Shown here: piece after piece, positions 1 through 64,000 of the stretch | How positions within the stretch are numbered: position 1 is the first letter of the stretch | How the letters are laid out: the number at the start of each line of letters is the position of its first letter | Source of the DNA: a phage | Sequence record: PZ583743.1 | Strand: one strand, 5' to 3' | Length of the DNA stretch: 64,000 nucleotides | Made by a program: the position numbers and the translations under genes | Notes under the pieces: generated by a model | The model's database searches: none | What the model was told of the DNA's origin: nothing | The model's input: only the letters and a program-made list of their open reading frames with translations

Positions 1-1
1 C

Positions 2-274
2 GGATCAATTTTCTATGCTCCGTATACAGAAGGTCTTGACTTAGATGACCCTGAACATGTAGGTGCATTTAAAGTTGTAGTTGATCCAGAAAGTTTGCAG
101 CCATCTATCGGTTTATTGGTTAGATATGCTTTATCTGCAAATCCTTACACTGTAGCAAAAGATGAAAAAGAAGCAAGAATAATTGATGGTGGAGACATGG
201 ATAAAATGGCGGGTCGTTCAGATTTGTCTGTTTTATTAGGTGTTAAGCTACCAAAAATTATCGTTGATGAATAA
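2..274 (+). CDS. 24: Capsid vertex protein gp24, C-terminal fragment (partial, enters from window edge)
   Basis: Open frame from window start to TAA at 272-274 (…VLLGVKLPKIIVDE*), followed by terminator hairpin; sits directly upstream of rnlB (24.1) as on the T4 map. Confidence 0.55.
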   Translation, partial: GSIFYAPYTEGLDLDDPEHVGAFKVVVDPESLQPSIGLLVRYALSANPYTVAKDEKEARIIDGGDMDKMAGRSDLSVLLGVKLPKIIVDE

Positions 275-280
275 AAACAA

Positions 281-304
281 AGGGACCGAAAGGTCCCTTT
301 TTAT
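281..304. terminator. Rho-independent terminator hairpin (AGGGACC-gaa-AGGTCCCT + T-run), bidirectional between gene 24 and rnlB
   Basis: Perfect GC stem with short loop followed by TTTTTATTT; lies between convergent genes. Confidence 0.6.
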
Positions 305-1309
305 TTAACTTACCAATTCAATCCAAGCCGGACGAAGTACATCTTGTACCATTTTAACTAATTCCTTTTTAACCAAAGAAGGATTATCCGCTTGAGTTAG
401 AGTAATACCTTCACGAGAAGTTTCTTCCAAAATATCTTGAACAGTTAGTCCCATCACCTTTCCAAAATCTTTTGGACCAATTTCACCAATTTTAGAAATA
501 ACATTATTCACACGATTCAGTGTAACGTAACAAGCTAAAATTCCCACCAATTTATTATCAGCTTCTGACAGTTCAACTTTAGCTTTAATAGGCTTATCAG
601 ACTTTTTCTTTTCGCTAAATTTAGAGTTCTTGCATTTAATAGCTACACGATTGCCATTAGGCATCCAAGAAGGATAGCAAGGTTTCAATACATATCCTTC
701 AGCAGTAAATACTTCGCCTTTTGCTTCGGCATTCCAAACGCATTTATTTGCATCAACTAATCCAGCATGGTCTACCGTAAAATTATAATCCTGGACTACA
801 GAATCTAAATCATTTGGCAATTTAATAAGCTCTTCAAATTTACCACGACCTAAAAGTGGAGCCATTTTAAATTTGAATGTATTACAGAATGATTCCATCA
901 TATAATCATCGACATAAGTCACATCACCACTTTCTGTAGTAACAATAATGTCAAATACATAAAAATCTTTATCGCCATAATCGACATTCTTCTGAATGCC
1001 AGGTCCAGCGAATTCGCCGAAGACTTGATAAGATACAGCTGCTGAAGTTTCCATAATATCTTGTACTGCTTTAATGGAATCAGCGTAATTCTTTAGAATA
1101 ATTTCATACCCAAAGAAATCTTCAGCAGGAAGAATTGGTCCAGTACGTTTAGCACAAGTTGCTTTATCGCGTTCAATAATCAGTGAGAAATTTGTACCAT
1201 GAATCTTTTCACGAGCTACCCATTCGCCGCCAGTCAATCCTAAACTATAAAGTTTTTCAATGAATTTAGAATTGTAATGATTTTCAAGACTGCTATACTT
1301 TTTAAACAT
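305..1309 (-). CDS. rnlB: RNA ligase 2 (Rnl2, gp24.1)
   Basis: 334 aa; N-terminal nucleotidyltransferase motif EKIHGTN (KxHGxN); sequence recognised as T4 Rnl2 from memory. Confidence 0.93.
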
Positions 1310-1318
1310 AATTAATCC

Positions 1319-1597
1319 TCAAAATGTAATTTCTAACCAATCACCATCACGCTGATCACTATTGACTTTAAAGCTAAATCCTTCTTTTCTCAGCCAATCA
1401 CCAATTTCTTCAGTAATCAATTTATCGCGAGCAGTGCAATAATAACTAAAATATGTTTTACCTTGTTCAGCTGCTTTATTAGCAAGTTCCGAAAAATCTT
1501 TAATAAAACACTCTAGCTTAAACTGTTTGCTTTTAAGTGCTTTTTCGCGTAATTGATTAGCAAAAGATTCATTTTCATAAAGATCATACTGTTCCAT
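1319..1597 (-). CDS. Hypothetical protein (T4 24.2 position)
   Basis: 92-aa ORF, tightly packed downstream of rnlB. Confidence 0.6.
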   Translation of the reverse strand: MEQYDLYENESFANQLREKALKSKQFKLECFIKDFSELANKAAEQGKTYFSYYCTARDKLITEEIGDWLRKEGFSFKVNSDQRDGDWLEITF

Positions 1598-1799
1598 TTT
1601 TCACCTTCTTATTAATATGTCTTTTTCTATAGACAACTTTTTCTCGAGTCTCAAATTTATTCTTAGCAGTCATAGCTCGAGCCCATAATACAGCCACTTC
1701 CTTTGCCTGTAAGTTCAATTCACGAGCAATTTCAATGAATGACTTTCCAGACTCATGGAGTGTAAACACCACAACCTCAGTTCTCATAATCAATCTCAT
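1584..1799 (-). CDS. Hypothetical small basic protein, possible helix-turn-helix (T4 24.3 position)
   Basis: 71-aa ORF; segment GKSFIEIARELNL resembles an HTH; overlaps neighbour by 14 nt. Confidence 0.55.
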   Translation of the reverse strand: MRLIMRTEVVVFTLHESGKSFIEIARELNLQAKEVAVLWARAMTAKNKFETREKVVYRKRHINKKVKNGTV

Positions 1800-1861
1800 G
1801 TTATCGAGTTGGTGACATTATATACATCGTTTTCTGATTGTGTTTTGTGTGCTTTCAAAAT

Positions 1862-1882
1862 GAAGAAAGGGGCCGAAGCCCC
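1862..1882 (-). terminator. Terminator hairpin downstream of hoc (minus-strand GGGGCUUCGGCCCC + U-run)
   Basis: GGGGCcgaaGCCCC palindrome at 1869-1882 with TTTCTTCA following on the minus strand. Confidence 0.55.
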
Positions 1883-1887
1883 TGAGA

Positions 1888-3018
1888 TTATGGATAGGTA
1901 TAGATGATACCAGTTTCTAAAGCAGTTTTATGAATGATGTATCCATTACGCGATTCTTGAACATCAACTTCTGGATAGTCTTTCATCATCTTCTGAAGAG
2001 TGTAACGATGCAAGTAGTACTTACTATCTGGATCGTCAGTTTTCCAATCTTTACCTTCTTCAGTCATTTTTTGGATTTCATCCATAACCCACCAACCGCA
2101 CCAGATATAAGCTGAAGTACGATGTGGAAGAGGATGAACATAAGGTAATTCACCTTCTGGTTCCGGAGCAACTTTATCAGTCACTTGAACTTGACCTGTG
2201 GCTTTAACTGTTTTACTATCATAGTCAGTTGCTGTAACGACAGCAGTAACTTCAATAGTTTGACTTCCAATAGATGAGGTATCAACAGTATATACGTTAG
2301 TTGACCCTTCCACAGGAGAAGAATCTTTCTTCCATGAGTAAGTAATTTGTGCTGCTTCAGGTGCGCCAGTAACATTAGCAGTAAATGTAGCCGAAGCATC
2401 CTGCTGAACATTAATAGAAGGAGGAGTCAATGCAATCTGTGGATTCATTGTCTTCTTATTAACTGTCAATGATACTTCATTAGAAGTAACGCTCAGTGCA
2501 TCATAATCTGTCGCAGTTACTTGAGCTACACACTTAATTCTTTTTACTCCACTTGTAGTTGGAGTATAGTTAAATGTAGAGTTAGTTTCTCCACCAACTT
2601 GTGAATCATCTACATACCACTGATACGTAGCAGATGCGCCCAATGGCTGTGAAGCTAAGGCAGCAGTAAATTCAACGGCTGTTCCGATTACTCCTTCTGG
2701 AGGACTATTAGGAGTTACAGCTAAGGTAGTTGTCTGTGTCTTATTTTGAACTGTGATAGTTGTACTAATTTCAGCTGTTTCAGCTTCAGCTTCTGGAACT
2801 GTATTTGTTGCAACCACTTTAATAGTCTTTTGACCAGCAGGTCCTTTTAATACATAATTAAAGGTTGCTTCAGCTCCATCCTGTGGAGCATTATCTACAC
2901 TCCAAGCATAGGTAATAGTTCCACCTCCAGTTTCACCACTGGGTGTAGCAGTAAACTGCTGAGTCTGATCTATAACTCCAGTAGGTGTTTTAGGAGTTAT
3001 ATCAACTGTAAAAGCCAT
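1888..3018 (-). CDS. hoc: Hoc, highly immunogenic outer capsid protein
   Basis: 376 aa, same length as T4 Hoc; repeated Ig-like segments (…TYxWxVD…, …TYQWYVDD…, …ITYSWKKD…). Confidence 0.9.
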   Translation of the reverse strand: MAFTVDITPKTPTGVIDQTQQFTATPSGETGGGTITYAWSVDNAPQDGAEATFNYVLKGPAGQKTIKVVATNTVPEAEAETAEISTTITVQNKTQTTTLAVTPNSPPEGVIGTAVEFTAALASQPLGASATYQWYVDDSQVGGETNSTFNYTPTTSGVKRIKCVAQVTATDYDALSVTSNEVSLTVNKKTMNPQIALTPPSINVQQDASATFTANVTGAPEAAQITYSWKKDSSPVEGSTNVYTVDTSSIGSQTIEVTAVVTATDYDSKTVKATGQVQVTDKVAPEPEGELPYVHPLPHRTSAYIWCGWWVMDEIQKMTEEGKDWKTDDPDSKYYLHRYTLQKMMKDYPEVDVQESRNGYIIHKTALETGIIYTYP

Positions 3019-3027
3019 AAGTTATCC

Positions 3028-3708
3028 TTATTTTAATGTTACGAAAGAAGAGTTGCGTGTTTCACGAATTAGAACTGATCCGTCACGGTTAATGTAGTAA
3101 ATTAAGCTAAATAAAGTTTGATGTGCCGACGCGTGTTCAAAACTAGTTGGGTGAGATTTCCAATCCGGAGTTTCAGCAATCCACTGGTAAATCCACCAAG
3201 GAACAGTGCAGAATCCTGGATTTTTTCCAATCAGCTGAAGATTCGGACTAAAGTTTTCCGGAAGAGTAAATACAGACGGCTTTTCAGATTCAATAATCTC
3301 AGCTACAGCCTGTTCGAATTTTTCTTCAACAAAAGGAGTATCTTCAATCAAAACATCGGTATTTTCAGGAATTTTATCCGTTTCGACTACTTCAATTTTA
3401 ATATCAGATTTAACCGGAGAATCAATCAGAAGTGCTGCTTCTGGATTGACCTCTTCATCGTCATATTTTAATCCCTCTGCAGCATCAGCAGCATCAATTA
3501 AGTCTTTAATAGATAACCCATCAGTCTCTGGCATAGGTTCACTAGCGAGCTTCTGGAGGGCTTCTTCAATATCAACAACGATATTATCAAAAGATTTATT
3601 CTTTTTGACTTTTATACCAAACTGTTCAGCATATTCAGCTAATTTAGCTTTAGCTTCTTTATTATCATCAAGAGCCTTCAGCTCTGCAATATAATCTTTA
3701 TCTATCAT
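3028..3708 (-). CDS. inh: Inh, inhibitor of prohead protease gp21
   Basis: 226 aa, acidic N-terminal half; length and position between hoc and uvsW match T4 inh. Confidence 0.8.
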   Translation of the reverse strand: MIDKDYIAELKALDDNKEAKAKLAEYAEQFGIKVKKNKSFDNIVVDIEEALQKLASEPMPETDGLSIKDLIDAADAAEGLKYDDEEVNPEAALLIDSPVKSDIKIEVVETDKIPENTDVLIEDTPFVEEKFEQAVAEIIESEKPSVFTLPENFSPNLQLIGKNPGFCTVPWWIYQWIAETPDWKSHPTSFEHASAHQTLFSLIYYINRDGSVLIRETRNSSFVTLK

Positions 3709-3721
3709 AATATTTCCTCAG

Positions 3722-3729
3722 TATAAATA
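3722..3729 (+). promoter_or_regulatory. T4 late promoter (TATAAATA) for uvsW
   Basis: Exact TATAAATA about 30 nt upstream of the uvsW ATG. Confidence 0.6.
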
Positions 3730-3758
3730 TAGATATATTTATTACATGGTATTTAGAC

Positions 3759-5270
3759 ATGACTGACATTAAAGTACATTTTTATGATTTTAGTCACGTG
3801 AGAATTGATTGTGAAGAAAGTACATTTCATGAACTCCGTGATTTCTTTAGCTTTGAAGCTGATGGGTATCGTTTTAATCCGAAGTACAAATATGGTCATT
3901 GGGATGGACGAATCCGTCTTTTAGATTATAATCGCCTTCTTCCATTCGGCTTAGTCGGGCAAATTAAAAAGTTCTGTGATAACTTTGGCTATAAAGCTTG
4001 GATTGACCCACAGATTAACGAAAAAGAAGAATTATCAAGAAAAGATTTTGATGAATGGCTTTCTAAATTAGAAATCTATTCAGGAAATAAAAGAATTGAA
4101 CCGCATTGGTATCAAAAAGATGCAGTGTTCGAAGGATTAGTTAATCGTCGTAGAATTCTTAATCTTCCAACATCCGCAGGTAAATCCTTAATTCAAGCTT
4201 TGCTTGCGCGTTATTATTTGGAAAATTATGAAGGTAAAATTCTTATCATTGTTCCAACAACTGCTTTAACAACTCAGATGGCTGATGACTTTGTTGACTA
4301 TCGTTTATTCAGTCACGCAATGATAAAGAAAATTGGCGGTGGAGCATCAAAAGATGATAAATATAAAAATGATGCGCCAGTCGTTGTTGGTACATGGCAA
4401 ACTGTAGTAAAACAACCGAAAGAATGGTTCTCACAGTTTGGAATGATGATGAATGATGAATGCCATCTTGCTACAGGAAAAAGTATTTCATCTATCATAT
4501 CAGGTTTAAATAACTGCATGTTCAAATTCGGTTTGTCTGGTTCATTACGCGATGGCAAAGCCAATATCATGCAGTATGTTGGAATGTTCGGTGAAATATT
4601 TAAGCCAGTAACGACCTCTAAATTAATGGAAGATGGACAAGTAACTGAGTTAAAAATTAATAGTATTTTTCTTCGCTATCCCGATGAGTTCACTACTAAA
4701 TTAAAGGGAAAAACTTACCAAGAAGAAATAAAAATTATTACTGGACTCAGTAAAAGAAATAAATGGATCGCTAAATTAGCTATTAAACTTGCGCAAAAAG
4801 ATGAAAACGCTTTTGTCATGTTTAAGCATGTATCACATGGTAAAGCTATTTTCGATTTAATTAAAAATGAATACGATAAAGTTTATTACGTATCAGGGGA
4901 AGTTGATACCGAAACTCGAAACATAATGAAAACCTTAGCTGAAAACGGTAAAGGAATAATTATAGTAGCTAGTTATGGTGTATTTTCTACTGGTATTTCA
5001 GTTAAAAATCTGCATCACGTTGTTTTAGCACACGGTGTTAAATCTAAAATTATTGTATTGCAAACAATAGGTCGTGTATTACGTAAGCATGGTTCTAAAA
5101 CAATCGCAACGGTCTGGGACCTCATTGATGATTGCGGTGTTAAGCCAAAATCTGCTAATACGAAAAAGAAATATGTTCATTTGAACTATCTTTTAAAACA
5201 CGGCATTGATCGTATTCAGCGCTACGCAGATGAAAAATTTAATTACGTAATGAAAACAGTTAATTTATAA
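3759..5270 (+). CDS. uvsW: UvsW, SF2 RNA-DNA/DNA-DNA helicase
   Basis: 503 aa; Walker A PTSAGKS, DECH box (MNDECHLATGK); recognised as T4 UvsW. Confidence 0.93.
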   Translation: MTDIKVHFYDFSHVRIDCEESTFHELRDFFSFEADGYRFNPKYKYGHWDGRIRLLDYNRLLPFGLVGQIKKFCDNFGYKAWIDPQINEKEELSRKDFDEWLSKLEIYSGNKRIEPHWYQKDAVFEGLVNRRRILNLPTSAGKSLIQALLARYYLENYEGKILIIVPTTALTTQMADDFVDYRLFSHAMIKKIGGGASKDDKYKNDAPVVVGTWQTVVKQPKEWFSQFGMMMNDECHLATGKSISSIISGLNNCMFKFGLSGSLRDGKANIMQYVGMFGEIFKPVTTSKLMEDGQVTELKINSIFLRYPDEFTTKLKGKTYQEEIKIITGLSKRNKWIAKLAIKLAQKDENAFVMFKHVSHGKAIFDLIKNEYDKVYYVSGEVDTETRNIMKTLAENGKGIIIVASYGVFSTGISVKNLHHVVLAHGVKSKIIVLQTIGRVLRKHGSKTIATVWDLIDDCGVKPKSANTKKKYVHLNYLLKHGIDRIQRYADEKFNYVMKTVNL

Positions 5271-5286
5271 GGGCTTCGGCCCTTTG
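5271..5286 (+). terminator. GGGCUUCGGCCC tetraloop hairpin after uvsW (terminator or RNA stability element)
   Basis: GGGCttcgGCCC directly after the stop codon, followed by TTTGG; T-run is short. Confidence 0.45.
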
Positions 5287-5296
5287 GAGAAAAAAG

Positions 5297-5527
5297 ATGT
5301 TACTAGAATTTAAACAATTTCTTTATGAAGCTTCTATTGATGAATTTATGGGTAAAATTGCCTCTTGTCAAACATTAGAAGGTCTAGAAGAACTTGAAGC
5401 TTATTATAAGAAAAGAGTTAAAGAAACTGAATTAAAAGATACTGATGACATCTCAGTCAGAGATGCTTTGGCAGGAAAAAGAGCTGAATTAGAAGATTCA
5501 GACGATGAAGTAGAAGAAAGCTTTTAA
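5297..5527 (+). CDS. uvsW.1: UvsW.1, small acidic protein
   Basis: 76-aa ORF with good RBS spacing after uvsW. Confidence 0.75.
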   Translation: MLLEFKQFLYEASIDEFMGKIASCQTLEGLEELEAYYKKRVKETELKDTDDISVRDALAGKRAELEDSDDEVEESF

Positions 5528-5582
5528 ATTAAAAAAGGCCCAACCAAAAAGGAAGGGCCAAAACTATAGACTAAAGGTCACA

Positions 5583-5750
5583 CTATAGCAAAAGTTGTGT
5601 TTCATTTAATTGTTCTTCAGAACTTTCTGAAACTGGTAGTTCTTTAATGTAATTATAGCAAGGCCCAGGATGTACAGGACCTTTGTCTGTTTCAACAACC
5701 AATGCAGAATCGATTGGAGTTTTACAGACAACACAAATCTTATCTGACAT
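5583..5750 (-). CDS. Small Cys-containing protein (uvsY.-2 position), 55 aa
   Basis: Hand-translated minus-strand ORF MSDKICVVCKTPIDSALVVETDKGPVHPGPCYNYIKELPVSESSEEQLNETQLLL*; below the ORF-track size cutoff. Confidence 0.5.
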   Translation of the reverse strand: MSDKICVVCKTPIDSALVVETDKGPVHPGPCYNYIKELPVSESSEEQLNETQLLL

Positions 5751-5778
5751 GATTGTCTCCTCTAAATTATATATCTAT

Positions 5779-6003
5779 TTATATAACTCTCATATGCATA
5801 TCAATACCCATATCTTTAGAATAAAAATATTCATCAAGATATCCGGCAAATTTTCCTTTAATATAAAGTACATCTTCACCGCATGGGTGGTCGGCCAGGA
5901 TACGAATATCCTGACGCTTGAGATTATACTTTTTCATTAAGAATTGAATTTCCGTTTTGAATTCTTCTTCATAATTAAAAGCATCATCAATGCTATATTT
6001 CAT
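5779..6003 (-). CDS. Hypothetical protein (uvsY.-1 position)
   Basis: 74-aa ORF; ATGA start/stop overlap with uvsY suggests translational coupling. Confidence 0.65.
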   Translation of the reverse strand: MKYSIDDAFNYEEEFKTEIQFLMKKYNLKRQDIRILADHPCGEDVLYIKGKFAGYLDEYFYSKDMGIDMHMRVI

Positions 6004-6416
6004 TATTTTCCAGCCTCAAATGCTCGCATGTCTTGAATATGCTTAATAGCAAATCCACGTGATTTAATAGCATCAAGAGCTCCGCTACAGAAATCCAATA
6101 AAATTCCCCAATATTGTAATGAAGTATCAACTTTTAAAACATCCTTATCAGCTGATAGAACTGTCTTCATTTCTGATTTCTCATAACGATCCATACTAAA
6201 TTCATCACCATCTCCTCGTCCCGAGTAGTAGTCTAATTTAGCTTTAAGAGCAACTTTTTTCTGCGCTTCAATTCTAAGCATTTCCTTTTTAATACTTGAA
6301 TGCTTATTAAGCCATTTACTATATAACATCACATTATTAGCTGCTTCATACTGTAATTTAGTCGAATCTATAAACACATCTTTCTTCAATTCTTCTTGAA
6401 GATCTTCTAATTTCAT
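6003..6416 (-). CDS. uvsY: UvsY recombination mediator
   Basis: 137 aa, recognised as T4 UvsY. Confidence 0.93.
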   Translation of the reverse strand: MKLEDLQEELKKDVFIDSTKLQYEAANNVMLYSKWLNKHSSIKKEMLRIEAQKKVALKAKLDYYSGRGDGDEFSMDRYEKSEMKTVLSADKDVLKVDTSLQYWGILLDFCSGALDAIKSRGFAIKHIQDMRAFEAGK

Positions 6417-6456
6417 ATTGTTCTCTATTCAATTGTTATTGGATGGACTTAGATTC

Positions 6457-6483
6457 ATTATACCACGTTTATACGTGAAGCAT
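6457..6483 (-). promoter_or_regulatory. Candidate MotA-dependent middle promoter for uvsY
   Basis: Minus strand reads aTGCTTCA (MotA box), 13 nt spacer, TATAAT, about 40 nt upstream of the uvsY ATG. Confidence 0.5.
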
Positions 6484-6881
6484 TATACTCTATTACTGGA
6501 AGCCAGTTGCAGTTTTATCTGCTCAATATCATCAGGGTTATCGATGACCGAAAAGCGTATTTCTACTATAAGAGTATAATCATCATAAACCGGTATTACA
6601 TTAACTGCTAATTTATCAATACGTGGCTCGTAGTTTCTTACTGCGCTTTCGATGTTACGCTCAACTGTATCAGCAGTAAGAGGAGTCATATTCTCAAAAA
6701 GTTGATCAGATAAATCGCATCCAAATTCTGGGTCAAACGGTCTCGACCCTTTTCTGGTTGTGATAATTCCCAAAAGGCTATTTTTAATTGACCTTAATCC
6801 AAGAGATCTAGAAACATCTTTGTCCCAATCCATTTTCATTTCTGGGTCAATGTCAGAATAAAGCTTATTAATATTTGCCAT
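6483..6881 (-). CDS. 25: Baseplate wedge protein gp25
   Basis: 132 aa; length and position match T4 gp25. Confidence 0.9.
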   Translation of the reverse strand: MANINKLYSDIDPEMKMDWDKDVSRSLGLRSIKNSLLGIITTRKGSRPFDPEFGCDLSDQLFENMTPLTADTVERNIESAVRNYEPRIDKLAVNVIPVYDDYTLIVEIRFSVIDNPDDIEQIKLQLASSNRV

Positions 6882-7507
6882 TACAATAGCTCAAAGAATT
6901 CTTTGAGTCCTCTTATTACATGAGCGTGAGTTTTTCCACACTCTGGACACTTAATTGGAACAGCCAAATAAACAGTAGGCTTTAAAAGCATATCTTTTAT
7001 AGCTACAATATCTGACTCTGTGATGATAGAATATAAATCTTCCAACTCTTTTTCATTTAAGTCTTCAATTGGAATGCTTTCCCCGTTAGCATGAATCGTT
7101 TCTATACATGATACTATCATGTGGGCTATATTTTTATCATCAAAAATTTTAGGGTAATGGAACTTAATTTTAATGTCACCCAGTGTATACCAGAGGTCTT
7201 CTGGTGCATCTATTTGCGTATGTAATAGATTTATATGGGTTGGTATTTCAGTTCCACAGGTGCACTTCCAGGAGTTTTCGTGATTAACTTCCCCAAGAGA
7301 ATGCGCCCATAAATGAATCAACAAGAGTTCTGATTCTTGGCGGTTTAAATCTTTTGCATTTGTACAGTCTTTGATTAGCTTTTTAACGATCTCTTCTACT
7401 GAACCGTTCTTTTTAGCAGTAATAAGTTCTAGATATTCTTTAAGAGTAAATGCGCGACAGTTGATTATTTTAGAACCAACTCTCACGTCAAATTTGTATT
7501 CATACAT
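6881..7507 (-). CDS. 26: Baseplate hub protein gp26
   Basis: 208 aa; Cys-rich (CTCGT…CPECG); T4 gp26 length and position. Confidence 0.88.
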
Positions 7508-7528
7508 ATTTAGCTCCTTTATTTATCA

Positions 7529-7540
7529 TATTTATAAATA
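7529..7540. promoter_or_regulatory. Divergent overlapping late promoters (TATTTATAAATA) for gene 26 (-) and gene 51 (+)
   Basis: Plus-strand TATAAATA at 7533-7540 and minus-strand TATAAATA (plus TATTTATA) at 7529-7536, in the intergenic region between divergent late genes. Confidence 0.55.
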
Positions 7541-7557
7541 GAATAAAAGGAGCATCT

Positions 7558-8307
7558 ATGGCAAACATTATTCGTTGTAAATTACCAGATGGTGTTCATC
7601 GTTTTAAACCATTTACGGTAGAAGATTATCGAGATTTTTTGTTAGTTCGAAACGATATAGAACATCGGTCACCACAAGAACAAAAAGAAATAATTGCTGA
7701 CTTAATTGCCGATTATTTTGGAGACTATCCGAAGACTTGGCAACCATTTATATTTTTGCAGGTATTTGTAGGGTCAATAGGTAAAACTAAAGTACCGGTC
7801 ACATTTGTATGTCCAAAATGTAAAAAAGAAAAGACAGTTTCATTTGAAATATATCAAAAAGAATTAAAGGAACCTGTTTTTGATGTAGCTAATGTTAAAA
7901 TTAAATTAAAGTTTCCTTCTGAGTTTTATGAAAATAAAGCAAAGATGATTACTGAAAATATTCATTCTGTTCAAGTAGATGAAACATGGTATGATTGGAA
8001 GGAAATTAGTGAATCAAGCCAAATAGAACTTGTTGATGCCATCGAGATAGAAACATTAGAAAAAATTCTCGATGCAATGAATCCTATTAATTTAACGCTA
8101 CATATGTCCTGCTGTGATAAGTATGTAAAAAAATACACTGATATAGTAGATGTGTTTAAGCTATTAGTTAACCCAGATGAGATATTTACTTTTTATCAAA
8201 TTAATCACACACTCGTAAAAAGTAATTATAGCTTAAATTCAATAATGAAAATGATTCCTGCCGAGCGCGGATTCGTATTAAAACTGATTGAGAAGGATAA
8301 ACAATAA
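7558..8307 (+). CDS. 51: Baseplate hub assembly catalyst gp51
   Basis: 249 aa; T4 gp51 length and position. Confidence 0.88.
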
Positions 8308-9482
8308 TGAGTATGTTGCAACGCCCTGGATATCCAAATCTCAGCGTTAAATTATTTGATAGCTACGACGCTTGGAGTAATAATAGATTTGTTGAATTAG
8401 CTGCTACTATTACCACATTAACTATGCGGGATTCTCTTTATGGCCGAAATGAAGGAATGCTGCAGTTTTATGATTCTAAAAACATCCATACAAAAATGGA
8501 TGGAAATGAAATAATTCAGATTTCTGTAGCTAATGCAAACGATATTAATAATGTTAAAACAAGAATTTATGGATGTAAGCATTTTTCTGTGTCAGTAGAT
8601 TCAAAGGGTGATAACATCATTGCTATTGAATTGGGAACTATTCATTCTATAGAAAATCTTAAATTTGGCAGACCGTTTTTCCCTGATGCAGGTGAATCTA
8701 TAAAGGAAATGCTTGGCGTCATTTATCAAGACCGCACATTATTAACTCCAGCAATAAATGCTATAAATGCTTATGTTCCTGATATTCCGTGGACTAGTAC
8801 ATTTGAAAACTATTTGTCATATGTCAGAGAAGTTGCTCTAGCTGTAGGAAGTGACAAATTTGTATTTGTATGGCAAGACATCATGGGAGTTAACATGATG
8901 GACTATGATATGATGATAAATCAAGAACCGTATCCAATGATTGTCGGTGAGCCATCTTTAATAGGTCAATTCATCCAAGAATTAAAATATCCATTGGCAT
9001 ATGATTTCGTTTGGTTGACTAAATCGAATCCTCACAAACGTGACCCAATGAAAAACGCTACTATCTATGCTCATTCATTTTTAGATTCTTCATTGCCAAT
9101 GATTACTACAGGAAAGGGCGAAAACTCTATTGTAGTGTCAAGGTCAGGTGCTTATTCTGAAATGACTTATAGGAATGGATATGAAGAAGCTATTCGTCTT
9201 CAAACTATGGCGCAATACGATGGCTATGCTAAATGTTCTACTGTCGGTAATTTTAACTTGACACCTGGCGTTAAAATTATTTTTAATGATAGTAAAAACC
9301 AATTTAAAACAGAATTTTACGTTGATGAAGTCATCCATGAATTATCCAATAATAATTCAGTAACTCATCTATATATGTTCACTAATGCAACGAAACTGGA
9401 AACAATAGACCCAGTTAAGGTTAAAAATGAATTTAAATCTGATACTACCACTGAAGAAAGTAGTTCTTCCAATAAGCAATAA
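8307..9482 (+). CDS. 27: Baseplate hub subunit gp27
   Basis: 391 aa; T4 gp27 length; ATGA overlap with gene 51. Confidence 0.9.
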
Positions 9483-9960
9483 AGAAGTTTCTATTCCTAA
9501 AATGGGTCTTAAACATTATAACATTTTAAAAGATGTTAAAGGTCCTGATGAAAATTTAAAACTTCTTATTGATTCTATTTGTCCGAATTTATCACCGGCA
9601 GAAGTTGATTTCGTTTCTATTCATTTATTGGAATTTAATGGAAAGATTAAATCTCGTAAAGAAATAGATGGTTATACTTATGACATTAATGATGTTTATG
9701 TATGCCAAAGATTGGAATTTCAATACCAAGGAAATACATTTTATTTTAGACCGCCTGGAAAATTTGAACAATTTTTAACTGTGAGCGATATGTTATCCAA
9801 ATGCTTGCTTAAGGTCAATGATGAAGTTAAAGAAATTAATTTTCTTGAGATGCCAGCATTCGTTTTAAAATGGGCAAATGATATTTTTACAACTTTAGCA
9901 ATTCCTGGCCCTAATGGTCCAATAACCGGAATTGGCAATATTATTGGATTATTTGAATGA
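9427..9960 (+). CDS. 28: Baseplate distal hub subunit gp28
   Basis: 177 aa; overlaps the 3' end of gene 27 as in T4. Confidence 0.85.
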
Positions 9961-11729
9961 AAAAGCCACAAGAAATGCAAACGATGCGTAGAAAAGTTAT
10001 TTCAGATAATAAACCAACACAGGAAGCGGCTAAATCCGCTTCCAACACTTTATCTGGACTTAATGATATATCTACGAAATTGGATGATGCTCAAGCTGCT
10101 TCTGAATTAATTGCTCAAATTGTCGAAGAAAAATCGAATGAAATAGTTGGAGCAATTGATAATGTAGAAAGCGCAGTGAGTGATACTACTGCTGGTTCTG
10201 AGTTAATTGCTGAAACTGTCGAAATTGGCAACAATATTAATAAAGAAATCGGTGAATCACTCGGGAGCAAATTAGATAAATTAACAAGTTTACTAGAGCA
10301 AAAAATTCAGACAGCCGGAATTCAACAAACAGGAACTAGTTTAGCTACGGTTGAAAGCGCTATTCCTGTTAAAGTTGTTGAGGACGATACAGCTGAATCT
10401 GTGGGTCCTTTATTACCGGCTCCTGAAGCAGTTAATAATGATCCTGATGCTGATTTTTTCCCTACCCCTCAGCCAGTTGAACCCAAACAAGAATCGCCAG
10501 AAGAAAAACAGAAAAAAGACGCATTTAACTTAAAATTATCTCAAACTTTAGATAAATTAACAAAGACTGTTGATTTTGGATTTAAGAAATCCATTTCAAT
10601 TACTGATAAAATATCAAGCATGTTATTTAAGTACACCGTTAGTGCTGCTATTGAAGCTGCTAAAATGACTGCAATGATATTGGCTGTTGTTGTTGGAATA
10701 GACCTGTTGATGGTTCATTTTAAATATTGGTCAGATAAATTTTCACAGGCTTGGGATTTGTTTAGTACAGACTTTACTAAATTCTCTAGCGAAACCGGAA
10801 CATGGGGTCCTTTATTACAGAGCATCTTTAGTTCTATTGATGAAATTAAAAAATTCTGGGAAGCGGGAGATTGGGGCGGTTTGACTGTAGCTATTGTAGA
10901 AGGGCTTGGAAAGGTTCTTTATAATTTAGGAGAACTTATTCAGCTTGGAATGGCTAAATTATCTGCGGCAATTCTTCGAGTTATTCCTGGTATGAAAGAT
11001 ACTGCTGATGAAGTAGAAGGAAGAGCACTAGAAAATTTCCAAAATTCTACTGGAGCATCTCTCAATAAAGAAGACCAGGAAAAAGTTGCGAATTATCAAG
11101 ATAAACGAATGAATGGAGACCTTGGTCCGATAGCAGAAGGACTAGACAAAATTTCTAATTGGAAAACTCGTGCATCTAACTGGATTCGTGGGGTTGATAA
11201 TAAAGAAGCACTAACTACTGACGAAGAACGTGCAGCAGAAGAAGAAAAATTAAAGCAACTTTCACCTGAAGAAAGAAAAAATGCTTTAATGAAGGCTAAT
11301 GAAGCCCGTGCCGCAATGATTCGCTTTGAAAAATATGCTGATTCAGCTGATATGAGTAAAGACTCAACGGTTAAATCAGTTGAAGCTGCCTATGAAGACC
11401 TTAAAAAACGGATGGATGACCCGGATTTAAATAATTCACCGGCAGTTAAAAAAGAACTTGCTGCTAGATTTTCTAAAATTGATGCTACATATCAAGAGCT
11501 CAAGAAAAATCAGCCTAATGCCAAACCTGAAACTTCTGCTAAATCGCCAGAAGCAAAACAAGTCCAGGTAATAGAAAAGAACAAAGCACAGCAAGCTCCT
11601 GCTCAACAAGCATCTCCTTCGATCAATAATACTAATAATGTTATTAAGAAAAATACTGTCGTTCATAATATGACACCCGTAACGAGCACGACTGCTCCCG
11701 GTGTATTTGATGCGACTGGAGTTAATTAA
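9957..11729 (+). CDS. 29: Tail tape-measure / baseplate hub protein gp29
   Basis: 590 aa; T4 gp29 length; alanine/coiled-coil-rich. Confidence 0.9.
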   Translation: MKKPQEMQTMRRKVISDNKPTQEAAKSASNTLSGLNDISTKLDDAQAASELIAQIVEEKSNEIVGAIDNVESAVSDTTAGSELIAETVEIGNNINKEIGESLGSKLDKLTSLLEQKIQTAGIQQTGTSLATVESAIPVKVVEDDTAESVGPLLPAPEAVNNDPDADFFPTPQPVEPKQESPEEKQKKDAFNLKLSQTLDKLTKTVDFGFKKSISITDKISSMLFKYTVSAAIEAAKMTAMILAVVVGIDLLMVHFKYWSDKFSQAWDLFSTDFTKFSSETGTWGPLLQSIFSSIDEIKKFWEAGDWGGLTVAIVEGLGKVLYNLGELIQLGMAKLSAAILRVIPGMKDTADEVEGRALENFQNSTGASLNKEDQEKVANYQDKRMNGDLGPIAEGLDKISNWKTRASNWIRGVDNKEALTTDEERAAEEEKLKQLSPEERKNALMKANEARAAMIRFEKYADSADMSKDSTVKSVEAAYEDLKKRMDDPDLNNSPAVKKELAARFSKIDATYQELKKNQPNAKPETSAKSPEAKQVQVIEKNKAQQAPAQQASPSINNTNNVIKKNTVVHNMTPVTSTTAPGVFDATGVN

Positions 11730-11737
11730 GGAATAAT

Positions 11738-12832
11738 ATGGCAATTGTTAAAGAAATAACTGCTGATTTAATTAAAAAGTCCGGTGAGAAAATTTCAGCC
11801 GGACAGAGTACTAAATCAGAAGTAGCAACTAAAACATACACTGCCCAGTTTCCAACTGGGCGTGCTAGTGGTAATGACACTACAGGAGACTTCCAGGTAA
11901 CAGATCTATATAAGAATGGATTATTATTTACTGCATACAATATGTCATCTAGGGATTCTGGAAGTCTTAGATCGATGAGATCTAACTACTCTTCTTCATC
12001 TTCGAGTATTTTACGTACAGCCAGAAACACTATCAGTAATACAGTATCAAAACTGTCAAATGGATTAATATCAGATAATAATTCAGGAACAATAAGTAAA
12101 GCTCCTGTCGCAAACATTCTTTTACCGAGATCTAAATCTGACGTTGATACATCATCACATAGATTTAATGATGTTCAAGAAAGTCTTATCAGTAGAGGCG
12201 GAGGAACTGCTACTGGTGTGCTAAGTAATATTGCTTCAACTGCAGTATTTGGGGCACTGGAAAGTATAACACAAGGTATAATGGCTGATAATAATGAACA
12301 GATTTATACGACAGCCAGAAGTATGTATGGTGGCGCTGAAAATAGAACTAAAGTGTTTACATGGGATTTGACTCCACGTTCCACAGAAGATTTAATGGCT
12401 ATTATTAATATCTATCAATATTTTAACTATTTTTCTTATGGTGAAACTGGCAAATCTCAATATGCTGCTGAAATAAAGGGGTATTTAGATGATTGGTATC
12501 GTTCTACGTTAATTGAACCTTTATCTCCGGAAGACGCAGCTAAAAATAAAACACTATTTGAGAAAATGACATCGAGTTTAACTAACGTTCTAGTAGTTTC
12601 AAACCCGACAATTTGGATGGTGAAAAACTTTGGTGCAACATCTAAGTTTGATGGAAAAACTGAAATATTTGGTCCATGCCAAATACAGAGCATCAGATTT
12701 GATAAAACACCTAATGGTAACTTTAACGGATTAGCTATTGCTCCAAACCTCCCTAGTACATTTACTCTCGAGATTACTATGAGAGAAATTATCACGTTAA
12801 ACCGTGCTTCTTTATATGCGGGGACTTTTTAA
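11738..12832 (+). CDS. 48: Baseplate tail-tube cap gp48
   Basis: 364 aa; T4 gp48 length and position. Confidence 0.9.
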   Translation: MAIVKEITADLIKKSGEKISAGQSTKSEVATKTYTAQFPTGRASGNDTTGDFQVTDLYKNGLLFTAYNMSSRDSGSLRSMRSNYSSSSSSILRTARNTISNTVSKLSNGLISDNNSGTISKAPVANILLPRSKSDVDTSSHRFNDVQESLISRGGGTATGVLSNIASTAVFGALESITQGIMADNNEQIYTTARSMYGGAENRTKVFTWDLTPRSTEDLMAIINIYQYFNYFSYGETGKSQYAAEIKGYLDDWYRSTLIEPLSPEDAAKNKTLFEKMTSSLTNVLVVSNPTIWMVKNFGATSKFDGKTEIFGPCQIQSIRFDKTPNGNFNGLAIAPNLPSTFTLEITMREIITLNRASLYAGTF

Positions 12833-13797
12833 TGTATTCTTTAGAGGAATTTAATAATCAAGCAATAAACGCAGATTTCCAACGTAATAATATGTTTAGC
12901 TGCGTTTTTGCGACAACTCCATCAACTAAAAGCTCTTCGTTGATAAGTTCAATTAGCAACTTTTCCTATAATAACTTGGGCCTAAATTCAGATTGGTTAG
13001 GATTGACTCAAGGCGATATTAATCAGGGAATTACTACGCTAATTACTGCTGGCACACAAAAACTGATAAGAAAATCAGGGGTTAGTAAATATCTTATTGG
13101 TGCCATGAGTCAACGTACAGTTCAAAGTTTATTAGGCTCATTTACAGTTGGTACATATTTAATTGACTTCTTTAACATGGCATATAACTCATCTGGATTG
13201 ATGATATACTCCGTAAAAATGCCAGAGAATAGATTATCCTATGAAACTGACTGGAACTATAATTCTCCTAATATTCGCATAACCGGAAGAGAATTAGACC
13301 CTTTGGTTATTTCATTTAGAATGGATTCAGAGTCGTGTAATTATCGTGCAATGCAAGACTGGGTTAACGCTGTTCAAGACCCAGTAACTGGACTGCGTGC
13401 TTTGCCACAAGATGTCGAGGCAGACATTCAGGTTAATCTTCATGCTCGTAATGGATTACCTCATACTGCTGTGATGTTCACTGGATGCATTCCAGTGTCA
13501 GTGAGCGCTCCTGAGTTATCATACGATGGAGATAACCAAATAACTACATTTGATGTTACTTTTGCGTATAGAGTCATGCAGGCTGGAGCGGTTGATAGAC
13601 AAGCTGCGCTTGAGTGGCTTGAATCTGCTGCTATAAATGGCATTCAAAGCGTTCTCGGAAATAGCGGAGGTGTTACTGGACTATCTAATTCGCTTTCACG
13701 ACTTAGTAGATTAGGAGGAACTGCAGGAAGCATTTCAAACATTAATACTATGACAGGAATTGTCAATTCGCAAAGTAAAATATTAGGAGCAATATAA
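12832..13797 (+). CDS. 54: Baseplate tail-tube initiator gp54
   Basis: 321 aa; ATGT overlap with gene 48; T4 gp54 position. Confidence 0.9.
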   Translation: MYSLEEFNNQAINADFQRNNMFSCVFATTPSTKSSSLISSISNFSYNNLGLNSDWLGLTQGDINQGITTLITAGTQKLIRKSGVSKYLIGAMSQRTVQSLLGSFTVGTYLIDFFNMAYNSSGLMIYSVKMPENRLSYETDWNYNSPNIRITGRELDPLVISFRMDSESCNYRAMQDWVNAVQDPVTGLRALPQDVEADIQVNLHARNGLPHTAVMFTGCIPVSVSAPELSYDGDNQITTFDVTFAYRVMQAGAVDRQAALEWLESAAINGIQSVLGNSGGVTGLSNSLSRLSRLGGTAGSISNINTMTGIVNSQSKILGAI

Positions 13798-13801
13798 CAA
13801 T

Positions 13802-13819
13802 GGGGACCGAAAGGTCCCC
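13802..13819. terminator. Bidirectional terminator hairpin GGGGACC-gaaa-GGTCCCC
   Basis: Perfect 7-bp GC stem between convergent gene 54 and the 96-aa ORF; T-run follows on the plus strand. Confidence 0.6.
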
Positions 13820-13825
13820 ATATTT

Positions 13826-14116
13826 TTATTTACGGAATGAAATAAAAGCAGCAACTGAAGCAACTAAACTGTCTTCAATATAAACTTCAATTTTTACCGG
13901 AGCTTCTGACTCAAATTTACCTGTTACTACACCTTGGAAAATGCTTTCAGTCTGTTCTGGCTTTGAAAAATTTTCAGAAGGAAAAATTCCGAACTTTTTA
14001 TCTGTTCCAAAAATTTTGATAAATTCATCGTAAACTGCTTCATTAAAAGCGTTATCAGCAGGAATAACGCCTTCAACTACGAGTTCTTGACCTAAAAAGC
14101 GTAAAGAAGATTTCAT
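13826..14116 (-). CDS. Hypothetical protein (alt.-3 position)
   Basis: 96-aa ORF preceded by a GAGGAA RBS and an early promoter. Confidence 0.7.
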   Translation of the reverse strand: MKSSLRFLGQELVVEGVIPADNAFNEAVYDEFIKIFGTDKKFGIFPSENFSKPEQTESIFQGVVTGKFESEAPVKIEVYIEDSLVASVAAFISFRK

Positions 14117-14147
14117 TTTGTGTTCCTCATGTTATGTCAGTAAAATT

Positions 14148-14177
14148 ATTATAACACAACACGAGGGACTTGTAAAC
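14148..14177 (-). promoter_or_regulatory. T4-type early promoter (GTTTAC, 18 nt, TGtTATAAT)
   Basis: Minus strand reads GTTTAC-aagtccctcgtgttgtgt-TATAAT with an extended -10 TG; drives the 96-aa ORF. Confidence 0.6.
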
Positions 14178-16234
14178 TACATTTTGAACTTTTTAGACAT
14201 TTCGTTGATGTTAACCAAAGAAGCCAAGATTTGAGAAACTTCGTTTTCCTCTTCTTTTGATTCTTCTACAAGGAATTGATTAAACCCAGCCATTGGACGA
14301 ACTTCACCAGTTTCCATTAGATGGTCGCCATCATATACCGATTCTTCTAATTGTTCAGAAGGAGGAACGATTGTGCCTTCGATTAGATACTTGTTATAAG
14401 CAGTTTCTTTCATCATGTATGTACTCACTTTATTAATCTTCAGCAAAATTCCACGCGGTAAAATAACTTCAGCTTCTGACGGAAATCCTGATAAATGACC
14501 CGGAACGATAACTTTGATTCGCTCAGCTCCTTTAATTACCATACCCACGCTAGTTTCAGCATCTTCATTCGCATAAGCAGAATGACTGCCCATATGCATT
14601 AAATCTTCAGCATCAACGGAACCTTCTCCTTCACCAGAAAATACTGCGCTGGAATCATCTAGAGCCATATAGTTTTTACCATACTCACCGAAGATATTTG
14701 GTTTAAGCGATGTGGATACGAAGTTCTTAAAATAGAACATTTTATTTTCAATATTATGACGTAAAGTTTTAAAGGTAACTTCTTGGCCACGGTAAAGCGT
14801 AGTTCCTGGAGGAAGAACTGATCCTTTGGCAAAAGCAGAATCCATCGTCTCGATGTGTTTAATAGCTCGTTCCATATATTCTTCACGAGTAGAATCCGGT
14901 TTACCTAAAAGGAACGAGTTCATTTCAACATATGAATCTGCACAATAATCTTCAATTACATCAGACTCAGCCTGAGTTAATCCTTTTGGAGTTACTTCGG
15001 TGCTTGCGTATTCATATGCCTGAGCAGCAGATTCATTAATCAATTTATAAATGCCATTCATGACAAATTGAATAATAGCTACCTTTTCATCTGGCGTGGC
15101 TTTAGAACCTTTAACTAAATCATTGATAATTTTCTTAATAACATCAAAGCTATTAGAAATATTAATGTCAGCGAGATCGCTTAAAATTTTATCGGTTTTA
15201 TAATCAAAGAATTCTTTATTCTTTAAATATTCTTGAGAACCTTGATGTGTTATATCGCTCTGCAGTCTGATAGACGGATCACGTAAACGTGCATGGGCCA
15301 ATGCAATATGATTTCGGAAGCTTTCTAGTTCATAATCGTTAGATTTAAAACGAGAAGCACTTCTCATACCACCGATAGCTCCTTTGCCGAAGTTTGAACC
15401 AATCTGAATAACGCCAGAGTTCATTGGTCCTTCTGCTTTATATACCGGAACTTTAGATTCAAACTCTTGATATTTCTTAGCAGCGAAGCTATCACCCTGA
15501 AGTGAAGCATCGACGGTAGAGTATTGAGCTTGTGCTGCTAATCGACGACTAATTTTAGTTTTCTGAATAACAGCTTGATCTGTGCGCTTATCATTTTCTA
15601 AAGCAATAGAAGCAGCAACAGCAACAGCTTTAGGAACAGCATTACCTGTTTTAACATCTACATAAACATCACCAACCTTTGATTCAACCTTTGTGAATAA
15701 CTCAGTTGAAATAGGAGGTACACCTGGAATGTCTTCTAAATTGGCATTTTTACGGTAAACCATAATATATGCATATTTCTTATCATAGTCCCAGATTTCT
15801 TTTAAAAGAACATATCGACCTGCTCCTTTAGTACGTACTAAACGGTCAGCAATAACTTGAATTTGTCGAGCTGCGCCGTTTGTTTTACTCTTTAGTACGC
15901 GAAATAGGCATGCGTCAATTTTATACTGTTTCATTGTTTGAAGAGCAGTATCAAAAACCGCATTAATAACACCAATTGGATTTCCACCCAAGTTTTTAAG
16001 TTTAACTAATGATAGTTTCTCATTAACACCTATCATTACGATATGCATCATTTTATCGCCTGGCTTAACGTTTTTATTTGTATCACCGCCAGAGGTGTAT
16101 GTACAAAATCTAAATCCAGGAAGCACACTTTCTTCACCTGCTTGAATAGCAAAAATTTGAGGTATTTTATGCTTAGGATTTAAGTTAACAACCGGCGCCG
16201 AAGCGCCGTCAAATAATTCTGTAATAAGTTCCAT
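14177..16234 (-). CDS. Alt-like ADP-ribosyltransferase paralog (685 aa)
   Basis: N-terminal ~230 aa near-identical to the adjacent Alt (MELITELFD…); C-terminal ART motifs YRGQ (Arg), FVSTSL (STS), SEAEVILPRG (ExE); starts 3 nt after the upstream Alt stop. Confidence 0.85.
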   Translation of the reverse strand: MELITELFDGASAPVVNLNPKHKIPQIFAIQAGEESVLPGFRFCTYTSGGDTNKNVKPGDKMMHIVMIGVNEKLSLVKLKNLGGNPIGVINAVFDTALQTMKQYKIDACLFRVLKSKTNGAARQIQVIADRLVRTKGAGRYVLLKEIWDYDKKYAYIMVYRKNANLEDIPGVPPISTELFTKVESKVGDVYVDVKTGNAVPKAVAVAASIALENDKRTDQAVIQKTKISRRLAAQAQYSTVDASLQGDSFAAKKYQEFESKVPVYKAEGPMNSGVIQIGSNFGKGAIGGMRSASRFKSNDYELESFRNHIALAHARLRDPSIRLQSDITHQGSQEYLKNKEFFDYKTDKILSDLADINISNSFDVIKKIINDLVKGSKATPDEKVAIIQFVMNGIYKLINESAAQAYEYASTEVTPKGLTQAESDVIEDYCADSYVEMNSFLLGKPDSTREEYMERAIKHIETMDSAFAKGSVLPPGTTLYRGQEVTFKTLRHNIENKMFYFKNFVSTSLKPNIFGEYGKNYMALDDSSAVFSGEGEGSVDAEDLMHMGSHSAYANEDAETSVGMVIKGAERIKVIVPGHLSGFPSEAEVILPRGILLKINKVSTYMMKETAYNKYLIEGTIVPPSEQLEESVYDGDHLMETGEVRPMAGFNQFLVEESKEEENEVSQILASLVNINEMSKKFKM

Positions 16235-16237
16235 GAT

Positions 16238-18334
16238 TTATCCTTGAACGAACTTGTAAGGCATGTTTGTAATATCTATGCAAGACGCAATAATTCCAAG
16301 AGATGATTCTACTTTCTGTTTAACATTTGATGAAACAAATGATGCAAAGTCAACTCTGTCTTCTATTTCAATATCACCTGTCATTGCAACTACTTCACCA
16401 GTTTCCATTAGACGGTCACCGTCATAAATTACTGATTCGGTGAGTTCTTCCGTAGTCATAACTTCAGCTTGAATGAGTTTTGTATTATTAGATGTTGTTC
16501 CGTCATTATTAGAAGCATCAGTTATTTTATTAACTTTGACCATCAATCCGCGCGGTAGAATTACTTCAGCTTCTGTTGCTATTCCGAGACTTCCTGGATA
16601 TACAACATTAACTTTATGAGCTCCATCAATTGCCCATCCTATTTGAACTTTAACGTATTCAGGATTTTCTTTATACGCTCTTATTTCGTTTGGATTAATA
16701 GTTATTCCTTCTTCATTTTTATCAACTGTTAATTCATTACGAGCTTCTGGTTCTAAAAGACCGATACCAGCATGTGTAATTCCAAAACGTCCAAAAATGA
16801 TAGGAGTTAAAGAAGTAGATACAAAATTTCTGAAATAGAACACTTTATTTTTAACTAGCGCTTCGTATATAGGAGCAGTCATACTTTGAGCACGATAAAC
16901 TGTAATGCCTTCTGGTATACGGTCACCATTTTCAAAAGCTGAATCTAAATTATTTATCGCAGATTCAATTTCTTTTTCACTCATTACATCATATCGTTCT
17001 GGATTGTAGCGGCCTAAAAGAAGATTATTGATGTCAGTATATCCTGATCCACAATACTCTCTAATGCCGCGCTTTTGCGATGGAGTATATTTAGAACCAT
17101 CACGTGCAATGGTAATATCAATCATTGGACCTGCACCAATTCCAGAAAAACTATAAATCATTCGTTTGAGGAATTTAGTTTTTGCTGCGTTCCAGGAATT
17201 TTTAGTTATTTCTTCCCAGACTTCATCTGGCTGCCCTTTACGAGTTTTATTATGTTTATCAAGCCAATTATCTTTATATTCTTCAAAGAATTGATTAACA
17301 GCTGCTGCGTATTTCTCTAAACATTTTATTGAAGTAGTTGGTTCATTTTTAATCGCATTAAGAATTACATCTTTAATTTTTTCAGAAACTTCATTAACCT
17401 CACTTTTTGAAAAGAATTTATAGTCATAGTGAAGTTCATCTGCGGTTCCTTCGGCAATAATTTTTGCTGCCTTAGTTTTAGAAGCTAATGAATTAATTCC
17501 AAGCTTCATTTCTTCTGCTTCTGGAATTAAAGGAGCAGTAGCAGGTTTATTAAAATTAGCTGCGGTAGATTCATACTTCTGAAATAATTCACTTTCAAAT
17601 CTAGAAGATTCTAATGATTGACTTTGTGCAATTGCTCTACGGGAAATTTTAACTTTAACTATTACAGCTTGGTCAGAACGTTTATCATTTTCTTGCGCAA
17701 TAGATGCTGCAATTGCTTCATTTTTAGTTACTTGAGCTCCAGTATCTTTATTGATATAAACATCGCCGACCTTCGATTCAACTTTAGTAAAGAGCTCGGT
17801 ACTAATTTCCGGAACTCCTGGAATGTCTTCTAGTGATACATTTTTGCGATGTATAAGAATATATGCATACTTTTTATCATAATCCCAGAGTTCCTTAAGA
17901 AGGACGTATCTGCCACCTGAACGACTACGGATAAGTCTATCAGCAATAAGTTGAATTTGTCGAGCTTGACCAGCAGTTTTAGACTTAAGAATACGAAGCA
18001 TGCAGGCATCAATTTTATACTGACGCATCGTCTGCATTGCAACAGTAAAAACTGAATTGATATAATTAATTGGGCTTGGACCGAGACCTTTCAATTTAGC
18101 AATTGAACCTTTAGCAGTTAATGTAAAAGGAACAATGTGCATCATTTTATCGCCCATCTTTAGATCACGGTTAGTATCACCTCCAGATGTATAGGTACAT
18201 AAACGAAAGCCTGGTTGTTCAATTGCGTCATCAACATGAACTGAAAAAATTTGCGGTATTTTCTTCTTTGGATTTAAGTTTGTAATCGGAAGAGTAGTAT
18301 CTTCGTCAAATAATTCTGTAATGAGTTCCATCAT
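16238..18334 (-). CDS. alt: Alt, head-packaged ADP-ribosyltransferase (698 aa)
   Basis: MELITELFDEDTTLPITNLNPKK… N-terminus; ART motifs VYRAQ, FVSTSL, TEAEVILPRG; late promoter upstream; which of the two paralogs is orthologous to T4 alt is uncertain. Confidence 0.85.
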   Translation of the reverse strand: MMELITELFDEDTTLPITNLNPKKKIPQIFSVHVDDAIEQPGFRLCTYTSGGDTNRDLKMGDKMMHIVPFTLTAKGSIAKLKGLGPSPINYINSVFTVAMQTMRQYKIDACMLRILKSKTAGQARQIQLIADRLIRSRSGGRYVLLKELWDYDKKYAYILIHRKNVSLEDIPGVPEISTELFTKVESKVGDVYINKDTGAQVTKNEAIAASIAQENDKRSDQAVIVKVKISRRAIAQSQSLESSRFESELFQKYESTAANFNKPATAPLIPEAEEMKLGINSLASKTKAAKIIAEGTADELHYDYKFFSKSEVNEVSEKIKDVILNAIKNEPTTSIKCLEKYAAAVNQFFEEYKDNWLDKHNKTRKGQPDEVWEEITKNSWNAAKTKFLKRMIYSFSGIGAGPMIDITIARDGSKYTPSQKRGIREYCGSGYTDINNLLLGRYNPERYDVMSEKEIESAINNLDSAFENGDRIPEGITVYRAQSMTAPIYEALVKNKVFYFRNFVSTSLTPIIFGRFGITHAGIGLLEPEARNELTVDKNEEGITINPNEIRAYKENPEYVKVQIGWAIDGAHKVNVVYPGSLGIATEAEVILPRGLMVKVNKITDASNNDGTTSNNTKLIQAEVMTTEELTESVIYDGDRLMETGEVVAMTGDIEIEDRVDFASFVSSNVKQKVESSLGIIASCIDITNMPYKFVQG

Positions 18335-18354
18335 ATCCTCTCTAGTGTTTATTC

Positions 18355-18362
18355 TATTTATA
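18355..18362 (-). promoter_or_regulatory. Late promoter (TATAAATA on minus strand) for the alt operon
   Basis: Plus-strand TATTTATA about 20 nt upstream of the alt ATG; consistent with Alt being a late, capsid-packaged protein. Confidence 0.55.
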
Positions 18363-18383
18363 AAATTAAAGGCCCGAAGGCCT

Positions 18384-18572
18384 TTAATAATCTAATGGTA
18401 AGAGAGTACGATATATTTCAAACTTTGGCCCTTTTTCATAGGCATCAAATGTTTCTGTAAATTTATTATAAGCATATGCATCTACAAATTCGAGAATGAC
18501 TTGTGATACAGAAGTAGAAACATCTCCACCTTCTTTTTGAGCTATAACAATTGTTTCTAAGTAAGCTTTCAT
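18384..18572 (-). CDS. Hypothetical protein (62 aa) between ligase and alt
   Basis: ORF with ATGA coupling to gene 30; followed by hairpin AAAGGCCcgaaGGCCTTT at 18368-18385. Confidence 0.6.
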   Translation of the reverse strand: MKAYLETIVIAQKEGGDVSTSVSQVILEFVDAYAYNKFTETFDAYEKGPKFEIYRTLLPLDY

Positions 18573-20029
18573 AGACCAGTTACCTCATGAAAATCACCAA
18601 ATACATCCTCGAATGTATTAGCTTTAGTTTTATCTTCACGTAAACGAATCGCAATCGGAAGAAATAATTTAACGTAATCAGTGCGGCCATCAGATTTTAA
18701 CCAACCGTTGCATTCGCACTCTAGAATTTTTCCAATATAATAATTTTGGTTTTCCATAATGCGAGTACGGTCAAGTTCATGTGATTTTACACCAGCTTTA
18801 TCTTTTAAACCTGAACCAGCATTTACCTTAATTTTTCCACACTCTGATTCAAGAATAAATCCACCTGCTTTAGTAGGGTCTTTACGGTGAGGATAAATTC
18901 CTACAATTTTTAAATCAACATCAATTACTTCTTTAAATTTATAGAGATTTTTTGAACGAGCATTTTCCCACAATCCATCGGTATTTTTGAGAATAATACC
19001 TTCAAGACCTCGGTCAATATATTTTTTATAAATTACCTTAGCTTCATCTAGGTTATTTACTACCTGGTTTTCAATTAAAATTACTTTATCATATCCTGAT
19101 GTCATTTGTTCTAGTTTAGAAAAACGTACATCATATTTTAAACGAAACGCCGGAAGACCGTATATTTCTACCAACGGGACATAATCCCAGACCTGAAACT
19201 TCATACATTTGGCTTCTTTTTCTGAAATAGTTCCCTTTAAAGATTTATTGGCGATTCCATTAGAAGCAGTACGAGATTCAGCTACTTCAGCAAACTCTTT
19301 AACTTTACTATTTTCAGGAGAGTCAAAAAGAAAATCTAGGCCTTCTGGCTCCTTTTCAACTTGCTCATGGTATACCAATTCGCCATCAATTAACACACCT
19401 TCTGGATGAATCTGGCGGGCTTCAGCAGTCATTTTGATTAACTCTTCCTTAAGAAGATCTAATCCTAGATATTCATTACCAGCTCGCGATAAAAGACGAA
19501 CATCATCTAATTCATCGCCTCGGACTTCAGCAAAACACCGAGCTCCATCTGCTTTTAACTGCGCAAAAGCTGGAAACTTGATATTCTTACTAATGCCTTT
19601 TTCATCATAAGAACTTGCCAGCATTTGAGGTTGTTCAGGAATTAAACCTGGCCAAACTTTGTTTGCAATAGATACTGAAGCACCACATTCAAGGTCTCGC
19701 ATCATAACTCGACGCAAAACTTCAACATCATCCTTTTTACCATCGGTGATATATCCAGTTAATTCCTCAATTGCTGCATTGCCAGTTAATTTCCGAGTAG
19801 CTAACGTGAATTCAATGAAGTCAAGCATATCGGTAATAGTCAGCATTCCAAAACTCTGGGTAGCAATACCAGGTTTAGGCCATTTCTTGATATAATACTG
19901 TAACCCACGAGAATAAGTCAGACGATATACTCGTTTAAGCAATTCATTATCTTTATTCTTTTCAAGAATTGCTTGCTTCTGCTTAGTTGAACCAATAGAT
20001 GCTATTTCATTTAGAATTTCAAGAATCAT
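18569..20029 (-). CDS. 30: ATP-dependent DNA ligase gp30
   Basis: 486 aa; adenylation motif KADGAR; recognised as T4 DNA ligase. Confidence 0.95.
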   Translation of the reverse strand: MILEILNEIASIGSTKQKQAILEKNKDNELLKRVYRLTYSRGLQYYIKKWPKPGIATQSFGMLTITDMLDFIEFTLATRKLTGNAAIEELTGYITDGKKDDVEVLRRVMMRDLECGASVSIANKVWPGLIPEQPQMLASSYDEKGISKNIKFPAFAQLKADGARCFAEVRGDELDDVRLLSRAGNEYLGLDLLKEELIKMTAEARQIHPEGVLIDGELVYHEQVEKEPEGLDFLFDSPENSKVKEFAEVAESRTASNGIANKSLKGTISEKEAKCMKFQVWDYVPLVEIYGLPAFRLKYDVRFSKLEQMTSGYDKVILIENQVVNNLDEAKVIYKKYIDRGLEGIILKNTDGLWENARSKNLYKFKEVIDVDLKIVGIYPHRKDPTKAGGFILESECGKIKVNAGSGLKDKAGVKSHELDRTRIMENQNYYIGKILECECNGWLKSDGRTDYVKLFLPIAIRLREDKTKANTFEDVFGDFHEVTGL

Positions 20030-20295
20030 TGCTCATCCTTCAAGGTTTGGTTTACAGCTCTATTATAAATCAATTCATCATTAAGCTCAGGCAAAGACCT
20101 ATGATATGTAGTTCTAACTTTATTTCCTTGCATCCAGTGCTTGACGTAAATGAAACCTTGCTCTACACATTTTTTAAAAATTCGTTCATCCTTTTGAGCA
20201 CGGAACTCTGGATTACATCTAAAAAATTGATTTACGTGACCGTAATCACGTGTAGTATTACCTTCATTTTCATAAATAGTATGAACAACAAACAT
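20026..20295 (-). CDS. Hypothetical protein (30.1 position)
   Basis: 89-aa ORF, ATGA-coupled to ligase. Confidence 0.65.
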   Translation of the reverse strand: MFVVHTIYENEGNTTRDYGHVNQFFRCNPEFRAQKDERIFKKCVEQGFIYVKHWMQGNKVRTTYHRSLPELNDELIYNRAVNQTLKDEQ

Positions 20296-21134
20296 TAGAA
20301 TGCTCCTTGAAAAATATTATCACCACTAGTAGGTCTATTATACAAATACTCTATGCCACCAGGTTTAATATAGTTCCATGTCTGAAACGGATGTGTCTGA
20401 TATGGATGATATAGATGATTATAAGGATTTAATCCAGGCGTTCTCCAGGTAGTGTTCCAAGGAAAAGAATCGTTTTTAACCATCTTCTCAATTAAATCTT
20501 TTATAGCTTTTTCACTATCAAAACTTTCTTTATTTTCCTTCGGCGAAAAAAGCTTATTTTCTACATCATTCCATGTATAAACTCGCTGCGCAGTTTTTGG
20601 AATATTGTCACGCTCTCCTCGAGCCATCCAATAAACAGGAACATTTAATATTTCACTCGCATGATCGCAGTGATGAGCGAGATCGTCAATATAACAAATT
20701 ACGTTATATTTCTCTTTTGCCTTTTTGAACAGCTCTTCTTTTGAAGAATCATGACCACACATCATTACTTCCGAGAAAGCACCAGGAAAAAGAGCATTCA
20801 AATTAAATTGACGATTCAACAGAGCGTCAATAGAATCACCCAATGCTGTAACAGCTACAAAATTATAATCTTCTTTTAATTTGTTAATTACACACAGGGC
20901 ATCTTTATACGGAGACAAGTAACGAATAAAATCTGAACGATTGTATTTTTCAATTAACTTGACGCCAAGTTCTTCGTCACAATTAAAGAGTTTACCCGGA
21001 GAAATAAATTTCTCATCTTGGATCATTTTTAAAATATGTTCTAATGGAAGATTATATTTCTGAGCAAAATAAGGAAGGCCTGATTGCCAGCTTAAACATA
21101 CTCCATCAATATCAGTTAAAATAGTTGGCTTCAT
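20295..21134 (-). CDS. HAD-superfamily phosphatase, 5'(3')-deoxyribonucleotidase (NT5C)-like, with a W/Y/P-rich C-terminal extension
   Basis: N-terminal ILTDIDGVCLSW matches the HAD motif I (DxDGV) as in NT5C-family nucleotidases; 279 aa. Confidence 0.7.
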   Translation of the reverse strand: MKPTILTDIDGVCLSWQSGLPYFAQKYNLPLEHILKMIQDEKFISPGKLFNCDEELGVKLIEKYNRSDFIRYLSPYKDALCVINKLKEDYNFVAVTALGDSIDALLNRQFNLNALFPGAFSEVMMCGHDSSKEELFKKAKEKYNVICYIDDLAHHCDHASEILNVPVYWMARGERDNIPKTAQRVYTWNDVENKLFSPKENKESFDSEKAIKDLIEKMVKNDSFPWNTTWRTPGLNPYNHLYHPYQTHPFQTWNYIKPGGIEYLYNRPTSGDNIFQGAF

Positions 21135-21595
21135 AGAGAGTCTCTTAATAGGTTTAACACATCAATAAATTCAGCTTCGGTTAGTATTGTATCATCTTTT
21201 GTTAGACCACTAGCCATGCTGTGCTTCAAAACTTTTCCTTTCGAGGCTTGTAATGCATCACGAAAGCCCCTGTTTTGGATTGCTGCTTCAAAATATGCAT
21301 TTGTGTATAATTCTTTCCATGCTGGAGAGTATCTTGAAAATGGAACTCCAAGCCAAAAGAGGGTCCCACGGTCCTGAGCTCTAGCATAAGACCTTCCAGC
21401 TTGTTGGGCGGCAAGCCCGGACATCCCAAATATACGTCTTTGCTGTTCAACATTTTTCACCTTACATCCTTGGAGGAATCCTTCAAGACCTCCAAATTGG
21501 ATACCATCCATAACGAAAGGCCATTGAGCGAAATTGCTTAATGCACATGATGGCCATCTAAAATTGCTTCTTATCTCTAGCTCAGACATTTTCAA
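21131..21595 (-). CDS. NADAR-family (YbiA-like, DUF1768) protein, putative ADP-ribose-processing hydrolase
   Basis: 154 aa; SNFAQWPFVMDGIQFGGLEGFLQGCKV aligns by eye with the E. coli YbiA core SNFAAWPIKVDGKTWPTSEHYFQAQKF. Confidence 0.7.
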   Translation of the reverse strand: MKMSELEIRSNFRWPSCALSNFAQWPFVMDGIQFGGLEGFLQGCKVKNVEQQRRIFGMSGLAAQQAGRSYARAQDRGTLFWLGVPFSRYSPAWKELYTNAYFEAAIQNRGFRDALQASKGKVLKHSMASGLTKDDTILTEAEFIDVLNLLRDSL

Positions 21596-21788
21596 TACTT
21601 ATAATTTCAACATCAGCCCAATGACCATAGCAAGGAAGACGAAATTCAACTGGCCAGTTAGGGTCCTTTTCTAATATAATAGACTTAACTTGTGGTTCTT
21701 CATGTTCATCGGTATACGGACCTTTATATGTTACTTTATATGTGACCTTAATGTACTGAATTCCAAAAATCTTATTAATTATATTCAT
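21582..21788 (-). CDS. Hypothetical protein (68 aa)
   Basis: ORF in the 30.x accessory block, overlapping-coupled to neighbours. Confidence 0.55.
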   Translation of the reverse strand: MNIINKIFGIQYIKVTYKVTYKGPYTDEHEEPQVKSIILEKDPNWPVEFRLPCYGHWADVEIISIENV

Positions 21789-21982
21789 ACTAATTCCTTT
21801 AATCCATAGATAGGAGATAATTCATCGCCCATACGAAGGTCTTCATTTCCATCTACCCAAGAAACAATATAAGCTTCTTTTATTTGAACGTCTCTCCATT
21901 TAAATGCAGGCAAAACCTTAGAAATTAATCCAGGTATACCGACTCCCTTTAATTCAACAGTTTGACCCAAAAAGAATTTCAT
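21785..21982 (-). CDS. Hypothetical protein (65 aa)
   Basis: ORF in the 30.x accessory block, ATGA coupling. Confidence 0.55.
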   Translation of the reverse strand: MKFFLGQTVELKGVGIPGLISKVLPAFKWRDVQIKEAYIVSWVDGNEDLRMGDELSPIYGLKELV

Positions 21983-22320
21983 TAGAACCTCATCTGAAAT
22001 CCGTGCGATTTAACATTACCACCACCAATGTCAGAAATATTAATTTCACGCGCAATTGAAGGGTCAATGTCAATTTCACGATTAAGTTTAGTGATAGCTA
22101 AAGTATCACGCCCATTTACAGTACGGAACTCTAAAGGGCAGACTACATTAACATAGTTTTTAATCGATTCACTAGTAGGCTGCAAATGAGCAGGAAGGTC
22201 TTTAGGCGCCTTAGAGAAAACCACTTCACAGAAATTTTTGCGGGTATCAAAATAAGTAGTCATAAACATAACATTTTCCTCAGTAAGGGGCCAAAGCCCC
22301 TCATTTATTTTAAATATCAA
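21982..22320 (-). CDS. Hypothetical protein (112 aa)
   Basis: ORF in the 30.x accessory block. Confidence 0.6.
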   Translation of the reverse strand: MIFKINEGLWPLTEENVMFMTTYFDTRKNFCEVVFSKAPKDLPAHLQPTSESIKNYVNVVCPLEFRTVNGRDTLAITKLNREIDIDPSIAREINISDIGGGNVKSHGFQMRF

Positions 22321-22675
22321 ATTCGTTAAGAACTACATCAAAGATTGCTTCAAGATGCTCAGGTTTAGCTCTGTTACTCAGAATATGACGAATCCAAGTT
22401 TTAACCAAAAGCTTGCGATTAACGCCATTCCAGCAAGGATGAGTCCCTAAATCGCGTTCACGGAAATCATCATCCAGAGCGATTTTAAAGTTGGAACCTT
22501 CCATCGTGATTGAAACCGTGATACCGTTTTCAAATCGCATATAAACGTAGTTAGGAGTCATATACTGTTCAATTTCGCATACTGATCCATTTTGATGTTT
22601 CCAAAGGCAGATAGTATCAATAGAACCTGCAATACCGTTAGAAACATATTTACGTTCAAAGTTGATGTAGTTCAT
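22310..22675 (-). CDS. Hypothetical protein (121 aa)
   Basis: ORF in the 30.x accessory block; a GC hairpin (22288-22301) sits in the overlap with the downstream ORF. Confidence 0.6.
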   Translation of the reverse strand: MNYINFERKYVSNGIAGSIDTICLWKHQNGSVCEIEQYMTPNYVYMRFENGITVSITMEGSNFKIALDDDFRERDLGTHPCWNGVNRKLLVKTWIRHILSNRAKPEHLEAIFDVVLNEFDI

Positions 22676-22743
22676 TTTTATTCTCCGAGATGTTTAATTG
22701 CGGTACAGGTATATAATATCATATCCTGTACCAAAGTAAACAA

Positions 22744-23076
22744 TTATTTTACTACTTTCCAGTGCTGCATGTCAAGTTTGCCAACTTTTTTCATCTTCTC
22801 AATTAAGCGTTCTGCACGTTGGCGAGCTGTAACATAATACCATTCACCTAATTCATTTTGTTCAATTTTTCCAACGATTACTGTATTCAATTCATAAATC
22901 CAACCAGTAAAGAAATTATGAACTTGAATTGTAAAGGTGAAATCTGTTCCCATACCTTCTGTTGTTTCTACTTCAATAATATCACCTTCAACTGCCATTA
23001 AGAACCACATAGTTTCATCATATTTACCATTGAAACATTTAGTTTTAATTGTAGCGTTCAGATTAATCGTTTTCAT
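22744..23076 (-). CDS. Hypothetical protein (110 aa)
   Basis: ORF preceded by a candidate early promoter (GTTTAC at 23128-23133, minus strand). Confidence 0.6.
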   Translation of the reverse strand: MKTINLNATIKTKCFNGKYDETMWFLMAVEGDIIEVETTEGMGTDFTFTIQVHNFFTGWIYELNTVIVGKIEQNELGEWYYVTARQRAERLIEKMKKVGKLDMQHWKVVK

Positions 23077-23186
23077 TTTATTCTCCTTTGTTTGTGTAAG
23101 ATAATACTATCACAAAGGAACCACACTGTAAACAACTTTGTGCAATCTTTGGAAAATAAAAAAGGACTCCCGAAGGAGTCCTCAAC

Positions 23187-23363
23187 TTATGCTTTCTGCT
23201 TACCAAAACGAGAAGCATCATCTCGAAGAACCGCACGTGCTCGGCGCATGATCTTCTCAACGGTTTGATTGATACGAGAGTTCGACCCACGCTTGTAGCC
23301 AGCGCGTTTAGAATCACCAACTTTCTTTTCAACTGCTTTCTTTGCTTTAGCTTGTTTTGCCAT
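23187..23363 (-). CDS. Small highly basic protein (MAKQAKAKKAVEKKVGDSKRAGYKRGS…), possible nucleic-acid binder
   Basis: ORF track gives 23187-23405; the internal Met start (MAKQ…) is more plausible, so the start is uncertain. Confidence 0.5.
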   Translation of the reverse strand: MAKQAKAKKAVEKKVGDSKRAGYKRGSNSRINQTVEKIMRRARAVLRDDASRFGKQKA

Positions 23364-23483
23364 TATAAATTCTCTTTTAAATGAAAATGCAGGACTTATT
23401 GGCATTGCCTGCGCAAGCCCTCAAGGGGAACATAGGTTTTTGAATATTTAACGACCAGGATAACCATAAACCCGTCATCATAC

Positions 23484-23732
23484 TTACTTCAGTGTTACCA
23501 CAAAGTGACGAACTGCTTTTCGTGCGGCAGAAGCCAAAGGCTTAGCATATTTAAGTTCATCTTTTTCCTGAAGCTCAGCAGCTAATGCAGTTTGAGCAGG
23601 ATTCAGATGTTTGAAATAACGCAGGATTTCAAGAGCTTCGGCTTCAACATCAATAGATGCGCCATAGTTTTCGTGACCATTATTCCATGCGTTTCGTTGC
23701 AGTTCAAGAGCGTGTTGTAATTGTTTAATCAT
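23484..23732 (-). CDS. rIII: rIII lysis-inhibition accessory protein
   Basis: 82 aa, same length as T4 rIII; located between the 30.x block and gene 31. Confidence 0.85.
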   Translation of the reverse strand: MIKQLQHALELQRNAWNNGHENYGASIDVEAEALEILRYFKHLNPAQTALAAELQEKDELKYAKPLASAARKAVRHFVVTLK

Positions 23733-23879
23733 TTAAAAATTCTCGTTAGAGATTAAAACTCGGTAGTCACGTTCTTCTGAATTTCATCTTCTTTCGACAG
23801 ATCTCTCAGTTGTAGACTACCACGTAGAATTGTTCGGTTAACTTATTATTCCGACACCCAATTCATATTATTATTTATA

Positions 23880-24215
23880 TCACTTATAAAGACACGGAAT
23901 AGCTTTATAGTGACAGGTAACGAATTTTTGTTTAATTTCTTTTGGCTGCTTAAGTCCCAGAGCTACAAAAGGATGCGGAACGTTTCGAATTTGACCAACT
24001 GGAAGAGAAGTCAAATCACCAACTTCGCAGAAACCTTCAGGAACATCAGGACCAACGGAGTGAACTACACACAGTTCAGGAACTTCACCTTGAACACGTT
24101 TACCGATAATAAGTCCTGATTCTGTAACTTCTTCATCACCGGCTTGCGCAGGTTCAGAAACTAAAATAACGTATTCACCGACAGCACGAATTGGTAGCTG
24201 TTGTACTTCAGACAT
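23880..24215 (-). CDS. 31: gp31 co-chaperonin (GroES analogue)
   Basis: 111 aa; recognised as T4 gp31. Confidence 0.92.
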
Positions 24216-24271
24216 TGTTTTTCCTTTTTGTTAACAGACGAATTAATAATAACAAATAATTCTTAAAGCAT

Positions 24272-24580
24272 TTATTTACCAATAAATTGAAGCAAATGCT
24301 CAACTTTCATACCATTAACGGAAATCAATTTGTCAATAGAAAAACCTCGCCATGCACCGAGCTCAACATCAAATACCGGAATCATATCAGTAGATTCTTT
24401 CCGAGTAGATTCAGTCAATTTACCGGTTTGCATAGTTGGCATAAAGTCAGCATCACGAGTGCCTTTCATAGTACGAATAGTACCATCAGACTTTTCAAAA
24501 ACCACGTTTGAAATACCCATGGACAATTTAGTTTTCAAAATTTCACGAATTGCTACTTTCTGTTCAGTTGTCAATTTCAT
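24272..24580 (-). CDS. Hypothetical protein (31.1 position)
   Basis: 102-aa ORF. Confidence 0.6.
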   Translation of the reverse strand: MKLTTEQKVAIREILKTKLSMGISNVVFEKSDGTIRTMKGTRDADFMPTMQTGKLTESTRKESTDMIPVFDVELGAWRGFSIDKLISVNGMKVEHLLQFIGK

Positions 24581-24817
24581 TTATTTACCTATTACAGTTT
24601 TAATATGGGTTGTTCCACGTTCTTTAAGAGTGGAAAGCAATTTTTGGCATTTTTCTAAATCAGATTTCCAACTATACGGTCTATCAATACAAACCCATTC
24701 TGACTTATAATACTGCTTCCATTTAGAGAAAAAATATTTCTTATACTCTACAGCAAATGAAATGTTCTCGTTAGAATAAGAACTAATTGCTGTGAGCTGT
24801 ACCAAACGAAATTTCAT
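24581..24817 (-). CDS. Hypothetical protein (31.2 position)
   Basis: 78-aa ORF, ATGA-coupled to cd. Confidence 0.6.
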   Translation of the reverse strand: MKFRLVQLTAISSYSNENISFAVEYKKYFFSKWKQYYKSEWVCIDRPYSWKSDLEKCQKLLSTLKERGTTHIKTVIGK

Positions 24818-25398
24818 TATTCACCACAGAATTCGTTGATATTTTCCCAATTTAACTTATTTAAGTTTTTCTTAGGAACATTAAACACTTCAATACCCGC
24901 ATTTCGCAGAATATCATCCCAGCCAGGTTTATTTTTATCGTATGTTTCGCAATAAACCAGCTTTTTAATACCAGATTGAGCTATCGCTTTTGCACAATCT
25001 GGGCAAGGAGAAAGTGTTACATACATAGTAGCACCTTCAATTGAAGAACCGTTTCGTGCAGCAAACAAAATCGCATTTAGTTCAGCATGAATTTCATTTT
25101 TAGACGACCATTCAGAGTGAGCACTACGGTGTTCTTTCGCTAAGACAAAACGATCCGTTGAACCAAATGATACACATTCGGGCTTATGACCTTGAATGAT
25201 AGTATGTTTAGGTTTATTCAGCAACCAACCTTGCTCAGCAGCATAATCACAACAGTTCACACCACCTGCAGGTGAACCATTATATCCGGTAGAAATAATA
25301 CGTCCATTCTTTTCAATTACTGCTCCTACCTTCCAGGAGCAACATTTTGATTCTTGTGATACTAAATATGCAATTTGAAGTACTGTACTCGCTTTCAT
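24817..25398 (-). CDS. cd: dCMP deaminase
   Basis: 193 aa; zinc-binding deaminase motifs HAELNA and PCPDCA. Confidence 0.93.
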   Translation of the reverse strand: MKASTVLQIAYLVSQESKCCSWKVGAVIEKNGRIISTGYNGSPAGGVNCCDYAAEQGWLLNKPKHTIIQGHKPECVSFGSTDRFVLAKEHRSAHSEWSSKNEIHAELNAILFAARNGSSIEGATMYVTLSPCPDCAKAIAQSGIKKLVYCETYDKNKPGWDDILRNAGIEVFNVPKKNLNKLNWENINEFCGE

Positions 25399-25733
25399 TT
25401 CATAATCACCAGATAAGCAGATTTAGCAGTTTCAACACGATAAATTTCGTGACGAAGTTTAGTTATACTTTTAATAACAGAACTAATTATATTCTGCCCA
25501 TCTTTAAAGCGGTTTTTCTTATCAATAAAAATTGCGCCAACCATCTTTTTGTGAAGCTCAACTGGATACTTCGTCACAATAATAGCATCATACACAGAAG
25601 GATGAATACTATTCACTAGAGTGTCATTCATTAAAGTTATTCTAATGAACTGTGCTGTTTCAGAATCAAGCGCTCTATGATCGCCAGTATCATTTTCAAG
25701 ACAATTATCAATTATATCAGTTAAATTCATCAT
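25395..25733 (-). CDS. Hypothetical protein (cd.x block, 112 aa)
   Basis: ORF, ATGA coupling. Confidence 0.6.
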   Translation of the reverse strand: MMNLTDIIDNCLENDTGDHRALDSETAQFIRITLMNDTLVNSIHPSVYDAIIVTKYPVELHKKMVGAIFIDKKNRFKDGQNIISSVIKSITKLRHEIYRVETAKSAYLVIMK

Positions 25734-25966
25734 AGTACGCCATACACCCTTTGTGCTTCAACTAATCCATCAAAATCCAGTTTAAGATGTGTTATTTGGT
25801 CACCATCACCTGGATTCACAATTACTAATACTGAACGAGGAGTTTCGGTAATAACACGAACCGACGTTTCAGGAAATCGTTCAGAAACCTTATTTACCAA
25901 TTCTTGAGCAAATAGTTTAACTTTTTCTTGGAATTCTTTAACAGTAATTGGTTTTTCGCTTAGCAT
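25730..25966 (-). CDS. Hypothetical protein (cd.x block, 78 aa)
   Basis: ORF, overlap coupling. Confidence 0.6.
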   Translation of the reverse strand: MLSEKPITVKEFQEKVKLFAQELVNKVSERFPETSVRVITETPRSVLVIVNPGDGDQITHLKLDFDGLVEAQRVYGVL

Positions 25967-26487
25967 GTTGATCCTAGCTCCTTACTTTCAACGTTTTTAA
26001 CTAATTTGACAGAAACTAATTCAGCATCTTGGGTAATCATTACCGGGCCTTCTTCATACTCTTCAAGATATTCTAGAGCTTTCTTTTTAGCTTCTTCCTT
26101 CGTATCAGTTTGAGCATAGATATAAAACATACAACCAGTAATACCTACTACTTTCCACTTAATTTCTTTATCAGTTTTAATTTCAAATTTACTGATAGAG
26201 TCATCTTTTTGAACTTCTTCGAAAAAATAATATTCTGACATATAAGTAATTGAAAATAGCGGGCTATCTTTATAAGATTCGCCCATTACATCAACAGCTT
26301 TATACCAGCAATCGTCAATTTCGCGTTTAATGCTAATAACATTTTTCGCAGGATCTATTTTTACTTTAAATGAATTTTCCCCAATAAACTGAGCAATTCG
26401 TTTATTAGCCCCGCAAGTTTCATTAAAAATATCTTTATATCCAGCTTTAAAGCGATAAACCTTATCTTCTTCAAACCATTCGCTCAT
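25960..26487 (-). CDS. Hypothetical protein (cd.x block, 175 aa)
   Basis: ORF with acidic C-terminal region. Confidence 0.6.
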   Translation of the reverse strand: MSEWFEEDKVYRFKAGYKDIFNETCGANKRIAQFIGENSFKVKIDPAKNVISIKREIDDCWYKAVDVMGESYKDSPLFSITYMSEYYFFEEVQKDDSISKFEIKTDKEIKWKVVGITGCMFYIYAQTDTKEEAKKKALEYLEEYEEGPVMITQDAELVSVKLVKNVESKELGSTC

Positions 26488-26549
26488 TTCAATTTCCTCA
26501 TTTGTTTTGGTAGAGCTATAATATCACAACTCTACCTTAAAGTAAACTA

Positions 26550-26825
26550 TTAAATTGCTTTGAATTCTGATGTCTGCGATTCAAAGCGAATATCGCCTTT
26601 GATGACTAGCTCAGCATCAAGACCGAACACGACAATGATATGCGCGGAGCCTGGATACAGCGTAATGGCGATAGAATCAACCTGGTCTGGAAGCAAAGTG
26701 TTCAATACATGAGTCACTTGAGCATGAATTCGAAGCTCAGCTGCGTTATCAAGCTTTTCAAACATATTATTAGCGATAATTTGGCTAAACACTACTTCTA
26801 CGATTTTAGAATAAGTCGGAAACAT
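26550..26825 (-). CDS. Hypothetical protein (cd.x block, 91 aa)
   Basis: ORF. Confidence 0.55.
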   Translation of the reverse strand: MFPTYSKIVEVVFSQIIANNMFEKLDNAAELRIHAQVTHVLNTLLPDQVDSIAITLYPGSAHIIVVFGLDAELVIKGDIRFESQTSEFKAI

Positions 26826-26827
26826 AT

Positions 26828-27028
26828 TTACCTCACATAATTTTCTTCAAGCCAATCAATAACATCCAACGCATTATCAAAAGTTGAACCATCTACTTTG
26901 TCTTCTGTTTCATAATCAAGAACATCTAAACCTACTCTTCCATCAACAATAGGCCATAAACAAAATAGATATTTCTTTTCTTTTTCAATCTTATCGCAAA
27001 GACGATAAATCTTTTCTATGTTATTCAT
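26828..27028 (-). CDS. Hypothetical protein (cd.x block, 66 aa)
   Basis: ORF. Confidence 0.55.
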   Translation of the reverse strand: MNNIEKIYRLCDKIEKEKKYLFCLWPIVDGRVGLDVLDYETEDKVDGSTFDNALDVIDWLEENYVR

Positions 27029-27217
27029 AAGTTTTCCATGGTAAAGGCAGTTTAGTTTTCTTTACTGTTAGTTCAACATCAGGATTCTTTTCTCTTAATT
27101 TAAGACATTCCTCCCAAGCCCTAATTTCACTAGTGAATACACAAAATTGCCCATTACTAGTACCAACTAAACCGCTATTTACAATAACAATAGCCCAAGT
27201 TTCATGATGCAAAGCCA

Positions 27218-27218
<1 letters not shown>
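27021..27218 (-). CDS. Hypothetical protein (65 aa) immediately upstream of pseT
   Basis: ORF, ATGA-coupled to pseT. Confidence 0.55.
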
Positions 27219-28439
<1,221 letters not shown>

Positions 28440-28443
<4 letters not shown>

Positions 28444-28670
28444 TTATTTTTCTCAACCAATGATTGAATATAATCATGCAGATCTTTAGATGCTTTACCC
28501 CATTTATTTTGGTATTCATTTTTAAGATTAGCCCGAGATTGAGCTAATAAAACATCATTAGTTGGAGGTAAAGATTCTAATCGTTGAATCTGACGTCCAT
28601 AAATCATTGCAGCCATCTCTGATTCATAAATCAATCCTTTGAGATGTTCAAATTGATGCCATGAAATCAT
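28440..28670 (-). CDS. Hypothetical protein (76 aa)
   Basis: ORF, overlap-coupled. Confidence 0.55.
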
Positions 28671-28966
28671 TTACATTTATCCTCTTTTAGCTCTTGACGA
28701 TAATAACATATCATAGTTTTTTGGTCATGTACATATCGTTTTACATCATTAAGCCAAATACGAAATTCCTGGGAATCTTCAAATAGCATACCGACCCAAG
28801 CTTTACCATCAATAACTTTAACTTGCCAAGATAGTTTAGCTTCATCATATGACTTTATTTGCACAGGCCAATTAGGATGAACTGTTTCTTTCTTTACTTC
28901 TAGAGGCTTTGTCGAACAACCAACTAGAAGACCAATAGATAATATTACTGCTGATAGTTTAATCAT
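28667..28966 (-). CDS. Outer-membrane lipoprotein, o-spanin (Rz1-like)
   Basis: Signal peptide plus lipobox (LLVGC|S); C-terminal cysteines; adjacent to the i-spanin. Confidence 0.7.
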   Translation of the reverse strand: MIKLSAVILSIGLLVGCSTKPLEVKKETVHPNWPVQIKSYDEAKLSWQVKVIDGKAWVGMLFEDSQEFRIWLNDVKRYVHDQKTMICYYRQELKEDKCK

Positions 28967-29316
28967 TTAGAAAGGTCCTGGATGTCTTCTGCGAACTTGT
29001 TGAAGGAGTTGTTGATTTGTTTTTCAACCAATCCTGGCTTATGAGCCACCACATCCGCCTTCTTTGCATCTTTGCGCAGTTTTTCATTTTCACGCTCAAT
29101 AGCAGCAATTGCCTCACGATTTTTATTATTCATCGCATCAATATAATTATACTGAATTCGCAAATTATCTAATGCTAAAGCGTTTTCATTGGCCGTTTTT
29201 GTAATTTCAGTAACCGATGTTTCTAATCTTTCTACCTTATTTTTTAAAATAATAGATGTTCCGCCAAATGCTATTACAAGTAATAGCAATCCAGCTGTAA
29301 AATTACTTACATGCAT
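28963..29316 (-). CDS. i-spanin (Rz-like): N-terminal TM anchor plus periplasmic coiled coil
   Basis: N-terminal hydrophobic helix LLLLVIAFGGTSIIL followed by a charged heptad-like region; ATGA-coupled to the o-spanin. Confidence 0.7.
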   Translation of the reverse strand: MHVSNFTAGLLLLVIAFGGTSIILKNKVERLETSVTEITKTANENALALDNLRIQYNYIDAMNNKNREAIAAIERENEKLRKDAKKADVVAHKPGLVEKQINNSFNKFAEDIQDLSK

Positions 29317-29810
29317 AAAGTTTTAATAACCTCTACAATATCGTCTTGAGAAAGACCGTTAATTAAAATATGATGTTCAGCTGGAGATTTAGAAATTTTA
29401 AAGCATGCCTCAACATCTTCTGCCATATCCGATGCGCTACGATTTGGATTGCTAATTCCAAGACGATGTTTTCCCGTCAAAGGATTAACGATGATGTAGC
29501 ATTTACAGCTATTAATGTGAACATTAGGTTGAGTCTGATTAATGAATACTTCGCAATCATATTTCGCAAGCTGATTTTCTAAAAAGACTTTCATCTCCTC
29601 AACCGCATCAGGAAGCATATCACGGGCTTGCTCAAGACGACGATTTCGATATTCTTTAATAGTCGTTTTCCGCTTGACTTGCTTAGCTAAATCTTTCTTA
29701 AGATCGGTGATATATCCAACTCGACGATTTCCTTTAAATACAGAAATCCCATCTGTAGTATCACCATATGCTTCAACGACCATTTCAGTAGTAATAAGCT
29801 GTAAATCCAT
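29307..29810 (-). CDS. alc: Alc, host transcription shutoff on cytosine-containing DNA
   Basis: 167/168 aa; T4 alc length and position between the spanins and rnlA. Confidence 0.85.
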   Translation of the reverse strand: MDLQLITTEMVVEAYGDTTDGISVFKGNRRVGYITDLKKDLAKQVKRKTTIKEYRNRRLEQARDMLPDAVEEMKVFLENQLAKYDCEVFINQTQPNVHINSCKCYIIVNPLTGKHRLGISNPNRSASDMAEDVEACFKISKSPAEHHILINGLSQDDIVEVIKTLCM

Positions 29811-29841
29811 CATAAAGCCCTCATGTTATGTCAGTAAGTCT

Positions 29842-29871
29842 ACTATAACACAACACGAGGGACTTGTAAAC
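29842..29871 (-). promoter_or_regulatory. T4-type early promoter for alc (GTTTAC, 18 nt, TATAGT)
   Basis: Near-identical to the promoter at 14148-14177, including the 5'UTR sequence CUGACAUAACAUGAGG. Confidence 0.55.
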
Positions 29872-29873
29872 AG

Positions 29874-31461
<1,588 letters not shown>

Positions 31462-31491
31462 AATAAAATGGGCCTTGCGGCCCACTCCTTA
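31462..31491 (-). promoter_or_regulatory. Hairpin-split translation initiation region of denA (SD, GC hairpin, AUG)
   Basis: Minus strand reads UAAGGAG-UGGGCCGCAAGGCCCA-UUUUAUU-AUG: the Shine-Dalgarno overlaps the nrdB stop and is 23 nt from the AUG, bridged by a 6-bp GC stem. Confidence 0.5.
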
Positions 31492-32658
31492 AAAATATTT
31501 TTTAAAACTCATCATAACTTTATCATCAACATCATTATCAATCTGTGCTACAAGGTAAGATGACAGTTCTACTTCTTGCGGCGCGGATTGAACATTATCA
31601 GAATTAAGGTATTCACGAATCCAAGGATACGGATGTTTAACCGGAGCATCGGTAATTGGGCATGGAAGACCACACTGTTTCATACGAGATACAGTTAAGT
31701 AATCAATAAAGCTCCACATGCTATTTGTATTTAATCCAGGAACATCACCATCTTTAAATAAATGAACCGCCCAGTCTTTTTCTTGGCGGTTAACTTCCAT
31801 GAAAATATCAACTGCTTCTTGTTCACACTCTTGAGCAATTTTAACCCATTCATCACCATCAGTGCCAAGTTGAAGTTGACGAATAATATATTGGGTGCCT
31901 TTAAGGTGAAGTTGCTCATCACGCGCAATGAACTTCATAATCTTGGCATTACCTTCCATGATTTCCATATTCTTATGGAAGTTAAAGGTACAGGCGAAAG
32001 ATACGTAAAAACGAATAGCTTCCAATGCATTGATTACGTGCAGGCAGAGGTAAAGAGATTTCATTAGTGCTCGTTTAGTACATTCAACAACTTTGCCTAA
32101 CTCTTCTTTACGAAATCCTTCTGATAAAATTCCTTCATAATCTTCAACCGCATTCTGATATTCACGAGTCTTAACTAGAACGTCATCATAATAACGACCA
32201 ATAGATTCAGCACGTTTCATGATAGCTTTATCTAATACAATCTCATCAAATACCTTTGATGGATCAGTATAAAGATTTCGCATAATATGAGTATATGAAC
32301 GGCTGTGAATAGTTTCACTAAAAGTCCATGTAGCAACCCATGTATCAAGACTTGGGTCTGAAATTAACGACATAAGTACAGCAGACGGTGCACGACCCTG
32401 AATGCTATCCAAAAGTGATTGATACTTCAGGTTATTAGTAAAAATATCTTGCTGATACTGAGGAAGCTTGTTAAATTGTGCAGCATCCATCATCAAGTTT
32501 ACTTCTTCAGGACGCCAGAAAAATGACAACTGTTTTTCGGTTAAATCTTCAAAAACTTTATGACGTTGAATATCATAACGCGCAATACCAAGACCTGAAC
32601 CGAAGAACATAGGTTCTTTTAAAACATCAACTGGATTTGTATTAAAAACTGTGCTCAT
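31489..32658 (-). CDS. nrdB: Ribonucleotide reductase small subunit NrdB (uninterrupted)
   Basis: 389 aa contiguous ORF with R2 di-iron ligand motifs; no intron interruption. Confidence 0.95.
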   Translation of the reverse strand: MSTVFNTNPVDVLKEPMFFGSGLGIARYDIQRHKVFEDLTEKQLSFFWRPEEVNLMMDAAQFNKLPQYQQDIFTNNLKYQSLLDSIQGRAPSAVLMSLISDPSLDTWVATWTFSETIHSRSYTHIMRNLYTDPSKVFDEIVLDKAIMKRAESIGRYYDDVLVKTREYQNAVEDYEGILSEGFRKEELGKVVECTKRALMKSLYLCLHVINALEAIRFYVSFACTFNFHKNMEIMEGNAKIMKFIARDEQLHLKGTQYIIRQLQLGTDGDEWVKIAQECEQEAVDIFMEVNRQEKDWAVHLFKDGDVPGLNTNSMWSFIDYLTVSRMKQCGLPCPITDAPVKHPYPWIREYLNSDNVQSAPQEVELSSYLVAQIDNDVDDKVMMSFKKYF

Positions 32659-32709
32659 AAATTTTCCGCTTAGTTAATAGATAGTGACTCGTCCGTGAGT
32701 CAAATTATA

Positions 32710-34974
32710 TCATAATTTACAGGATGAACAATCTTCAGCTTTTGGAGTTTCTATTTCATAATCATCAGTACCAGAACCGTCACGTGTATTATGATAATAG
32801 AAATTTTTTCCGCCAAAATACCAAAAGTACAAAAGGTCATCAATCATTACAGACATTGGAACCTTTCCTTTTGGAAAAATCTGCGGGTCATAATATGTAT
32901 TCGCTGAAGCTGATTGACATACCCATTTCAGCATAATAGCTACCTGCGTAAGATAAGGTTTATTACCTTTCTTAGCTAATTTCCACGTATAATCATAGAG
33001 GTCTATGTTATGCTCAATATTGGGCACGACTTGATTAAAGGAACCCTCTTTTGATTCTTTAACAGAGACTGGTCCGCGTGGAGGCTCGATACCGTTTGTA
33101 CTGTTAGAAACTTGGGAAGATGACTCACATGGCATAAGTGCTGATAATGTGCTATTACGGATGCCAAAGAGCTTAAGGTCTTCCCGCAGCGACGACCAGT
33201 CACAAACGTATTTTGGAGCTGCGATTTGGTCAATCTTTTTATTGTACCAGTCGATAGGTAATTCGCCTCGAGACCAACGAGTGTCTGAATAATACTCGCA
33301 AGGTCCTTTTTCTTTGGCGAGCTTAATGGATGCTTTAATGAGTCCATACTGTAATCTCTCAAATAGTTCATGTGTTAAATCGTTAGCATCTTCATAAGAA
33401 GCAAAGTTACTTGCTAGCCAAGCTGCATAGTTAGTAACACCTACACCAAGATTTCGACGCTTTTTAGCTTTTTCTGCTTCAGGAACTGGATATCCTTGGT
33501 AATCCAAAAGATTATCAAGAGCGCGAACTTGAACTTCTGCTAATTCATTAATTTTATCTTGGTCTTGCCAATCGAAGTTATCCAACACAAATGCAGATAA
33601 CGTGCACAATCCAATTTCGGCATCAGGGCTATTCACATCATTTGTTGGAATAGCAATTTCACAGCACAAGTTACTCTGACGAATAGGTGCCTTTTCACGA
33701 ATAAACGGAGTATAGTTATTCGTATTATCAATGAACTGTACATAAATCCTTGCTGTTCCTGATCGTTCAGTCATGAGCAATTCAAACAGTTCACGGGCTT
33801 TAATACGCTTTTTACGAATATTAGGGTCTTTTTCTGCGGCTTCGTATAATTCGCGGAAACGGTCTTGGTCTTTAAAATAAGAATAATAAAGTTCGCCACC
33901 CATTTCATGCGGACTAAACAAAGTAATGTAATCGTTCTTTCCGAATCGTTCCATCATCAAATCATTCAGCTGGACGCCATAATCCATATGACGAATACGG
34001 TTTTCTTCTACGCCTTTGTTATTTTTCAAAACGAGAAGATTTTCAACTTCCAAATGCCAAATAGGATAATAAGCAGTAGCAGCGCCGCCACGAATTCCGC
34101 CTTGTGAACATGATTTAACAGCAGTCTGAAAATGTTTCCAAAAAGGAATAACGCCAGTATGACGCACTTCACCTGTGCCAATCTTAGAACCTTCGGCACG
34201 AATCATACCAACATTAATGCCGATTCCAGCTCGTTTAGAAATATACTCAACAATTGAAGCAGAAGCCTTATTGATAGACTTCAGCGAATCACCTGCTTCA
34301 ATAACAACGCATGAACTAAACTGTCGAGTTGGAGTACGACATCCAGCCATAATAGGAGTTGGCAGTGAAATCTGTCGAGTAGATACTGCTTCATAAAAAC
34401 GAATAACATGTTTTAATCTGTCAACAGGTTCATCTTGATGCAATGCCATTCCAATAGTCATAAATGCAAACTGTGGAGTTTCATAAATTTGACCAGTGGT
34501 TTTATCTTTAACGAGATATTTTTCTTTTAATTGCATCGCCCCGGAATAAGTAAATTCCATATCCCGCTCGTGCTTAATTTTTGATTCTAAAAATGTAATT
34601 TCTTCTGCAGAATATTTTGACAACAATTCAGGGTCGTATTTACCTTCATTTACACAGTAAGAAATATGGTCAATAAATGAACGGGGCTCATACTGCCCGT
34701 AAACATGTTTACGAAGAGCAAACATTAAACAGCGCGCAGCTACATATTGATAATCAGGCTCTTCAACTGAAATAGAATTCGCAGCAGCCTTAATTACAAT
34801 GGTTTGAATGTCATCAGTGGTCATTCCATCACGGAGATATGATTTAATATTTTCATATAATTCATAAGGATCTACAGATGTTCCTTCAGCTGCCCAAGAT
34901 AAAACTTTAATAATTTTTTGCGGGTCAAAGCTTTGAGAAACACCACTACTTTTGATAACATTAATTAATTGCAT
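32710..34974 (-). CDS. nrdA: Ribonucleotide reductase large subunit NrdA
   Basis: 754 aa, same length as T4 NrdA; class Ia RNR active-site cysteine context. Confidence 0.95.
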   Translation of the reverse strand: MQLINVIKSSGVSQSFDPQKIIKVLSWAAEGTSVDPYELYENIKSYLRDGMTTDDIQTIVIKAAANSISVEEPDYQYVAARCLMFALRKHVYGQYEPRSFIDHISYCVNEGKYDPELLSKYSAEEITFLESKIKHERDMEFTYSGAMQLKEKYLVKDKTTGQIYETPQFAFMTIGMALHQDEPVDRLKHVIRFYEAVSTRQISLPTPIMAGCRTPTRQFSSCVVIEAGDSLKSINKASASIVEYISKRAGIGINVGMIRAEGSKIGTGEVRHTGVIPFWKHFQTAVKSCSQGGIRGGAATAYYPIWHLEVENLLVLKNNKGVEENRIRHMDYGVQLNDLMMERFGKNDYITLFSPHEMGGELYYSYFKDQDRFRELYEAAEKDPNIRKKRIKARELFELLMTERSGTARIYVQFIDNTNNYTPFIREKAPIRQSNLCCEIAIPTNDVNSPDAEIGLCTLSAFVLDNFDWQDQDKINELAEVQVRALDNLLDYQGYPVPEAEKAKKRRNLGVGVTNYAAWLASNFASYEDANDLTHELFERLQYGLIKASIKLAKEKGPCEYYSDTRWSRGELPIDWYNKKIDQIAAPKYVCDWSSLREDLKLFGIRNSTLSALMPCESSSQVSNSTNGIEPPRGPVSVKESKEGSFNQVVPNIEHNIDLYDYTWKLAKKGNKPYLTQVAIMLKWVCQSASANTYYDPQIFPKGKVPMSVMIDDLLYFWYFGGKNFYYHNTRDGSGTDDYEIETPKAEDCSSCKL

Positions 34975-35291
34975 AAGTCCTCAACTTGAAAATCGTCTTT
35001 AAACAATCGGTTAACTATATGAGCTATTATATCACCATGACACGGCTTTGGTTTACATGTGCATCCTAGCCTCATTCCACGTAAAGGCTCTAAATGTGCT
35101 TTAGTTATTTCTCCGGATTTAATTCGACGTATAAAATCTTTTTTGAATAATTCAATGGCAGCCTCCCGGCTGCCAGCATCTTTACCGACGTAATTTCCCC
35201 AAAATGTACCACGGTGAATATTAACATCAAAGTCGGATTTATATTTATTCACTACTTGGCATAGACGGCCCGCGCGGTGATAATTCGTCAT
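34965..35291 (-). CDS. Hypothetical Cys/His-motif protein (nrdA.1 position)
   Basis: 108 aa; [12 protein letters not shown] motif; overlaps nrdA start and the upstream ORF. Confidence 0.6.
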
Positions 35292-35508
35292 ATTGTTTTT
35301 CCGTTAAAACAGTAATATCATAATAACAATCTGAAGAAGTTTTAACCGTAGAAATTTTATTATCAAAATACTCACGAGTCATTTTATGAGTATAATATTT
35401 TTTGCCATAAATTATAATAGGCTGATTTGGTCCTGGAACTTCTAACTCGCTTGGGTTAGGAAGTGTAAAAAGAACTACACCAGAAGTATCTTTAAATCGT
35501 AAAATCAT
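35245..35508 (-). CDS. Hypothetical protein (nrdA.2 position)
   Basis: 87-aa ORF; 47-nt overlap with the downstream ORF. Confidence 0.55.
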
Positions 35509-35531
35509 ATATCCTCACAATTAATAATTAA

Positions 35532-36392
35532 TTACACCGCCATTTTTCCTTTAATAGGAGGGTGAGATACATAGTTGTTAAGAACAAAATTATGCGGCTT
35601 TGCGAATTGACTCAACCAAAATACCTGTGATTCTGTGTCCCATTCATCAAATTCATCTGGAAATTTTAATTGTAATTCGCATAAATCCATAGGTTCACGA
35701 CGCAAAATTTCTTTACATTGTTCTATGTGATTCATATAGATATGAGTATTACCACCAGAAAATATCAAATCTCCTGGAATAAGATTACACATCTTAGCTA
35801 CAATATGAACTAATGCAGCATATGATGCAATGTTGAATGGCAAGCCCAAGAACACGTCAACACTTCTTTGATACCACTGCAAATCCAAATAGCCATTACG
35901 CACATTAAACTGATAGAACATATGACAAGGCGGTAATGCCATTTGCTTGAGTTCAGCTGGATTCCATGCTGAAACAATTTGACGTCTATCATTTGGCAGT
36001 TTTTTAATACGATCAACAACTTCTATAATTTGGTCTACACCGCCAAAATCACGCCATTGTTTTCCATAAATTGGACCAAGTTCACCGCTATGATATCCTA
36101 AATCTTTTGCTTGATTTTCGTAATTTTCATCCCAGACTGTTTTGCCTTGAATTAATGAATCATGCTGAATTAATCGTAAATCATTTACGTTAGTACTTCC
36201 TGATAAAAACCATATTAGCTCAGCAATGCAAGCTTTCCAGGCGAGCTTCTTAGTTGTTACTGCAGGAAAACCTTTACTTAAATCCCAGCGTAATTTAGTA
36301 CCGAACAGAGCAATTGTTCCTGTGCCTGTTCGGTCATCAGTTTCATAGCCATTTTCAAAAATGTCTTTAATTAAATCTTGGTATTGTTTCAT
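35532..36392 (-). CDS. td: Thymidylate synthase Td (uninterrupted, no group I intron)
   Basis: 286 aa contiguous ORF; active-site context …ALPPCHMFYQF…. Confidence 0.95.
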   Translation of the reverse strand: MKQYQDLIKDIFENGYETDDRTGTGTIALFGTKLRWDLSKGFPAVTTKKLAWKACIAELIWFLSGSTNVNDLRLIQHDSLIQGKTVWDENYENQAKDLGYHSGELGPIYGKQWRDFGGVDQIIEVVDRIKKLPNDRRQIVSAWNPAELKQMALPPCHMFYQFNVRNGYLDLQWYQRSVDVFLGLPFNIASYAALVHIVAKMCNLIPGDLIFSGGNTHIYMNHIEQCKEILRREPMDLCELQLKFPDEFDEWDTESQVFWLSQFAKPHNFVLNNYVSHPPIKGKMAV

Positions 36393-36437
36393 TTAGTACC
36401 TTATATAAATTATAATACATTTTATGAAGCTAAATAA

Positions 36438-36797
36438 TCAATACGGTTTAGCGTCAAATTTTCTTTCAATTTCAGGCGTAAAATACAATTCTTTACCACG
36501 CTTGGAAAAGCGACCAATAATATGATAATTATTCTCATCAAACGTGATATTGCCGATATCCATAGCTTTCAACCAAATATCGATATTTCTGTCAAGCTTT
36601 ATATCAAAATTCCAATACGGAGAACTATTACCGAAAATACTACAAGCGGATTCAGTGAAACAACTGCTATAAATCTTGTCTTTAGGAACTACTAATTGAT
36701 AGACGCCTTTAATAAACTGAGGACCCTGCCATTTTGGTTGTTTCACGTCTTTTTCTAATAGAATAGGGTAATAATTAAAATTCATATTTTCCGCCAC
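36438..36797 (-). CDS. Hypothetical protein (119 aa) located between frd and td
   Basis: ORF with its own spacing and an AT-rich upstream region; no recognisable motif. Confidence 0.6.
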   Translation of the reverse strand: MAENMNFNYYPILLEKDVKQPKWQGPQFIKGVYQLVVPKDKIYSSCFTESACSIFGNSSPYWNFDIKLDRNIDIWLKAMDIGNITFDENNYHIIGRFSKRGKELYFTPEIERKFDAKPY

Positions 36798-36805
36798 GTG
36801 TTATT

Positions 36806-37632
<827 letters not shown>

Positions 37633-37640
37633 TTTATCTC

Positions 37641-37976
37641 CTAATATAAAGGATCGGGAACATATCCACTAGCTTTAATCATTTTAACTAAGGTTACCAT
37701 TCCTTTGTTAACTGCTTGTGAGATTTCATCAAAAACTTCATCACTAAAAAGTTCTAACACTCCCTTCTGAACTTTTAATTTACAACCAACAATTTCGTCA
37801 TCGCCTATAGTAAATTCATTACCGCCAATTCCACCGAAAAACTTAATTACCCCAGTTAACTGTCTTCCACGAGAATATGGGTCATGTGATAAAGTAATAT
37901 GAGTCACCCCAGGTACAGTTTTAAATTGACAGCGAATGTTTACTTGGGAAATTCCAGTTACATGAATGTCAGACAT
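37641..37976 (-). CDS. Hypothetical protein (frd.2 position)
   Basis: 111-aa ORF. Confidence 0.6.
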   Translation of the reverse strand: MSDIHVTGISQVNIRCQFKTVPGVTHITLSHDPYSRGRQLTGVIKFFGGIGGNEFTIGDDEIVGCKLKVQKGVLELFSDEVFDEISQAVNKGMVTLVKMIKASGYVPDPLY

Positions 37977-37986
37977 AATATTTTCC

Positions 37987-38229
37987 TCAAACAGACTTTT
38001 TCACAGTTTTCCAATCAGCTTTAAACTGATCAACATCAGAATGGTAAATCCAGAATCCTGCGCTTTCTCCATCCTCATAAAGAGGGCATCCATCACATTC
38101 ATCTTCCCATCCCATATCACGTAAAAGATGTTCAGCTTTTTCAACGAGTTCAGAATCTTTACCGATGATATTAAAATACCATTTACCTCTAACTTCTGAA
38201 TCTTTGATGCTCTGGCGTTGTAATCTCAT
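37987..38229 (-). CDS. Hypothetical protein (frd.3 position)
   Basis: 80-aa ORF preceded by an early promoter. Confidence 0.6.
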   Translation of the reverse strand: MRLQRQSIKDSEVRGKWYFNIIGKDSELVEKAEHLLRDMGWEDECDGCPLYEDGESAGFWIYHSDVDQFKADWKTVKKSV

Positions 38230-38254
38230 TTTATTCTCCTTAGTTGATAGGGTA

Positions 38255-38284
38255 ATAGTATCACACTACTACCCTTCTGTAAAC
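38255..38284 (-). promoter_or_regulatory. T4-type early promoter (GTTTAC, 18 nt, TACTAT)
   Basis: Minus-strand GTTTAC at 38279-38284 and -10 at 38255-38260, upstream of the 80-aa ORF. Confidence 0.45.
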
Positions 38285-38661
38285 TACTTTTTGAAAGTTT
38301 TTCGCAAAAGTTCAATGATTTCATCTACATTGTTTTCGTCAACAATGCAGTGAATTTTTGTTACGCCAGAAACCTTGTCTTCGACTTCATCTTCAGAAGT
38401 CGGTTCTTTATACTCGCAGAAACAATGAAATTCGTCTTCGCAAATTTCTGAAAGTCTATCACAAAGGTGAAAATGCTTTCCATTAGCGCATTCAATGTGT
38501 TTTACCGCTTTAAATCCATTAGCAAAGAAAACTTCTTTAACTTCAAACCATCCGCCATTTTCTCGAATAATTTTAACTATTGACGCGTTGGATCGTGGGC
38601 TATAATTAATAAATGTATCAATAAGTCTTGGAACAAGTTCATACTTTTTGCCAATATACAT
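38284..38661 (-). CDS. Hypothetical Cys/His-rich protein (125 aa), possible zinc binder
   Basis: …HIECANGKHFHLCDRLSEICEDEFHCFCEY… cluster of Cys/His residues. Confidence 0.6.
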   Translation of the reverse strand: MYIGKKYELVPRLIDTFINYSPRSNASIVKIIRENGGWFEVKEVFFANGFKAVKHIECANGKHFHLCDRLSEICEDEFHCFCEYKEPTSEDEVEDKVSGVTKIHCIVDENNVDEIIELLRKTFKK

Positions 38662-38705
38662 TACGTTTTCCTCATTTTAACGGGGCTGTAATAGCCCCTT
38701 GATAA

Positions 38706-38957
38706 TTATTGTTCAATCAATCCCATGTAAAATTCTGCGTCTTCAGAATCCATGCCGTCACAATACTCATTAGCCATAAAGCGGGTGAGGTCTTCAAGAG
38801 GGCCTTCAATGACAATAGAAAAATTGCAATAATTAGGATCATCGTGAATACTTGTGATACTAAGTCTAGTATAACGATTACGAATAATTTCTTCAATATA
38901 TTCAAAATCAACGATGTCAATATCAACTTTAGCCATATTATTTTCCTCTTTAATCAT
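38706..38957 (-). CDS. Hypothetical acidic protein (83 aa)
   Basis: ORF directly downstream of an early promoter cassette. Confidence 0.6.
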
Positions 38958-38967
38958 CAGCAGTATT

Positions 38968-39040
38968 GCCGATAGTTGTATAGTACCACAGTATGCTTTG
39001 GTTGTAAACCGTTTTGTGAAAAAATTTTTGAAATAAAAAA
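38968..39040 (-). repeat. Repeated terminator-UP element-early promoter cassette, copy 1 (contains GTTTAC at 39004-39009)
   Basis: About 70 nt near-identical to 55283-55356 and partly to 58905-58975 (…gttgatagttgtatagtaccacagtatgctttggttgtaaac…gttttgtgaaaaaa…tttgaaataaaaaa). Confidence 0.7.
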
Positions 39041-39059
39041 GGGGACCTCTAGGGTCCCC
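39031..39059 (-). terminator. Rho-independent terminator of gene 32 (GGGGACCCUAGAGGUCCCC + U-run)
   Basis: Perfect 7-bp GC stem followed by UUUUUUAUUUC on the minus strand, 20 nt after the gene 32 stop. Confidence 0.7.
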
Positions 39060-39081
39060 AATTAATTAGTAATATAATCTA

Positions 39082-39990
39082 TTAAAGGTCATTCAAAAGG
39101 TCATCCAGGTCCGTGTCATCAGCACTAGATGAACTGCCAGAGCTTGAGCTCATAAAATCATCTTCAGTTTTTGTTTTGAAGTCATCAACATTGAATGCAT
39201 CCAAATCATCAGCAACTTTATCGGCTTTCTTAGCAGCAGTTGCTGCGGCACCACCCATAGCAGCAGTTCCCATAACTTGACTGAACTTAGTGCTCAATTC
39301 TTCAAACGATTTGAATTTATCTTTAGAAGTCATTTCAGAAAGGTCAACCATTTGTTCGAACAGTTCTTTCTGGAAAGATTCATCATCAATGTTTGGAATC
39401 GCAGATTGATTCAGGAATTTAGATTCGTCGTAGTTACTAAAACCAGAAACTTGTTTAACTTTCAGTACAAAGTTAGCACCTTCCCACGGACAAGTTACAT
39501 CAACCGGGGTTTCACCCATTTCAACATCAACTGCAATCATTGCATTGATTTTATCCCAGATTTTCTTACCGAAGCGGTATTTAAATACTTTACCTTCATT
39601 TTCTGGAGCAGCTGGGTCTTTTACTACAAGAATGTTAGCCCAGTAAGAAGTTTTACGTTTAACAAGACCGTACTCTTTATTGTCAGTGTTATACAAATCA
39701 TTTTTATTGATGTACTGACATACTGGACAAGAATCGTAATCACCGTGGGTAGATGAACAGTTTTCAATATACCATTTACCATTTTTCTTGAAACCGTGAT
39801 TTACAAGAATTGCGAATGGTGCTTGTTCATCATTTTTAGACGGAAGAAAACGAATTACTGCTTGACCGTTACCCGCATTGTCGAGTTTCAGTTTCCACTC
39901 GCCTTTATCTTCAGAAGAAAAACCACCTTTATTTCCAGCCAGTTTAGCCATTTGTGCAGCGAGTTCAGCAGTAGATTTACGTTTAAACAT
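39082..39990 (-). CDS. 32: gp32 single-stranded DNA-binding protein
   Basis: 302 aa; acidic Ser/Asp-rich C-terminus (…[22 protein letters not shown]); recognised as T4 gp32. Confidence 0.95.
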
Positions 39991-40060
39991 TTTTTATTTC
40001 CTTTTTAATTTAATTAACAGTTGGTGCTATGACGATGTATGACCTCATAGCTGGTCAGTG
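39991..40060 (-). promoter_or_regulatory. Gene 32 mRNA leader: autoregulatory translational operator
   Basis: Minus strand reads …AUGAGGUCAUACAUCGUCAUAGCACCAACUGUUAAUUAAAUUAAAAAGGAAAUAAAAAAUG, matching the known T4 pseudoknot plus unstructured AU-rich gp32 binding region. Confidence 0.6.
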
Positions 40061-40074
40061 AGATAATTATAATC

Positions 40075-40082
40075 TATTTATA
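40075..40082 (-). promoter_or_regulatory. Late promoter (TATAAATA, minus strand) upstream of gene 32
   Basis: Plus-strand TATTTATA in the 59-32 intergenic region. Confidence 0.45.
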
Positions 40083-40090
40083 ATAAGCAA

Positions 40091-40744
40091 TTAGTACTTA
40101 CAAGATTTCACAGTTTCAATAAAAACACTTTTAGCTTTCTGCGAATCAATATTTAAAATTTTTCTATAAGCCTTTAACTTTATAGAATAATTATTCCAGA
40201 CTAAATTATCAGTCTGTTCGTCATGTTTATCAATTATATTTAAAAACGAATCAAGCAAGATAAACGTCTCAAACGAAATTATATTCGATTGAAGTAGTTT
40301 AAAAATATAACTTGATTGAACTTTTGGATTATACTCAAAGATTTCTTTAAAAGCAGAAACTTCAACTTTTTTACTAAAATAATAAATGTTGCGAATATCT
40401 TCTTCAAACTTAAATTTAATTTGCTTTAAGCGTCCGATATATTCACGATAAAACACAAGTGCATCAGCGTCAGAGATGTCACCAATCCAAGCATCTTGGT
40501 TAGCAACAAGATTGCTTATAAAGATTAAAGCAAGTTCCTTTAATTTATATTTTTCTGATAACTTCTGGAAAAAATACTTATCCCTTCGCTTTTGATAAGC
40601 GGCATCAGACACCCGCATGCACCAATTATACTTAATTACATCATACTTTCCATTCATATGTTGTTTTATCATTAAGTATAATTTATAAACTGATTTACCA
40701 TCAATGTATCTTTCACCACCAGCAGGCATGCGGAGTTTAATCAT
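40091..40744 (-). CDS. 59: gp59 helicase-loading protein
   Basis: 217 aa; recognised as T4 gp59. Confidence 0.92.
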   Translation of the reverse strand: MIKLRMPAGGERYIDGKSVYKLYLMIKQHMNGKYDVIKYNWCMRVSDAAYQKRRDKYFFQKLSEKYKLKELALIFISNLVANQDAWIGDISDADALVFYREYIGRLKQIKFKFEEDIRNIYYFSKKVEVSAFKEIFEYNPKVQSSYIFKLLQSNIISFETFILLDSFLNIIDKHDEQTDNLVWNNYSIKLKAYRKILNIDSQKAKSVFIETVKSCKY

Positions 40745-41079
40745 AGTAGAAAATCTAATGTATTAGTTTTTTCACAACGAACAACAGAAGGACGTAAAAG
40801 ATTTTCGTCAATAGCTTCTGACTGAATTTTTTCAATTATACCCGAAGGAATAAATTTAGCAAATTGAGTTTCAGGAATAGAATTTTCTTCCAAGAATGCT
40901 GTTGTAGCTTCAAGATAACTCATTCCAAACTCTTCTACCATTTTTTCAATAATAAATCCATTTTCTTGGCGGTCAAGAAGCTTTGCTATTTCATCCTTTT
41001 CTTTCTTAATTGAAAGTTCTTTTTCTGAAAGACCGGTCTCATCGACCGGACGAATATCATTTAGAGAAAACTGTGTCAT
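40741..41079 (-). CDS. 33: gp33 late transcription co-activator
   Basis: 112 aa from MTQFSLNDIRPVDETGL… (ORF track starts 3 codons earlier); ATGA-coupled to gene 59. Confidence 0.9.
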   Translation of the reverse strand: MTQFSLNDIRPVDETGLSEKELSIKKEKDEIAKLLDRQENGFIIEKMVEEFGMSYLEATTAFLEENSIPETQFAKFIPSGIIEKIQSEAIDENLLRPSVVRCEKTNTLDFLL

Positions 41080-41326
41080 AAAGTTCAACTACCTCTTCAG
41101 TTTCAGCTTCAAACACATCACGGTTATCTTTATGATACAAAGCTAAAAGACGATTAAACATCTTACCATCAACGCCAAGTTCATCTTTAGCACGAATTCG
41201 AATGTCTTTAATCAATTCATTATAACCGGAAATTTTCAGTTTATGATCAGATGCTTCTTTGATAAATTTAGCTAAGTCTTCGCCATGGATAGCTTCATCA
41301 AATTCAACCATTTCTTTTTTAGCCAT
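41057..41326 (-). CDS. dsbA: DsbA, dsDNA-binding late-transcription enhancer
   Basis: 89 aa; T4 DsbA length and position between rnh and gene 33. Confidence 0.85.
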   Translation of the reverse strand: MAKKEMVEFDEAIHGEDLAKFIKEASDHKLKISGYNELIKDIRIRAKDELGVDGKMFNRLLALYHKDNRDVFEAETEEVVELYDTVFSK

Positions 41327-41334
41327 TATTCACC

Positions 41335-42252
41335 TCAAAATTCATTAATGCTATTAGTTAATTTAGAAAGACCCGCTTTTACAAAATATGAATAAATTTT
41401 GCCACGCGGTGGTAATTTATATGAATTATAGTAATTCACAATATTTGAAGCAATATTATCAGGAATATAATCAAAATCAATTAGAACTAAATTTTCTTTA
41501 TATCGATTATATTCAGATTCAGTGAGAAGCACCTTAGCTTGCTCACGGTCATTAGCAATAGCTTCAACAATAGAGGTTTTCATTGAAGGAGTTCGTTCAC
41601 CTTCAACTCTAGTAAACCAAAAGTCAGATCGTACTTTAACTGAAGCAACGTTATCCTTTTTGTCGCCTTTAAGGATTTTAGTCATACAGTCAATTTCAGC
41701 AGAACCGCTTTTAATTTTAACCCATTTCTTGTGCATCGGTGACCATTGCTTAACATTTGGGTATTTGTGAAGTTGAGTAAAGTCACCATCCGACGAAATG
41801 ATTAAAATCTTATGTCCTTCTAAAGAGAACTTTTTAACAAGAACAGCAATGTGGTCATCTGCTTCATACTTATCAATATCCATAACGATGTATGGCATAT
41901 AAGCTTTCAATTCATCTATAACTTTATGACTAGATTCAAAATAACCTTCCCAGTCCCAAGTAGATTCTTCTCGTGCTTTTCCACGGTTTTTCTTATAATA
42001 ATAAGCGAAATCACGACGCCAGTATCCAGATTTCGCGTTATCAATACACAATACAATTTTAGTGTATCCAAGAGTTTTTGCTTTTTTGACATTAAACTTA
42101 ATTGAGTTCAATATCAAATGACGAACCATTGATAAGTTAATTTTTTCTTTATCTGGAAAGTTTACTAGAGCAGTTGAAAGCGCAATTTGACTAAAGTCAA
42201 TTAAGCAAATTCCTTCTTTGTAATCTTCATCCAGCATCATTTCTAAATCCAT
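41335..42252 (-). CDS. rnh: RNase H (5'-3' exonuclease / flap endonuclease)
   Basis: FEN-family acidic clusters (…CIDNAKSG…, …YEADDHIA…, …ISSDGDF…); 305 aa from MDLEMMLDED…. Confidence 0.93.
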   Translation of the reverse strand: MDLEMMLDEDYKEGICLIDFSQIALSTALVNFPDKEKINLSMVRHLILNSIKFNVKKAKTLGYTKIVLCIDNAKSGYWRRDFAYYYKKNRGKAREESTWDWEGYFESSHKVIDELKAYMPYIVMDIDKYEADDHIAVLVKKFSLEGHKILIISSDGDFTQLHKYPNVKQWSPMHKKWVKIKSGSAEIDCMTKILKGDKKDNVASVKVRSDFWFTRVEGERTPSMKTSIVEAIANDREQAKVLLTESEYNRYKENLVLIDFDYIPDNIASNIVNYYNSYKLPPRGKIYSYFVKAGLSKLTNSINEF

Positions 42253-42314
42253 ATGAACCTCGTTCAATTAGTGAGATTTCTATTATATACCATCCAAATC
42301 TTAAAGTAAACAAG

Positions 42315-42322
42315 TATAAATA
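42315..42322 (+). promoter_or_regulatory. Late promoter (TATAAATA) for gene 34
   Basis: Exact TATAAATA 35 nt upstream of the gene 34 ATG. Confidence 0.6.
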
Positions 42323-42356
42323 CTTATTATTGAAAACACAATAGGAGCCCGGGAGA

Positions 42357-45300
42357 ATGGCCGAGATTAAAAGAAAGTTCAGAGCAGAAGATGGTCTGGA
42401 CGCAGGTGGCGATAAAATAATCAATGTAGCTTTAGCTGATCGTACCGTAGGAACTGACGGTGTTAACGTTGATTACTTAATTCAAGAAAACACAGTTCAA
42501 CAATATGATCCAACTCGTGGATATTTAAAAGATTTTGTAATCATTTATAATAATCGTTTTTGGGCAGCAACGGATAATATTCCAAAACCTGCTGGAAGTT
42601 TTAATAGAATTCGTTGGAAAGCATTACGTACTGATGCCGTATATACAACCGTATCATCTGGACCATATCAATTAAAATCCGGAGAAGCAATTTCAGTAGA
42701 TACATCAGTTGGTAATGACATTGAGTTTAATTTACCACCTTCTCCGCTTGATGGAGAAACCGTAATAATTCAAGATATTGGTGGAAAACCTGGTATAAAT
42801 CAGGTTAAAATAAATTCTTCAAATCAGAGTATTGTTAATTTTAGAGGTGAACAAGTACGTTCAGTTCTAATGACTCATCCAAAGTCACAGATGATATTCA
42901 TTTTTAATAATCGTTTGTGGCAAATGTATGTTGCTGATTATAGCAGAGAAGCTGCGATTGTTACTCCATCGACTGCATATCAAGCACAATCTAATGATTT
43001 TATCGTGCGTAGATTTACTTCCGCTGCGCCGATTAATATTAAACTTCCGAGATTTGCTAATCATGGCGATATTATTAATTTCGTTGATTTAGATAAATTA
43101 AATCCACTTTATCATACAATTGTCACGACATATGATGAAACAACTTCAGTACAAGAAGTTGGAACTCATTCTATTGAAGGCCGTACATCGATTGACGGTT
43201 TCTTGATGTTTGACGATAATGAAAAATTATGGAGATTGTTTGACGGGGATAGTAAAGCACGTTTACGCATTATAACAACTAATTCTAATATTCGTCCAAA
43301 TGAAGAAGTTATGGTATTTGGTGCGAATAACGGAACAGCCCAAACAATTGAACTTCAGCTTCCAACCGATATTTCCATTGGTGATACTGTTAAAATTTCC
43401 ATGAATTACATGAGAAAAGGACAAACAGTTAAAATCAAAGCTGCCGGTGAAGATAAAATTGCTTCTTCAGTTCAATTGCTGCAATTCCCAAAACGCTCAG
43501 AATATCCACCTGAAGCTGAATGGGTGACTGTCCAAGAATTAGTTTTCAATGGTGAAACTAATTATGTTCCGGTTTTACAACTTGCTTATATAGAAGATTC
43601 TGACGGAAAATACTGGGTTGTACAACAAAACGTTCCAACGGTTGAAAGAGTCGATTCTTTAAATAATTCTACTAGAGCAAGATTAGGCGTAATTGCTTTA
43701 GCTACACAAGCTCAAGCTAACGTCGATTTAGAAAATTCTCCGCAAAAAGAATTAGCAATTACACCAGAAACATTAGCTAACCGTACTGCTACAGAAACTC
43801 GTAGAGGTATCGCAAGAATAGCAACTACTGCTCAAGTAAATCAGAACACTACATTCTCTTTTGCAGATGACCTTATCATCACTCCTAAAAAGCTGAATGA
43901 AAGAACTGCTACAGAAACTCGTAGAGGTGTTGCTGAAATTGCTACACAGCAAGAAACTAACGCAGGTACTGATGATACTACAATCATCACTCCTAAAAAG
44001 CTTCAAGCTCGTCAAGGTTCTGAATCATTATCTGGTATTGTAACCTTTGTATCTACCGCAGGAGCTACTCCAGCTTCTAGTCGTGAATTAAATGGTACGA
44101 ATGTTTATAATAAAAACACTAATAATTTAGTTGTTTCGCCTAAAGCTTTGGATCAGTATAAAGCTACTCCAACCCAACAAGGCGCAGTAATTTTAGCAGT
44201 TGAAAGTGAAGTAATTGCTGGACAAAGCCAAGAAGGATGGGCAAATGCGGTTGTAACGCCAGAAACGTTACATAAAAAGACATCAACTGATGCAAGAATT
44301 GGTTTAATTGAAATTGCTACACAAAGTGAAGTTAATACAGGAACTGACTATACTCGTGCAGTCACTCCTAAAACTTTAAATGACCGTAGAGCAACTGAAA
44401 GTTTAAGTGGTATAGCTGAAATTGCTACACAAGTTGAATTCGACGCAGGCGTCGACGATACTCGTATCTCTACACCATTAAAAATTAAAACCAGATTTAA
44501 TAGTACTGATCGTACTTCTGTTGTTGCTCTATCTGGATTAGTTGAATCAGGAACTCTCTGGGACCATTATACCCTTAATATTCTTGAAGCAAATGAGACA
44601 CAGCGTGGTACACTTCGTGTAGCTACACAAGTTGAAGCTGCTGCAGGAACATTGGATAATGTTCTAATAACTCCTAAAAAGCTTTTAGGTACTAAATCTA
44701 CTGAAGCACAGGAAGGCGTTATTAAAGTTGCAACTCGGTCTGAAACTGTAGCTGGAACGTCAGCAAATACTGCTGTATCTCCAAAAAATTTAAAATGGAT
44801 TGTGCAGAGTGAACCAACTTGGGCAGCAACTACTCTGATAAGAGGGTTTGTTAAAACTTCATCTGGTTCAATTACATTCGTTGGTAATGATACCGTTGGT
44901 TCAACGCAGTCATTAGAATCATATGAGAAAAATGGTTATGCAGTATCACCATATGAATTAAATCGCGTATTAGCAAATTATTTGCCATTAAAAGCAAAAG
45001 CCGTAGATAGTAATTTATTAGATGGTCTAGATTCGCTCCAGTTCATTCGTAGGGACATTGCACAAACAGTTAATGGTTCACTAACCTTAACGCAACAAAC
45101 GAATCTGAGTGCCCCTCTTGTATCATCTAGTACTGCTACGTTTGGTGGATCAGTTTCGGCAAATAGTACATTAACTATTTCTAATACTGGAACGGCAACT
45201 CGTCTGATTTTTGAAAAAGGACCTCAAACTGGGACGAACCCAGCTCAAACGATGACAGTCAGAGTGTGGGGAAATCAATTCAGCGGTGAATCGGACACAA

Positions 45301-46226
45301 CACGTTCTACCGTATTTGAAGTTAGTGATGAAACGTCTAATCACTTTTATTCTCAGCGCAATAAAGCTGGTAATATAACATTTAATATAAACGGTACAGT
45401 AACGCCGATAAATGTGAATGCTTCAGGAACATTGAATGCGAATGGCGTTGCAACATTTGGTAATTCAGTCACTGCTAATGGCGAATTTATCAGTAAATCA
45501 TCGAATGCTTTTAGAGCAATAAACGGTGATTATGGATTCTTTATTCGTAATGATGGTGCTAACACCTATTTTATGCTTACTGCATCTGGTGATCAGACCG
45601 GTGGATTTAATGGATTACGTCCTTTAACTATTAATAATGCATCTGGTCAAGTAACGATTGGTGAAAGCTTAATCATTGCCAAAGGTGCTACTATAAGTTC
45701 AGGTGGTTTAACTGTTAACTCGAGAATTCGTTCTCAGGGTACTAAAACCTCTGATTTATATACCCGTGCGCCAACATCTGATACTGTAGGATTCTGGTCA
45801 ATCGATATTAATGATTCAGCCACTTATAACCAGTTCCCGGGTTATTTTAAAATGGTTGAAAAAACTAATGAAGTTACTGGACTTCCATACTTAGAACGTG
45901 GTGAAGAAGTTAAATCTCCTGGTACATTGACTCAGTTTGGTAACACACTTGATTCACTTTACCAAGATTGGATTACTTATCCAACGACCCCAGAAGCACG
46001 TACCACTCGCTGGACACGTACATGGCAGAAAACCAAAAACTCTTGGTCAAGTTTTGTTCAGGTATTTGACGGAGGTAACCCTCCTCAACCTTCAGATATA
46101 GGAGCGATCCCATCTGATAATGGAATAATAGGTAATCTTACTATTCGTGATTTCTTGCGAATTGGTAATGTTCGCATTATTCCTGACCCAGTGAATAAAA
46201 CTGTTAAATTTGAGTGGATTGAATAA
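42357..46226 (+). CDS. 34: Long tail fibre proximal subunit gp34
   Basis: 1289 aa, same length as T4 gp34; internal repeated shaft motifs (…TETRRGIARIATTAQ… / …TETRRGVAEIATQQE…). Confidence 0.95.
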   Translation: MAEIKRKFRAEDGLDAGGDKIINVALADRTVGTDGVNVDYLIQENTVQQYDPTRGYLKDFVIIYNNRFWAATDNIPKPAGSFNRIRWKALRTDAVYTTVSSGPYQLKSGEAISVDTSVGNDIEFNLPPSPLDGETVIIQDIGGKPGINQVKINSSNQSIVNFRGEQVRSVLMTHPKSQMIFIFNNRLWQMYVADYSREAAIVTPSTAYQAQSNDFIVRRFTSAAPINIKLPRFANHGDIINFVDLDKLNPLYHTIVTTYDETTSVQEVGTHSIEGRTSIDGFLMFDDNEKLWRLFDGDSKARLRIITTNSNIRPNEEVMVFGANNGTAQTIELQLPTDISIGDTVKISMNYMRKGQTVKIKAAGEDKIASSVQLLQFPKRSEYPPEAEWVTVQELVFNGETNYVPVLQLAYIEDSDGKYWVVQQNVPTVERVDSLNNSTRARLGVIALATQAQANVDLENSPQKELAITPETLANRTATETRRGIARIATTAQVNQNTTFSFADDLIITPKKLNERTATETRRGVAEIATQQETNAGTDDTTIITPKKLQARQGSESLSGIVTFVSTAGATPASSRELNGTNVYNKNTNNLVVSPKALDQYKATPTQQGAVILAVESEVIAGQSQEGWANAVVTPETLHKKTSTDARIGLIEIATQSEVNTGTDYTRAVTPKTLNDRRATESLSGIAEIATQVEFDAGVDDTRISTPLKIKTRFNSTDRTSVVALSGLVESGTLWDHYTLNILEANETQRGTLRVATQVEAAAGTLDNVLITPKKLLGTKSTEAQEGVIKVATRSETVAGTSANTAVSPKNLKWIVQSEPTWAATTLIRGFVKTSSGSITFVGNDTVGSTQSLESYEKNGYAVSPYELNRVLANYLPLKAKAVDSNLLDGLDSLQFIRRDIAQTVNGSLTLTQQTNLSAPLVSSSTATFGGSVSANSTLTISNTGTATRLIFEKGPQTGTNPAQTMTVRVWGNQFSGESDTTRSTVFEVSDETSNHFYSQRNKAGNITFNINGTVTPINVNASGTLNANGVATFGNSVTANGEFISKSSNAFRAINGDYGFFIRNDGANTYFMLTASGDQTGGFNGLRPLTINNASGQVTIGESLIIAKGATISSGGLTVNSRIRSQGTKTSDLYTRAPTSDTVGFWSIDINDSATYNQFPGYFKMVEKTNEVTGLPYLERGEEVKSPGTLTQFGNTLDSLYQDWITYPTTPEARTTRWTRTWQKTKNSWSSFVQVFDGGNPPQPSDIGAIPSDNGIIGNLTIRDFLRIGNVRIIPDPVNKTVKFEWIE

Positions 46227-46234
46227 GAGGTATT

Positions 46235-47350
46235 ATGGAAAAATTTATGGCAGAGTTTGGACAAGGATACGTCCAAACGCCATTTTTATCGGAAAGTAAT
46301 TCAGTAAGATATAAAATAAGTATAGCGGGTTCTTGCCCGCTTTCTACAGCAGGACCGTATGTTAAATTTCAGGATAATCCTGTCGGAAATCAAACATTTA
46401 GCGCAGGTCTTCATTTAAGAGTTTTTGACCCTTCAACAGGAGCATTAGTTGATAGTAAGTCATATGCTTTTTCTACTTCAAATAATACTACATCAGCTGC
46501 TTTTGTTAGTTTCATGAATTCTTTGTCAAACAATAGACTTGTTGCTATATTAACTAGCGGAAAGGTTAATTTTCCTCCTGAAGTGGTATCTTGGTTAAGG
46601 GGAGCAGGAACTTCAGTTTTTCCATCAGATTCAGTATTGTCAAGATTTGACGTATCATATGCTGCTTTTTATACTTCTTCTAAAAGAGCTATTGCATTAG
46701 AGCATGTTAAACTAAGTAATAGAAAAAGCACAGATGATTATCAAACTATTTTAGATGTTGTATTTGATAGTTTAGAAGACGTCGGAGCTACGGGATTTCC
46801 TAAAAGAACATATGAAAGTGTCGAGCAATTTATGTCAGCGGTTGGTGGAACTAATAACGAAATTGCGCGATTGCCAACTTCAGCTGCTATAAGTAAACTA
46901 TCTGATTATAATTTAATTCCTGGTGATGTTCTTTATCTTAAAGCACAGTTATATGCTGATGCTGATTTACTTGATCTTGGAACTACAAACATATCCATTC
47001 GTTTTTATGATGCATCAAATGGATATATTTCCTCTACCCAAGCTGAGTTTACTGGGCAAGCTGGGTCTTGGGAATTAAAGGAAGATTATGTAGTTGTTCC
47101 TGAAAATGCAGTCGGATTTACTATATATGCGCAGAGAACTGCTCAAGCTGGTCAAGGCGGCATGAGGAATTTAAGCTTTTCTGAAGTATCAAGAAATGGC
47201 GGCATTTCAAAACCTGCCGAATTTGGCGTCAACGGTATTCGCGTTAATTATGTCTGTGAATCGGCTTCACCTCCAGATATAATGGTACTTCCTACACAAG
47301 CCTCTTCTAAAACTGGCAAAGTGTTTGGGCAAGAATTTAGAGAAGTTTAA
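46235..47350 (+). CDS. 35: Long tail fibre hinge protein gp35
   Basis: 371 aa; T4 gp35 length and position. Confidence 0.9.
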   Translation: MEKFMAEFGQGYVQTPFLSESNSVRYKISIAGSCPLSTAGPYVKFQDNPVGNQTFSAGLHLRVFDPSTGALVDSKSYAFSTSNNTTSAAFVSFMNSLSNNRLVAILTSGKVNFPPEVVSWLRGAGTSVFPSDSVLSRFDVSYAAFYTSSKRAIALEHVKLSNRKSTDDYQTILDVVFDSLEDVGATGFPKRTYESVEQFMSAVGGTNNEIARLPTSAAISKLSDYNLIPGDVLYLKAQLYADADLLDLGTTNISIRFYDASNGYISSTQAEFTGQAGSWELKEDYVVVPENAVGFTIYAQRTAQAGQGGMRNLSFSEVSRNGGISKPAEFGVNGIRVNYVCESASPPDIMVLPTQASSKTGKVFGQEFREV

Positions 47351-47355
47351 ACTGA

Positions 47356-47380
47356 GGGAGCCTTCGGGTTCCCTTTTTCT
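47356..47380 (+). terminator. Terminator hairpin GGGAGCCUUCGGGUUCCC + U-run after gene 35
   Basis: UUCG-loop hairpin followed by TTTTTCTTT. Confidence 0.65.
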
Positions 47381-47381
47381 T

Positions 47382-47389
47382 TATAAATA
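47382..47389 (+). promoter_or_regulatory. Late promoter (TATAAATA) for genes 36-37-38
   Basis: Exact TATAAATA 24 nt upstream of the gene 36 ATG. Confidence 0.65.
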
Positions 47390-47412
47390 ATATTAAAATA
47401 AAGGGGCATATA

Positions 47413-48063
47413 ATGGCTGATTTAAAAGTAGGTTCAACTGTGGGTGGATCTGTCATTTGGCATCAAGGAAATTTTCCATTGAATTCAGCCGGTGACGATG
47501 TACTCTACAAATCATTTAAAATATATTCAGAATATAATAAACCGCAGGCAGCTGATAACGATTTCGTTTCTAAAGCTAATGGTGGTACTTACACCGGTCC
47601 AATTACTATTAATTACGGGGTAAATAGTTATCTTCAATTAAGTAATAATGAAACCCCAATTCGAATTCGTTCTGGCGGCGGTACCGGTAATACTCTTGTA
47701 GTTGGCGGCTCTTCCGGTGGTATTAGTTTTAGACCTGCAGGTAGTGAAATCACTACTGGGCAAATTACTATTACGCCAGAAGGTTTGACAACATTTACTA
47801 GGGCTGTAACGGCTCCATCGGTAACTGTTACATCTACTCCTTCCGCAGCATCTGATGTTACTCGTAAAGATTATGTCGATGGAGCAATAAATACTGTTAC
47901 GGCAAATGCAAACTCTAGGGTATTACGCTCTGGAGATACTATGACAGGAAATTTAACTGCGCCAAACCTTTTTTCACAGAATCCTGCATCTCAACCCTCA
48001 CATGTTCCACGATTTGACCAAATCGTGATTAAGGATTCTGTTCAAGATTTCGGCTATTATTAA
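47413..48063 (+). CDS. 36: Long tail fibre proximal-distal connector gp36
   Basis: 216 aa; position between genes 35 and 37. Confidence 0.88.
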   Translation: MADLKVGSTVGGSVIWHQGNFPLNSAGDDVLYKSFKIYSEYNKPQAADNDFVSKANGGTYTGPITINYGVNSYLQLSNNETPIRIRSGGGTGNTLVVGGSSGGISFRPAGSEITTGQITITPEGLTTFTRAVTAPSVTVTSTPSAASDVTRKDYVDGAINTVTANANSRVLRSGDTMTGNLTAPNLFSQNPASQPSHVPRFDQIVIKDSVQDFGYY

Positions 48064-48071
48064 GAGGACTT

Positions 48072-51020
48072 ATGGCTACTTTAAAACAAATACAATTTAA
48101 AAGAAGCAAAACTGCAGGTCAACTTCCTGCCGCTTCAGTATTAGCCGAAGGTGAATTGGCTATTAATTTAAAAGATAAAACAATTTTCACAAAAGATGAC
48201 TCAGGCAATGTTATAGAATTAGGTTTAAAATATGGAGGAACAATTGATGGTTCTTTAACTGTTAATGGAAATATAATTGGAAATTTAACAGGTAACGCTG
48301 CAACTGCAACGAAATTAAAAACAGCACGAAAAATTAATGGTATATCCTTTGATGGGTCAAAAGATATCACGCTAACTCCATCTGACATAAATGTCAATAG
48401 CACAACATTTATAAAAAATAATGGCGAATTACCTGTTGATGCTAATTTAGATGAGTATGGGCCTGTTGAAGAATATCTTGGAGTTTGGTCGAAAGCAACT
48501 TCAACCAACGCTCAACCAGCAAATAAATTTCCAGAACAAAATGCTGTAGGTGTGCTAGAAGTATTTGTGGCCGGTCAATTTGCTGGTACTCAGAGATATA
48601 CAACTAGATACGGAAATGTTTATATTCGTTCCTTGACTGCTACATGGAACGGAGTAAATGGTCCGTGGAGTGTGTGGCGAAATATTCAATCCGGTACTCG
48701 TCCACTGTCAACAACAATTGATCTTAATGATCTAGGAGGCGCTGAACACTTTGGTTTGTGGCGAAATAGTTCAAATTCCATTGCTACCTTTGACAGAAAT
48801 TTCCCAGAAGAAGGATCGTCAGCTCAAGGACTTTTAGAAGTATATGAAGGTGGAAACTATTCTCGCACACAGAGATATACGACCAGATTTGGTGTTGTTT
48901 ATACTCGCTGTCTTACTGCTGCGTGGGATGCTTCTGCGCCTAAATGGGGACCGTGGCAACAAGTCGGTAATGTCACACCGGCGACTTTCTATGACGGAAA
49001 CCTGAATGATTTTAAAACTCCTGGGTTATATAATATTTTAGGCACTGATGCCGTTATTAATTGTCCTACAGGCGAAGGTTTACCAGCCGTTATTGTTGGT
49101 TTGCTGGAAGTTAAACAACGTGCTTCTGGCGGTGCTATTTTCCAAAAATTTACTACTGCCGGAACGGGTGAAACTACTCGCGATCGTATTTTTGAGCGCG
49201 CATATACCGGCGGTGCGTGGGGTGCATGGAACGAAGTATATACATCTTATTCTCTGCCAATTACTTTGGGTATGGGTGGTATTAAAGCTCAATTAGCGGA
49301 GTTAGATTGGCAAACCTTTGATTTTGTCCCTGGTAGTATGTTTAGCGTTCCTTTGAACAAAATAAAGAACATGCCAGCTAATATGGATTGGGGTACGATT
49401 GACGGAAACTTAATTATGTTTTCTGTTGGTCCTAGCGAGCACACCAGCACAGGACGTACTGTTCAGGTTTGGCGTGGTACTGTATCCCAGACAAACTACC
49501 GTTATTTTGTCGTTCGTGTATTCGGTAATTCAGGAAATAGAACTTGCACAGTTCGTCGCGTTGTTCTTGAAGATGGTCGCCATTCTTGGACGGCACAACA
49601 AGATTTTAGGGGCGCGGTTAATCTTTACGGTGCTACATATCTTCGTTCAAACAATAAATTAACATTAGATCCGAGTGCATATATTCAAGCACCAGCAAGC
49701 GGTTCTGGTTCTAATACTTACGCAAATCAGAATACTACTATTGCGCCATTATATCAGGCCATTGACGATTCAAATAAAAACCAGTTTGCTCCTATTGTAA
49801 AACAGAAAAACACTGTAACAAATATTACTATGGCTTCTGGTATGGATATTGCTAGTTCAGAATATCGTATCATTGCTCAAGGTGATTTATCCGCTACTGG
49901 AACTACAGCTAATGAATTAGCTACATGGCGTTTCTTGCCGTCTGGCCGATTCATGTCACAAAGCCGAGTTTATGCTGGCGCAGCATTCCTTAATACCGAT
50001 GGTAATATTGCTGGTTCAATCTGGAAGAAATATAACAATGCGACAAATTTAGATGCTGCCTTGAATACTCGCGTAGGTAAAGGCGGTGATACGATGACAG
50101 GTCGGTTAACAATCAATGCACCTAATGATTCTATCGTATTATCAACAACTGCTAGTAATTCTTTGCATATTCGCGGTGACATAGACGGGACTGGTAACTG
50201 GTATATTGGCAAGGGTGGTGCTGATAATTCGCTAGCATTTTATAGCTATGCTACTCAGGCGGCAGTACATATCACAAACAATGGTGAGATTTCGCTAAAT
50301 CCACAAAATATCGCAATGGTTAACGTTAACCGCGATCGTGTACACATTAACGGTTCTGGATGGATTGCTAGACAACCGGGTGATTGGGGCAACCAATGGC
50401 GAGTAGAAGCTCCATTATTCGTTGATCATGGTTATGTTTCACAGGATTGTTATTATCCTATTCTTAAAGCAAGAAGCGTTATAACCAATCAAGGATATAG
50501 CACCGCTGTTGACTTTGGTATGCGTCGTATTCCATCACAGTGGGGGCAAGCAATCATTCGTGTCGGATCCACGGAGGCTTCTCCTGATGCTGGACACCCA
50601 CAAGCTGTGTTTGAATTCCATCATGATGGATTCTTTTATACACCAGGAAATGGTAGCTTTAGCGATGTGTATATTCGTTCTGACTCCCGTCTCAAGATTA
50701 ATAAAGAAGAATTAGAATATGGAGCGGTCGAAAAAGTTTGCCGACTGAAAGTTTATATTTACGATAAAGTTAAGTCTATTAAAGACCGTAGTGTTATTAA
50801 ACGTGAAGTTGGTATTATTGCTCAGGACCTTGAAAAGGAATTACCGGAAGCTGTATCTAAAGTTGAAGTTGATGGATCTGATGTTCTGACAATTTCTAAC
50901 TCTGCTGTGAATGCTCTTTTAATTAAGGCTATTCAGGAAATGAGTGAAGAAATTAAAGAATTGAAAACGCCTCTCTTTACTAAAATTGTTCGCAAAATTA
51001 GTAAATATTTTAAATTCTAA
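48072..51020 (+). CDS. 37: Long tail fibre distal subunit gp37 with C-terminal intramolecular chaperone (S74-like) domain
   Basis: 982 aa; N-terminus MATLKQIQFKRSK… as in T4 gp37; C-terminal ~110 aa (…YIRSDSRLKINKEELEYGAVEK…GIIAQDLEKELPEAV…NALLIKAIQEMSEEIKELK) resembles auto-cleaving chaperone domains. Confidence 0.9.
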   Translation: MATLKQIQFKRSKTAGQLPAASVLAEGELAINLKDKTIFTKDDSGNVIELGLKYGGTIDGSLTVNGNIIGNLTGNAATATKLKTARKINGISFDGSKDITLTPSDINVNSTTFIKNNGELPVDANLDEYGPVEEYLGVWSKATSTNAQPANKFPEQNAVGVLEVFVAGQFAGTQRYTTRYGNVYIRSLTATWNGVNGPWSVWRNIQSGTRPLSTTIDLNDLGGAEHFGLWRNSSNSIATFDRNFPEEGSSAQGLLEVYEGGNYSRTQRYTTRFGVVYTRCLTAAWDASAPKWGPWQQVGNVTPATFYDGNLNDFKTPGLYNILGTDAVINCPTGEGLPAVIVGLLEVKQRASGGAIFQKFTTAGTGETTRDRIFERAYTGGAWGAWNEVYTSYSLPITLGMGGIKAQLAELDWQTFDFVPGSMFSVPLNKIKNMPANMDWGTIDGNLIMFSVGPSEHTSTGRTVQVWRGTVSQTNYRYFVVRVFGNSGNRTCTVRRVVLEDGRHSWTAQQDFRGAVNLYGATYLRSNNKLTLDPSAYIQAPASGSGSNTYANQNTTIAPLYQAIDDSNKNQFAPIVKQKNTVTNITMASGMDIASSEYRIIAQGDLSATGTTANELATWRFLPSGRFMSQSRVYAGAAFLNTDGNIAGSIWKKYNNATNLDAALNTRVGKGGDTMTGRLTINAPNDSIVLSTTASNSLHIRGDIDGTGNWYIGKGGADNSLAFYSYATQAAVHITNNGEISLNPQNIAMVNVNRDRVHINGSGWIARQPGDWGNQWRVEAPLFVDHGYVSQDCYYPILKARSVITNQGYSTAVDFGMRRIPSQWGQAIIRVGSTEASPDAGHPQAVFEFHHDGFFYTPGNGSFSDVYIRSDSRLKINKEELEYGAVEKVCRLKVYIYDKVKSIKDRSVIKREVGIIAQDLEKELPEAVSKVEVDGSDVLTISNSAVNALLIKAIQEMSEEIKELKTPLFTKIVRKISKYFKF

Positions 51021-51025
51021 CAACA

Positions 51026-51045
51026 AGGGGGAAATGCCCCCTTTG
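51026..51045 (+). terminator. Weak terminator-like hairpin after gene 37
   Basis: AGGGGG-aaatg-CCCCCT followed by TTTGG; short T-run. Confidence 0.35.
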
Positions 51046-51056
51046 GAGTATAAATT

Positions 51057-51839
51057 ATGGCAGTAGTTAGTGTTCCTGGTTGGATTGGAAGTTCAGCCGC
51101 AAATGAAACAGGGCAACGATGGATGAGTCAAGCGGCTGGTCAACTAAGATTGGGTGTTCCTTGCTGGATGAGTCAATTTTCAGGTCGCTCGCGAGAAATT
51201 ATTCATACACTTGGTGCAGACCATAACTTCAATGGTCAGTGGTTCCGTGATAGATGCTTTGAGGCAGGTAGTACACCTATAGTGTTTAATATTACAGGTG
51301 ATTTAGTATCATATTCTAAAGATGTTCCTTTATTCTTTATGTACGGAGATACACCGAATGAATATGTTCAGTTGAATATACATGGCGTAACGATGTATGG
51401 TCGTGGCGGGAATGGCGGTAGCAATAGTCCTGGATCAGCTGGGGGTCATTGTATTCAAAATGATATTGGTGGGAGACTAAGAATTAATAATGGCGGAGCT
51501 ATTGCTGGCGGTGGCGGTGGCGGTGGCGGCGGATATTATTCTCCTTTTTCACAAATGAGATTGACCTTTGGCGGTGGCGGCGGTCGTCCGTTTGGCGCTC
51601 CGGGCGGATCTATTGATATGCAATCAGGAGCAACTGCTGGTACTATTTCTGCACCAGGCTCAGGGTCTGTGAACGGTATCTATAGCGGCGGGTCTGGTGG
51701 TGAAGTTGGATCCGCAGGGGGTAGATGTAATATTCGTGGTCAAGGATATGAATACGATGGCGGAGCTGCTGGTTATGCCGTCATAGGGTCTACGCCGACA
51801 TGGCAAAACGTTGGAGCAATATATGGTCCAAGAGTATAA
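51057..51839 (+). CDS. 38: gp38 receptor-recognising adhesin (T2-type) with glycine-rich motifs
   Basis: 260 aa; poly-Gly blocks ([38 protein letters not shown]) separated by variable segments. Confidence 0.88.
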
Positions 51840-51869
51840 TTTGAATAAATATCCTTAAAAGGAGGGTCT

Positions 51870-52526
51870 ATGGCAGCACCTAGAATATCATTTTCGCCCT
51901 CTGATATTCTGTTGGGTGTTCTAGATCGCTTGTTCAAAGATAACGCTACCGGGAATGTTCTTGCTTCCCGGGTAGCTGTCGTAATTCTTTTATTTATGAT
52001 GGCGATTGTTTGGTATAGGGGAGATAGTTTCTTTGAGTACTATAAGCAATCAAAGTATGAAACATACAGTGAAATTATTGAAAAGGAAAGAAATGCACGC
52101 TTTGAATCTGTCGCCCTGGAACAACTCCAGATAGTTCATATATCATCTGAGGCAGACTTTAGTGCGGTGTATTCTTTCCGCCCTAAAAACTTAAACTATT
52201 TTGTTGATATTATAGCATATGAAGGAAAATTACCTTCAACAATAAGTGAAAAATCACTTGGAGGATATCCTGTTGATAAAACTATGGATGAATATACAGT
52301 TCATTTAAATGGACGTCATTATTATTCCAATTCAAAATTTGCTTTTTTACCAACTAAAAAGCCTACTCCCGAAATAAACTACATGTACAGTTGTCCATAT
52401 TTTAATTTGGATAATATCTATGCTGGAACAATAACCATGTACTGGTATAGAAATGATCATATAAGTAATGACCGCCTTGAATCAATATGTGCTCAGGCGG
52501 CCAGAATATTAGGAAGGGCTAAATAA
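51870..52526 (+). CDS. t: Holin T
   Basis: 218 aa; single N-terminal TM segment (VAVVILLFMMAIVWY) and large periplasmic domain; recognised as T4 T. Confidence 0.93.
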   Translation: MAAPRISFSPSDILLGVLDRLFKDNATGNVLASRVAVVILLFMMAIVWYRGDSFFEYYKQSKYETYSEIIEKERNARFESVALEQLQIVHISSEADFSAVYSFRPKNLNYFVDIIAYEGKLPSTISEKSLGGYPVDKTMDEYTVHLNGRHYYSNSKFAFLPTKKPTPEINYMYSCPYFNLDNIYAGTITMYWYRNDHISNDRLESICAQAARILGRAK

Positions 52527-52799
52527 TTATTTGTTTGTATACATCTCTAGATATCGATATACACCCTCAAAACCCTCGTTGAATTCGTCGATGAGGGTTT
52601 TCTTATCTTCTTGAGTTAATTCAGAAACAATTTTACGGAATGAATTCTGATTTAACTTTCTACCTTCATGCGTTACTCCAATCTCATTCAGAAATGCAAT
52701 AAAATTAGCACGATTCTCAACAATATCTTCTCTGGAAAATTTAATCAAAATAGACGCAACAGTAATAATTTCACGAACTGTATCAATATTTTTATTCAT
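52527..52799 (-). CDS. asiA: AsiA anti-sigma-70 factor
   Basis: 90 aa; MNKNIDTVREIITVASILIKFSRED… recognised as T4 AsiA. Confidence 0.93.
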   Translation of the reverse strand: MNKNIDTVREIITVASILIKFSREDIVENRANFIAFLNEIGVTHEGRKLNQNSFRKIVSELTQEDKKTLIDEFNEGFEGVYRYLEMYTNK

Positions 52800-52811
52800 T
52801 AACTATACCAC

Positions 52812-52964
52812 TCAATTAGTTGACTTTATTATAATATCATCAGACGCTTTATTTGTAAACTGGTCTGTGTTATTTTCTTCAAAAATTTTTTCTACGAATT
52901 CTTTGAACGACTCACGTTCCTGAGCTACATTATGCTCGATTACCTTTTCAAGATTATGACTCAT
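52812..52964 (-). CDS. Small acidic protein (50 aa), translationally coupled to arn
   Basis: Hand-translated MSHNLEKVIEHNVAQERESFKEFVEKIFEENNTDQFTNKASDDIIIKSTN*; its ATG overlaps the arn stop (ATGA); below the ORF-track cutoff. Confidence 0.45.
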   Translation of the reverse strand: MSHNLEKVIEHNVAQERESFKEFVEKIFEENNTDQFTNKASDDIIIKSTN

Positions 52965-53239
52965 TCGAAATAATCTTCAATTTCGTAATCATGGACATAA
53001 ATCATTATAGTTTTTAATACATCATCAATACTTTTTCCTGGAGCTGGAATTACGTAAAAATATCCCTCCTTTGAGTTATCTTTATAAGTTCCAATCAAGA
53101 AATCATTATTCTCGCGATGTAGTTCTTCAACTAATTCATTAACAATTGAGTGGTATAAATTTGGTAGAAACTTATATAGCTTTTCTAGAATATCAATTTT
53201 GATTGTGTATTGAACCACAGATTGAGAATCAATAATCAT
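52961..53239 (-). CDS. arn: Arn, anti-restriction nuclease (McrBC inhibitor)
   Basis: 92 aa, acidic; T4 Arn length and position next to asiA. Confidence 0.8.
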   Translation of the reverse strand: MIIDSQSVVQYTIKIDILEKLYKFLPNLYHSIVNELVEELHRENNDFLIGTYKDNSKEGYFYVIPAPGKSIDDVLKTIMIYVHDYEIEDYFE

Positions 53240-53322
53240 AGACCTTCCCCTTATGTTTCTGTTTGCGATTAGATTCTTTAAACGCTTTCTTCTTATCCTT
53301 ATGGACAGAAGCTTTATTAAAA

Positions 53323-53541
53323 TTATGTTTTGCGACTAAATTGTTCATAGTGCTGAATTACCTCTCTTAAACATTTGCATGTGAATGAAAACTTTTTAGC
53401 TACACCACATTCAAATATATGTTCTCTTAAATCACGCGTGTCAGTATATCCCATCTCAACAATAAAATGCCGTATTAGATTTTTATCTTTATCGTTGAGG
53501 GAATTAAAATAATCGGATTTTGAATTAATTTCCCTGGCCAA
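53323..53541 (-). CDS. Hypothetical Cys-containing protein (72 aa)
   Basis: ORF in the arn-motA accessory block. Confidence 0.55.
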   Translation of the reverse strand: MAREINSKSDYFNSLNDKDKNLIRHFIVEMGYTDTRDLREHIFECGVAKKFSFTCKCLREVIQHYEQFSRKT

Positions 53542-53821
53542 ATTGAATCACCTTCAGTTGACGTTTTAGTTCTTTTATCATTTCTTCGTTCATCGCAATA
53601 TAAAGATCACGTAAAGCAGGTTTTAGCATTCCATTTATTGGGGAACTAAATGGACATACATAATCTTTTCCTACGAGCTTTTTAGTTAATTCCATATCAC
53701 AAAACTGAAATGCAGGTTCATTAGCATAAATTCCCCAATTAGTTGACATCATTTTATTGGCATATTCCAACGCCTGGATTTGATTAGTAATTCCATCAAT
53801 TTGAAACTTTTTAATATTCAT
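53525..53821 (-). CDS. Hypothetical protein (98 aa)
   Basis: ORF in the arn-motA block. Confidence 0.55.
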   Translation of the reverse strand: MNIKKFQIDGITNQIQALEYANKMMSTNWGIYANEPAFQFCDMELTKKLVGKDYVCPFSSPINGMLKPALRDLYIAMNEEMIKELKRQLKVIQFGQGN

Positions 53822-54282
53822 TAGTAAAGGTCCTCAGAGTAAAGTTCTTTTTCACTACCACCACGTTCAATACGTACTTGTCCAGCGTAAGTTGCAATAA
53901 TCATTGCTTCTTCACGTGTCCAATAATTACTATATTGGTCAATAAACCCTTGATCACCATCACAAACTTGCTGAGTAACTAATTGAGGTTTAACTACATC
54001 TAAAACTTCTGCCATATCTTTAGAATAATGACGAGCACCCGGAATAATAAGAGTTCGTCCATCTTTTAATTTAAAACGGTTGGCTGCGCAAACAATTCGT
54101 CGTTGATACTTTTGGTTTTCGTCCCAATATGCGGTCTGCCAACAGATTTCAGGAACTTCTTTTAGAATATCTTCTTCTGTGCATTTATAACCATGTGCTT
54201 TAAATTTTTCAACAAGACTTTCTGGAGTTTCACGAGATAAAGGAACATTCAACATTTTTAAACGATTAATAAATGGATTCAT
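53821..54282 (-). CDS. Hypothetical protein (153 aa)
   Basis: ORF in the arn-motA block, ATGA coupling. Confidence 0.6.
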
Positions 54283-54608
54283 TTAAACCATCCTTTAATA
54301 CGCTGCCACAAAGTTTTCTGCTGAGCTTTGTTAACACCAATTGAGCGAATAACTGGTTGAGATTCCTGGAATTCTTTATAATCAGCAAGGTAAATTTCGT
54401 AAGCTGAATCTGTAAAGGAACTTATAGCTGCCATGAAATTATTGCGAATGCCTACTGGAGCATCTTTACTTTCACGAATAATCATGTATTTGCCAGTCTT
54501 AATCTTTACGATAGTTCCAAGATAAGCTCCATGATACCAGATGTCCCACCCCTCTTGAGTGGGTTCTGCACAACGACGAAGTTCATTGATAATTTCTAAC
54601 TTGTTCAT
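54279..54608 (-). CDS. Hypothetical protein (109 aa)
   Basis: ORF immediately downstream of motA. Confidence 0.6.
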
Positions 54609-54618
54609 TATTTATTCC

Positions 54619-55254
54619 TCACAGTTCAGATGCTACGGTGATTACAGCTTCAATGTTTTCTGCCGAGCGTTTAATGTCAAGATACACATTACCGTTTTTA
54701 GCGATTTTACATGACATTCCGATATCAGTAAATTTCTGAATATGATGTTCCATCATTTTGTATCCAAAAATTCGCATATTTCCATTGTTGTTAATTTCAA
54801 AATTACGAATTCCGTGAGTGCGTTTTTCTAAAATAGCGAGATAGTTACTACGATAAGTTTCAATCTTTTTAAGAACAAATCCATTTTCATCTAAAAGTTT
54901 TAACATGAAGTCTTTATCTTCTTCCATATCAGAAGTAATTTCGCGAGCTTTACGTGTTGCTCGTTTTTTCAACAGTTCAGGAGCATTTTCCTGTGCGTAT
55001 AAAGTTGCCGCATTTGAAATAATATCCTGAGCTTCACCAGTAATGATTAATCCATCACCAGATTTCTCCACCAGGCCTTTTTTAATCAATACCCCAATAT
55101 TACTATTAACTACTGCATTACCTAAATCTGGATGCACCTCACGAACTTCTGCAGCTGTAATGAAATCTTTCTTAGCAATGGTAATTAAAATCGCAGCAGT
55201 TTTTTCATTCAGAACATCGTTAGAAGCTTTGATGATGTAAGTTACTTTAGACAT
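54619..55254 (-). CDS. motA: MotA, activator of middle transcription
   Basis: 211 aa; recognised as T4 MotA. Confidence 0.93.
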   Translation of the reverse strand: MSKVTYIIKASNDVLNEKTAAILITIAKKDFITAAEVREVHPDLGNAVVNSNIGVLIKKGLVEKSGDGLIITGEAQDIISNAATLYAQENAPELLKKRATRKAREITSDMEEDKDFMLKLLDENGFVLKKIETYRSNYLAILEKRTHGIRNFEINNNGNMRIFGYKMMEHHIQKFTDIGMSCKIAKNGNVYLDIKRSAENIEAVITVASEL

Positions 55255-55282
55255 TTTCTAATCTCCGTAATTCTGTATCAGT

Positions 55283-55356
55283 AGTTGATAGTTGTATAGT
55301 ACCACAGTATGCTTTGGTTGTAAACAGTTTTGTGAAAAAAATTTTGAAATAAAAAA
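55283..55356 (-). repeat. Repeated terminator-UP element-early promoter cassette, copy 2 (motA promoter; GTTTAC at 55320-55325)
   Basis: Near-identical to 38968-39040; -10 TACTAT at about 55296-55301; A/T-rich UP element. Confidence 0.7.
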
Positions 55357-55376
55357 GGGAGAGCCTCAGCTCTCCC
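55347..55376 (-). terminator. Terminator GGGAGAGCUGAGGCUCUCCC + U-run downstream of gene 52
   Basis: 8-bp GC stem followed by UUUUUUAUUUC on the minus strand. Confidence 0.65.
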
Positions 55377-55527
55377 TAAAATTACTGCATGACTGTGATA
55401 ACTGTCATGATAACACGTTGAATGCCGAACGCAAGAAGACCTCCTGCTACGGCTGGAACAACACCTAGCCCCGCTAGTAAAATGCCACCAGATACTAATG
55501 CCGCGCTTGTAATACCAATGAATGGAC

Positions 55528-56856
55528 TCATTTGATTTCCTCTAAATCTTTGGTGTATTCGGTAACTACATCAGTAGTTTTCCAATATTCGTTTTCTTCT
55601 TTTTTAGCTTTAGCTTCTTCAGCAAGTTTCTTTGCTTCATCGGAAGTCATATGAAAAATATTCATTCCGACTAGTTTATCAACATAAGAAGAATACATAT
55701 CAATTTTAGAAAGTTCTTCGGTCAGTTCTTTGCGAGTTTTACCCTGCACAACAATTTCACCTGAAATTACTTTCTTAATGAAATGTGCCTTGGCAAAGGC
55801 TAAACGAAATGCTGATTCAGTTTCTTTAATTTTGTTATCAATTCGTTTTTGGACGTAAGTTTTACGAACTTCAACAAAGTCTTTAATTAAATCAACTACG
55901 TTATCGTAAACTTGTAGCTTTCCTTTCTCATTAATGACTGTAATATTCTGAGAACGACGCTCAATCAACCCGAAGTCTTTCATGATTTTTGCATGGCGTT
56001 CTTCTTCGTTATCACTCAAAGAGTATTCTTTGCGGAATTTAACTTTAAATCCAAAACCATGCTCACCGCAAGCATCATCCCATGTAATGAAGCCTTTATC
56101 TTCAAGCGGGTCTAAGATTTTACTCACGTAAGTTTCACGATCATACTTATACGGAATTTCAGTGATATTCATTTGAGTTCGTGAAGTAAACTTGTACGTT
56201 CCACGAATTTCATATTGACCATCAATTTCAACGACTTCACCACGAAATTCTGGGAATTCTACCTTCGGTTTAGTTACTTTCTTTCCTTGAAGAGCTTGTA
56301 GTACAGCTTTCTTGACAGAAGAAACACTATGAGGAAGAATGTAAGTTGCATAACCAGTTGCAATACCGGAAACACCATTAAGAAGAACAGTAGGAATAAT
56401 AGGCAAATAGAAAGCAGGAGGAATGTGTTCTTTATCTTGATGTACCGGAGCATATTCAGTATCTTTATATACGTTATAGAAATTTTTACTTACGCGAGCA
56501 AAAATATAACGACTTGCTGCTGCTTTTTGGACGGTACGAGAACCAAAGTTTCCTTGGCCGTCTAACAAAGGAAAGTTATTATTCCATGTGTTAGCCATCA
56601 AAGCCCCCGCATCTTGTGCAGAGTTTTCACCATGATGATATCCAAGGTCTGCTACACCACCTGCAATAGAAGCAAGTTTGTGAAACTTATCTTTATTTCC
56701 CCGTGCCAAATCAAGAGCTCGAGCAATAACAAATCGTTGAACTGGCTTAAATCCATCAATCATATTTGGAATAGCACGATTTTCAACCGTGTACATAGCA
56801 TAAGCCAATGCTTCATTATCAATGATACTTTTTAAATCGCGATTATTCAGTTGCAT
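55528..56856 (-). CDS. 52: Topoisomerase II medium subunit gp52
   Basis: 442 aa; GyrA-like active-site region; recognised as T4 gp52. Confidence 0.93.
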   Translation of the reverse strand: MQLNNRDLKSIIDNEALAYAMYTVENRAIPNMIDGFKPVQRFVIARALDLARGNKDKFHKLASIAGGVADLGYHHGENSAQDAGALMANTWNNNFPLLDGQGNFGSRTVQKAAASRYIFARVSKNFYNVYKDTEYAPVHQDKEHIPPAFYLPIIPTVLLNGVSGIATGYATYILPHSVSSVKKAVLQALQGKKVTKPKVEFPEFRGEVVEIDGQYEIRGTYKFTSRTQMNITEIPYKYDRETYVSKILDPLEDKGFITWDDACGEHGFGFKVKFRKEYSLSDNEEERHAKIMKDFGLIERRSQNITVINEKGKLQVYDNVVDLIKDFVEVRKTYVQKRIDNKIKETESAFRLAFAKAHFIKKVISGEIVVQGKTRKELTEELSKIDMYSSYVDKLVGMNIFHMTSDEAKKLAEEAKAKKEENEYWKTTDVVTEYTKDLEEIK

Positions 56857-56860
56857 AAAT

Positions 56861-57001
56861 TTACCATACTAGTGAATGTAGTGCCATAATAACATCAGAA
56901 ATGAAAAGCACGACTTGAATTAATCCGAACATTACTCCATAATATAGCGCTATCAATAAAATAGCAAGGGCTACCGAGTAGCCCAAGATTTTCTTAATCA
57001 T
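56861..57001 (-). CDS. Small membrane protein (46 aa; 52.1 position)
   Basis: Hand-translated MIKKILGYSVALAILLIALYYGVMFGLIQVVLFISDVIMALHSLVW*; start overlaps the ac stop; below the ORF-track cutoff. Confidence 0.45.
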   Translation of the reverse strand: MIKKILGYSVALAILLIALYYGVMFGLIQVVLFISDVIMALHSLVW

Positions 57002-57152
57002 TAGTAGATAACAACACAAATGTTAAATATGCACACATACCCTGGGCTAAAGCTTGTGAAAACACACTGCTAGCATCGATACAGATAGTTAAAACACATG
57101 CTACTATCCAACAAATAAATGAAATAACTCCTAATAATTTTGCAATATTCAT
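56994..57152 (-). CDS. ac: Ac, small membrane protein (acriflavine sensitivity)
   Basis: Hand-translated 52-aa hydrophobic ORF MNIAKLLGVISFICWIVACVLTICIDASS… between gene 52 and stp. Confidence 0.55.
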   Translation of the reverse strand: MNIAKLLGVISFICWIVACVLTICIDASSVFSQALAQGMCAYLTFVLLSTND

Positions 57153-57159
57153 ATTTTCC

Positions 57160-57240
57160 TCACTGGCGTCCGAAGACGCCTTTAGTTTTAAGATTGTTAC
57201 GATAGAACTGCATCACGTGTTCGTTATGGAAATTACTCAT
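57160..57240 (-). CDS. stp: Stp peptide (26 aa), activator of the host PrrC anticodon nuclease
   Basis: Hand-translated [26 protein letters not shown], which matches the T4 Stp peptide as I recall it; start overlaps the ndd stop. Confidence 0.8.
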
Positions 57241-57695
57241 TAATATGCCTGCAAAACAAATTTAAAGTTATCAGCCAACATACGGTTCATTTCTTCAAGT
57301 GTTTGATACTCAGAATGATGATTACGAGTAAACGCTAAAGCTAACTGACCTTTTCCAAATCCCGTCGTCAGAGGTTTCATCTTAGAAGCAGGTAGATAAA
57401 ATACTGTGTATGGAACATTGTTATTTGCAATAGTACGCGCGAGCTGGGACCGACGCTGACGAATATGACTTAGAACTGCACTGAATCCTTGCTTAGAACG
57501 CTGATTACCTACATAAAATCGCGCAGATACACACGGACTATCAAATGGACCACCAAATTTGCTCACTAAAAAGTAAAATCCAGGGTTAGACAAAATGTCT
57601 TTATGCGGAGTTCCAAAAACCCATTCACCGCCCTTGATTGTACCAATAACAGTTGCGCCTGCATTATTCAGATCAGTAACAGTCATGTATTTCAT
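57240..57695 (-). CDS. ndd: Ndd, nucleoid disruption protein
   Basis: 151 aa; T4 Ndd length and position. Confidence 0.85.
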
Positions 57696-57754
57696 ATTGA
57701 TTTCCTCTAATTATTTTCTACTCCAAGGCCGTATGTATTCATACGGCTGTTAAA

Positions 57755-57970
57755 TTAATCGTCGCAGTCGACACTTAATTCCCAGAATTCTTCTACAGTA
57801 TAAGTTTCAGTATCATTTTCAATACAGAAACGTTCATTACTGTTATTTGCTAAAGTAGCGTTAACTGTCATTTTCTCGCTAGTACTCTTAAGAGGTGAAA
57901 TACGAATTAACTGATCACCATTATCTAAGCAAAAAATTTCACCGACCTTTACATCTTTAAAAATTTTCAT
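57755..57970 (-). CDS. Hypothetical protein (71 aa)
   Basis: ORF with GAGGTG RBS. Confidence 0.6.
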   Translation of the reverse strand: MKIFKDVKVGEIFCLDNGDQLIRISPLKSTSEKMTVNATLANNSNERFCIENDTETYTVEEFWELSVDCDD

Positions 57971-57978
57971 AATTCACC

Positions 57979-58089
57979 TCAGGGAGTATAAAATCCAAAT
58001 GCAGTTGTTGACCATCCCATCCAATATGGGAAATTTGCACCAATGTAAAACATAAGAATATAAAACCAACCACTCAGCAAATTCATCAT
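57979..58089 (-). CDS. Tiny hydrophobic, Trp-rich protein (36 aa)
   Basis: Hand-translated MMNLLSGWFYILMFYIGANFPYWMGWSTTAFGFYTP*; ATGA-coupled to the upstream ORF. Confidence 0.4.
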   Translation of the reverse strand: MMNLLSGWFYILMFYIGANFPYWMGWSTTAFGFYTP

Positions 58090-58304
58090 TTTACACCATT
58101 CCAAATTGTTTCAACCACAGATTTTAAACCATTTTGGTGAATATCCATTCCGACAACCGCCATCAAATAGATTCCAACCACAACTGACCCCAAGGCGAAA
58201 ATCAGCATGAAAATGAATAAAGCAGGAAAAATATTATCAAAAAACCATTCCATAAATGTAAAAGCACTGCGTTTACGCTTCATATTTTCCTCACATAAAT
58301 CCAA
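58086..58304 (-). CDS. Small membrane protein (72 aa)
   Basis: Hydrophobic segment FPALFIFMLIFALGSVVVGIYLMAVV. Confidence 0.55.
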   Translation of the reverse strand: MDLCEENMKRKRSAFTFMEWFFDNIFPALFIFMLIFALGSVVVGIYLMAVVGMDIHQNGLKSVVETIWNGVK

Positions 58305-58679
58305 AGTAAGCGTTTAATACATCAATCATTAAAACGATTGGGAATATACTTAAAACTACTAGTATTATAACTACATTCCATATAGCTTTAACAATCTTTT
58401 TCATTTTCTATTCCTCCGTAGTTGATAGAGTAATAATACCACAGAGGAACAGTCTTGTAAACAACTTTTTTAAAAATATTCGTAATAAATGTGAATACCA
58501 ATCACCACTGCCGAAACTTGTGCAACCCACCACGCACAAGCAATAAGCACAGAATTAAAAATTTTCATAATAACCTCATCACAAAAGTAAATGTTAAACA
58601 AATTAATGGAATACTAATTAACCAAACGAAACACCACCATAATGAACTCATAGTTCAATCTCAACGATTTTCATTTTAC

Positions 58680-58898
58680 TCAATAATCCGCTAAAAGATC
58701 GACGATTGCATCACGAAGACACTTATTCGCAATACGTTTAAGAGCAATTTCAGTTTCTGGAGCATTTTGAATAATCATTGAATTCAATTCAGCCTCAGCA
58801 AACTGAAGTTCTTTAACTAATTCAGCTTTATATTTTCCTTGCCCTTTCTTAGCTTTTGCTCGTTTTAATTCAGCTGTAGTAAACATTTTATTCTCCAA
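58680..58898 (-). CDS. Hypothetical protein (72 aa)
   Basis: ORF directly downstream of an early promoter cassette. Confidence 0.6.
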   Translation of the reverse strand: MENKMFTTAELKRAKAKKGQGKYKAELVKELQFAEAELNSMIIQNAPETEIALKRIANKCLRDAIVDLLADY

Positions 58899-58904
58899 AT
58901 CCGT

Positions 58905-58975
58905 ATCAGTTGATAGTTGTATAGTACCACAGTCCTTGTGGTATGTAAACCGTTTTGTGAAAATTTTTTAAATGG
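58905..58975 (-). repeat. Repeated UP element-early promoter cassette, copy 3 (GTTTAC at 58945-58950)
   Basis: …cagttgatagttgtatagtaccacag…gtatgtaaaccgttttgtgaaaa… related to copies 1 and 2. Confidence 0.6.
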
Positions 58976-59525
58976 AAAGATACCATCCGTTGTAGTTGCT
59001 TTTTCTTACAACCTTACGAAGGTCTTCTCTATCACCGATGAACTTCGGAGTGTACTGGATGACACCTGGATGAATTTCTTTAGTGTTGAATATAATTATA
59101 CAGTCAGCGACTTGGTGATTCAGAATGGGCCCTAGATTTATTCCAGAACCGTATGGATACTCCCCGCTGCATCCGGTTGTTACCGAAATCCAACGTGAGT
59201 CAGTTTGATGTGTTTTGACTTCTACACGAAGCCCACAGTATTTTGGATGCGCCAATACATCCCATGCGTAAGTATACGGGTCATTAACATCCTCTTGGCC
59301 TTTGTTAACATATCCGCTTAGCCAATCTGCTACAAAAAATTCTGCGTACACAGCGATACGGCATCTTTCAATAACTTCTGCTTTATCCTGATTAGGATTT
59401 TGTTTTAAAGAGTATCTTGCTGTATCAGCAATTTTGACCTTCATTTCACTAGTCAAATCATTGTTCGATAGGGTAAATGTCGGAATCTGAAATAGTCTCT
59501 GTAAACCTGGATTCGTTTTCTGCAT
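58968..59525 (-). CDS. denB: Endonuclease IV (DenB)
   Basis: 185 aa; T4 DenB length and position. Confidence 0.88.
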   Translation of the reverse strand: MQKTNPGLQRLFQIPTFTLSNNDLTSEMKVKIADTARYSLKQNPNQDKAEVIERCRIAVYAEFFVADWLSGYVNKGQEDVNDPYTYAWDVLAHPKYCGLRVEVKTHQTDSRWISVTTGCSGEYPYGSGINLGPILNHQVADCIIIFNTKEIHPGVIQYTPKFIGDREDLRKVVRKSNYNGWYLSI

Positions 59526-59590
59526 TAAACTTTCCTTTTACGTCGGAATCACTGATATTCATATAATAAATCATAGTTTCCCTTAAAACA

Positions 59591-59608
59591 AAAGGGCCGA
59601 AGCCCTTT
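59591..59608 (-). terminator. Terminator-like hairpin AAAGGGC-cgaa-GCCCTTT
   Basis: Perfect stem flanked by T-rich sequence on both strands. Confidence 0.45.
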
Positions 59609-59611
59609 ATT

Positions 59612-59806
59612 TTATTTGAATTGTGCAATTCTTTTCTCTAAACAATCTGCGTAAGATTTCATTGAGATAAACTGCGAAAGCAGCAGTTCTTGCTCAACTG
59701 CATTAACCATTGAAAACTTTTCACTTTCTAAAAATTTGCTCAGTGCATTAATTTTGAGCATTAATTGATCGTATTCTTCTTTTACTCGTGCTTGATAACC
59801 TAACAT
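59612..59806 (-). CDS. Hypothetical protein (64 aa from internal Met)
   Basis: Strong RBS GAGGAA 4 nt before the ATG at 59806; the ORF-track start at 59863 would overlap rIIB and a GGGCUUCGGCCC hairpin. Confidence 0.55.
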   Translation of the reverse strand: MLGYQARVKEEYDQLMLKINALSKFLESEKFSMVNAVEQELLLSQFISMKSYADCLEKRIAQFK

Positions 59807-59834
59807 AATTTTCCTCAGTAATGGGCCGAAGCCC

Positions 59835-60773
59835 TTATTTAAATTGTTCAGTAACGTCTTCAACTACTTCGTATTGACAGGTACGCATTTTAGCATCGTT
59901 GTAATCAATCGGAATTGATACTACATCACGCGGATGTACTTTAACTTTTACAACTCGGCTGGTTGAACTACCAAAGTGACGAATATAAGATTTAGAACAC
60001 ACATGCAGACCACGAGAACAAGTTTGTGTATCATCGTCATTCACACGAGTACGTGGCATTTTAACTACTTTACCAGGGCTGTTATCAAAAGTATTTGAAT
60101 GACAGTCAAAGTAATTGCTGCGAACTACTTTCCAAGCATAGAAGTAGCCGTCTTCTGTAATTTCAATATCGTTTGCTACCAAGAAATCAAAGAGTCGAGA
60201 TACTGCTTTTTGGCTTGGGTTTTCCAGCAGATTTTCCAGGAACGGAAAATAAAATTCAAAGTTTTCGCCTTTTTCCATCGAATCGAGAATACGATCAACT
60301 AAACCAGACCGCAATTCAATGTTTTGATAGAACAAGCTTCCACCTTCAATTCGAACATCACCCGAAATATATTTTTCAACAGCGCGACGAACGTTAATTT
60401 TTTGTGCCGCTTCTTCTAATTTATCTGCAACAAGCAGGTTAAGAATTTCCTGGAAGTTTGAATGAGTATTAGGAGTTGCGTTATAAGTTACGCCGTCAAC
60501 AGTAATTGAAATGAATTTTTTAGATGCATTCCAAATAATGTCAGATTTAGCAACTGGAGCAATAGCTACATCACTCTTAACTTCAACTGTAATGTCACCG
60601 CTAATGGTAACTTTAGAGCGTTCAGCTTCTTTAGCATTTTTCAAAACACGACGGATTGTGTCAACCGATACACCTTGCCAATCAGCCAATTCCTGTTGGG
60701 TATAATTACCGCTTGAATACAGTTTAACAATTTCAGCTTGTTCGTTTTTGGTCAGGCATTTAATATTGTACAT
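59835..60773 (-). CDS. rIIB: rIIB, rapid-lysis / membrane integrity protein
   Basis: 312 aa; MYNIKCLTKNEQAEIVKLY… recognised as T4 rIIB. Confidence 0.93.
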   Translation of the reverse strand: MYNIKCLTKNEQAEIVKLYSSGNYTQQELADWQGVSVDTIRRVLKNAKEAERSKVTISGDITVEVKSDVAIAPVAKSDIIWNASKKFISITVDGVTYNATPNTHSNFQEILNLLVADKLEEAAQKINVRRAVEKYISGDVRIEGGSLFYQNIELRSGLVDRILDSMEKGENFEFYFPFLENLLENPSQKAVSRLFDFLVANDIEITEDGYFYAWKVVRSNYFDCHSNTFDNSPGKVVKMPRTRVNDDDTQTCSRGLHVCSKSYIRHFGSSTSRVVKVKVHPRDVVSIPIDYNDAKMRTCQYEVVEDVTEQFK

Positions 60774-60784
60774 AATTTTCCTTA

Positions 60785-62962
60785 TTAGGCCGCAAGGGCC
60801 TTCATAGTTTTAGCGATTTGGGAAACTTCATCATCACTTAAAGAGTTGCGATAACCGATGAAATCGGAAACAATACGGAATTTCTTGGTAAACTCAGCAA
60901 CCATTTTATCACTGTTTTTTGAAGCATTATTTGATAATACATCAAAAAGATTAGTTACTGTCCAGATGTCATGACCGATGGTACCTTTTCCACCGTTGAA
61001 ATATATACCTTGCAATGAACTAACCATATTACCAAGGCGAGTATATTCTTCGGAAACTTCATCTGCACTGAAGTACTTCATCATAAAATCTAACTCAGGA
61101 TACTTGATAATTTTATCAATATATCGTTTAGCTGAACTTGAATAACCTACATACTTATCATAATCTACATCATCAAAAGCATCTACATATAAATCACGCA
61201 AAGTTTCAAAAATACATTGACACTGACCGAGTTCTTTTACCTTTTTCTGTAAAAGTGGACGAATAACATAAAATTCATTAATGCCAATAAGATTAGCCAT
61301 ACGAATCAAAATATTCGTAGATGGATGACAAAGCGATGTAGTACCATCCATAGAGAAAATATCAGAACGATGCATGTATGCTACATAACCAGTAATTTCA
61401 TCTGCTTCTGATGTGAGCGTAAACAGTTCCTCTTTTTCCCAGCGCCCGTCTTTAATTTCAAACTTAAATGCAGTAGCAGCTTTAGGACGAGGAGCTGTAC
61501 TTTTTACTGCCTTTGGAATATAACTTTTAACTAAAGCTTCAATTTCTGACAAATAATGAATGTTAACTTCATCACTTTCAAACATTGCCATAATATCAGG
61601 AAGCAAATCAATCTGTGATTCTACTTCCGGATTAATAAACAAAAGGCGTTCATTGTGATGAATATTTAAGGTGTTATTAAATTCATTATCATCTAACGCA
61701 CGTGCTAATCCACGGACAATATTAACACGATTTTTAGTATTATCAATAACAATATTAATTTTTGTCGTATTAATACCGAACAGACGATAACTTGATGCAA
61801 CGGCTGAAGTTTCATGGCTTTGCTTAATGCGTTTTAGTCGAGGGTCAAGATTTACTTCATACACAACTCCTGCATTACATAACTTACTGTCAGGTTCAAA
61901 CATGCTCTGCATCTTTTTATATGACAGATTTTTAGTCGTGAATTTGACCGAATTACTAATCATATAATCTCGAGCAGAATATCCCATCTTCATCAATTCA
62001 CGGTATGTATGACGAGGAGATGTAGATTCTTTAAATCGTTTTACATCTTCATTGAATGCCTTCTCACTAAGCTCTTTAACACGCTCAATAATATTTTTAC
62101 GAGTACGATCATCTAGTGAAAGAGCCTCGCGCGATGGAGCAATATCAAGTGAACCCATTGGAAACTTAATATAATTCACTTCATTGCGAATGCTTAACCA
62201 GTTACGCTCTCTAATAACGCCATCAATAGGATAAACAATACCACCATAGATAGCGTACAATCCACCACGATCTGGCCAGTATCTTTCTGGATTTACGCCG
62301 TAGTAGTCATCAAAATCCGGAAAATAATCAATTTCGCGGTCAAGACCATTAATGATAGCCAAATCTTTGAATGGTCGCATGATATAAGAAACTTCATAAG
62401 CAAAGTTTCTAAAATCTTTTTCTTCAACTGGAACTACGATTTCAATACCAGTTTTATCGTTTGGACCCATTTCTTTTACGAATGTAGGTTTAATCTGTGG
62501 ACCATCACCATCCATGTAAGCTACATAACCGCGAATTTCGCCTTTATGATATGAAGTAATACTAAATGTATCAGTATAACTAAACGGAGATTTAGAACCT
62601 AAACCAAATCCACCAATGAAATCGTTAGATTCAGCCTTAGATGAACTAAAGTATGAATTATACAACCCAGGAGAATTATCATCACCCTGAATATCAAAAT
62701 CGCTCATACCCGGACCAAAATCTCGACAAACAAATCGCGGATCTAATCGTCCTGGAACTTGTATGATAAATTTTTCAGGATTTCCATTAAGAGCATGGGC
62801 ATCAATCATGTTGGTAATCAATTCACGGACTACTGCGCGAATCTTGTTTGTATATAAATCAGATGATAGAATTTTAAATACTTTAGGAGACGCTGTGATG
62901 CTAAATGCTTTTGATTTAGAACCATTACCAAGAATTGTTTCTTTTTCAGTGGTGATAATCAT
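60785..62962 (-). CDS. rIIA: rIIA
   Basis: 725 aa; N-terminal GHKL-ATPase-like motif ([13 protein letters not shown]); T4 rIIA length. Confidence 0.93.
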
Positions 62963-62972
62963 AATTTCCTCA

Positions 62973-63176
62973 TTAATTCATATTACGCTTAATAACTTCA
63001 GCAACTTCTAGTAGTTCATCTTTAGTTGCGGTGTCGGATTGAATTTTATCTCTAATATTCTTAAAGCGGTTTTTAAACTCTTCGGCTTCTCCCATATCGA
63101 AAAAGCGTTGAATGATTCTATATTCTCGATGAACTGCTTTATCAAAAAGTTCTAAATTTACTTTATATGATTTCAT
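62973..63176 (-). CDS. Hypothetical protein (rIIA.1 position)
   Basis: 67-aa ORF preceded by an early promoter. Confidence 0.6.
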
Positions 63177-63201
63177 TTCAATATCCTCATTTGCCCAATT
63201 A

Positions 63202-63231
63202 ATTATACCACATCCTTGTGGTAAAGTAAAC
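63202..63231 (-). promoter_or_regulatory. T4-type early promoter (GTTTAC, 18 nt, TATAAT)
   Basis: Minus-strand GTTTAC at 63226-63231 and TATAAT at 63202-63207, upstream of the 67-aa ORF. Confidence 0.5.
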
Positions 63232-64000
63232 TACTGGCTCATCCATTCTTTACGAAGGTCAGCATTATCTCCCATGAGCATTTCAAAAAGCTCTTTCCAG
63301 TTCTCAGGAAGTTTAACAACATCATATACTGGGTTTTGAATCATCTCACGATATTCAGATTTTTCCAAAGAGCCAAGTCCTTTAATATAACGGATGCTAT
63401 GTTTAGGTAGAGCATCTTTGGCACTCTCATATTCAGCGACTGTATAAAACCATTCTTGTTTTTTACCGACCTGAGCGATGATTACAGGAGTTTTGACAAA
63501 GCGAATTCTTCCTTGTTCAAACAGTTCTGGCCAATTACTAAAAAATCCGAGCAGAGAAGGATAAATGCTTCCTAGACCATCATGGTCAGCATCAGTCATA
63601 ATAGCAATATTATGATAATTCAAGTTTTCAGCTTTTTCACCGAGAACTAATCCAGTGATTGCGCAAATATCAAACAGTTCTTTGTTTTTAAGCATGTCAG
63701 CATATGACATGCCCCAACTGTTGAGAACTTTACCACGTAATGGATAACCACCGTGAAGTTCTTTATCACGAACATCAATAAGATATCCGATAGCCGAATC
63801 ACCCTCAGTCAAGAAAAGAGTAGTATCAGCATCTTTACCACAAAGATTCGCTTTAATATGTTTATGAACCTTAGCTTTAGAAGCCTTTTTAGCTGCTTTA
63901 GTTTCTGCTGCTTTTTCTGCCGCTAATTTACGAGCCAAAGCAGCTTCAATAATCGGCATTAGAATTGCTTCATTATTTAGAATAGCACGTGAAATCTTTT
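63231..64000 (-). CDS. 39: DNA topoisomerase II large subunit, 3' portion of a continuous gene 39 (covers the region split off as gene 60 in T4); partial at window edge
   Basis: Reading frame is open upstream of the first Met to the window end; Toprim motifs LTEGDSA and …AIMTDADHDGLGSI…; C-terminus …GDNADLRKEWMSQ as in T4 gp60. Confidence 0.85.
   Translation of the reverse strand, partial: KISRAILNNEAILMPIIEAALARKLAAEKAAETKAAKKASKAKVHKHIKANLCGKDADTTLFLTEGDSAIGYLIDVRDKELHGGYPLRGKVLNSWGMSYADMLKNKELFDICAITGLVLGEKAENLNYHNIAIMTDADHDGLGSIYPSLLGFFSNWPELFEQGRIRFVKTPVIIAQVGKKQEWFYTVAEYESAKDALPKHSIRYIKGLGSLEKSEYREMIQNPVYDVVKLPENWKELFEMLMGDNADLRKEWMSQ

Follow-up and report, generated by a model that had tools for sequence, protein, structure and literature searches.

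In bacteriophage T4, the genes for dihydrofolate reductase (frd) and thymidylate synthase (td) overlap. The RefSeq record places frd at 145109-145690 and the end of td at 145112, and the four nucleotides that they share are ATGA, as the initial annotation of the DNA considered here had stated. Small, early and conserved reading frames of unknown function are interleaved with frd, td and nrdA in phages of this kind. They include frd.1 (DUF5417), DUF7247, nrdA.2 (DUF5496) and nrdA.1 (DUF4326), which have Pfam entries as DUFs, most of them because T4 carries them. Small T-even proteins of unknown function are also reported to bind host kinases, among them CoaA, Ppk and GlpK, and bNACHT11 is reported to sense such proteins (bioRxiv 10.1101/2024.12.17.629029).

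The DNA analyzed here is a 64,000-nucleotide stretch of a phage genome (record PZ583743.1), called the window below. On its minus strand, an open reading frame at 36438..36797 that opens with GTG and encodes 119 amino acids (MAENMNFNYY...) lies between frd and td. Its upstream neighbor, frd (36806-37387, minus strand), encodes a 193-aa DHFR (PF00186, DHFR_1, E 3.7e-19). Its downstream neighbor, td (35532-36392, minus strand), encodes a 286-aa thymidylate synthase that matches PF00303 over its full length (E 5.2e-95). Thus, the initial annotation placed this frame, here called X, correctly. It was also right that td in the window lacks an intron, since the 286-aa frame is uninterrupted and an Rfam scan of 34900-38300 returned zero families, group I introns included. 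X resembles frd.1 and its companions in being small, early, conserved and interleaved with these genes, but it has no sequence relationship to them. Comparisons of sequence make it highly probable that X is an early, protein-coding and expressed gene, ancestral in the Tevenvirinae frd-td module, and that T4 has lost it.

The 119-aa frame is a real one, although its product is most likely shorter. The GTG has no Shine-Dalgarno (SD) sequence, whereas the in-frame ATG at 36785 has GGCGGA-N4 ahead of it. The equivalent ATG is the annotated start in T2, T6, Sf22, F2 and Shf125875, and the homologs of X all begin there; a few PGAP calls use the GTG-extended start (P0028). For these reasons, a protein of 115 amino acids that starts at ATG 36785 is the most likely product. 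The features of the locus are as follows.

36438..36785, minus strand: gene X, a 115-aa coding sequence and member of PHROG 1928, with its start at ATG 36785 and its stop at TGA 36438-36440.
36786..36797, minus strand: four-codon in-frame extension to the GTG, without an SD sequence and probably untranslated as part of X.
36790..36795, minus strand: SD-like GGCGGA, 4 nt before the ATG of X, kept in T2, T6, Sf22, F2 and Shf125875.
36798..36812, minus strand: left copy of a 15-nt direct repeat, TAAATGAAATAACAC, at the end of frd, holding the frd stop TGA 36806-36808.
36381..36395, minus strand: right copy of the 15-nt direct repeat, TAAATGAAACAATAC, holding the td start codon.
36393..36437, minus strand: spacer of 45 nt between X and td, with the td SD sequence AAGG at 36399-36402.

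Downstream of X is a putative and weak promoter-like site, TTGATT-18-TATTAT (36441..36412, minus strand). No terminator for X was found, and the folding of RNA at the two start regions was not better than that of shuffled sequences. A MotA-type middle promoter was considered in the spacer between X and td, where the spacing of GCTTCA-N12-TAATTT fits, but the leader that it would leave is too short, and no claim is made for it. The spacer itself measures just 13 nt in F2 and Shf125875. Within the coding region of frd is a strong sigma-70-like promoter match, TTGACC-16-TATAAT (11/12; 37008-37035, minus strand). The interval from frd to frd.1 holds two further reading frames. One, 81 aa long (37387-37632, minus strand), has no Pfam match and is found in T6 and T2, but not in T4; the other, of 111 aa (37641-37976, minus strand), matches DUF7247 and is found in T6, but not in T2 or T4. 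As T4 has neither, the region upstream of frd is likewise shorter there.

That X encodes a protein is evident from the way in which it has diverged. Among six phages, pairs of X genes carry 11-35 synonymous and 0-11 non-synonymous differences, and dN/dS is 0.00-0.05 in 14 of the 15 pairs; the remaining pair, F2 and Shf125875, has two differing sites only. In the same genomes, dN/dS is 0.02-0.07 for td (first 540 nt) and 0.11-0.27 for frd, the latter from codon-aligned sequences, with the ungapped values for the window against F2 and Shf125875 disregarded because an indel inflates them. X is under very strong purifying selection, stronger than that on frd, and is constrained as tightly as thymidylate synthase. 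Between the window and F2 or Shf125875, the identity of X is 92-93%, and Frd (84%) and Td (80-81%) are less alike. X matches the PHROG 1928 HMM (E 1.6e-35, 122.7 bits), with residues 8-115 aligned to positions 2-125 of the 126 in the profile. The dN/dS values and this match together imply that X is not a chance open reading frame, and the view that it is spurious is effectively excluded. Its GC content (32.8%, against 35.8% for the window) is unremarkable. Nor were the hallmarks of a moron found for X, these being a narrow or patchy distribution, an atypical composition, and a promoter and terminator of its own.

Alignment of the window with T4 shows a clean indel of 417 nt; X is absent from T4, and present in T2 and T6. 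The indel is bounded by the 15-nt direct repeat, which is imperfect, with 13 of 15 positions matching and the first 9 nt identical. The same 13/15 repeat was found independently by a repeat search, and 37 of 5000 shuffles gave one as good. Recombination in the 9-nt core removes 417 nt and gives the exact T4 sequence.

The flanking genes indicate the direction of the change. T4 and T6 are separated by a dS of 0.11 in frd and of 0.15 in td; among themselves, the X-carrying phages differ by 0.11-0.31, a range that includes both values. Over the 100 nt on either side of the junction there are 1-7 differences, as there are between X-carrying phages. The synonymous diversity of X (0.20-0.33) is that of its flanks, which means that X has been in the genus for as long as the diversity sampled. 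Given that the flanks of T4 nest among those of X-carrying phages, and that X is old in the genus, the state of T4 reads as a loss. Thus, T4 most likely lost X, and its ATGA overlap is most likely a derived deletion. Here, recombination between repeats of 9-15 nt, one where frd ends and one where td begins, would have removed X in T4 and in a few relatives, and the removal would have created the textbook ATGA overlap.

The left repeat looks like a scar of the td start, of which it is a degenerate version in frame with X (ATGAAATAAC versus ATGAAACAAT). A CAA-to-TAA change within it makes a mini-ORF, ATG-AAA-TAA (36801-36809, minus strand), which overlaps the frd stop and is kept in the window, T2, T6 and Sf22. 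The mini-ORF resembles a disabled td start, and might serve as a site at which translation terminates and re-initiates. Illegitimate recombination may at one time have set the X allele of Tequatrovirus and Mosigvirus into an ATGA junction. Such a placement would, of course, predate the diversification of the genus, and X would still not be lineage-specific. A linkage of X to the td intron was also considered and rejected, as the two occur together in T6, X without the intron in T2, and the intron without X in T4.

The initial annotation had proposed that X may be specific to a lineage. The distribution of X contradicts this. The 413-nt frd-td interval is present, at a coverage of at least 80%, in 363 phage records, which include T2, T6, many RB phages, and Tequatroviruses of Shigella, Yersinia and Salmonella; in T6, X has also been noted as RB32ORF229c. 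A 40-nt probe across the T4 junction matches 43 records. The junction itself is spanned in about 35, and a third of these 35 are isolates or derivatives of T4. From these two counts, X is present in about 90% of Tequatrovirus-like records.

Beyond the genus, a tblastn search found 221 further records that carry copies of X below 60% identity, nearly always annotated beside DHFR and thymidylate synthase; Klebsiella, Enterobacter, Salmonella, Citrobacter, Serratia and Erwinia are among the hosts. No fewer than eight further genera (Jiaoda-, Kanagawa-, Marfa-, Winkler-, Gelderland-, Moon-, Karam- and Mosigvirus) have relatives of X, with 30-64% identity, in the same frd-td slot. The order is frd-X-td in KP179 (Jiaodavirus), and frd-X-ORF-td in Q7622 (Kanagawavirus), R3_1 (Marfavirus), CHI14 (Winklervirus), STML-198 (Gelderlandvirus), Citrobacter phage Ursula and one Logan contig. 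X lies directly 3' of frd and 5' of td, in the orientation that all three share, in the window, T2, T6, Sf22, F2, Shf125875 and all 25 of the diverged loci that are described below. As the identity of X falls from 64% to 48% to 36%, that of Frd goes from 50% to 51% to 45%. The divergence of X roughly tracks that of Frd, which is consistent with long co-inheritance.

An exhaustive phmmer search of 1.84 billion representative proteins (50%-identity clusters) gave 16 matches, among which an 838-aa TPR protein (P0017) is spurious. A profile search gave 25 proteins of 109-119 aa, all on T4-like contigs, with no fusions or informative names among them. On these searches, the family of X is very small and restricted to phages.

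The additional frame that follows X in other Tevenvirinae, here called X', is a paralog of X (for example, YP_009147956.1 in STML-198 and YP_009609560.1 in CHI14). Aligned by hhalign with the profile of X, it has a probability of 99.2% and an E of 7.7e-20, and it too matches PHROG 1928. The two share an N-terminal QKKW motif, a C-terminal GRFxKxGxEI motif and their place in the frd-td interval; unlike X, X' carries about 19 additional residues, inserted after QKKW. X' occurs in 123 records, always adjoining td. It was not found in Tequatrovirus-like records, and the window holds no X' and no second copy of X.

Labeling with HMMs covered 25 diverged loci from 23 distinct phages, 18 of them obtained from IMG/VR by way of X'. 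All 25 have frd upstream and td downstream. The order is frd-X-X'-td in 21 of them; one has X only, two have X' only, and in Marfa X is largely deleted. In Klebsiella phage Marfa, X is a short remnant (2868-2990) beside an intact X', and the loci with only X' are L028 and L029. The paralog that has been lost differs from lineage to lineage. In Citrobacter phage Ursula, X (about 1983-2309) is unannotated, and the coding sequence labeled phrog 1928 (2182-2634) is X' given too long an N-terminus, probably through an error in gene calling. Several genera have one more reading frame between X' and td (L006, 4670-4879; L010, 2648-2854; L025, 3248-3559; also L015, L017 and L032). Where read, it has about 68 codons, begins MSNKLKVKDVP..., and is a further variable occupant of the interval.

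In seven lineages, X begins before frd has ended, with an overlap of 1-20 nt at the frd stop, and X' and td often overlap as well, which points to translational coupling along frd-X-X'-td. In the window, the start of X does not overlap the frd stop; rather, a 20-nt gap holds the mini-ORF ATGAAATAA. The common arrangement in T4-like phages, probably the ancestral one, is a block of four genes, frd-X-X'-td, with overlapping stops and starts. Taken jointly with the identity and evolution proposed for X, it is very likely that Tequatrovirus kept only X of the pair.

The initial annotation had also called the junction between frd and td a target for insertion. In part this stands, as flanking comparisons mark the junction as a real recombination seam at which modules have been swapped. 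Shf125875 (a Mosigvirus) and F2 have a Tequatrovirus-like frd (dS 0.37-0.46) and an RB69-like td (dS 0.5-0.6), with X between the two; their frd is longer by 12 codons and overlaps X by 11 nt. F2 is classed as a Tequatrovirus and Shf125875 as a Mosigvirus, yet their frd-X-td regions are nearly identical. In ECO07P1 and CJY920, which have no X, a T2-like frd is joined to td at an ATGA junction (about 721). That td differs from Tequatrovirus td at 131-139 of 540 positions, and from every td compared at 115-147 (21-27%); in the annotated record, ECO07P1, it carries an intron. These two phages apparently represent a second and independent X-less junction at the same motif. RB69 has the same ATGA junction, also without X, and a very divergent frd.

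The part of the claim that does not stand is that X arrived at this seam recently. The idea that X is cargo lately inserted there would account for the clean ATGA junction of T4 and RB69, for a leader in which the degenerate in-frame td start looks like the scar of an insertion, and for the swapping of modules. Yet X is found in T2, T6, some nine-tenths of Tequatrovirus-like records and at least eight other genera, its GC content is ordinary, its synonymous divergence equals that of its flanks, and the flanks of T4 are nested. A recent insertion is accordingly very improbable; the distribution of X and the nesting of the flanks mean that any insertion predates the diversification of the genus, and it is T4 that has the derived state. 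Still harder to credit is the view that X is a homing endonuclease or the remnant of some other mobile element. Two records (MZ501106.1 and MZ501052.1) annotate X as "putative homing endonuclease", and X is polymorphic for presence near a mobile td intron. But X has no match to GIY-YIG, HNH or any other nuclease in Pfam or PHROG, even at E 1-10, and conserves neither His, Asp or Glu nor a Tyr-Gly motif. Its 115 aa fall short of the length of the Seg and Mob proteins. It is under strong purifying selection, is syntenic across genera, and diverges in step with Frd, unlike homing endonucleases, which are sporadic. T6 carries X together with the I-TevI intron, and the two are independent. An ancestral gene lost in T4 remains our preferred account of X.

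What the protein does must be approached largely through its conserved residues and a predicted structure. The initial annotation had assigned X no function, and this was borne out. PHROG 1928 is itself a family of unknown function. Searches of Pfam (with the single protein at E up to 10, and also with all 18 + 5 members of the family), of NCBIfam, of PADLOC and of PDB sequence profiles gave nothing meaningful, and no other PHROG was found at E up to 1. An AlphaFold2 model, built from an alignment of 18 sequences, predicts a small beta-barrel with one helix (pLDDT 89.9, pTM 0.83). The strands of the model are 6-12, 27-34, 38-40, 48-50, 62-64, 80-82, 86-96 and 99-104, the helix is 68-77, and the GRFxKxG motif lies on the C-terminal hairpin. 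Structural matches to the model are only weak, and are mostly OB folds (HIN, Cdc13, Teb1, S1, RPA14/32, RMI, Stn1-Ten1, SSB and RuvA domain I). The model resembles the OB-fold domains of RPA, Cdc13/Teb1, S1 and HIN in being a small beta-barrel with a helix between the third and fourth principal strands.

Across X and X', residues W19, G27, G91, K95 and G97 are invariant, and L9, Q16, Y29, R92, F93 and F102 nearly so. No Asp, Glu, His, Cys or Ser is conserved across the two, which argues against catalysis by X. The conserved Arg and Lys, the aromatic residues and the Gln would suit an anionic ligand, and the family is mildly basic (median pI 8.7). On the model and the pattern of conservation, the chances that X is a non-catalytic binding protein are about even.

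For a protein of this kind, the rationale for proposing a partner comes from the company that its gene keeps. X has a fixed place between frd and td, appears coupled to frd, evolves slowly, and belongs to a pair of paralogs that has been retained; these facts favor a partner in the thymidylate cycle or in the dNTP-synthetase machinery, although the suggestion is a tentative one. The mechanism envisioned is that the synthesis of X would keep pace with that of Frd through translational coupling or, in the window, through re-initiation after the MK* mini-ORF; that X would bind an anionic ligand or a partner protein; and that it would be helpful but not essential, most likely in the setting of the thymidylate cycle and dNTP synthesis. 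Losses of X have been recurrent and T4 and RB69 thrive without it, which implies that X is conditionally dispensable. This, in turn, keeps alive the model that X acts in host takeover or counter-defense, riding in the frd-td early unit as a binder that neutralizes a host enzyme or immune protein. A small protein, restricted to phages, without a recognizable domain, dispensable in T4 and RB69 and repeatedly lost, would fit such a role, and there is precedent in the T-even small proteins that bind host kinases or are sensed by bNACHT11 (bioRxiv 10.1101/2024.12.17.629029). However, a gene engaged in an arms race would not be expected to evolve as slowly as X (dN/dS 0.00-0.05), and the position of X is stable over many genera with different hosts, in which the pair of paralogs is retained. 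PADLOC gives X no signal, its library being one of defense rather than anti-defense proteins. The T2 proteins gp6, gp9, gp46 and gp57 of the paper on activators of bNACHT11 are products of genes other than X (bioRxiv 10.1101/2024.12.17.629029). We regard this role as doubtful. A role as an OB-like binder of single-stranded DNA or mRNA, which might tune how the frd and td mRNA is translated or connect replication with the synthesis of nucleotides, is more doubtful still. The dominance of OB folds among the structural matches speaks for it, as does an order of secondary structures that fits beta1-3, helix, beta4-5; R92, K95, W19, Y29 and F93, all conserved, and the basic pI would suit contact with nucleic acid. 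Taken as a whole, the best explanation is that X is an ancestral gene, lost in T4, whose product is a binding protein near the thymidylate and dNTP machinery, and on balance we hold this to be somewhat probable.

X is not, of course, new to the databases; it is cataloged but uncharacterized. The same gene is PHROG 1928, RB32ORF229c, AXN58269.1 of T6 and gp131 of Sf22. RB18 is among the phages that encode a protein 100% identical to X, and X falls in a cluster of 154 members, of which the named ones read so far are all "hypothetical protein". X has no Pfam entry, though its small neighbors have one, and a search of the literature for the reading frame found no paper. Elsewhere it is misnamed as a putative homing endonuclease, a putative glucose-1-phosphate adenylyltransferase or a putative dihydrofolate reductase (MZ501106.1, MZ501052.1, NC_054937.1, OR125554.1 and MW749000.1), and no domain search supports these names. 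For the adenylyltransferase (NC_054937.1, OR125554.1), the NTP_transferase domain is absent, and there is no match in Pfam or NCBIfam. In the T2 RefSeq record (NC_054931.1/LC348380), the frd-td interval at 138707-139119, which corresponds to 36393-36805 of the window, is unannotated, although the 115-aa frame is intact. Screens built on that annotation would miss X; the T2 record used in the bNACHT11 paper does not annotate it (bioRxiv 10.1101/2024.12.17.629029).

What comparison adds is that the ATGA overlap of T4 is most likely derived, and that a block of four genes is common and probably ancestral. X is a well-defined target for work on nucleotide metabolism and accessory genes in T-even phages, being constrained and yet without a Pfam family, a structural relative or a literature. 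T2 or T6, set against T4, is a natural pair in which X is present and absent, available for a clean genetic test. It may even be, though we think it unlikely, that X and X' form a dedicated and unrecognized binding subunit of the thymidylate-cycle or dNTP-synthetase machinery, a beta-barrel without a solved relative. If so, X would have been overlooked for 60 years because T4 and RB69 happen to have deleted it.

Follow-up and report, generated by a model that had tools for sequence, protein, structure and literature searches.

Early promoters of bacteriophage T4 have the structure UP/-35/TGn/-10 with additional conserved regions (PMC2988021). Cassettes of a terminator and an early promoter are known from T4-type phages as PeSLs (promoter-early stem-loops), and a role in the shuffling of ORFs has been proposed for them (Arbiol et al. 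2010, PMC2839356; Comeau et al. 2014, PMC4122927). The PST/T4 PeSL consensus is TTTACW-N17-TAYWAT, with a stem-loop upstream and the SD and ATG downstream (PMC4122927). A further parallel is the concerted evolution of dispersed repeats, such as bacterial rRNA operons, where paralogues exceed orthologues in similarity, and the tracts are short and bounded by homology (PMC8022953).

Here we consider three similar modules in a 64,000-nt stretch of phage DNA (the window, by which the whole analyzed stretch is meant), located upstream of frd.3 (copy 1), upstream of motA (copy 2) and downstream of denB (copy 3). They resemble PeSLs in the combination of a stem-loop, an A/T-rich region, sigma-70-like -35 and -10 boxes, SD and ATG, and in being adjacent to ORFs that differ between close relatives, with recombination proposed to occur between copies. 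They differ from PeSLs in that copy 3 lacks the GC stem-loop, and in that the evidence from the window is comparative and concerns short-patch conversion between copies 16 kb apart rather than excision and integration of mini-circles. Very probably, the three repeats are sigma-70 immediate-early promoters orthologous to those of frd.3, motA and ndd.6 in T4, and their likeness results from selection combined with short-patch exchange.

Phage identity and orthology to T4

Sequence matches identify the window as a Tequatrovirus (T4-like phage). It gives matches of 97-100% to Tequatrovirus records. With a 2-kb piece surrounding copy 1, hundreds of genomes of this genus are matched at 90-98%, and with 136 nt surrounding copy 1, identity to phage vb_EcoM_bov9_1 is 100%. 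ORFs for gp32, frd.3, MotA, motA.1, gp52 and DenB are present in the window, and all genes around the repeats are on the minus strand (Table 1); gene names and gene order follow the T4 map. An assembly artefact was rejected, as the same configuration recurs in hundreds of records. The frd.3 product aligns to positions 317-391 of the 391-position profile phrog_1764, which also covers gp32, so that in some genomes or annotations both proteins appear fused or clustered in one family.

The reference for the promoters consisted of the T4 sequence, GenBank record Z48569 and features of other annotators. In T4 (NC_000866), the same three promoters occupy the same places relative to 32/frd.3, motA.1/motA and denB, and the T4 motA record Z48569 annotates -35 gtttaca and -10 tactat, which are exactly the bases of copy 2. 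Independent annotations in fPS-65 and SA21RB place an early promoter at these loci, plus a terminator where present. The T4 promoters of frd.3, motA and ndd.6 share with those of the window the -35 GTTTAC, N14, GTGG-TACTAT, ACAACT, the UP element and their positions. The differences are that the T4 frd.3 promoter has its own spacer AAGCATAAAGCTTT with the palindrome CATAAAGCTTTATG, whereas the frd.3 promoter of the window carries the motA spacer, and that copy 3 is followed by a T2-type 68-aa ORF in the window and by ndd.6 in T4. The palindrome in the T4 spacer (L002 2347-2376) is perfect over 14 bp, contains a HindIII site and abuts the -10 region.

In RB69, from the genus Mosigvirus, gene 32 is likewise followed, and motA preceded, by a terminator and an early promoter. 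The RB69 promoters belong to another subtype (...AAACATGATAyTATAGACyTATCAA, 16-bp spacer), and the two again resemble each other. As the sites are conserved in T4, across the genus and in RB69, the cassettes are old fixed parts of the gene order and not insertions. An earlier suggestion that the module is mobile or recombining is supported in a limited sense for recombination, as considered below (spacer alleles exchanged between the frd.3 and motA loci, ORF cassettes varying beside copies 2 and 3), but not for insertion of mobile elements. A small non-autonomous mobile element (MITE-like or a site-specific cassette), inserted at three places, could seem to be indicated by the compact ~75-nt unit in several same-orientation copies, by the variation of the adjoining ORF cassettes between genomes, and by the experimental detection of PeSL mini-circles in RB49/phi1 (PMC2839356). 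This origin is, however, extremely improbable, given that no terminal inverted repeats, target duplications or association with a recombinase were seen, the module boundaries are those of the promoter itself (from the T-run to +3), and the three copies are found at matching, orthologous sites in T4 and nine more genomes. Moreover, no empty sites were found, RB69, although of another genus, carries terminator-promoter cassettes both next to gene 32 and next to motA, and the 136-nt query matches only 4-7 places per genome. The mobile element was rejected as a candidate on account of the missing terminal inverted repeats and target duplications and the conserved positions.

Structure of the promoters and terminators

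Table 1. Coordinates of the promoters, terminators, neighbouring genes and other features; positions refer to the window unless another sequence is named.
Feature	Coordinates	Strand	Details
gp32	39082-39990	-	upstream neighbour of copy 1
Gene 32 intrinsic terminator	39035..39059	-	hairpin GGGGACC-CTAGA-GGTCCCC 39041-39059, T6 39035-39040; terminator scan, RNA fold
Copy 1, frd.3 early promoter	38971..39043	-	repeat family D2, promoter scan, T4 orthologue
Copy 1, upstream parts		-	UP 39010-39034, -35 GTTTAC 39004-39009, spacer 38990-39003, GTGG 38986-38989
Copy 1, downstream parts		-	-10 TACTAT 38980-38985, discriminator ACAACT 38974-38979, predicted +1 38973
frd.3 leader and ORF	38706..38970	-	leader 38937-38970, SD AGAGGA; ORF 38706-38936, 76 aa; phrog_1764, orthologue of T4 frd.3
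motA.1	55382-55531	-	upstream neighbour of copy 2
Terminator after motA.1	55350..55377	-	hairpin AGGGAGAGC-TGAG-GCTCTCCCT 55356-55377, T-run; terminator scan
Copy 2, motA early promoter	55287..55359	-	-35 GTTTAC 55320-55325, -10 TACTAT 55296-55301, predicted +1 55289; D2, promoter scan
motA leader and ORF	54619..55286	-	leader 55255-55286, SD GGAG, possible RegB site; ORF 54619-55254
denB	58968-59525	-	upstream neighbour of copy 3
Copy 3, early promoter downstream of denB	58905..58985	-	-35 GTTTAC 58945-58950, -10 TACTAT 58921-58926, predicted +1 58914
Copy 3 leader and 68-aa ORF	58680..58904	-	SD GGAGAATAAAA; ORF 58680-58886, phrog_4535; leader homologous to motA leader
Related early promoter, ndd.5 type	58433..58462	-	spacer akin to frd.3 allele C of other genomes
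Related early promoter downstream of frd.2	38255..38284	-	start region CTATCAAC in common (repeat family D3)
Sites of dyad symmetry	63181-63227, 58900-58946, 58412-58458, 38234-38280, 29821-29867, 26497-26543, 23083-23129, 14127-14173	-	
Repeats spaced by ~2.09 kb	16038-16195 / 18132-18289		together with the repeats of the next row, 72-94% identity; families D1, D10, D12, D19
Other repeats spaced by ~2.09 kb	14286-14335 / 16377-16426, 14429-14478 / 16526-16575, 16207-16237 / 18304-18334		
75-aa ORFx of other genomes	L004 18170-18397, L006 18193-18420, L007 (PM107) 18797-19024, L008 19069-19296		

The minus-strand sequence of copy 1 is GGGGACC-CTAGA-GGTCCCC, TTTTTT, ATTTCAAAAATTTTTTCACAAAACG, GTTTAC, AACCAAAGCATACT, GTGG, TACTAT, ACAACT, ATCGGC...AGAGGAAAATAATATG (frd.3). 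All three copies contain GTTTAC-N14-GTGGTACTAT, with the UP element AAAAATTTTTTCACAAAAC(G/T) immediately upstream of GTTTAC, and all their functional elements are on the minus strand. They agree exactly with GTTTAC(N14)gtggTAttaT, which other annotators cite as the T4 early consensus, and the promoter scan gives TTTACA-17-TACTAT with TG before the -10 box in each case. The PeSL consensus TTTACW-N17-TAYWAT, followed by the SD and the start codon, is found in all three, the SD and ATG being 35-45 nt downstream. As had been noted before, the copies precede a small early ORF or motA, namely frd.3, motA and the 68-aa ORF.

The gene 32 terminator is situated 22 nt past the gp32 stop and is annotated as such in SA21RB, fPS-65 and KAW1E185. 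The copy 2 terminator hairpin has a 9-bp stem (fold z = -4.45). At copy 3, nothing resembling a terminator came out of the terminator scan and RNA fold apart from a weak AU hairpin, which lies within denB, and the upstream A/T part overlaps the 3' end of denB (last codons; stop 58968-58970). The orthologue of copy 3 in T4 is the promoter before ndd.6, and an early promoter is annotated here in fPS-65 as well. The stem-loop just upstream of the promoter is thus present in copies 1 and 2, where terminator and promoter follow each other directly as a PeSL-type cassette, and absent from copy 3, so that the description as a cassette fits two copies only. The first-pass annotation had placed each copy directly after a GC hairpin and read all three as terminator-UP-early promoter; for copies 1 and 2 both statements stand (hairpin and T-run), while copy 3 stands as an early promoter without a terminator.

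Each promoter combines an A/T-rich UP element and the -35 box GTTTAC(A) with a 17-bp spacer, the extended -10 box TGG-TACTAT and the discriminator ACAACT, with transcription predicted to start ~7 nt past the -10 box and to proceed through a leader of ~35-40 nt to the SD and ATG. The predicted starts in Table 1 were placed 7 nt after the -10 box from the sequence. Judging by what is known about T4, the host RNA polymerase would use these promoters as soon as infection begins and would need no phage factors for this. At copies 1 and 2, the intrinsic terminator would end the upstream unit (gene 32 and 52-motA.1, respectively) a few bases before the promoter restarts transcription.

In the leaders of copies 2 and 3, the SD contains GGAG, and the SD of the copy 3 leader matches, in our own reading of the sequence, the RegB site consensus GGAGRAYARAA (consensus from PMC3014915). 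The Rfam scan of positions 37000-61000 gave no known RNA family, so the interpretation as an sRNA or riboswitch was dropped.

Dyad symmetry in the spacer/-10/start region was observed in 10 of 11 early promoters (DNA folding z from -1.3 to -3.3; sites in Table 1). It takes two forms, a hairpin within the spacer that ends in the extended -10 box (ACCAC...GTGGT), and a hairpin around the -10 hexamer, whose arms covary between promoters (GGTAGAG/CTCTACC; GGGTAGTA/TACTATTACCC; in RB69, GATAGGGCT/AGCCCTATC). The 3' arm covers the SD at 58462, 23133 and 14177/29871, and hence the SD could be sequestered in read-through transcripts and free in promoter-initiated ones. Sequestration of the SD in read-through transcripts is known for the T4 late genes e and soc. 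Nothing relevant to dyad symmetry in T4 early promoters was found in the part of the T4 literature covered.

Several probably spurious features were noted around the promoters. A 36-aa 'hypothetical protein' is annotated across the gene 32 terminator and the frd.3 promoter in T2 (PV648364 CDS0204, L003 1748-1858) and PM107 (PM107_140, L007 1748-1858), and three look-alike plus-strand ORFs with TTG starts (MYSTTV...CK.FCE...) arise from the repeat itself (38976-39065, 55292-55468, 58917-59135); the 36-aa calls and the three TTG ORFs are most likely spurious. In the KAW1E185 record NC_054922.1 (L009, ~5084-5290), a poly-A run and the Nextera adapter CTGTCTCTTATACACATCT lie beside a duplicated promoter from upstream of rnh, and this stretch is probably an assembly artefact in that record.

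Extent of the repeat and the promoter background

In the repeat search over the 64,000-nt window, the three copies form family D2, in which copies 1 and 2 are 97% identical over 73 nt; that this pair is almost identical and the third copy diverged had been noted before. Copy 3 (58912-58984) is 73% identical to copy 1, taken as the reference. The exact 18-mer GTTGTATAGTACCACAGT occurs three times (38975, 55291, 58916), with 0.03 occurrences expected from shuffles, and the motif TTTTCACAAAAC.GTTTAC + TACTATACAACTATC is confined to the three copies.

Self-comparison demonstrated that the likeness is not limited to the -35 and -10 boxes. The similarity of copies 1 and 2 begins with the last CCC of the terminator and takes in the T-run, the UP element, the -35 box, the 17-bp spacer, the -10 box and the discriminator as far as +3, beyond which the leaders diverge. 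Copies 2 and 3 have in common the proximal UP element, the -35 and -10 boxes and the discriminator, and also the leader down to the SD, ATCAACT(ACT)GATAC.GA.TT..GGAGA. The spacer of copy 3 matches those of copies 1 and 2 in 10 of 18 positions.

About a dozen early-promoter-like sites of the window, compared in a 90-nt frame, served as the background. In this frame, copy 1 is 84% identical to copy 2, and copy 3 is 63-64% identical to either, while pairs among the remaining sites reach 38-64%, the best unrelated pairs being 14177/29871 (64%) and 38284/58462 (62%). Hence copy 3 is only slightly above the family background, and copies 1 and 2 are far above it. Another near-identical pair of early promoters, 14125-14177 and 29819-29871 (family D6), has 92% identity over 53 nt at a distance of 15.7 kb, which hints at subfamilies of promoters with a common spacer as a general feature of the genome. 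Repeats of another kind, spaced by ~2.09 kb (Table 1), hint at a tandem array of three paralogous genes between 14 and 18.3 kb.

One cause of the likeness would be selection acting on the whole region contacted by RNA polymerase, from -60 to +3. Selection could be imagined as the only cause, strong promoters being maintained independently under constraint from -60 to +3 with no exchange between them; consistent with this are the conserved positions of T4 early promoters beyond the -35 and -10 boxes (PMC2988021), and the fact that copy 3 resembles the other two mainly at consensus-type elements (spacer 10/18), with its 63-64% identity being close to the 62-64% of the best unrelated pairs. The spacers of copies 1 and 2, considered in the next section, make selection without exchange quite improbable.

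Spacer alleles at the frd.3 and motA promoters

The spacers of six early-promoter loci in ten Tequatrovirus genomes were tabulated in full. At five loci (motA.1/motA, denB-downstream, ndd.5, frd.2-downstream and asiA), each locus has a 14-nt spacer of its own that hardly varies from genome to genome, while spacers of different loci match in 7-10 of 18 positions. Free variation between loci, combined with stability within each of them, means that no single spacer sequence is imposed, which argues against selection alone. The gene 32/frd.3 locus has three spacer allele classes. Allele A, of the motA type, AACCAAAGCATACT(GTGG), is present in the window and KAW1E185; allele B, AAGCATAAAGCTTT(ATGG), in T4 and SA21RB; and allele C, ATCC(C/T)TGT(C/T)CTTC(C/T)(ATGG), in T2, fPS-65, PM107, ACG-C40, VIPECOOM02 and UGKSEcP1, where it diverges in the last genome to ACCCCTGTTCTTCT(GTGG). 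This locus also has the lowest identity of orthologues (mean 86%, compared to 93-95% at three other loci).

At the motA locus, spacer A is found in 8 of 9 genomes, with B instead in VIPECOOM02. In the window and KAW1E185, A is thus present at both the frd.3 and motA loci, and all 18 of 18 spacer bases are identical. When the frd.3 and motA modules of one genome are compared with each other, they are 97% identical in the window, 91% identical in T4 and 77-89% identical in seven other genomes. The occurrence of one 14-nt spacer at two loci in some genomes, and of two spacer types at swapped loci in others, again contradicts selection without exchange.

The comparison with the close relative SA21RB points in the same direction. 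Of 47 differences in 1700 nt, eight form one tight cluster within 38989-39010, flanked by 118 nt on the left and 183 nt on the right with no differences (Poisson estimate P ~3e-7). The seven in-spacer differences make copy 1 identical to copy 2, whereas the eighth (39010) does not match copy 2.

As the allele of one locus is flanked on both sides by unique sequence of the other locus, the exchange was non-allelic, with both junctions inside the ~75-nt module. By its sequence pattern, this points to gene conversion of a short patch, or else to a double crossover when two genomes co-infect a cell, involving copies 16 kb apart, and the homology used may be read as ~20 nt from the -10 box to +3 on one side and ~45 nt of the -35 box and UP element on the other. 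The second cause of the likeness would therefore, in our proposal, be the swapping of short patches between paralogous copies by ectopic homologous recombination (gene conversion). In this lineage, a patch of ~13-22 nt with the motA-promoter spacer would have replaced the frd.3 one, raising the identity to 97% from the 77-91% seen in eight other genomes. Such a patch would account for the near-identity of the two copies in this phage and not in T4.

In a census of 50,697 phage records, based on BLAST identity of short queries, the frd.3 leader with spacer A is matched at full length with 100% identity in 11 records and with 98.6% in 6 more; spacer A at frd.3 may have had a single origin and then spread by ordinary homologous recombination. 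The reverse combination, the motA.1 terminator with spacer B, is found in VIPECOOM01-03 (100%) and LF73P3 (98.7%). Since VIPECOOM02 has no B at frd.3, the event that brought B to motA took place in an ancestor or between co-infecting phages. Neither spacer B nor spacer C was found when the window was searched for them, and thus no donor or remnant is present there. Exact-pattern scans of IMG/VR for combinations of terminator and spacer yielded zero swapped ones, but the normal one was found in only 3 contigs, this collection being too sparse for a census, so that the zero counts carry no information.

Allele C and the ndd.5 promoter spacer have CTGTTCTTCC in common, in register, with 11-14 of 18 positions matching, and the ndd.5 promoter of UGKSEcP1 has gained the discriminator ACAACTATC of the three-copy subfamily. 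By sequence similarity, then, the alleles of the post-gene-32 promoter would be akin to the motA promoter (A) and the ndd.5 promoter (C), with B being a third type. We lean towards the view that early promoters within ~20 kb in T4-like phages form an exchange network, in which spacer and discriminator patches would be copied non-allelically via ~20-45 nt of homology, with the post-gene-32 promoter as a recurrent recipient.

ORF cassettes and segments between the copies

Gain, loss or replacement of ORFs between close relatives is seen beside copies 2 and 3. The first ORF downstream of copy 3 differs between genomes, and a swap of ndd.4/.5 has been described in this region by Comeau et al. (PMC4122927). 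Between motA.1 and motA, an extra 75-aa ORF (ORFx, phrog_10955) is present in UGKSEcP1, VIPECOOM02, PM107 and ACG-C40 and absent from the window and T4. ORFx is flanked by the copy 2 promoter on one side and by an RB69-type early promoter, proximal to motA, on the other, and both are followed by an identical leader CTATCAAATAAATGAACTGAAAC. Relative to the window, the left breakpoint is right after ACAACTATCAA, inside the conserved start region. Judged from these sequences, the ORF cassettes next to copies 2 and 3 vary in the manner already published for PeSLs. For the simple excision product of ORFx, expected from recombination of the flanking promoter/leader repeats, there is no full-length match of at least 99% in the 50,697 phage records, and the T4-type motA leader therefore does not represent this product.

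The first-pass annotation had also observed that same-orientation copies flank the tail-fibre genes and could mediate duplications or deletions. The former is correct, with copies 1 and 2 flanking genes 32-59-33-dsbA-rnh-34..38-t-asiA-arn-motA (order from the T4 map). The latter would make the copies active substrates for large rearrangements that delete or duplicate the intervening 16.3 or 3.6 kb, which we consider unlikely, even though they are direct repeats of 73 nt with 97% identity, and PeSL-flanked segments are excised as circles in RB49/phi1 (PMC2839356). The T4 recombination system is also established to be very active. As for large REARRANGEMENTS, the segment between copies is neither missing nor duplicated in any genome inspected, and the full gene order is kept in every record inspected; the 16-kb tail-fibre block is intact, and no simple excision product was found at copy 2. 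The segments hold genes 32, 33, 34-38, motA and 52, the deletion of which should, from what is known of T4, be lethal or crippling. The T4 headful has a terminal redundancy of ~3%, which a 16-kb duplication exceeds. Considering the essential genes and the headful limit together, intact segments are what T4 biology would lead one to expect. Comparison of the intergenic regions across T-even phages, proposed in the same annotation, revealed exchange of spacer alleles between loci, while the modules themselves remain at orthologous sites across the genus.

Implications

T4 early promoters and PeSLs have already been published, so the feature itself is known, and the picture of T4 gene expression remains unchanged, the early promoters having been catalogued. 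The evidence for spacer swaps, being comparative, would be a small extension of known PeSL/T4 biology; it was not found described in the part of the T4 literature covered, where nothing relevant to gene conversion between T4 promoters was found either. The term 'gene conversion' has no occurrences in PMC2839356 and is absent from the covered part of PMC4122927. Compared to the concerted evolution of rRNA operons, which it resembles in the greater similarity of paralogues and in short homology-bounded tracts, the exchange considered here has short homology arms (~20 and ~45 nt) and converts a promoter spacer instead of a gene.

Annotation pipelines sometimes call spurious small ORFs across early promoters. 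Natural isolates give sequence-level evidence of cassettes exchanging sequence between distant loci, and short-patch conversion, as an event of another kind, lends support to the recombination model of PeSLs. If the spacer tunes promoter strength or responsiveness to Alt, promoter alleles would be shuffled in this way without touching the genes.

Follow-up and report, generated by a model that had tools for sequence, protein, structure and literature searches.

The adjacent genes g37 and g38 in the window analysed here (the whole 64,000-nucleotide stretch of phage DNA) very probably encode a T6-subtype module, the distal tip of a Tequatrovirus long tail fibre, consisting of a self-cleaving gp37 and a Tsx-binding gp38 (we put the probability of this reading at roughly 85%). 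It is carried by the genes present and their domains, by conserved motifs, by the predicted folds and by the near-identity of gp38 to adhesins of phages shown to need Tsx, and nothing found in the analysis contradicts the module architecture. The two ORFs occupy exactly the interval given for them in the original prediction (48072-51839) and lie in the canonical gene order g34-g35-g36-g37-g38-t; the antisense ORFs within g37 and g38 are all of 129 aa or less and were taken as spurious. The genes of the module and its neighbours are as follows.

47413..48063, + strand: g36, a 216-aa ORF (Pfam Phage_T4_gp36, 9.1e-07), the distal hinge connector joined by the gp37 N-terminus
48072-51020, + strand: g37, 982 aa, 107.3-kDa precursor, long tail fibre distal subunit
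51057-51839, + strand: g38, 260 aa, 26.4 kDa, receptor-recognising adhesin
51870..52526, + strand: gene t, holin (Pfam Phage_holin_T, 1.1e-116), the downstream boundary of the module

The proposal that gp38 is the likely adhesin is supported. The protein matches Pfam PF05268 (GP38) over residues 47-260 (1.3e-71, 241.4 bits against a cut-off of 25, profile positions 1-218 of 218), PF21721 (Gp38_N) over residues 1-41 (2.2e-19, 69.6 bits, cut-off 25) and PHROG 2056 (6.7e-112), and among PDB sequences it matches the gp38 adhesins of PP01 (9v85, 6.4e-80) and S16 (6f45_D, 2e-49). In the AlphaFold2 model (pLDDT 87.5, pTM 0.80), which is a prediction rather than a solved structure, gp38 would fold as a beta-helix plus polyglycine-II sandwich; Foldseek retrieved 9v85_C (E 8e-28, TM 0.88, rmsd 2.3 A) and 6f45_D (E 3.7e-21) with this model and nothing else below E = 1. 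Three tryptophans in the N-terminal domain (W9, W22 and W37) are invariant in a nine-sequence gp38 alignment that includes T2 and T6, and the role of such Trp ‘prongs’ is known from the S16 structure (PMC6851490). The pLDDT of this domain is low in the monomer model (41-67), as is expected because this surface would pack on the gp37 trimer.

The remainder of gp38 has the poly-Gly motifs separated by variable segments that had been noticed at the outset. Glycine makes up 33% of residues 110-260 against 10% of residues 1-109, with runs at G151-G159 and G172-G176, and column entropy across 75 homologues resolves five Gly-rich blocks, which are conserved, from four variable segments (HVS), examples being residues 172-182 (0.36 bits, conserved) and 159-171 (2.52 bits, variable). 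This layout is no chance pattern.

51057..51179, + strand: gp38 attachment domain at the N-terminus (residues 1-41), including the ‘prong’ tryptophans W9, W22 and W37
51396..51836, + strand: gp38 specificity domain, with Gly-rich blocks at residues 114-121, 128-158, 172-184, 211-222 and 235-244
51420-51437, + strand: HVS1, residues 122-127
51531-51569, + strand: HVS2, residues 159-171
51609-51686, + strand: HVS3, residues 185-210
51723-51758, + strand: HVS4, residues 223-234

The layout agrees with the five-GRM/four-HVS scheme of Trojet 2011 (PMC3157838), and alignment relates it to the receptor loops A-E of PP01 (PMC12892980). The variable segments, which had been pointed to as the place to look for receptor specificity, are known specificity determinants (Trojet 2011, PMC3157838; preprint 10.64898/2026.04.02.716166).

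The gp38 sequence is 95-97% identical to those of the BASEL phages WilhelmHis, Paracelsus and KarlGJung and of CM8; HVS1 and HVS2 are identical to the segments of CM8, Paracelsus and WilhelmHis, and the differences from these three in HVS3 and HVS4 are confined to S210, Y231 and either A194 or D234. More broadly, T6, RB3/5/14, CM8 and BASEL Bas35-37 have the same gene order, gp38 proteins 91-97% identical to this one and the same HVS1 and HVS2. Tips of the T6 subtype bind Tsx, a nucleoside channel of the Escherichia coli outer membrane. Dependence on Tsx is experimental in these relatives: it was shown with complementation for WilhelmHis (PMC8594841), is summarised for Paracelsus and KarlGJung in PMC13353012, and is reported for CM8 (receptors Tsx/HepI; preprint 10.64898/2026.04.02.716166) and for the T6-like phages RB3/5/6/7/14/27 (PMC3157838). 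From these relatives Tsx is predicted to be the primary receptor of the present module as well. The OmpA-type T6-like adhesin (EV240, M1, FL18, FL08) was ruled out as HVS2-4 differ; the EV240 gp38 has 35 differing positions, concentrated in these segments.

The C-terminal region of gp37 supports the claim that the protein ends in an auto-cleaving intramolecular chaperone, with the actual cleavage assigned by homology.

50664..50678, + strand: DVYIR, residues 865-869, last strand of mature gp37 and predicted gp38 docking tip
50679..51017, + strand: intramolecular chaperone domain of 113 aa and 12.9 kDa (residues 870-982), whose SDSRLK motif holds the Ser870/Lys875 dyad

Pfam Peptidase_S74 matches residues 870-928 (E 5.5e-10, 39.8 bits against a cut-off of 22; profile positions 1-57 of 58), at the very C-terminal end of the fibre protein, and both motifs quoted in the original prediction are real and lie inside this match, SDSRLKINKEELEYGAVEK beginning at S870 and GIIAQDLEKELPEAV occupying residues 914-928. 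The sequence DVYIRSDxRLK, S870 and K875 included, is invariant in 25 homologues while the sequences upstream of it are unrelated (the homologue search, made with residues 760-982, gave mostly fragments, which limited the depth of the alignment), and six relatives show 100% identity over residues 862-941. Ser870 and Lys875 we take to be the catalytic dyad, from what is established for endoNF and T5 pb1. With a slash marking the site of cleavage, DVYIR/SDSRLK aligns with DLNVS/SDRRIKK of S16, where autoproteolysis releases a 113-aa chaperone according to PMC7917993, which cites Dunne 2018 for the cleavage site; autoproteolysis of gp37 has also been reported for T2/T6 (PMC3157838). Self-cleavage at Arg869/Ser870 is therefore predicted here, and would yield a mature gp37 of 94.4 kDa and a chaperone of 12.9 kDa. 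Structure prediction, which had been suggested as a check, gave a fold matching solved intramolecular chaperones: block-mean pLDDT is 71-91 over residues ~870-959 and 66 over 960-979, and the top Foldseek matches of this segment are all S74-type (MyRF ICA 7dc3 at 9e-5, 3gud, T5 pb1 4uw8 and endoNF 3gw6), 7dc3 being the one below E = 1e-3. Upstream of the chaperone, in a part that includes the docking surface, the monomer model is poor (pLDDT <50).

The gp37 protein matches PHROG 1699 (7.4e-204; ‘long tail fiber protein distal subunit’), and upstream of the DVYIR tip it has three further parts.

48402..49256, + strand: three tandem shaft domains of ~95 aa, R1 (residues 111-206), R2 (207-300) and R3 (301-395)
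49632..50099, + strand: swapped middle module, ~residues 521-676, located by a sliding identity profile and the break at 530-677 in the BLASTP alignment with T6
50148..50303, + strand: trimerisation region, residues 693-744 (Pfam gp37_trimer PF20744, E 2.2e-05, 24.8 bits against a cut-off of 21.7)

R1, R2 and R3 have in common the pattern G(V/L)LEV...TQ(R/K)(Y/F)TT...W..W; the local alignment of R1 with R2 scores 164, where shuffled sequences average 27.7 (z = 24), and the likeness of R3 to the other repeats is weak (z = 1.5-2.9). PHROG 4618 (‘tail collar fiber protein’) spans residues 106-325, and a search of PDB sequences with the repeat region (111-395) gave nothing meaningful (best E 0.96). 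T6 and its close relatives have gp37 proteins 89-97% identical to this one (Paracelsus 97%) with an identical cleavage motif and chaperone domain, identity to T6 gp37 itself being ~89% over residues 1-530 and 677-982, that is, outside the middle module. That module is only 8-20% identical to T6 and KarlGJung and is instead the Paracelsus/WilhelmHis variant, with 95-100% identity beyond residue 550; residues 521-550 are 70% identical to these two phages and overlap a rare 33-residue junction patch at 503-535. The closest genome, that of the Shigella phage CT01 (97.6% over 24 kb), encodes a gp38 identical bar one residue (G5S) but a different gp37 variant, which is split between two CDSs in the annotation and whose C-terminal part has just 65% identity to the window, and the g37/g38 combination seen here is therefore a recombinant mosaic. 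The exact gp37 and gp38 sequences are absent from a collection of 15 billion proteins.

Outside this group the nearest described systems include those of PP01 and S16. The gp38 of PP01 (PDB 9V85) is 67% identical and has a beta-helix and Gly-rich scaffold near-identical to our model, but the sequence and length of its receptor loops A-E are different and it binds OmpC of O157 (PMC12892980). The S16 gp37(3)-gp38 complex (PDB 6F45) has the same gp38 trio of Trp-prong attachment domain, beta-helix and polyglycine-II sandwich (PMC6851490) and the same 113-aa S74 chaperone, cut before the serine of SD(x)R(x)K (PMC7917993); however, its gp38 is 44% identical in structural alignment with loops that differ throughout, it targets Salmonella OmpC, and its gp37 shaft is unrelated save for the last strand and the chaperone. 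The chaperones of endoNF (3GW6), GA-1 (3GUD), T5 pb1 (4UW8) and MyRF ICA (7DC3) likewise lie C-terminal to a trimeric beta-helix and have the Ser/Lys dyad and a fold like the one predicted here. In those proteins release merely finishes the fibre, whereas here it would uncover a docking site for a separate adhesin, a feature in common with S16, T2 and T6.

Two readings that place the module in another subtype were weighed. If it were of the T4 type, gp37 would bear its own receptor-binding tip and gp38 would be an assembly chaperone absent from the virion. The position of g38 directly downstream of g37 and the gp37 N-terminus (79% identity over 66 aa, in the part joining gp36) are indeed as in T4, and they are all that speaks for it; as claimed beforehand, gp37 is shorter than the 1026 aa of T4 gp37, and it lacks any alignment to the T4 needle or tip in its C-terminal region, ending instead in an S74 domain that T4 gp37 does not have. 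T4 gp38 is an unrelated chaperone: the best BLASTP match to it is of E 1.9 over 12 residues, no detectable similarity, and the gp38 of the window belongs fully to the adhesin family by Pfam, PDB and Foldseek matches. Direct comparison thus refutes a T4-type gp38, the outcome that would have overturned the original prediction did not arise, and the probability of this reading is negligible. A strict T2 subtype, with T2-like loops recognising FadL and/or OmpF, is scarcely less improbable. The protein families and gene order are those of T2, and the chaperone domains of the two gp37 proteins share 42% identity. Against this, BLASTP similarity to T2 gp37 (1341 aa, longer than the gp37 here) is confined to the first 67 residues and to the chaperone domain, while gp38 is 91% identical to T6 gp38 and just 52% identical to T2 gp38, with all four variable segments different. 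As both a T2-like HVS set and a T2-like gp37 are missing, this subtype was rejected, and Tsx rather than the FadL/OmpF of T2 is the predicted receptor. Alignment with T2 and T6, also suggested at the outset, therefore places both proteins nearer T6, and the label ‘T2-type’ in the original prediction holds in its broad sense, for phages with a gp38 adhesin, but fails as a subtype.

A further reading, within the T6 subtype, concerns S210, S213 and Y231, which lie beside or in receptor loops and at which gp38 differs from the Tsx-validated alleles (together with S5 they also set it apart from T6 and its close relatives). These residues were placed by sequence alignment with the loops as defined for PP01. 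S210, unique among 75 cluster representatives, lies next to the counterpart of PP01 loop-D, S213 sits in the Gly-rich block adjoining HVS3, and Y231 aligns with Tyr230 of PP01 loop-E, which cross-links to its receptor (PMC12892980). The substitutions might therefore be functional rather than neutral, shifting or broadening the specificity of a T6-type adhesin: towards a variant (perhaps Shigella-adapted) Tsx, to an added second receptor, to OmpA, as in PST and EV240, or to an LPS-core-dependent mode, as in fPS-65, whose gp38 is 96.9% identical and which in Yersinia requires heptose of the LPS inner core (PMC7917993). Switches caused by one to three residues have been described before: the single HVS substitution Q206L takes RB68 from OmpF to OmpW (preprint 10.64898/2026.04.02.716166), and three changes in PST turn T6 specificity towards Yersinia and OmpA (PMC3157838). 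In addition, the nearest gp38 proteins, those of the Shigella flexneri phages CT01 and SF2-1, share the substitutions almost exactly. However, the T6/CM8 residues are kept at the PST-distinguishing positions Q166, M167 and G207, residue 165 is S as in CM8 where both T6 and PST have P, none of the HVS2-4 sequence of EV240 is present, and the S213/Y231 pair is widespread (155 members in cluster P0001). This suggests a neutral or fine-tuning allele of the Tsx group, and we regard a shift in specificity as unlikely.

On the T6-subtype reading, gp37 would trimerise into a beta-helical fibre, its folding nucleated by the C-terminal chaperone, after which the Ser870/Lys875 dyad would cut and the chaperone depart to expose the DVYIR tip, by homology with S16, T2/T6, T5 pb1 and endosialidase. 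One gp38 monomer would then dock on the three-fold tip (a 3:1 complex) through its N-terminal helical domain and Trp prongs, with the beta-helix and the sandwich built from the Gly-rich blocks presenting the hypervariable loops distally; as these carry the T6/CM8/BASEL allele set, they would be expected to recognise Tsx. In T-even phages, once several fibres have bound reversibly, the baseplate is triggered, the short fibres bind the LPS core and contraction ensues.

Two signals may bear on expression of the module.

47382..47389, + strand: T4-type late promoter motif TATAAATA, exact match, 24 nt upstream of g36
51024..51045, + strand: g37/g38 intercistronic hairpin (8-bp stem, -14.7 kcal/mol), with a GGAG ribosome-binding site after it

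The TATAAATA motif is a late promoter in T4, and from its position the copy at 47382 is probably where the g36-g37-g38 late transcript starts, the motif as such being no more frequent in the window than by chance (10 against 8.7 expected); ahead of it, directly after the g35 stop, is a G+C-rich hairpin plus T-run (47354-47375). The intercistronic hairpin is of modest significance (fold z = -1.9) and also occurs in Paracelsus, RB14, CT01 and T6, and in T2 the sequence is different with pairing retained (GGGCTTCGGCCC); it may have a role in RNA stability or processing. Rfam searches of 46000-53500 on both strands found no structured RNA at E <= 0.1, DNA repeats in 47400-52600 were limited to short chance-level matches, and sigma-70-like promoters were fewer than in shuffled sequence (10 against 16.8).

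The architecture, structures, cleavage and loop-based specificity have already been described for close relatives and are known biology. What the analysis adds is that both genes can be named precisely, as a gp37 with a self-cleaving chaperone and a gp38 adhesin of the T6/Tsx subtype, and that host range can be predicted in a form open to test: infection should be Tsx-dependent, with resistance expected to arise via loss of tsx. The module is also a further case of tail-fibre segments being shuffled among Tequatroviruses by mosaic exchange.

The window is a segment of a Tequatrovirus (T-even) genome; over the 24-kb stretch upstream of the receptor-recognition module the closest genome, that of Shigella phage CT01, is 97.6% identical to it, and identity over the same stretch is 95-96% for numerous T4-like phages of E. 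coli, Shigella and Yersinia. ORF calling placed the canonical long-tail-fibre gene cluster on the + strand around the module, whose predicted limits (48072-51839) are exactly those of the g37 and g38 ORFs, and Pfam confirms the identities of gp36, gp38 and holin T.

Features of the module and its surroundings
42315-42322: T4-type late promoter motif TATAAATA, 35 nt before g34
42357-46226, + strand: g34 (ORF)
46235-47350, + strand: g35 (ORF)
47382-47389: T4-type late promoter motif TATAAATA, 24 nt before g36
47413-48063, + strand: g36 (ORF; Pfam match)
48072-51020, + strand: g37 (ORF, 982 aa)
51024-51045: G+C-rich hairpin within the 36 nt that separate g37 from g38, immediately ahead of the GGAG ribosome-binding site
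51057-51839, + strand: g38 (ORF, 260 aa; Pfam match)
51870-52526, + strand: holin gene t (ORF; Pfam match)

A terminator-like hairpin with a T-run lies directly after g35 (from 47354) and is followed by the TATAAATA of g36, an arrangement that fits late transcription in two units of the T4 kind, g34-35 and g36-38. The spacer hairpin is conserved in T6-like phages, T2 having a different but still pairing sequence (GGGC-TTCG-GCCC), and its stability is only modestly above that of shuffled sequences (z = -1.9). No Rfam family was found around the module (46000-53500, both strands), no meaningful repeats in the module region (47400-52600) and, from the ORF listing, no antisense genes in the g37/g38 region. 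Residues 58-112 of the hinge protein gp35 match the Pfam family ILEI ('interleukin-like EMT inducer', a FAM3-type domain; E 5.4e-08; 33.7 bits, cut-off 27), a family whose name is surprising in a hinge protein of a phage.

The module had been described as T2-type, which holds for its architecture (a chaperone-bearing gp37 followed by an adhesin gp38) but not for the strict subtype, which is T6. Identity of gp38 is 91% to T6 gp38 and 52% to T2 gp38; for gp37, identity to the T6 protein is about 89% across residues 1-530 and 677-982, whereas likeness to T2 gp37 is limited to the termini (the first 67 residues and, at 42%, the chaperone domain). Nucleotide identity across the entire 3.77-kb module is 95.4% to BASEL phage Paracelsus and 95.1% to KEP10.

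As predicted, gp37 is shorter than its T4 counterpart (982 against 1026 aa) and, as motif and modelled fold show, ends in a domain of the auto-cleaving chaperone type. Pfam finds Peptidase_S74 ('chaperone of endosialidase') at residues 870-928 (E 5.5e-10; 39.8 bits, cut-off 22) and gp37_trimer at residues 693-744, and the C-terminus aligns with the S16 gp37 fragment co-crystallized with gp38 (6f45_A). The motif originally singled out begins at S870, within FSDVYIR/SDSRLKINKEE (slash before S870), and D-V-Y-I-R-S-D-x-R-L-K is invariant across 25 database homologues despite mutually unrelated upstream fibre sequences; among its residues are Ser and Lys, the catalytic dyad of the Peptidase_S74 family. 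An AlphaFold2 monomer of residues 760-982 was confident only for the chaperone (block-mean pLDDT 71-91 over about 870-959, then 66), low values upstream being expected when a trimeric beta-helix is modelled as a monomer, and its best structural matches were all S74-type chaperones (MyRF ICA, 7dc3, E 9e-5; also GA-1 3gud, T5 pb1 4uw8 and endoNF 3gw6). The S16 protein is reported to be cut at DLNVS/SDRRIKK, releasing 113 residues, and this site has been aligned to DVYIR/SDGRLKI of T6-like Yersinia phages (PMC7917993). By analogy, in the S16 register the cut would fall at R869/S870, giving a 113-residue chaperone and converting the 107.3-kDa precursor into products of 94.4 and 12.9 kDa.

That gp38 is an adhesin and not the T4 chaperone-only type is borne out by its matches to Pfam GP38 (1.3e-71) and Gp38_N (2.2e-19) and to both solved adhesins, the PP01 receptor-binding domain 9V85 (6.4e-80; PMC12892980) and S16 6F45_D (2e-49), together with a lack of similarity to T4 gp38 (best E 1.9). 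The glycine motifs alternating with variable segments were likewise recovered: glycine content is 33% in residues 110-260 against 10% in 1-109, and an alignment of 75 sequences gave conserved Gly-rich blocks at 114-121, 128-158 (including G151-G159), 172-184, 211-222 and 235-244 and hypervariable segments (HVS1-4) at 122-127, 159-171, 185-210 and 223-234 (column entropy, for example, 0.36 bits in 172-182 and 2.52 bits in 159-171), the five-block, four-segment scheme of Trojet 2011 (PMC3157838). Confidence in the AlphaFold2 model (pLDDT 87.5, pTM 0.80) is low solely for the N-terminal domain, a part that requires the gp37 trimer; the model can be superposed on the gp38 of PP01 (E 8e-28, TM 0.88, rmsd 2.3 A) and on that of S16 (E 3.7e-21), the structural search returning nothing else below E = 1. 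The attachment domain has its three Trp 'prongs', a role taken from the S16 structure (PMC6851490), at W9, W22 and W37. In the deposited gp38 of Shigella phage CM8 (L011 3501-4280) Leu replaces the third (W37L), yet CM8 is reported to be fully functional and Tsx-dependent; the explanation is either that one of the prongs can be lost or a sequencing error in the record.

From sequence comparison we predict, with a probability of roughly 85%, that the primary receptor is Tsx, because gp38 is nearly identical to that of Tsx-using relatives and differs from the EV240 and PST proteins. It is 95-97% identical to gp38 of Paracelsus, KarlGJung, WilhelmHis, CM8, RB14 and RB3/5, and that of CT01 differs only by G5S. 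WilhelmHis is tsx-dependent, with complementation shown (PMC8594841), Paracelsus and KarlGJung are listed as using Tsx (PMC13353012), the T6-like RB3/5/6/7/14/27 use it (PMC3157838), and CM8 was assigned Tsx/HepI by RB-TnSeq (preprint 10.64898/2026.04.02.716166). The OmpA-binding T6-like EV240 differs at 35 positions concentrated in HVS2-4, and at sites distinguishing the Yersinia/OmpA-adapted PST the window has the Tsx-group Q166, M167 and G207; S165 is shared with CM8, both T6 and PST having P. A different receptor has to be weighed, since a single HVS3 substitution can switch it (RB68 Q206L; preprint 10.64898/2026.04.02.716166), and fPS-65 (96.9% gp38 identity) requires LPS-core heptose in Yersinia (PMC7917993). 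The window differs from the Tsx-validated adhesins in having S210, S213 and Y231 and, outside the loops, S5, S42, T73 and T246. Placed by alignment to PP01 and its published loop definitions (PMC12892980), S210 adjoins loop-D and Y231 aligns with Tyr230 of loop-E, which cross-links to OmpC (PMC12892980). S213 and Y231 commonly occur together, however (155 members in cluster P0001), so a neutral or fine-tuning allele is more likely.

The gp37 protein is mosaic. Overall it is 97% identical to Paracelsus gp37, and in the middle (about residues 521-676) it carries the variant found in Paracelsus and WilhelmHis, unrelated there to T6 and KarlGJung. A 33-residue patch at the junction of two modules (503-535; 49578-49676) is unlike all close relatives; among 50,697 records only phage ZCEC15 matches it full length (92%), others matching half, and it resembles the scar of a recombination event or the contribution of a rare donor. 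CT01 carries a different gp37 variant beside its near-identical gp38; its g37 (L004 1735-4465) is annotated as two overlapping CDSs (frameshift or sequencing error). A domain of about 95 aa is tandemly duplicated in the shaft (residues 111-395, 48402-49256; R1 against R2 z = 24 relative to shuffles), with a much weaker third copy; the region has no match in Pfam or in a PDB sequence search, but a PHROG called 'tail collar fiber protein' spans it, and it may consist of knob-like or lectin-like domains. Neither gp37 nor gp38 occurs as an exact sequence in a 15-billion-protein collection. This mosaicism is ordinary tail-fibre shuffling. Observation and interpretation in the original prediction were both correct, the sole refinement being the subtype (T6/Tsx instead of T2), and as the whole system has been fully described in close relatives it is already known.
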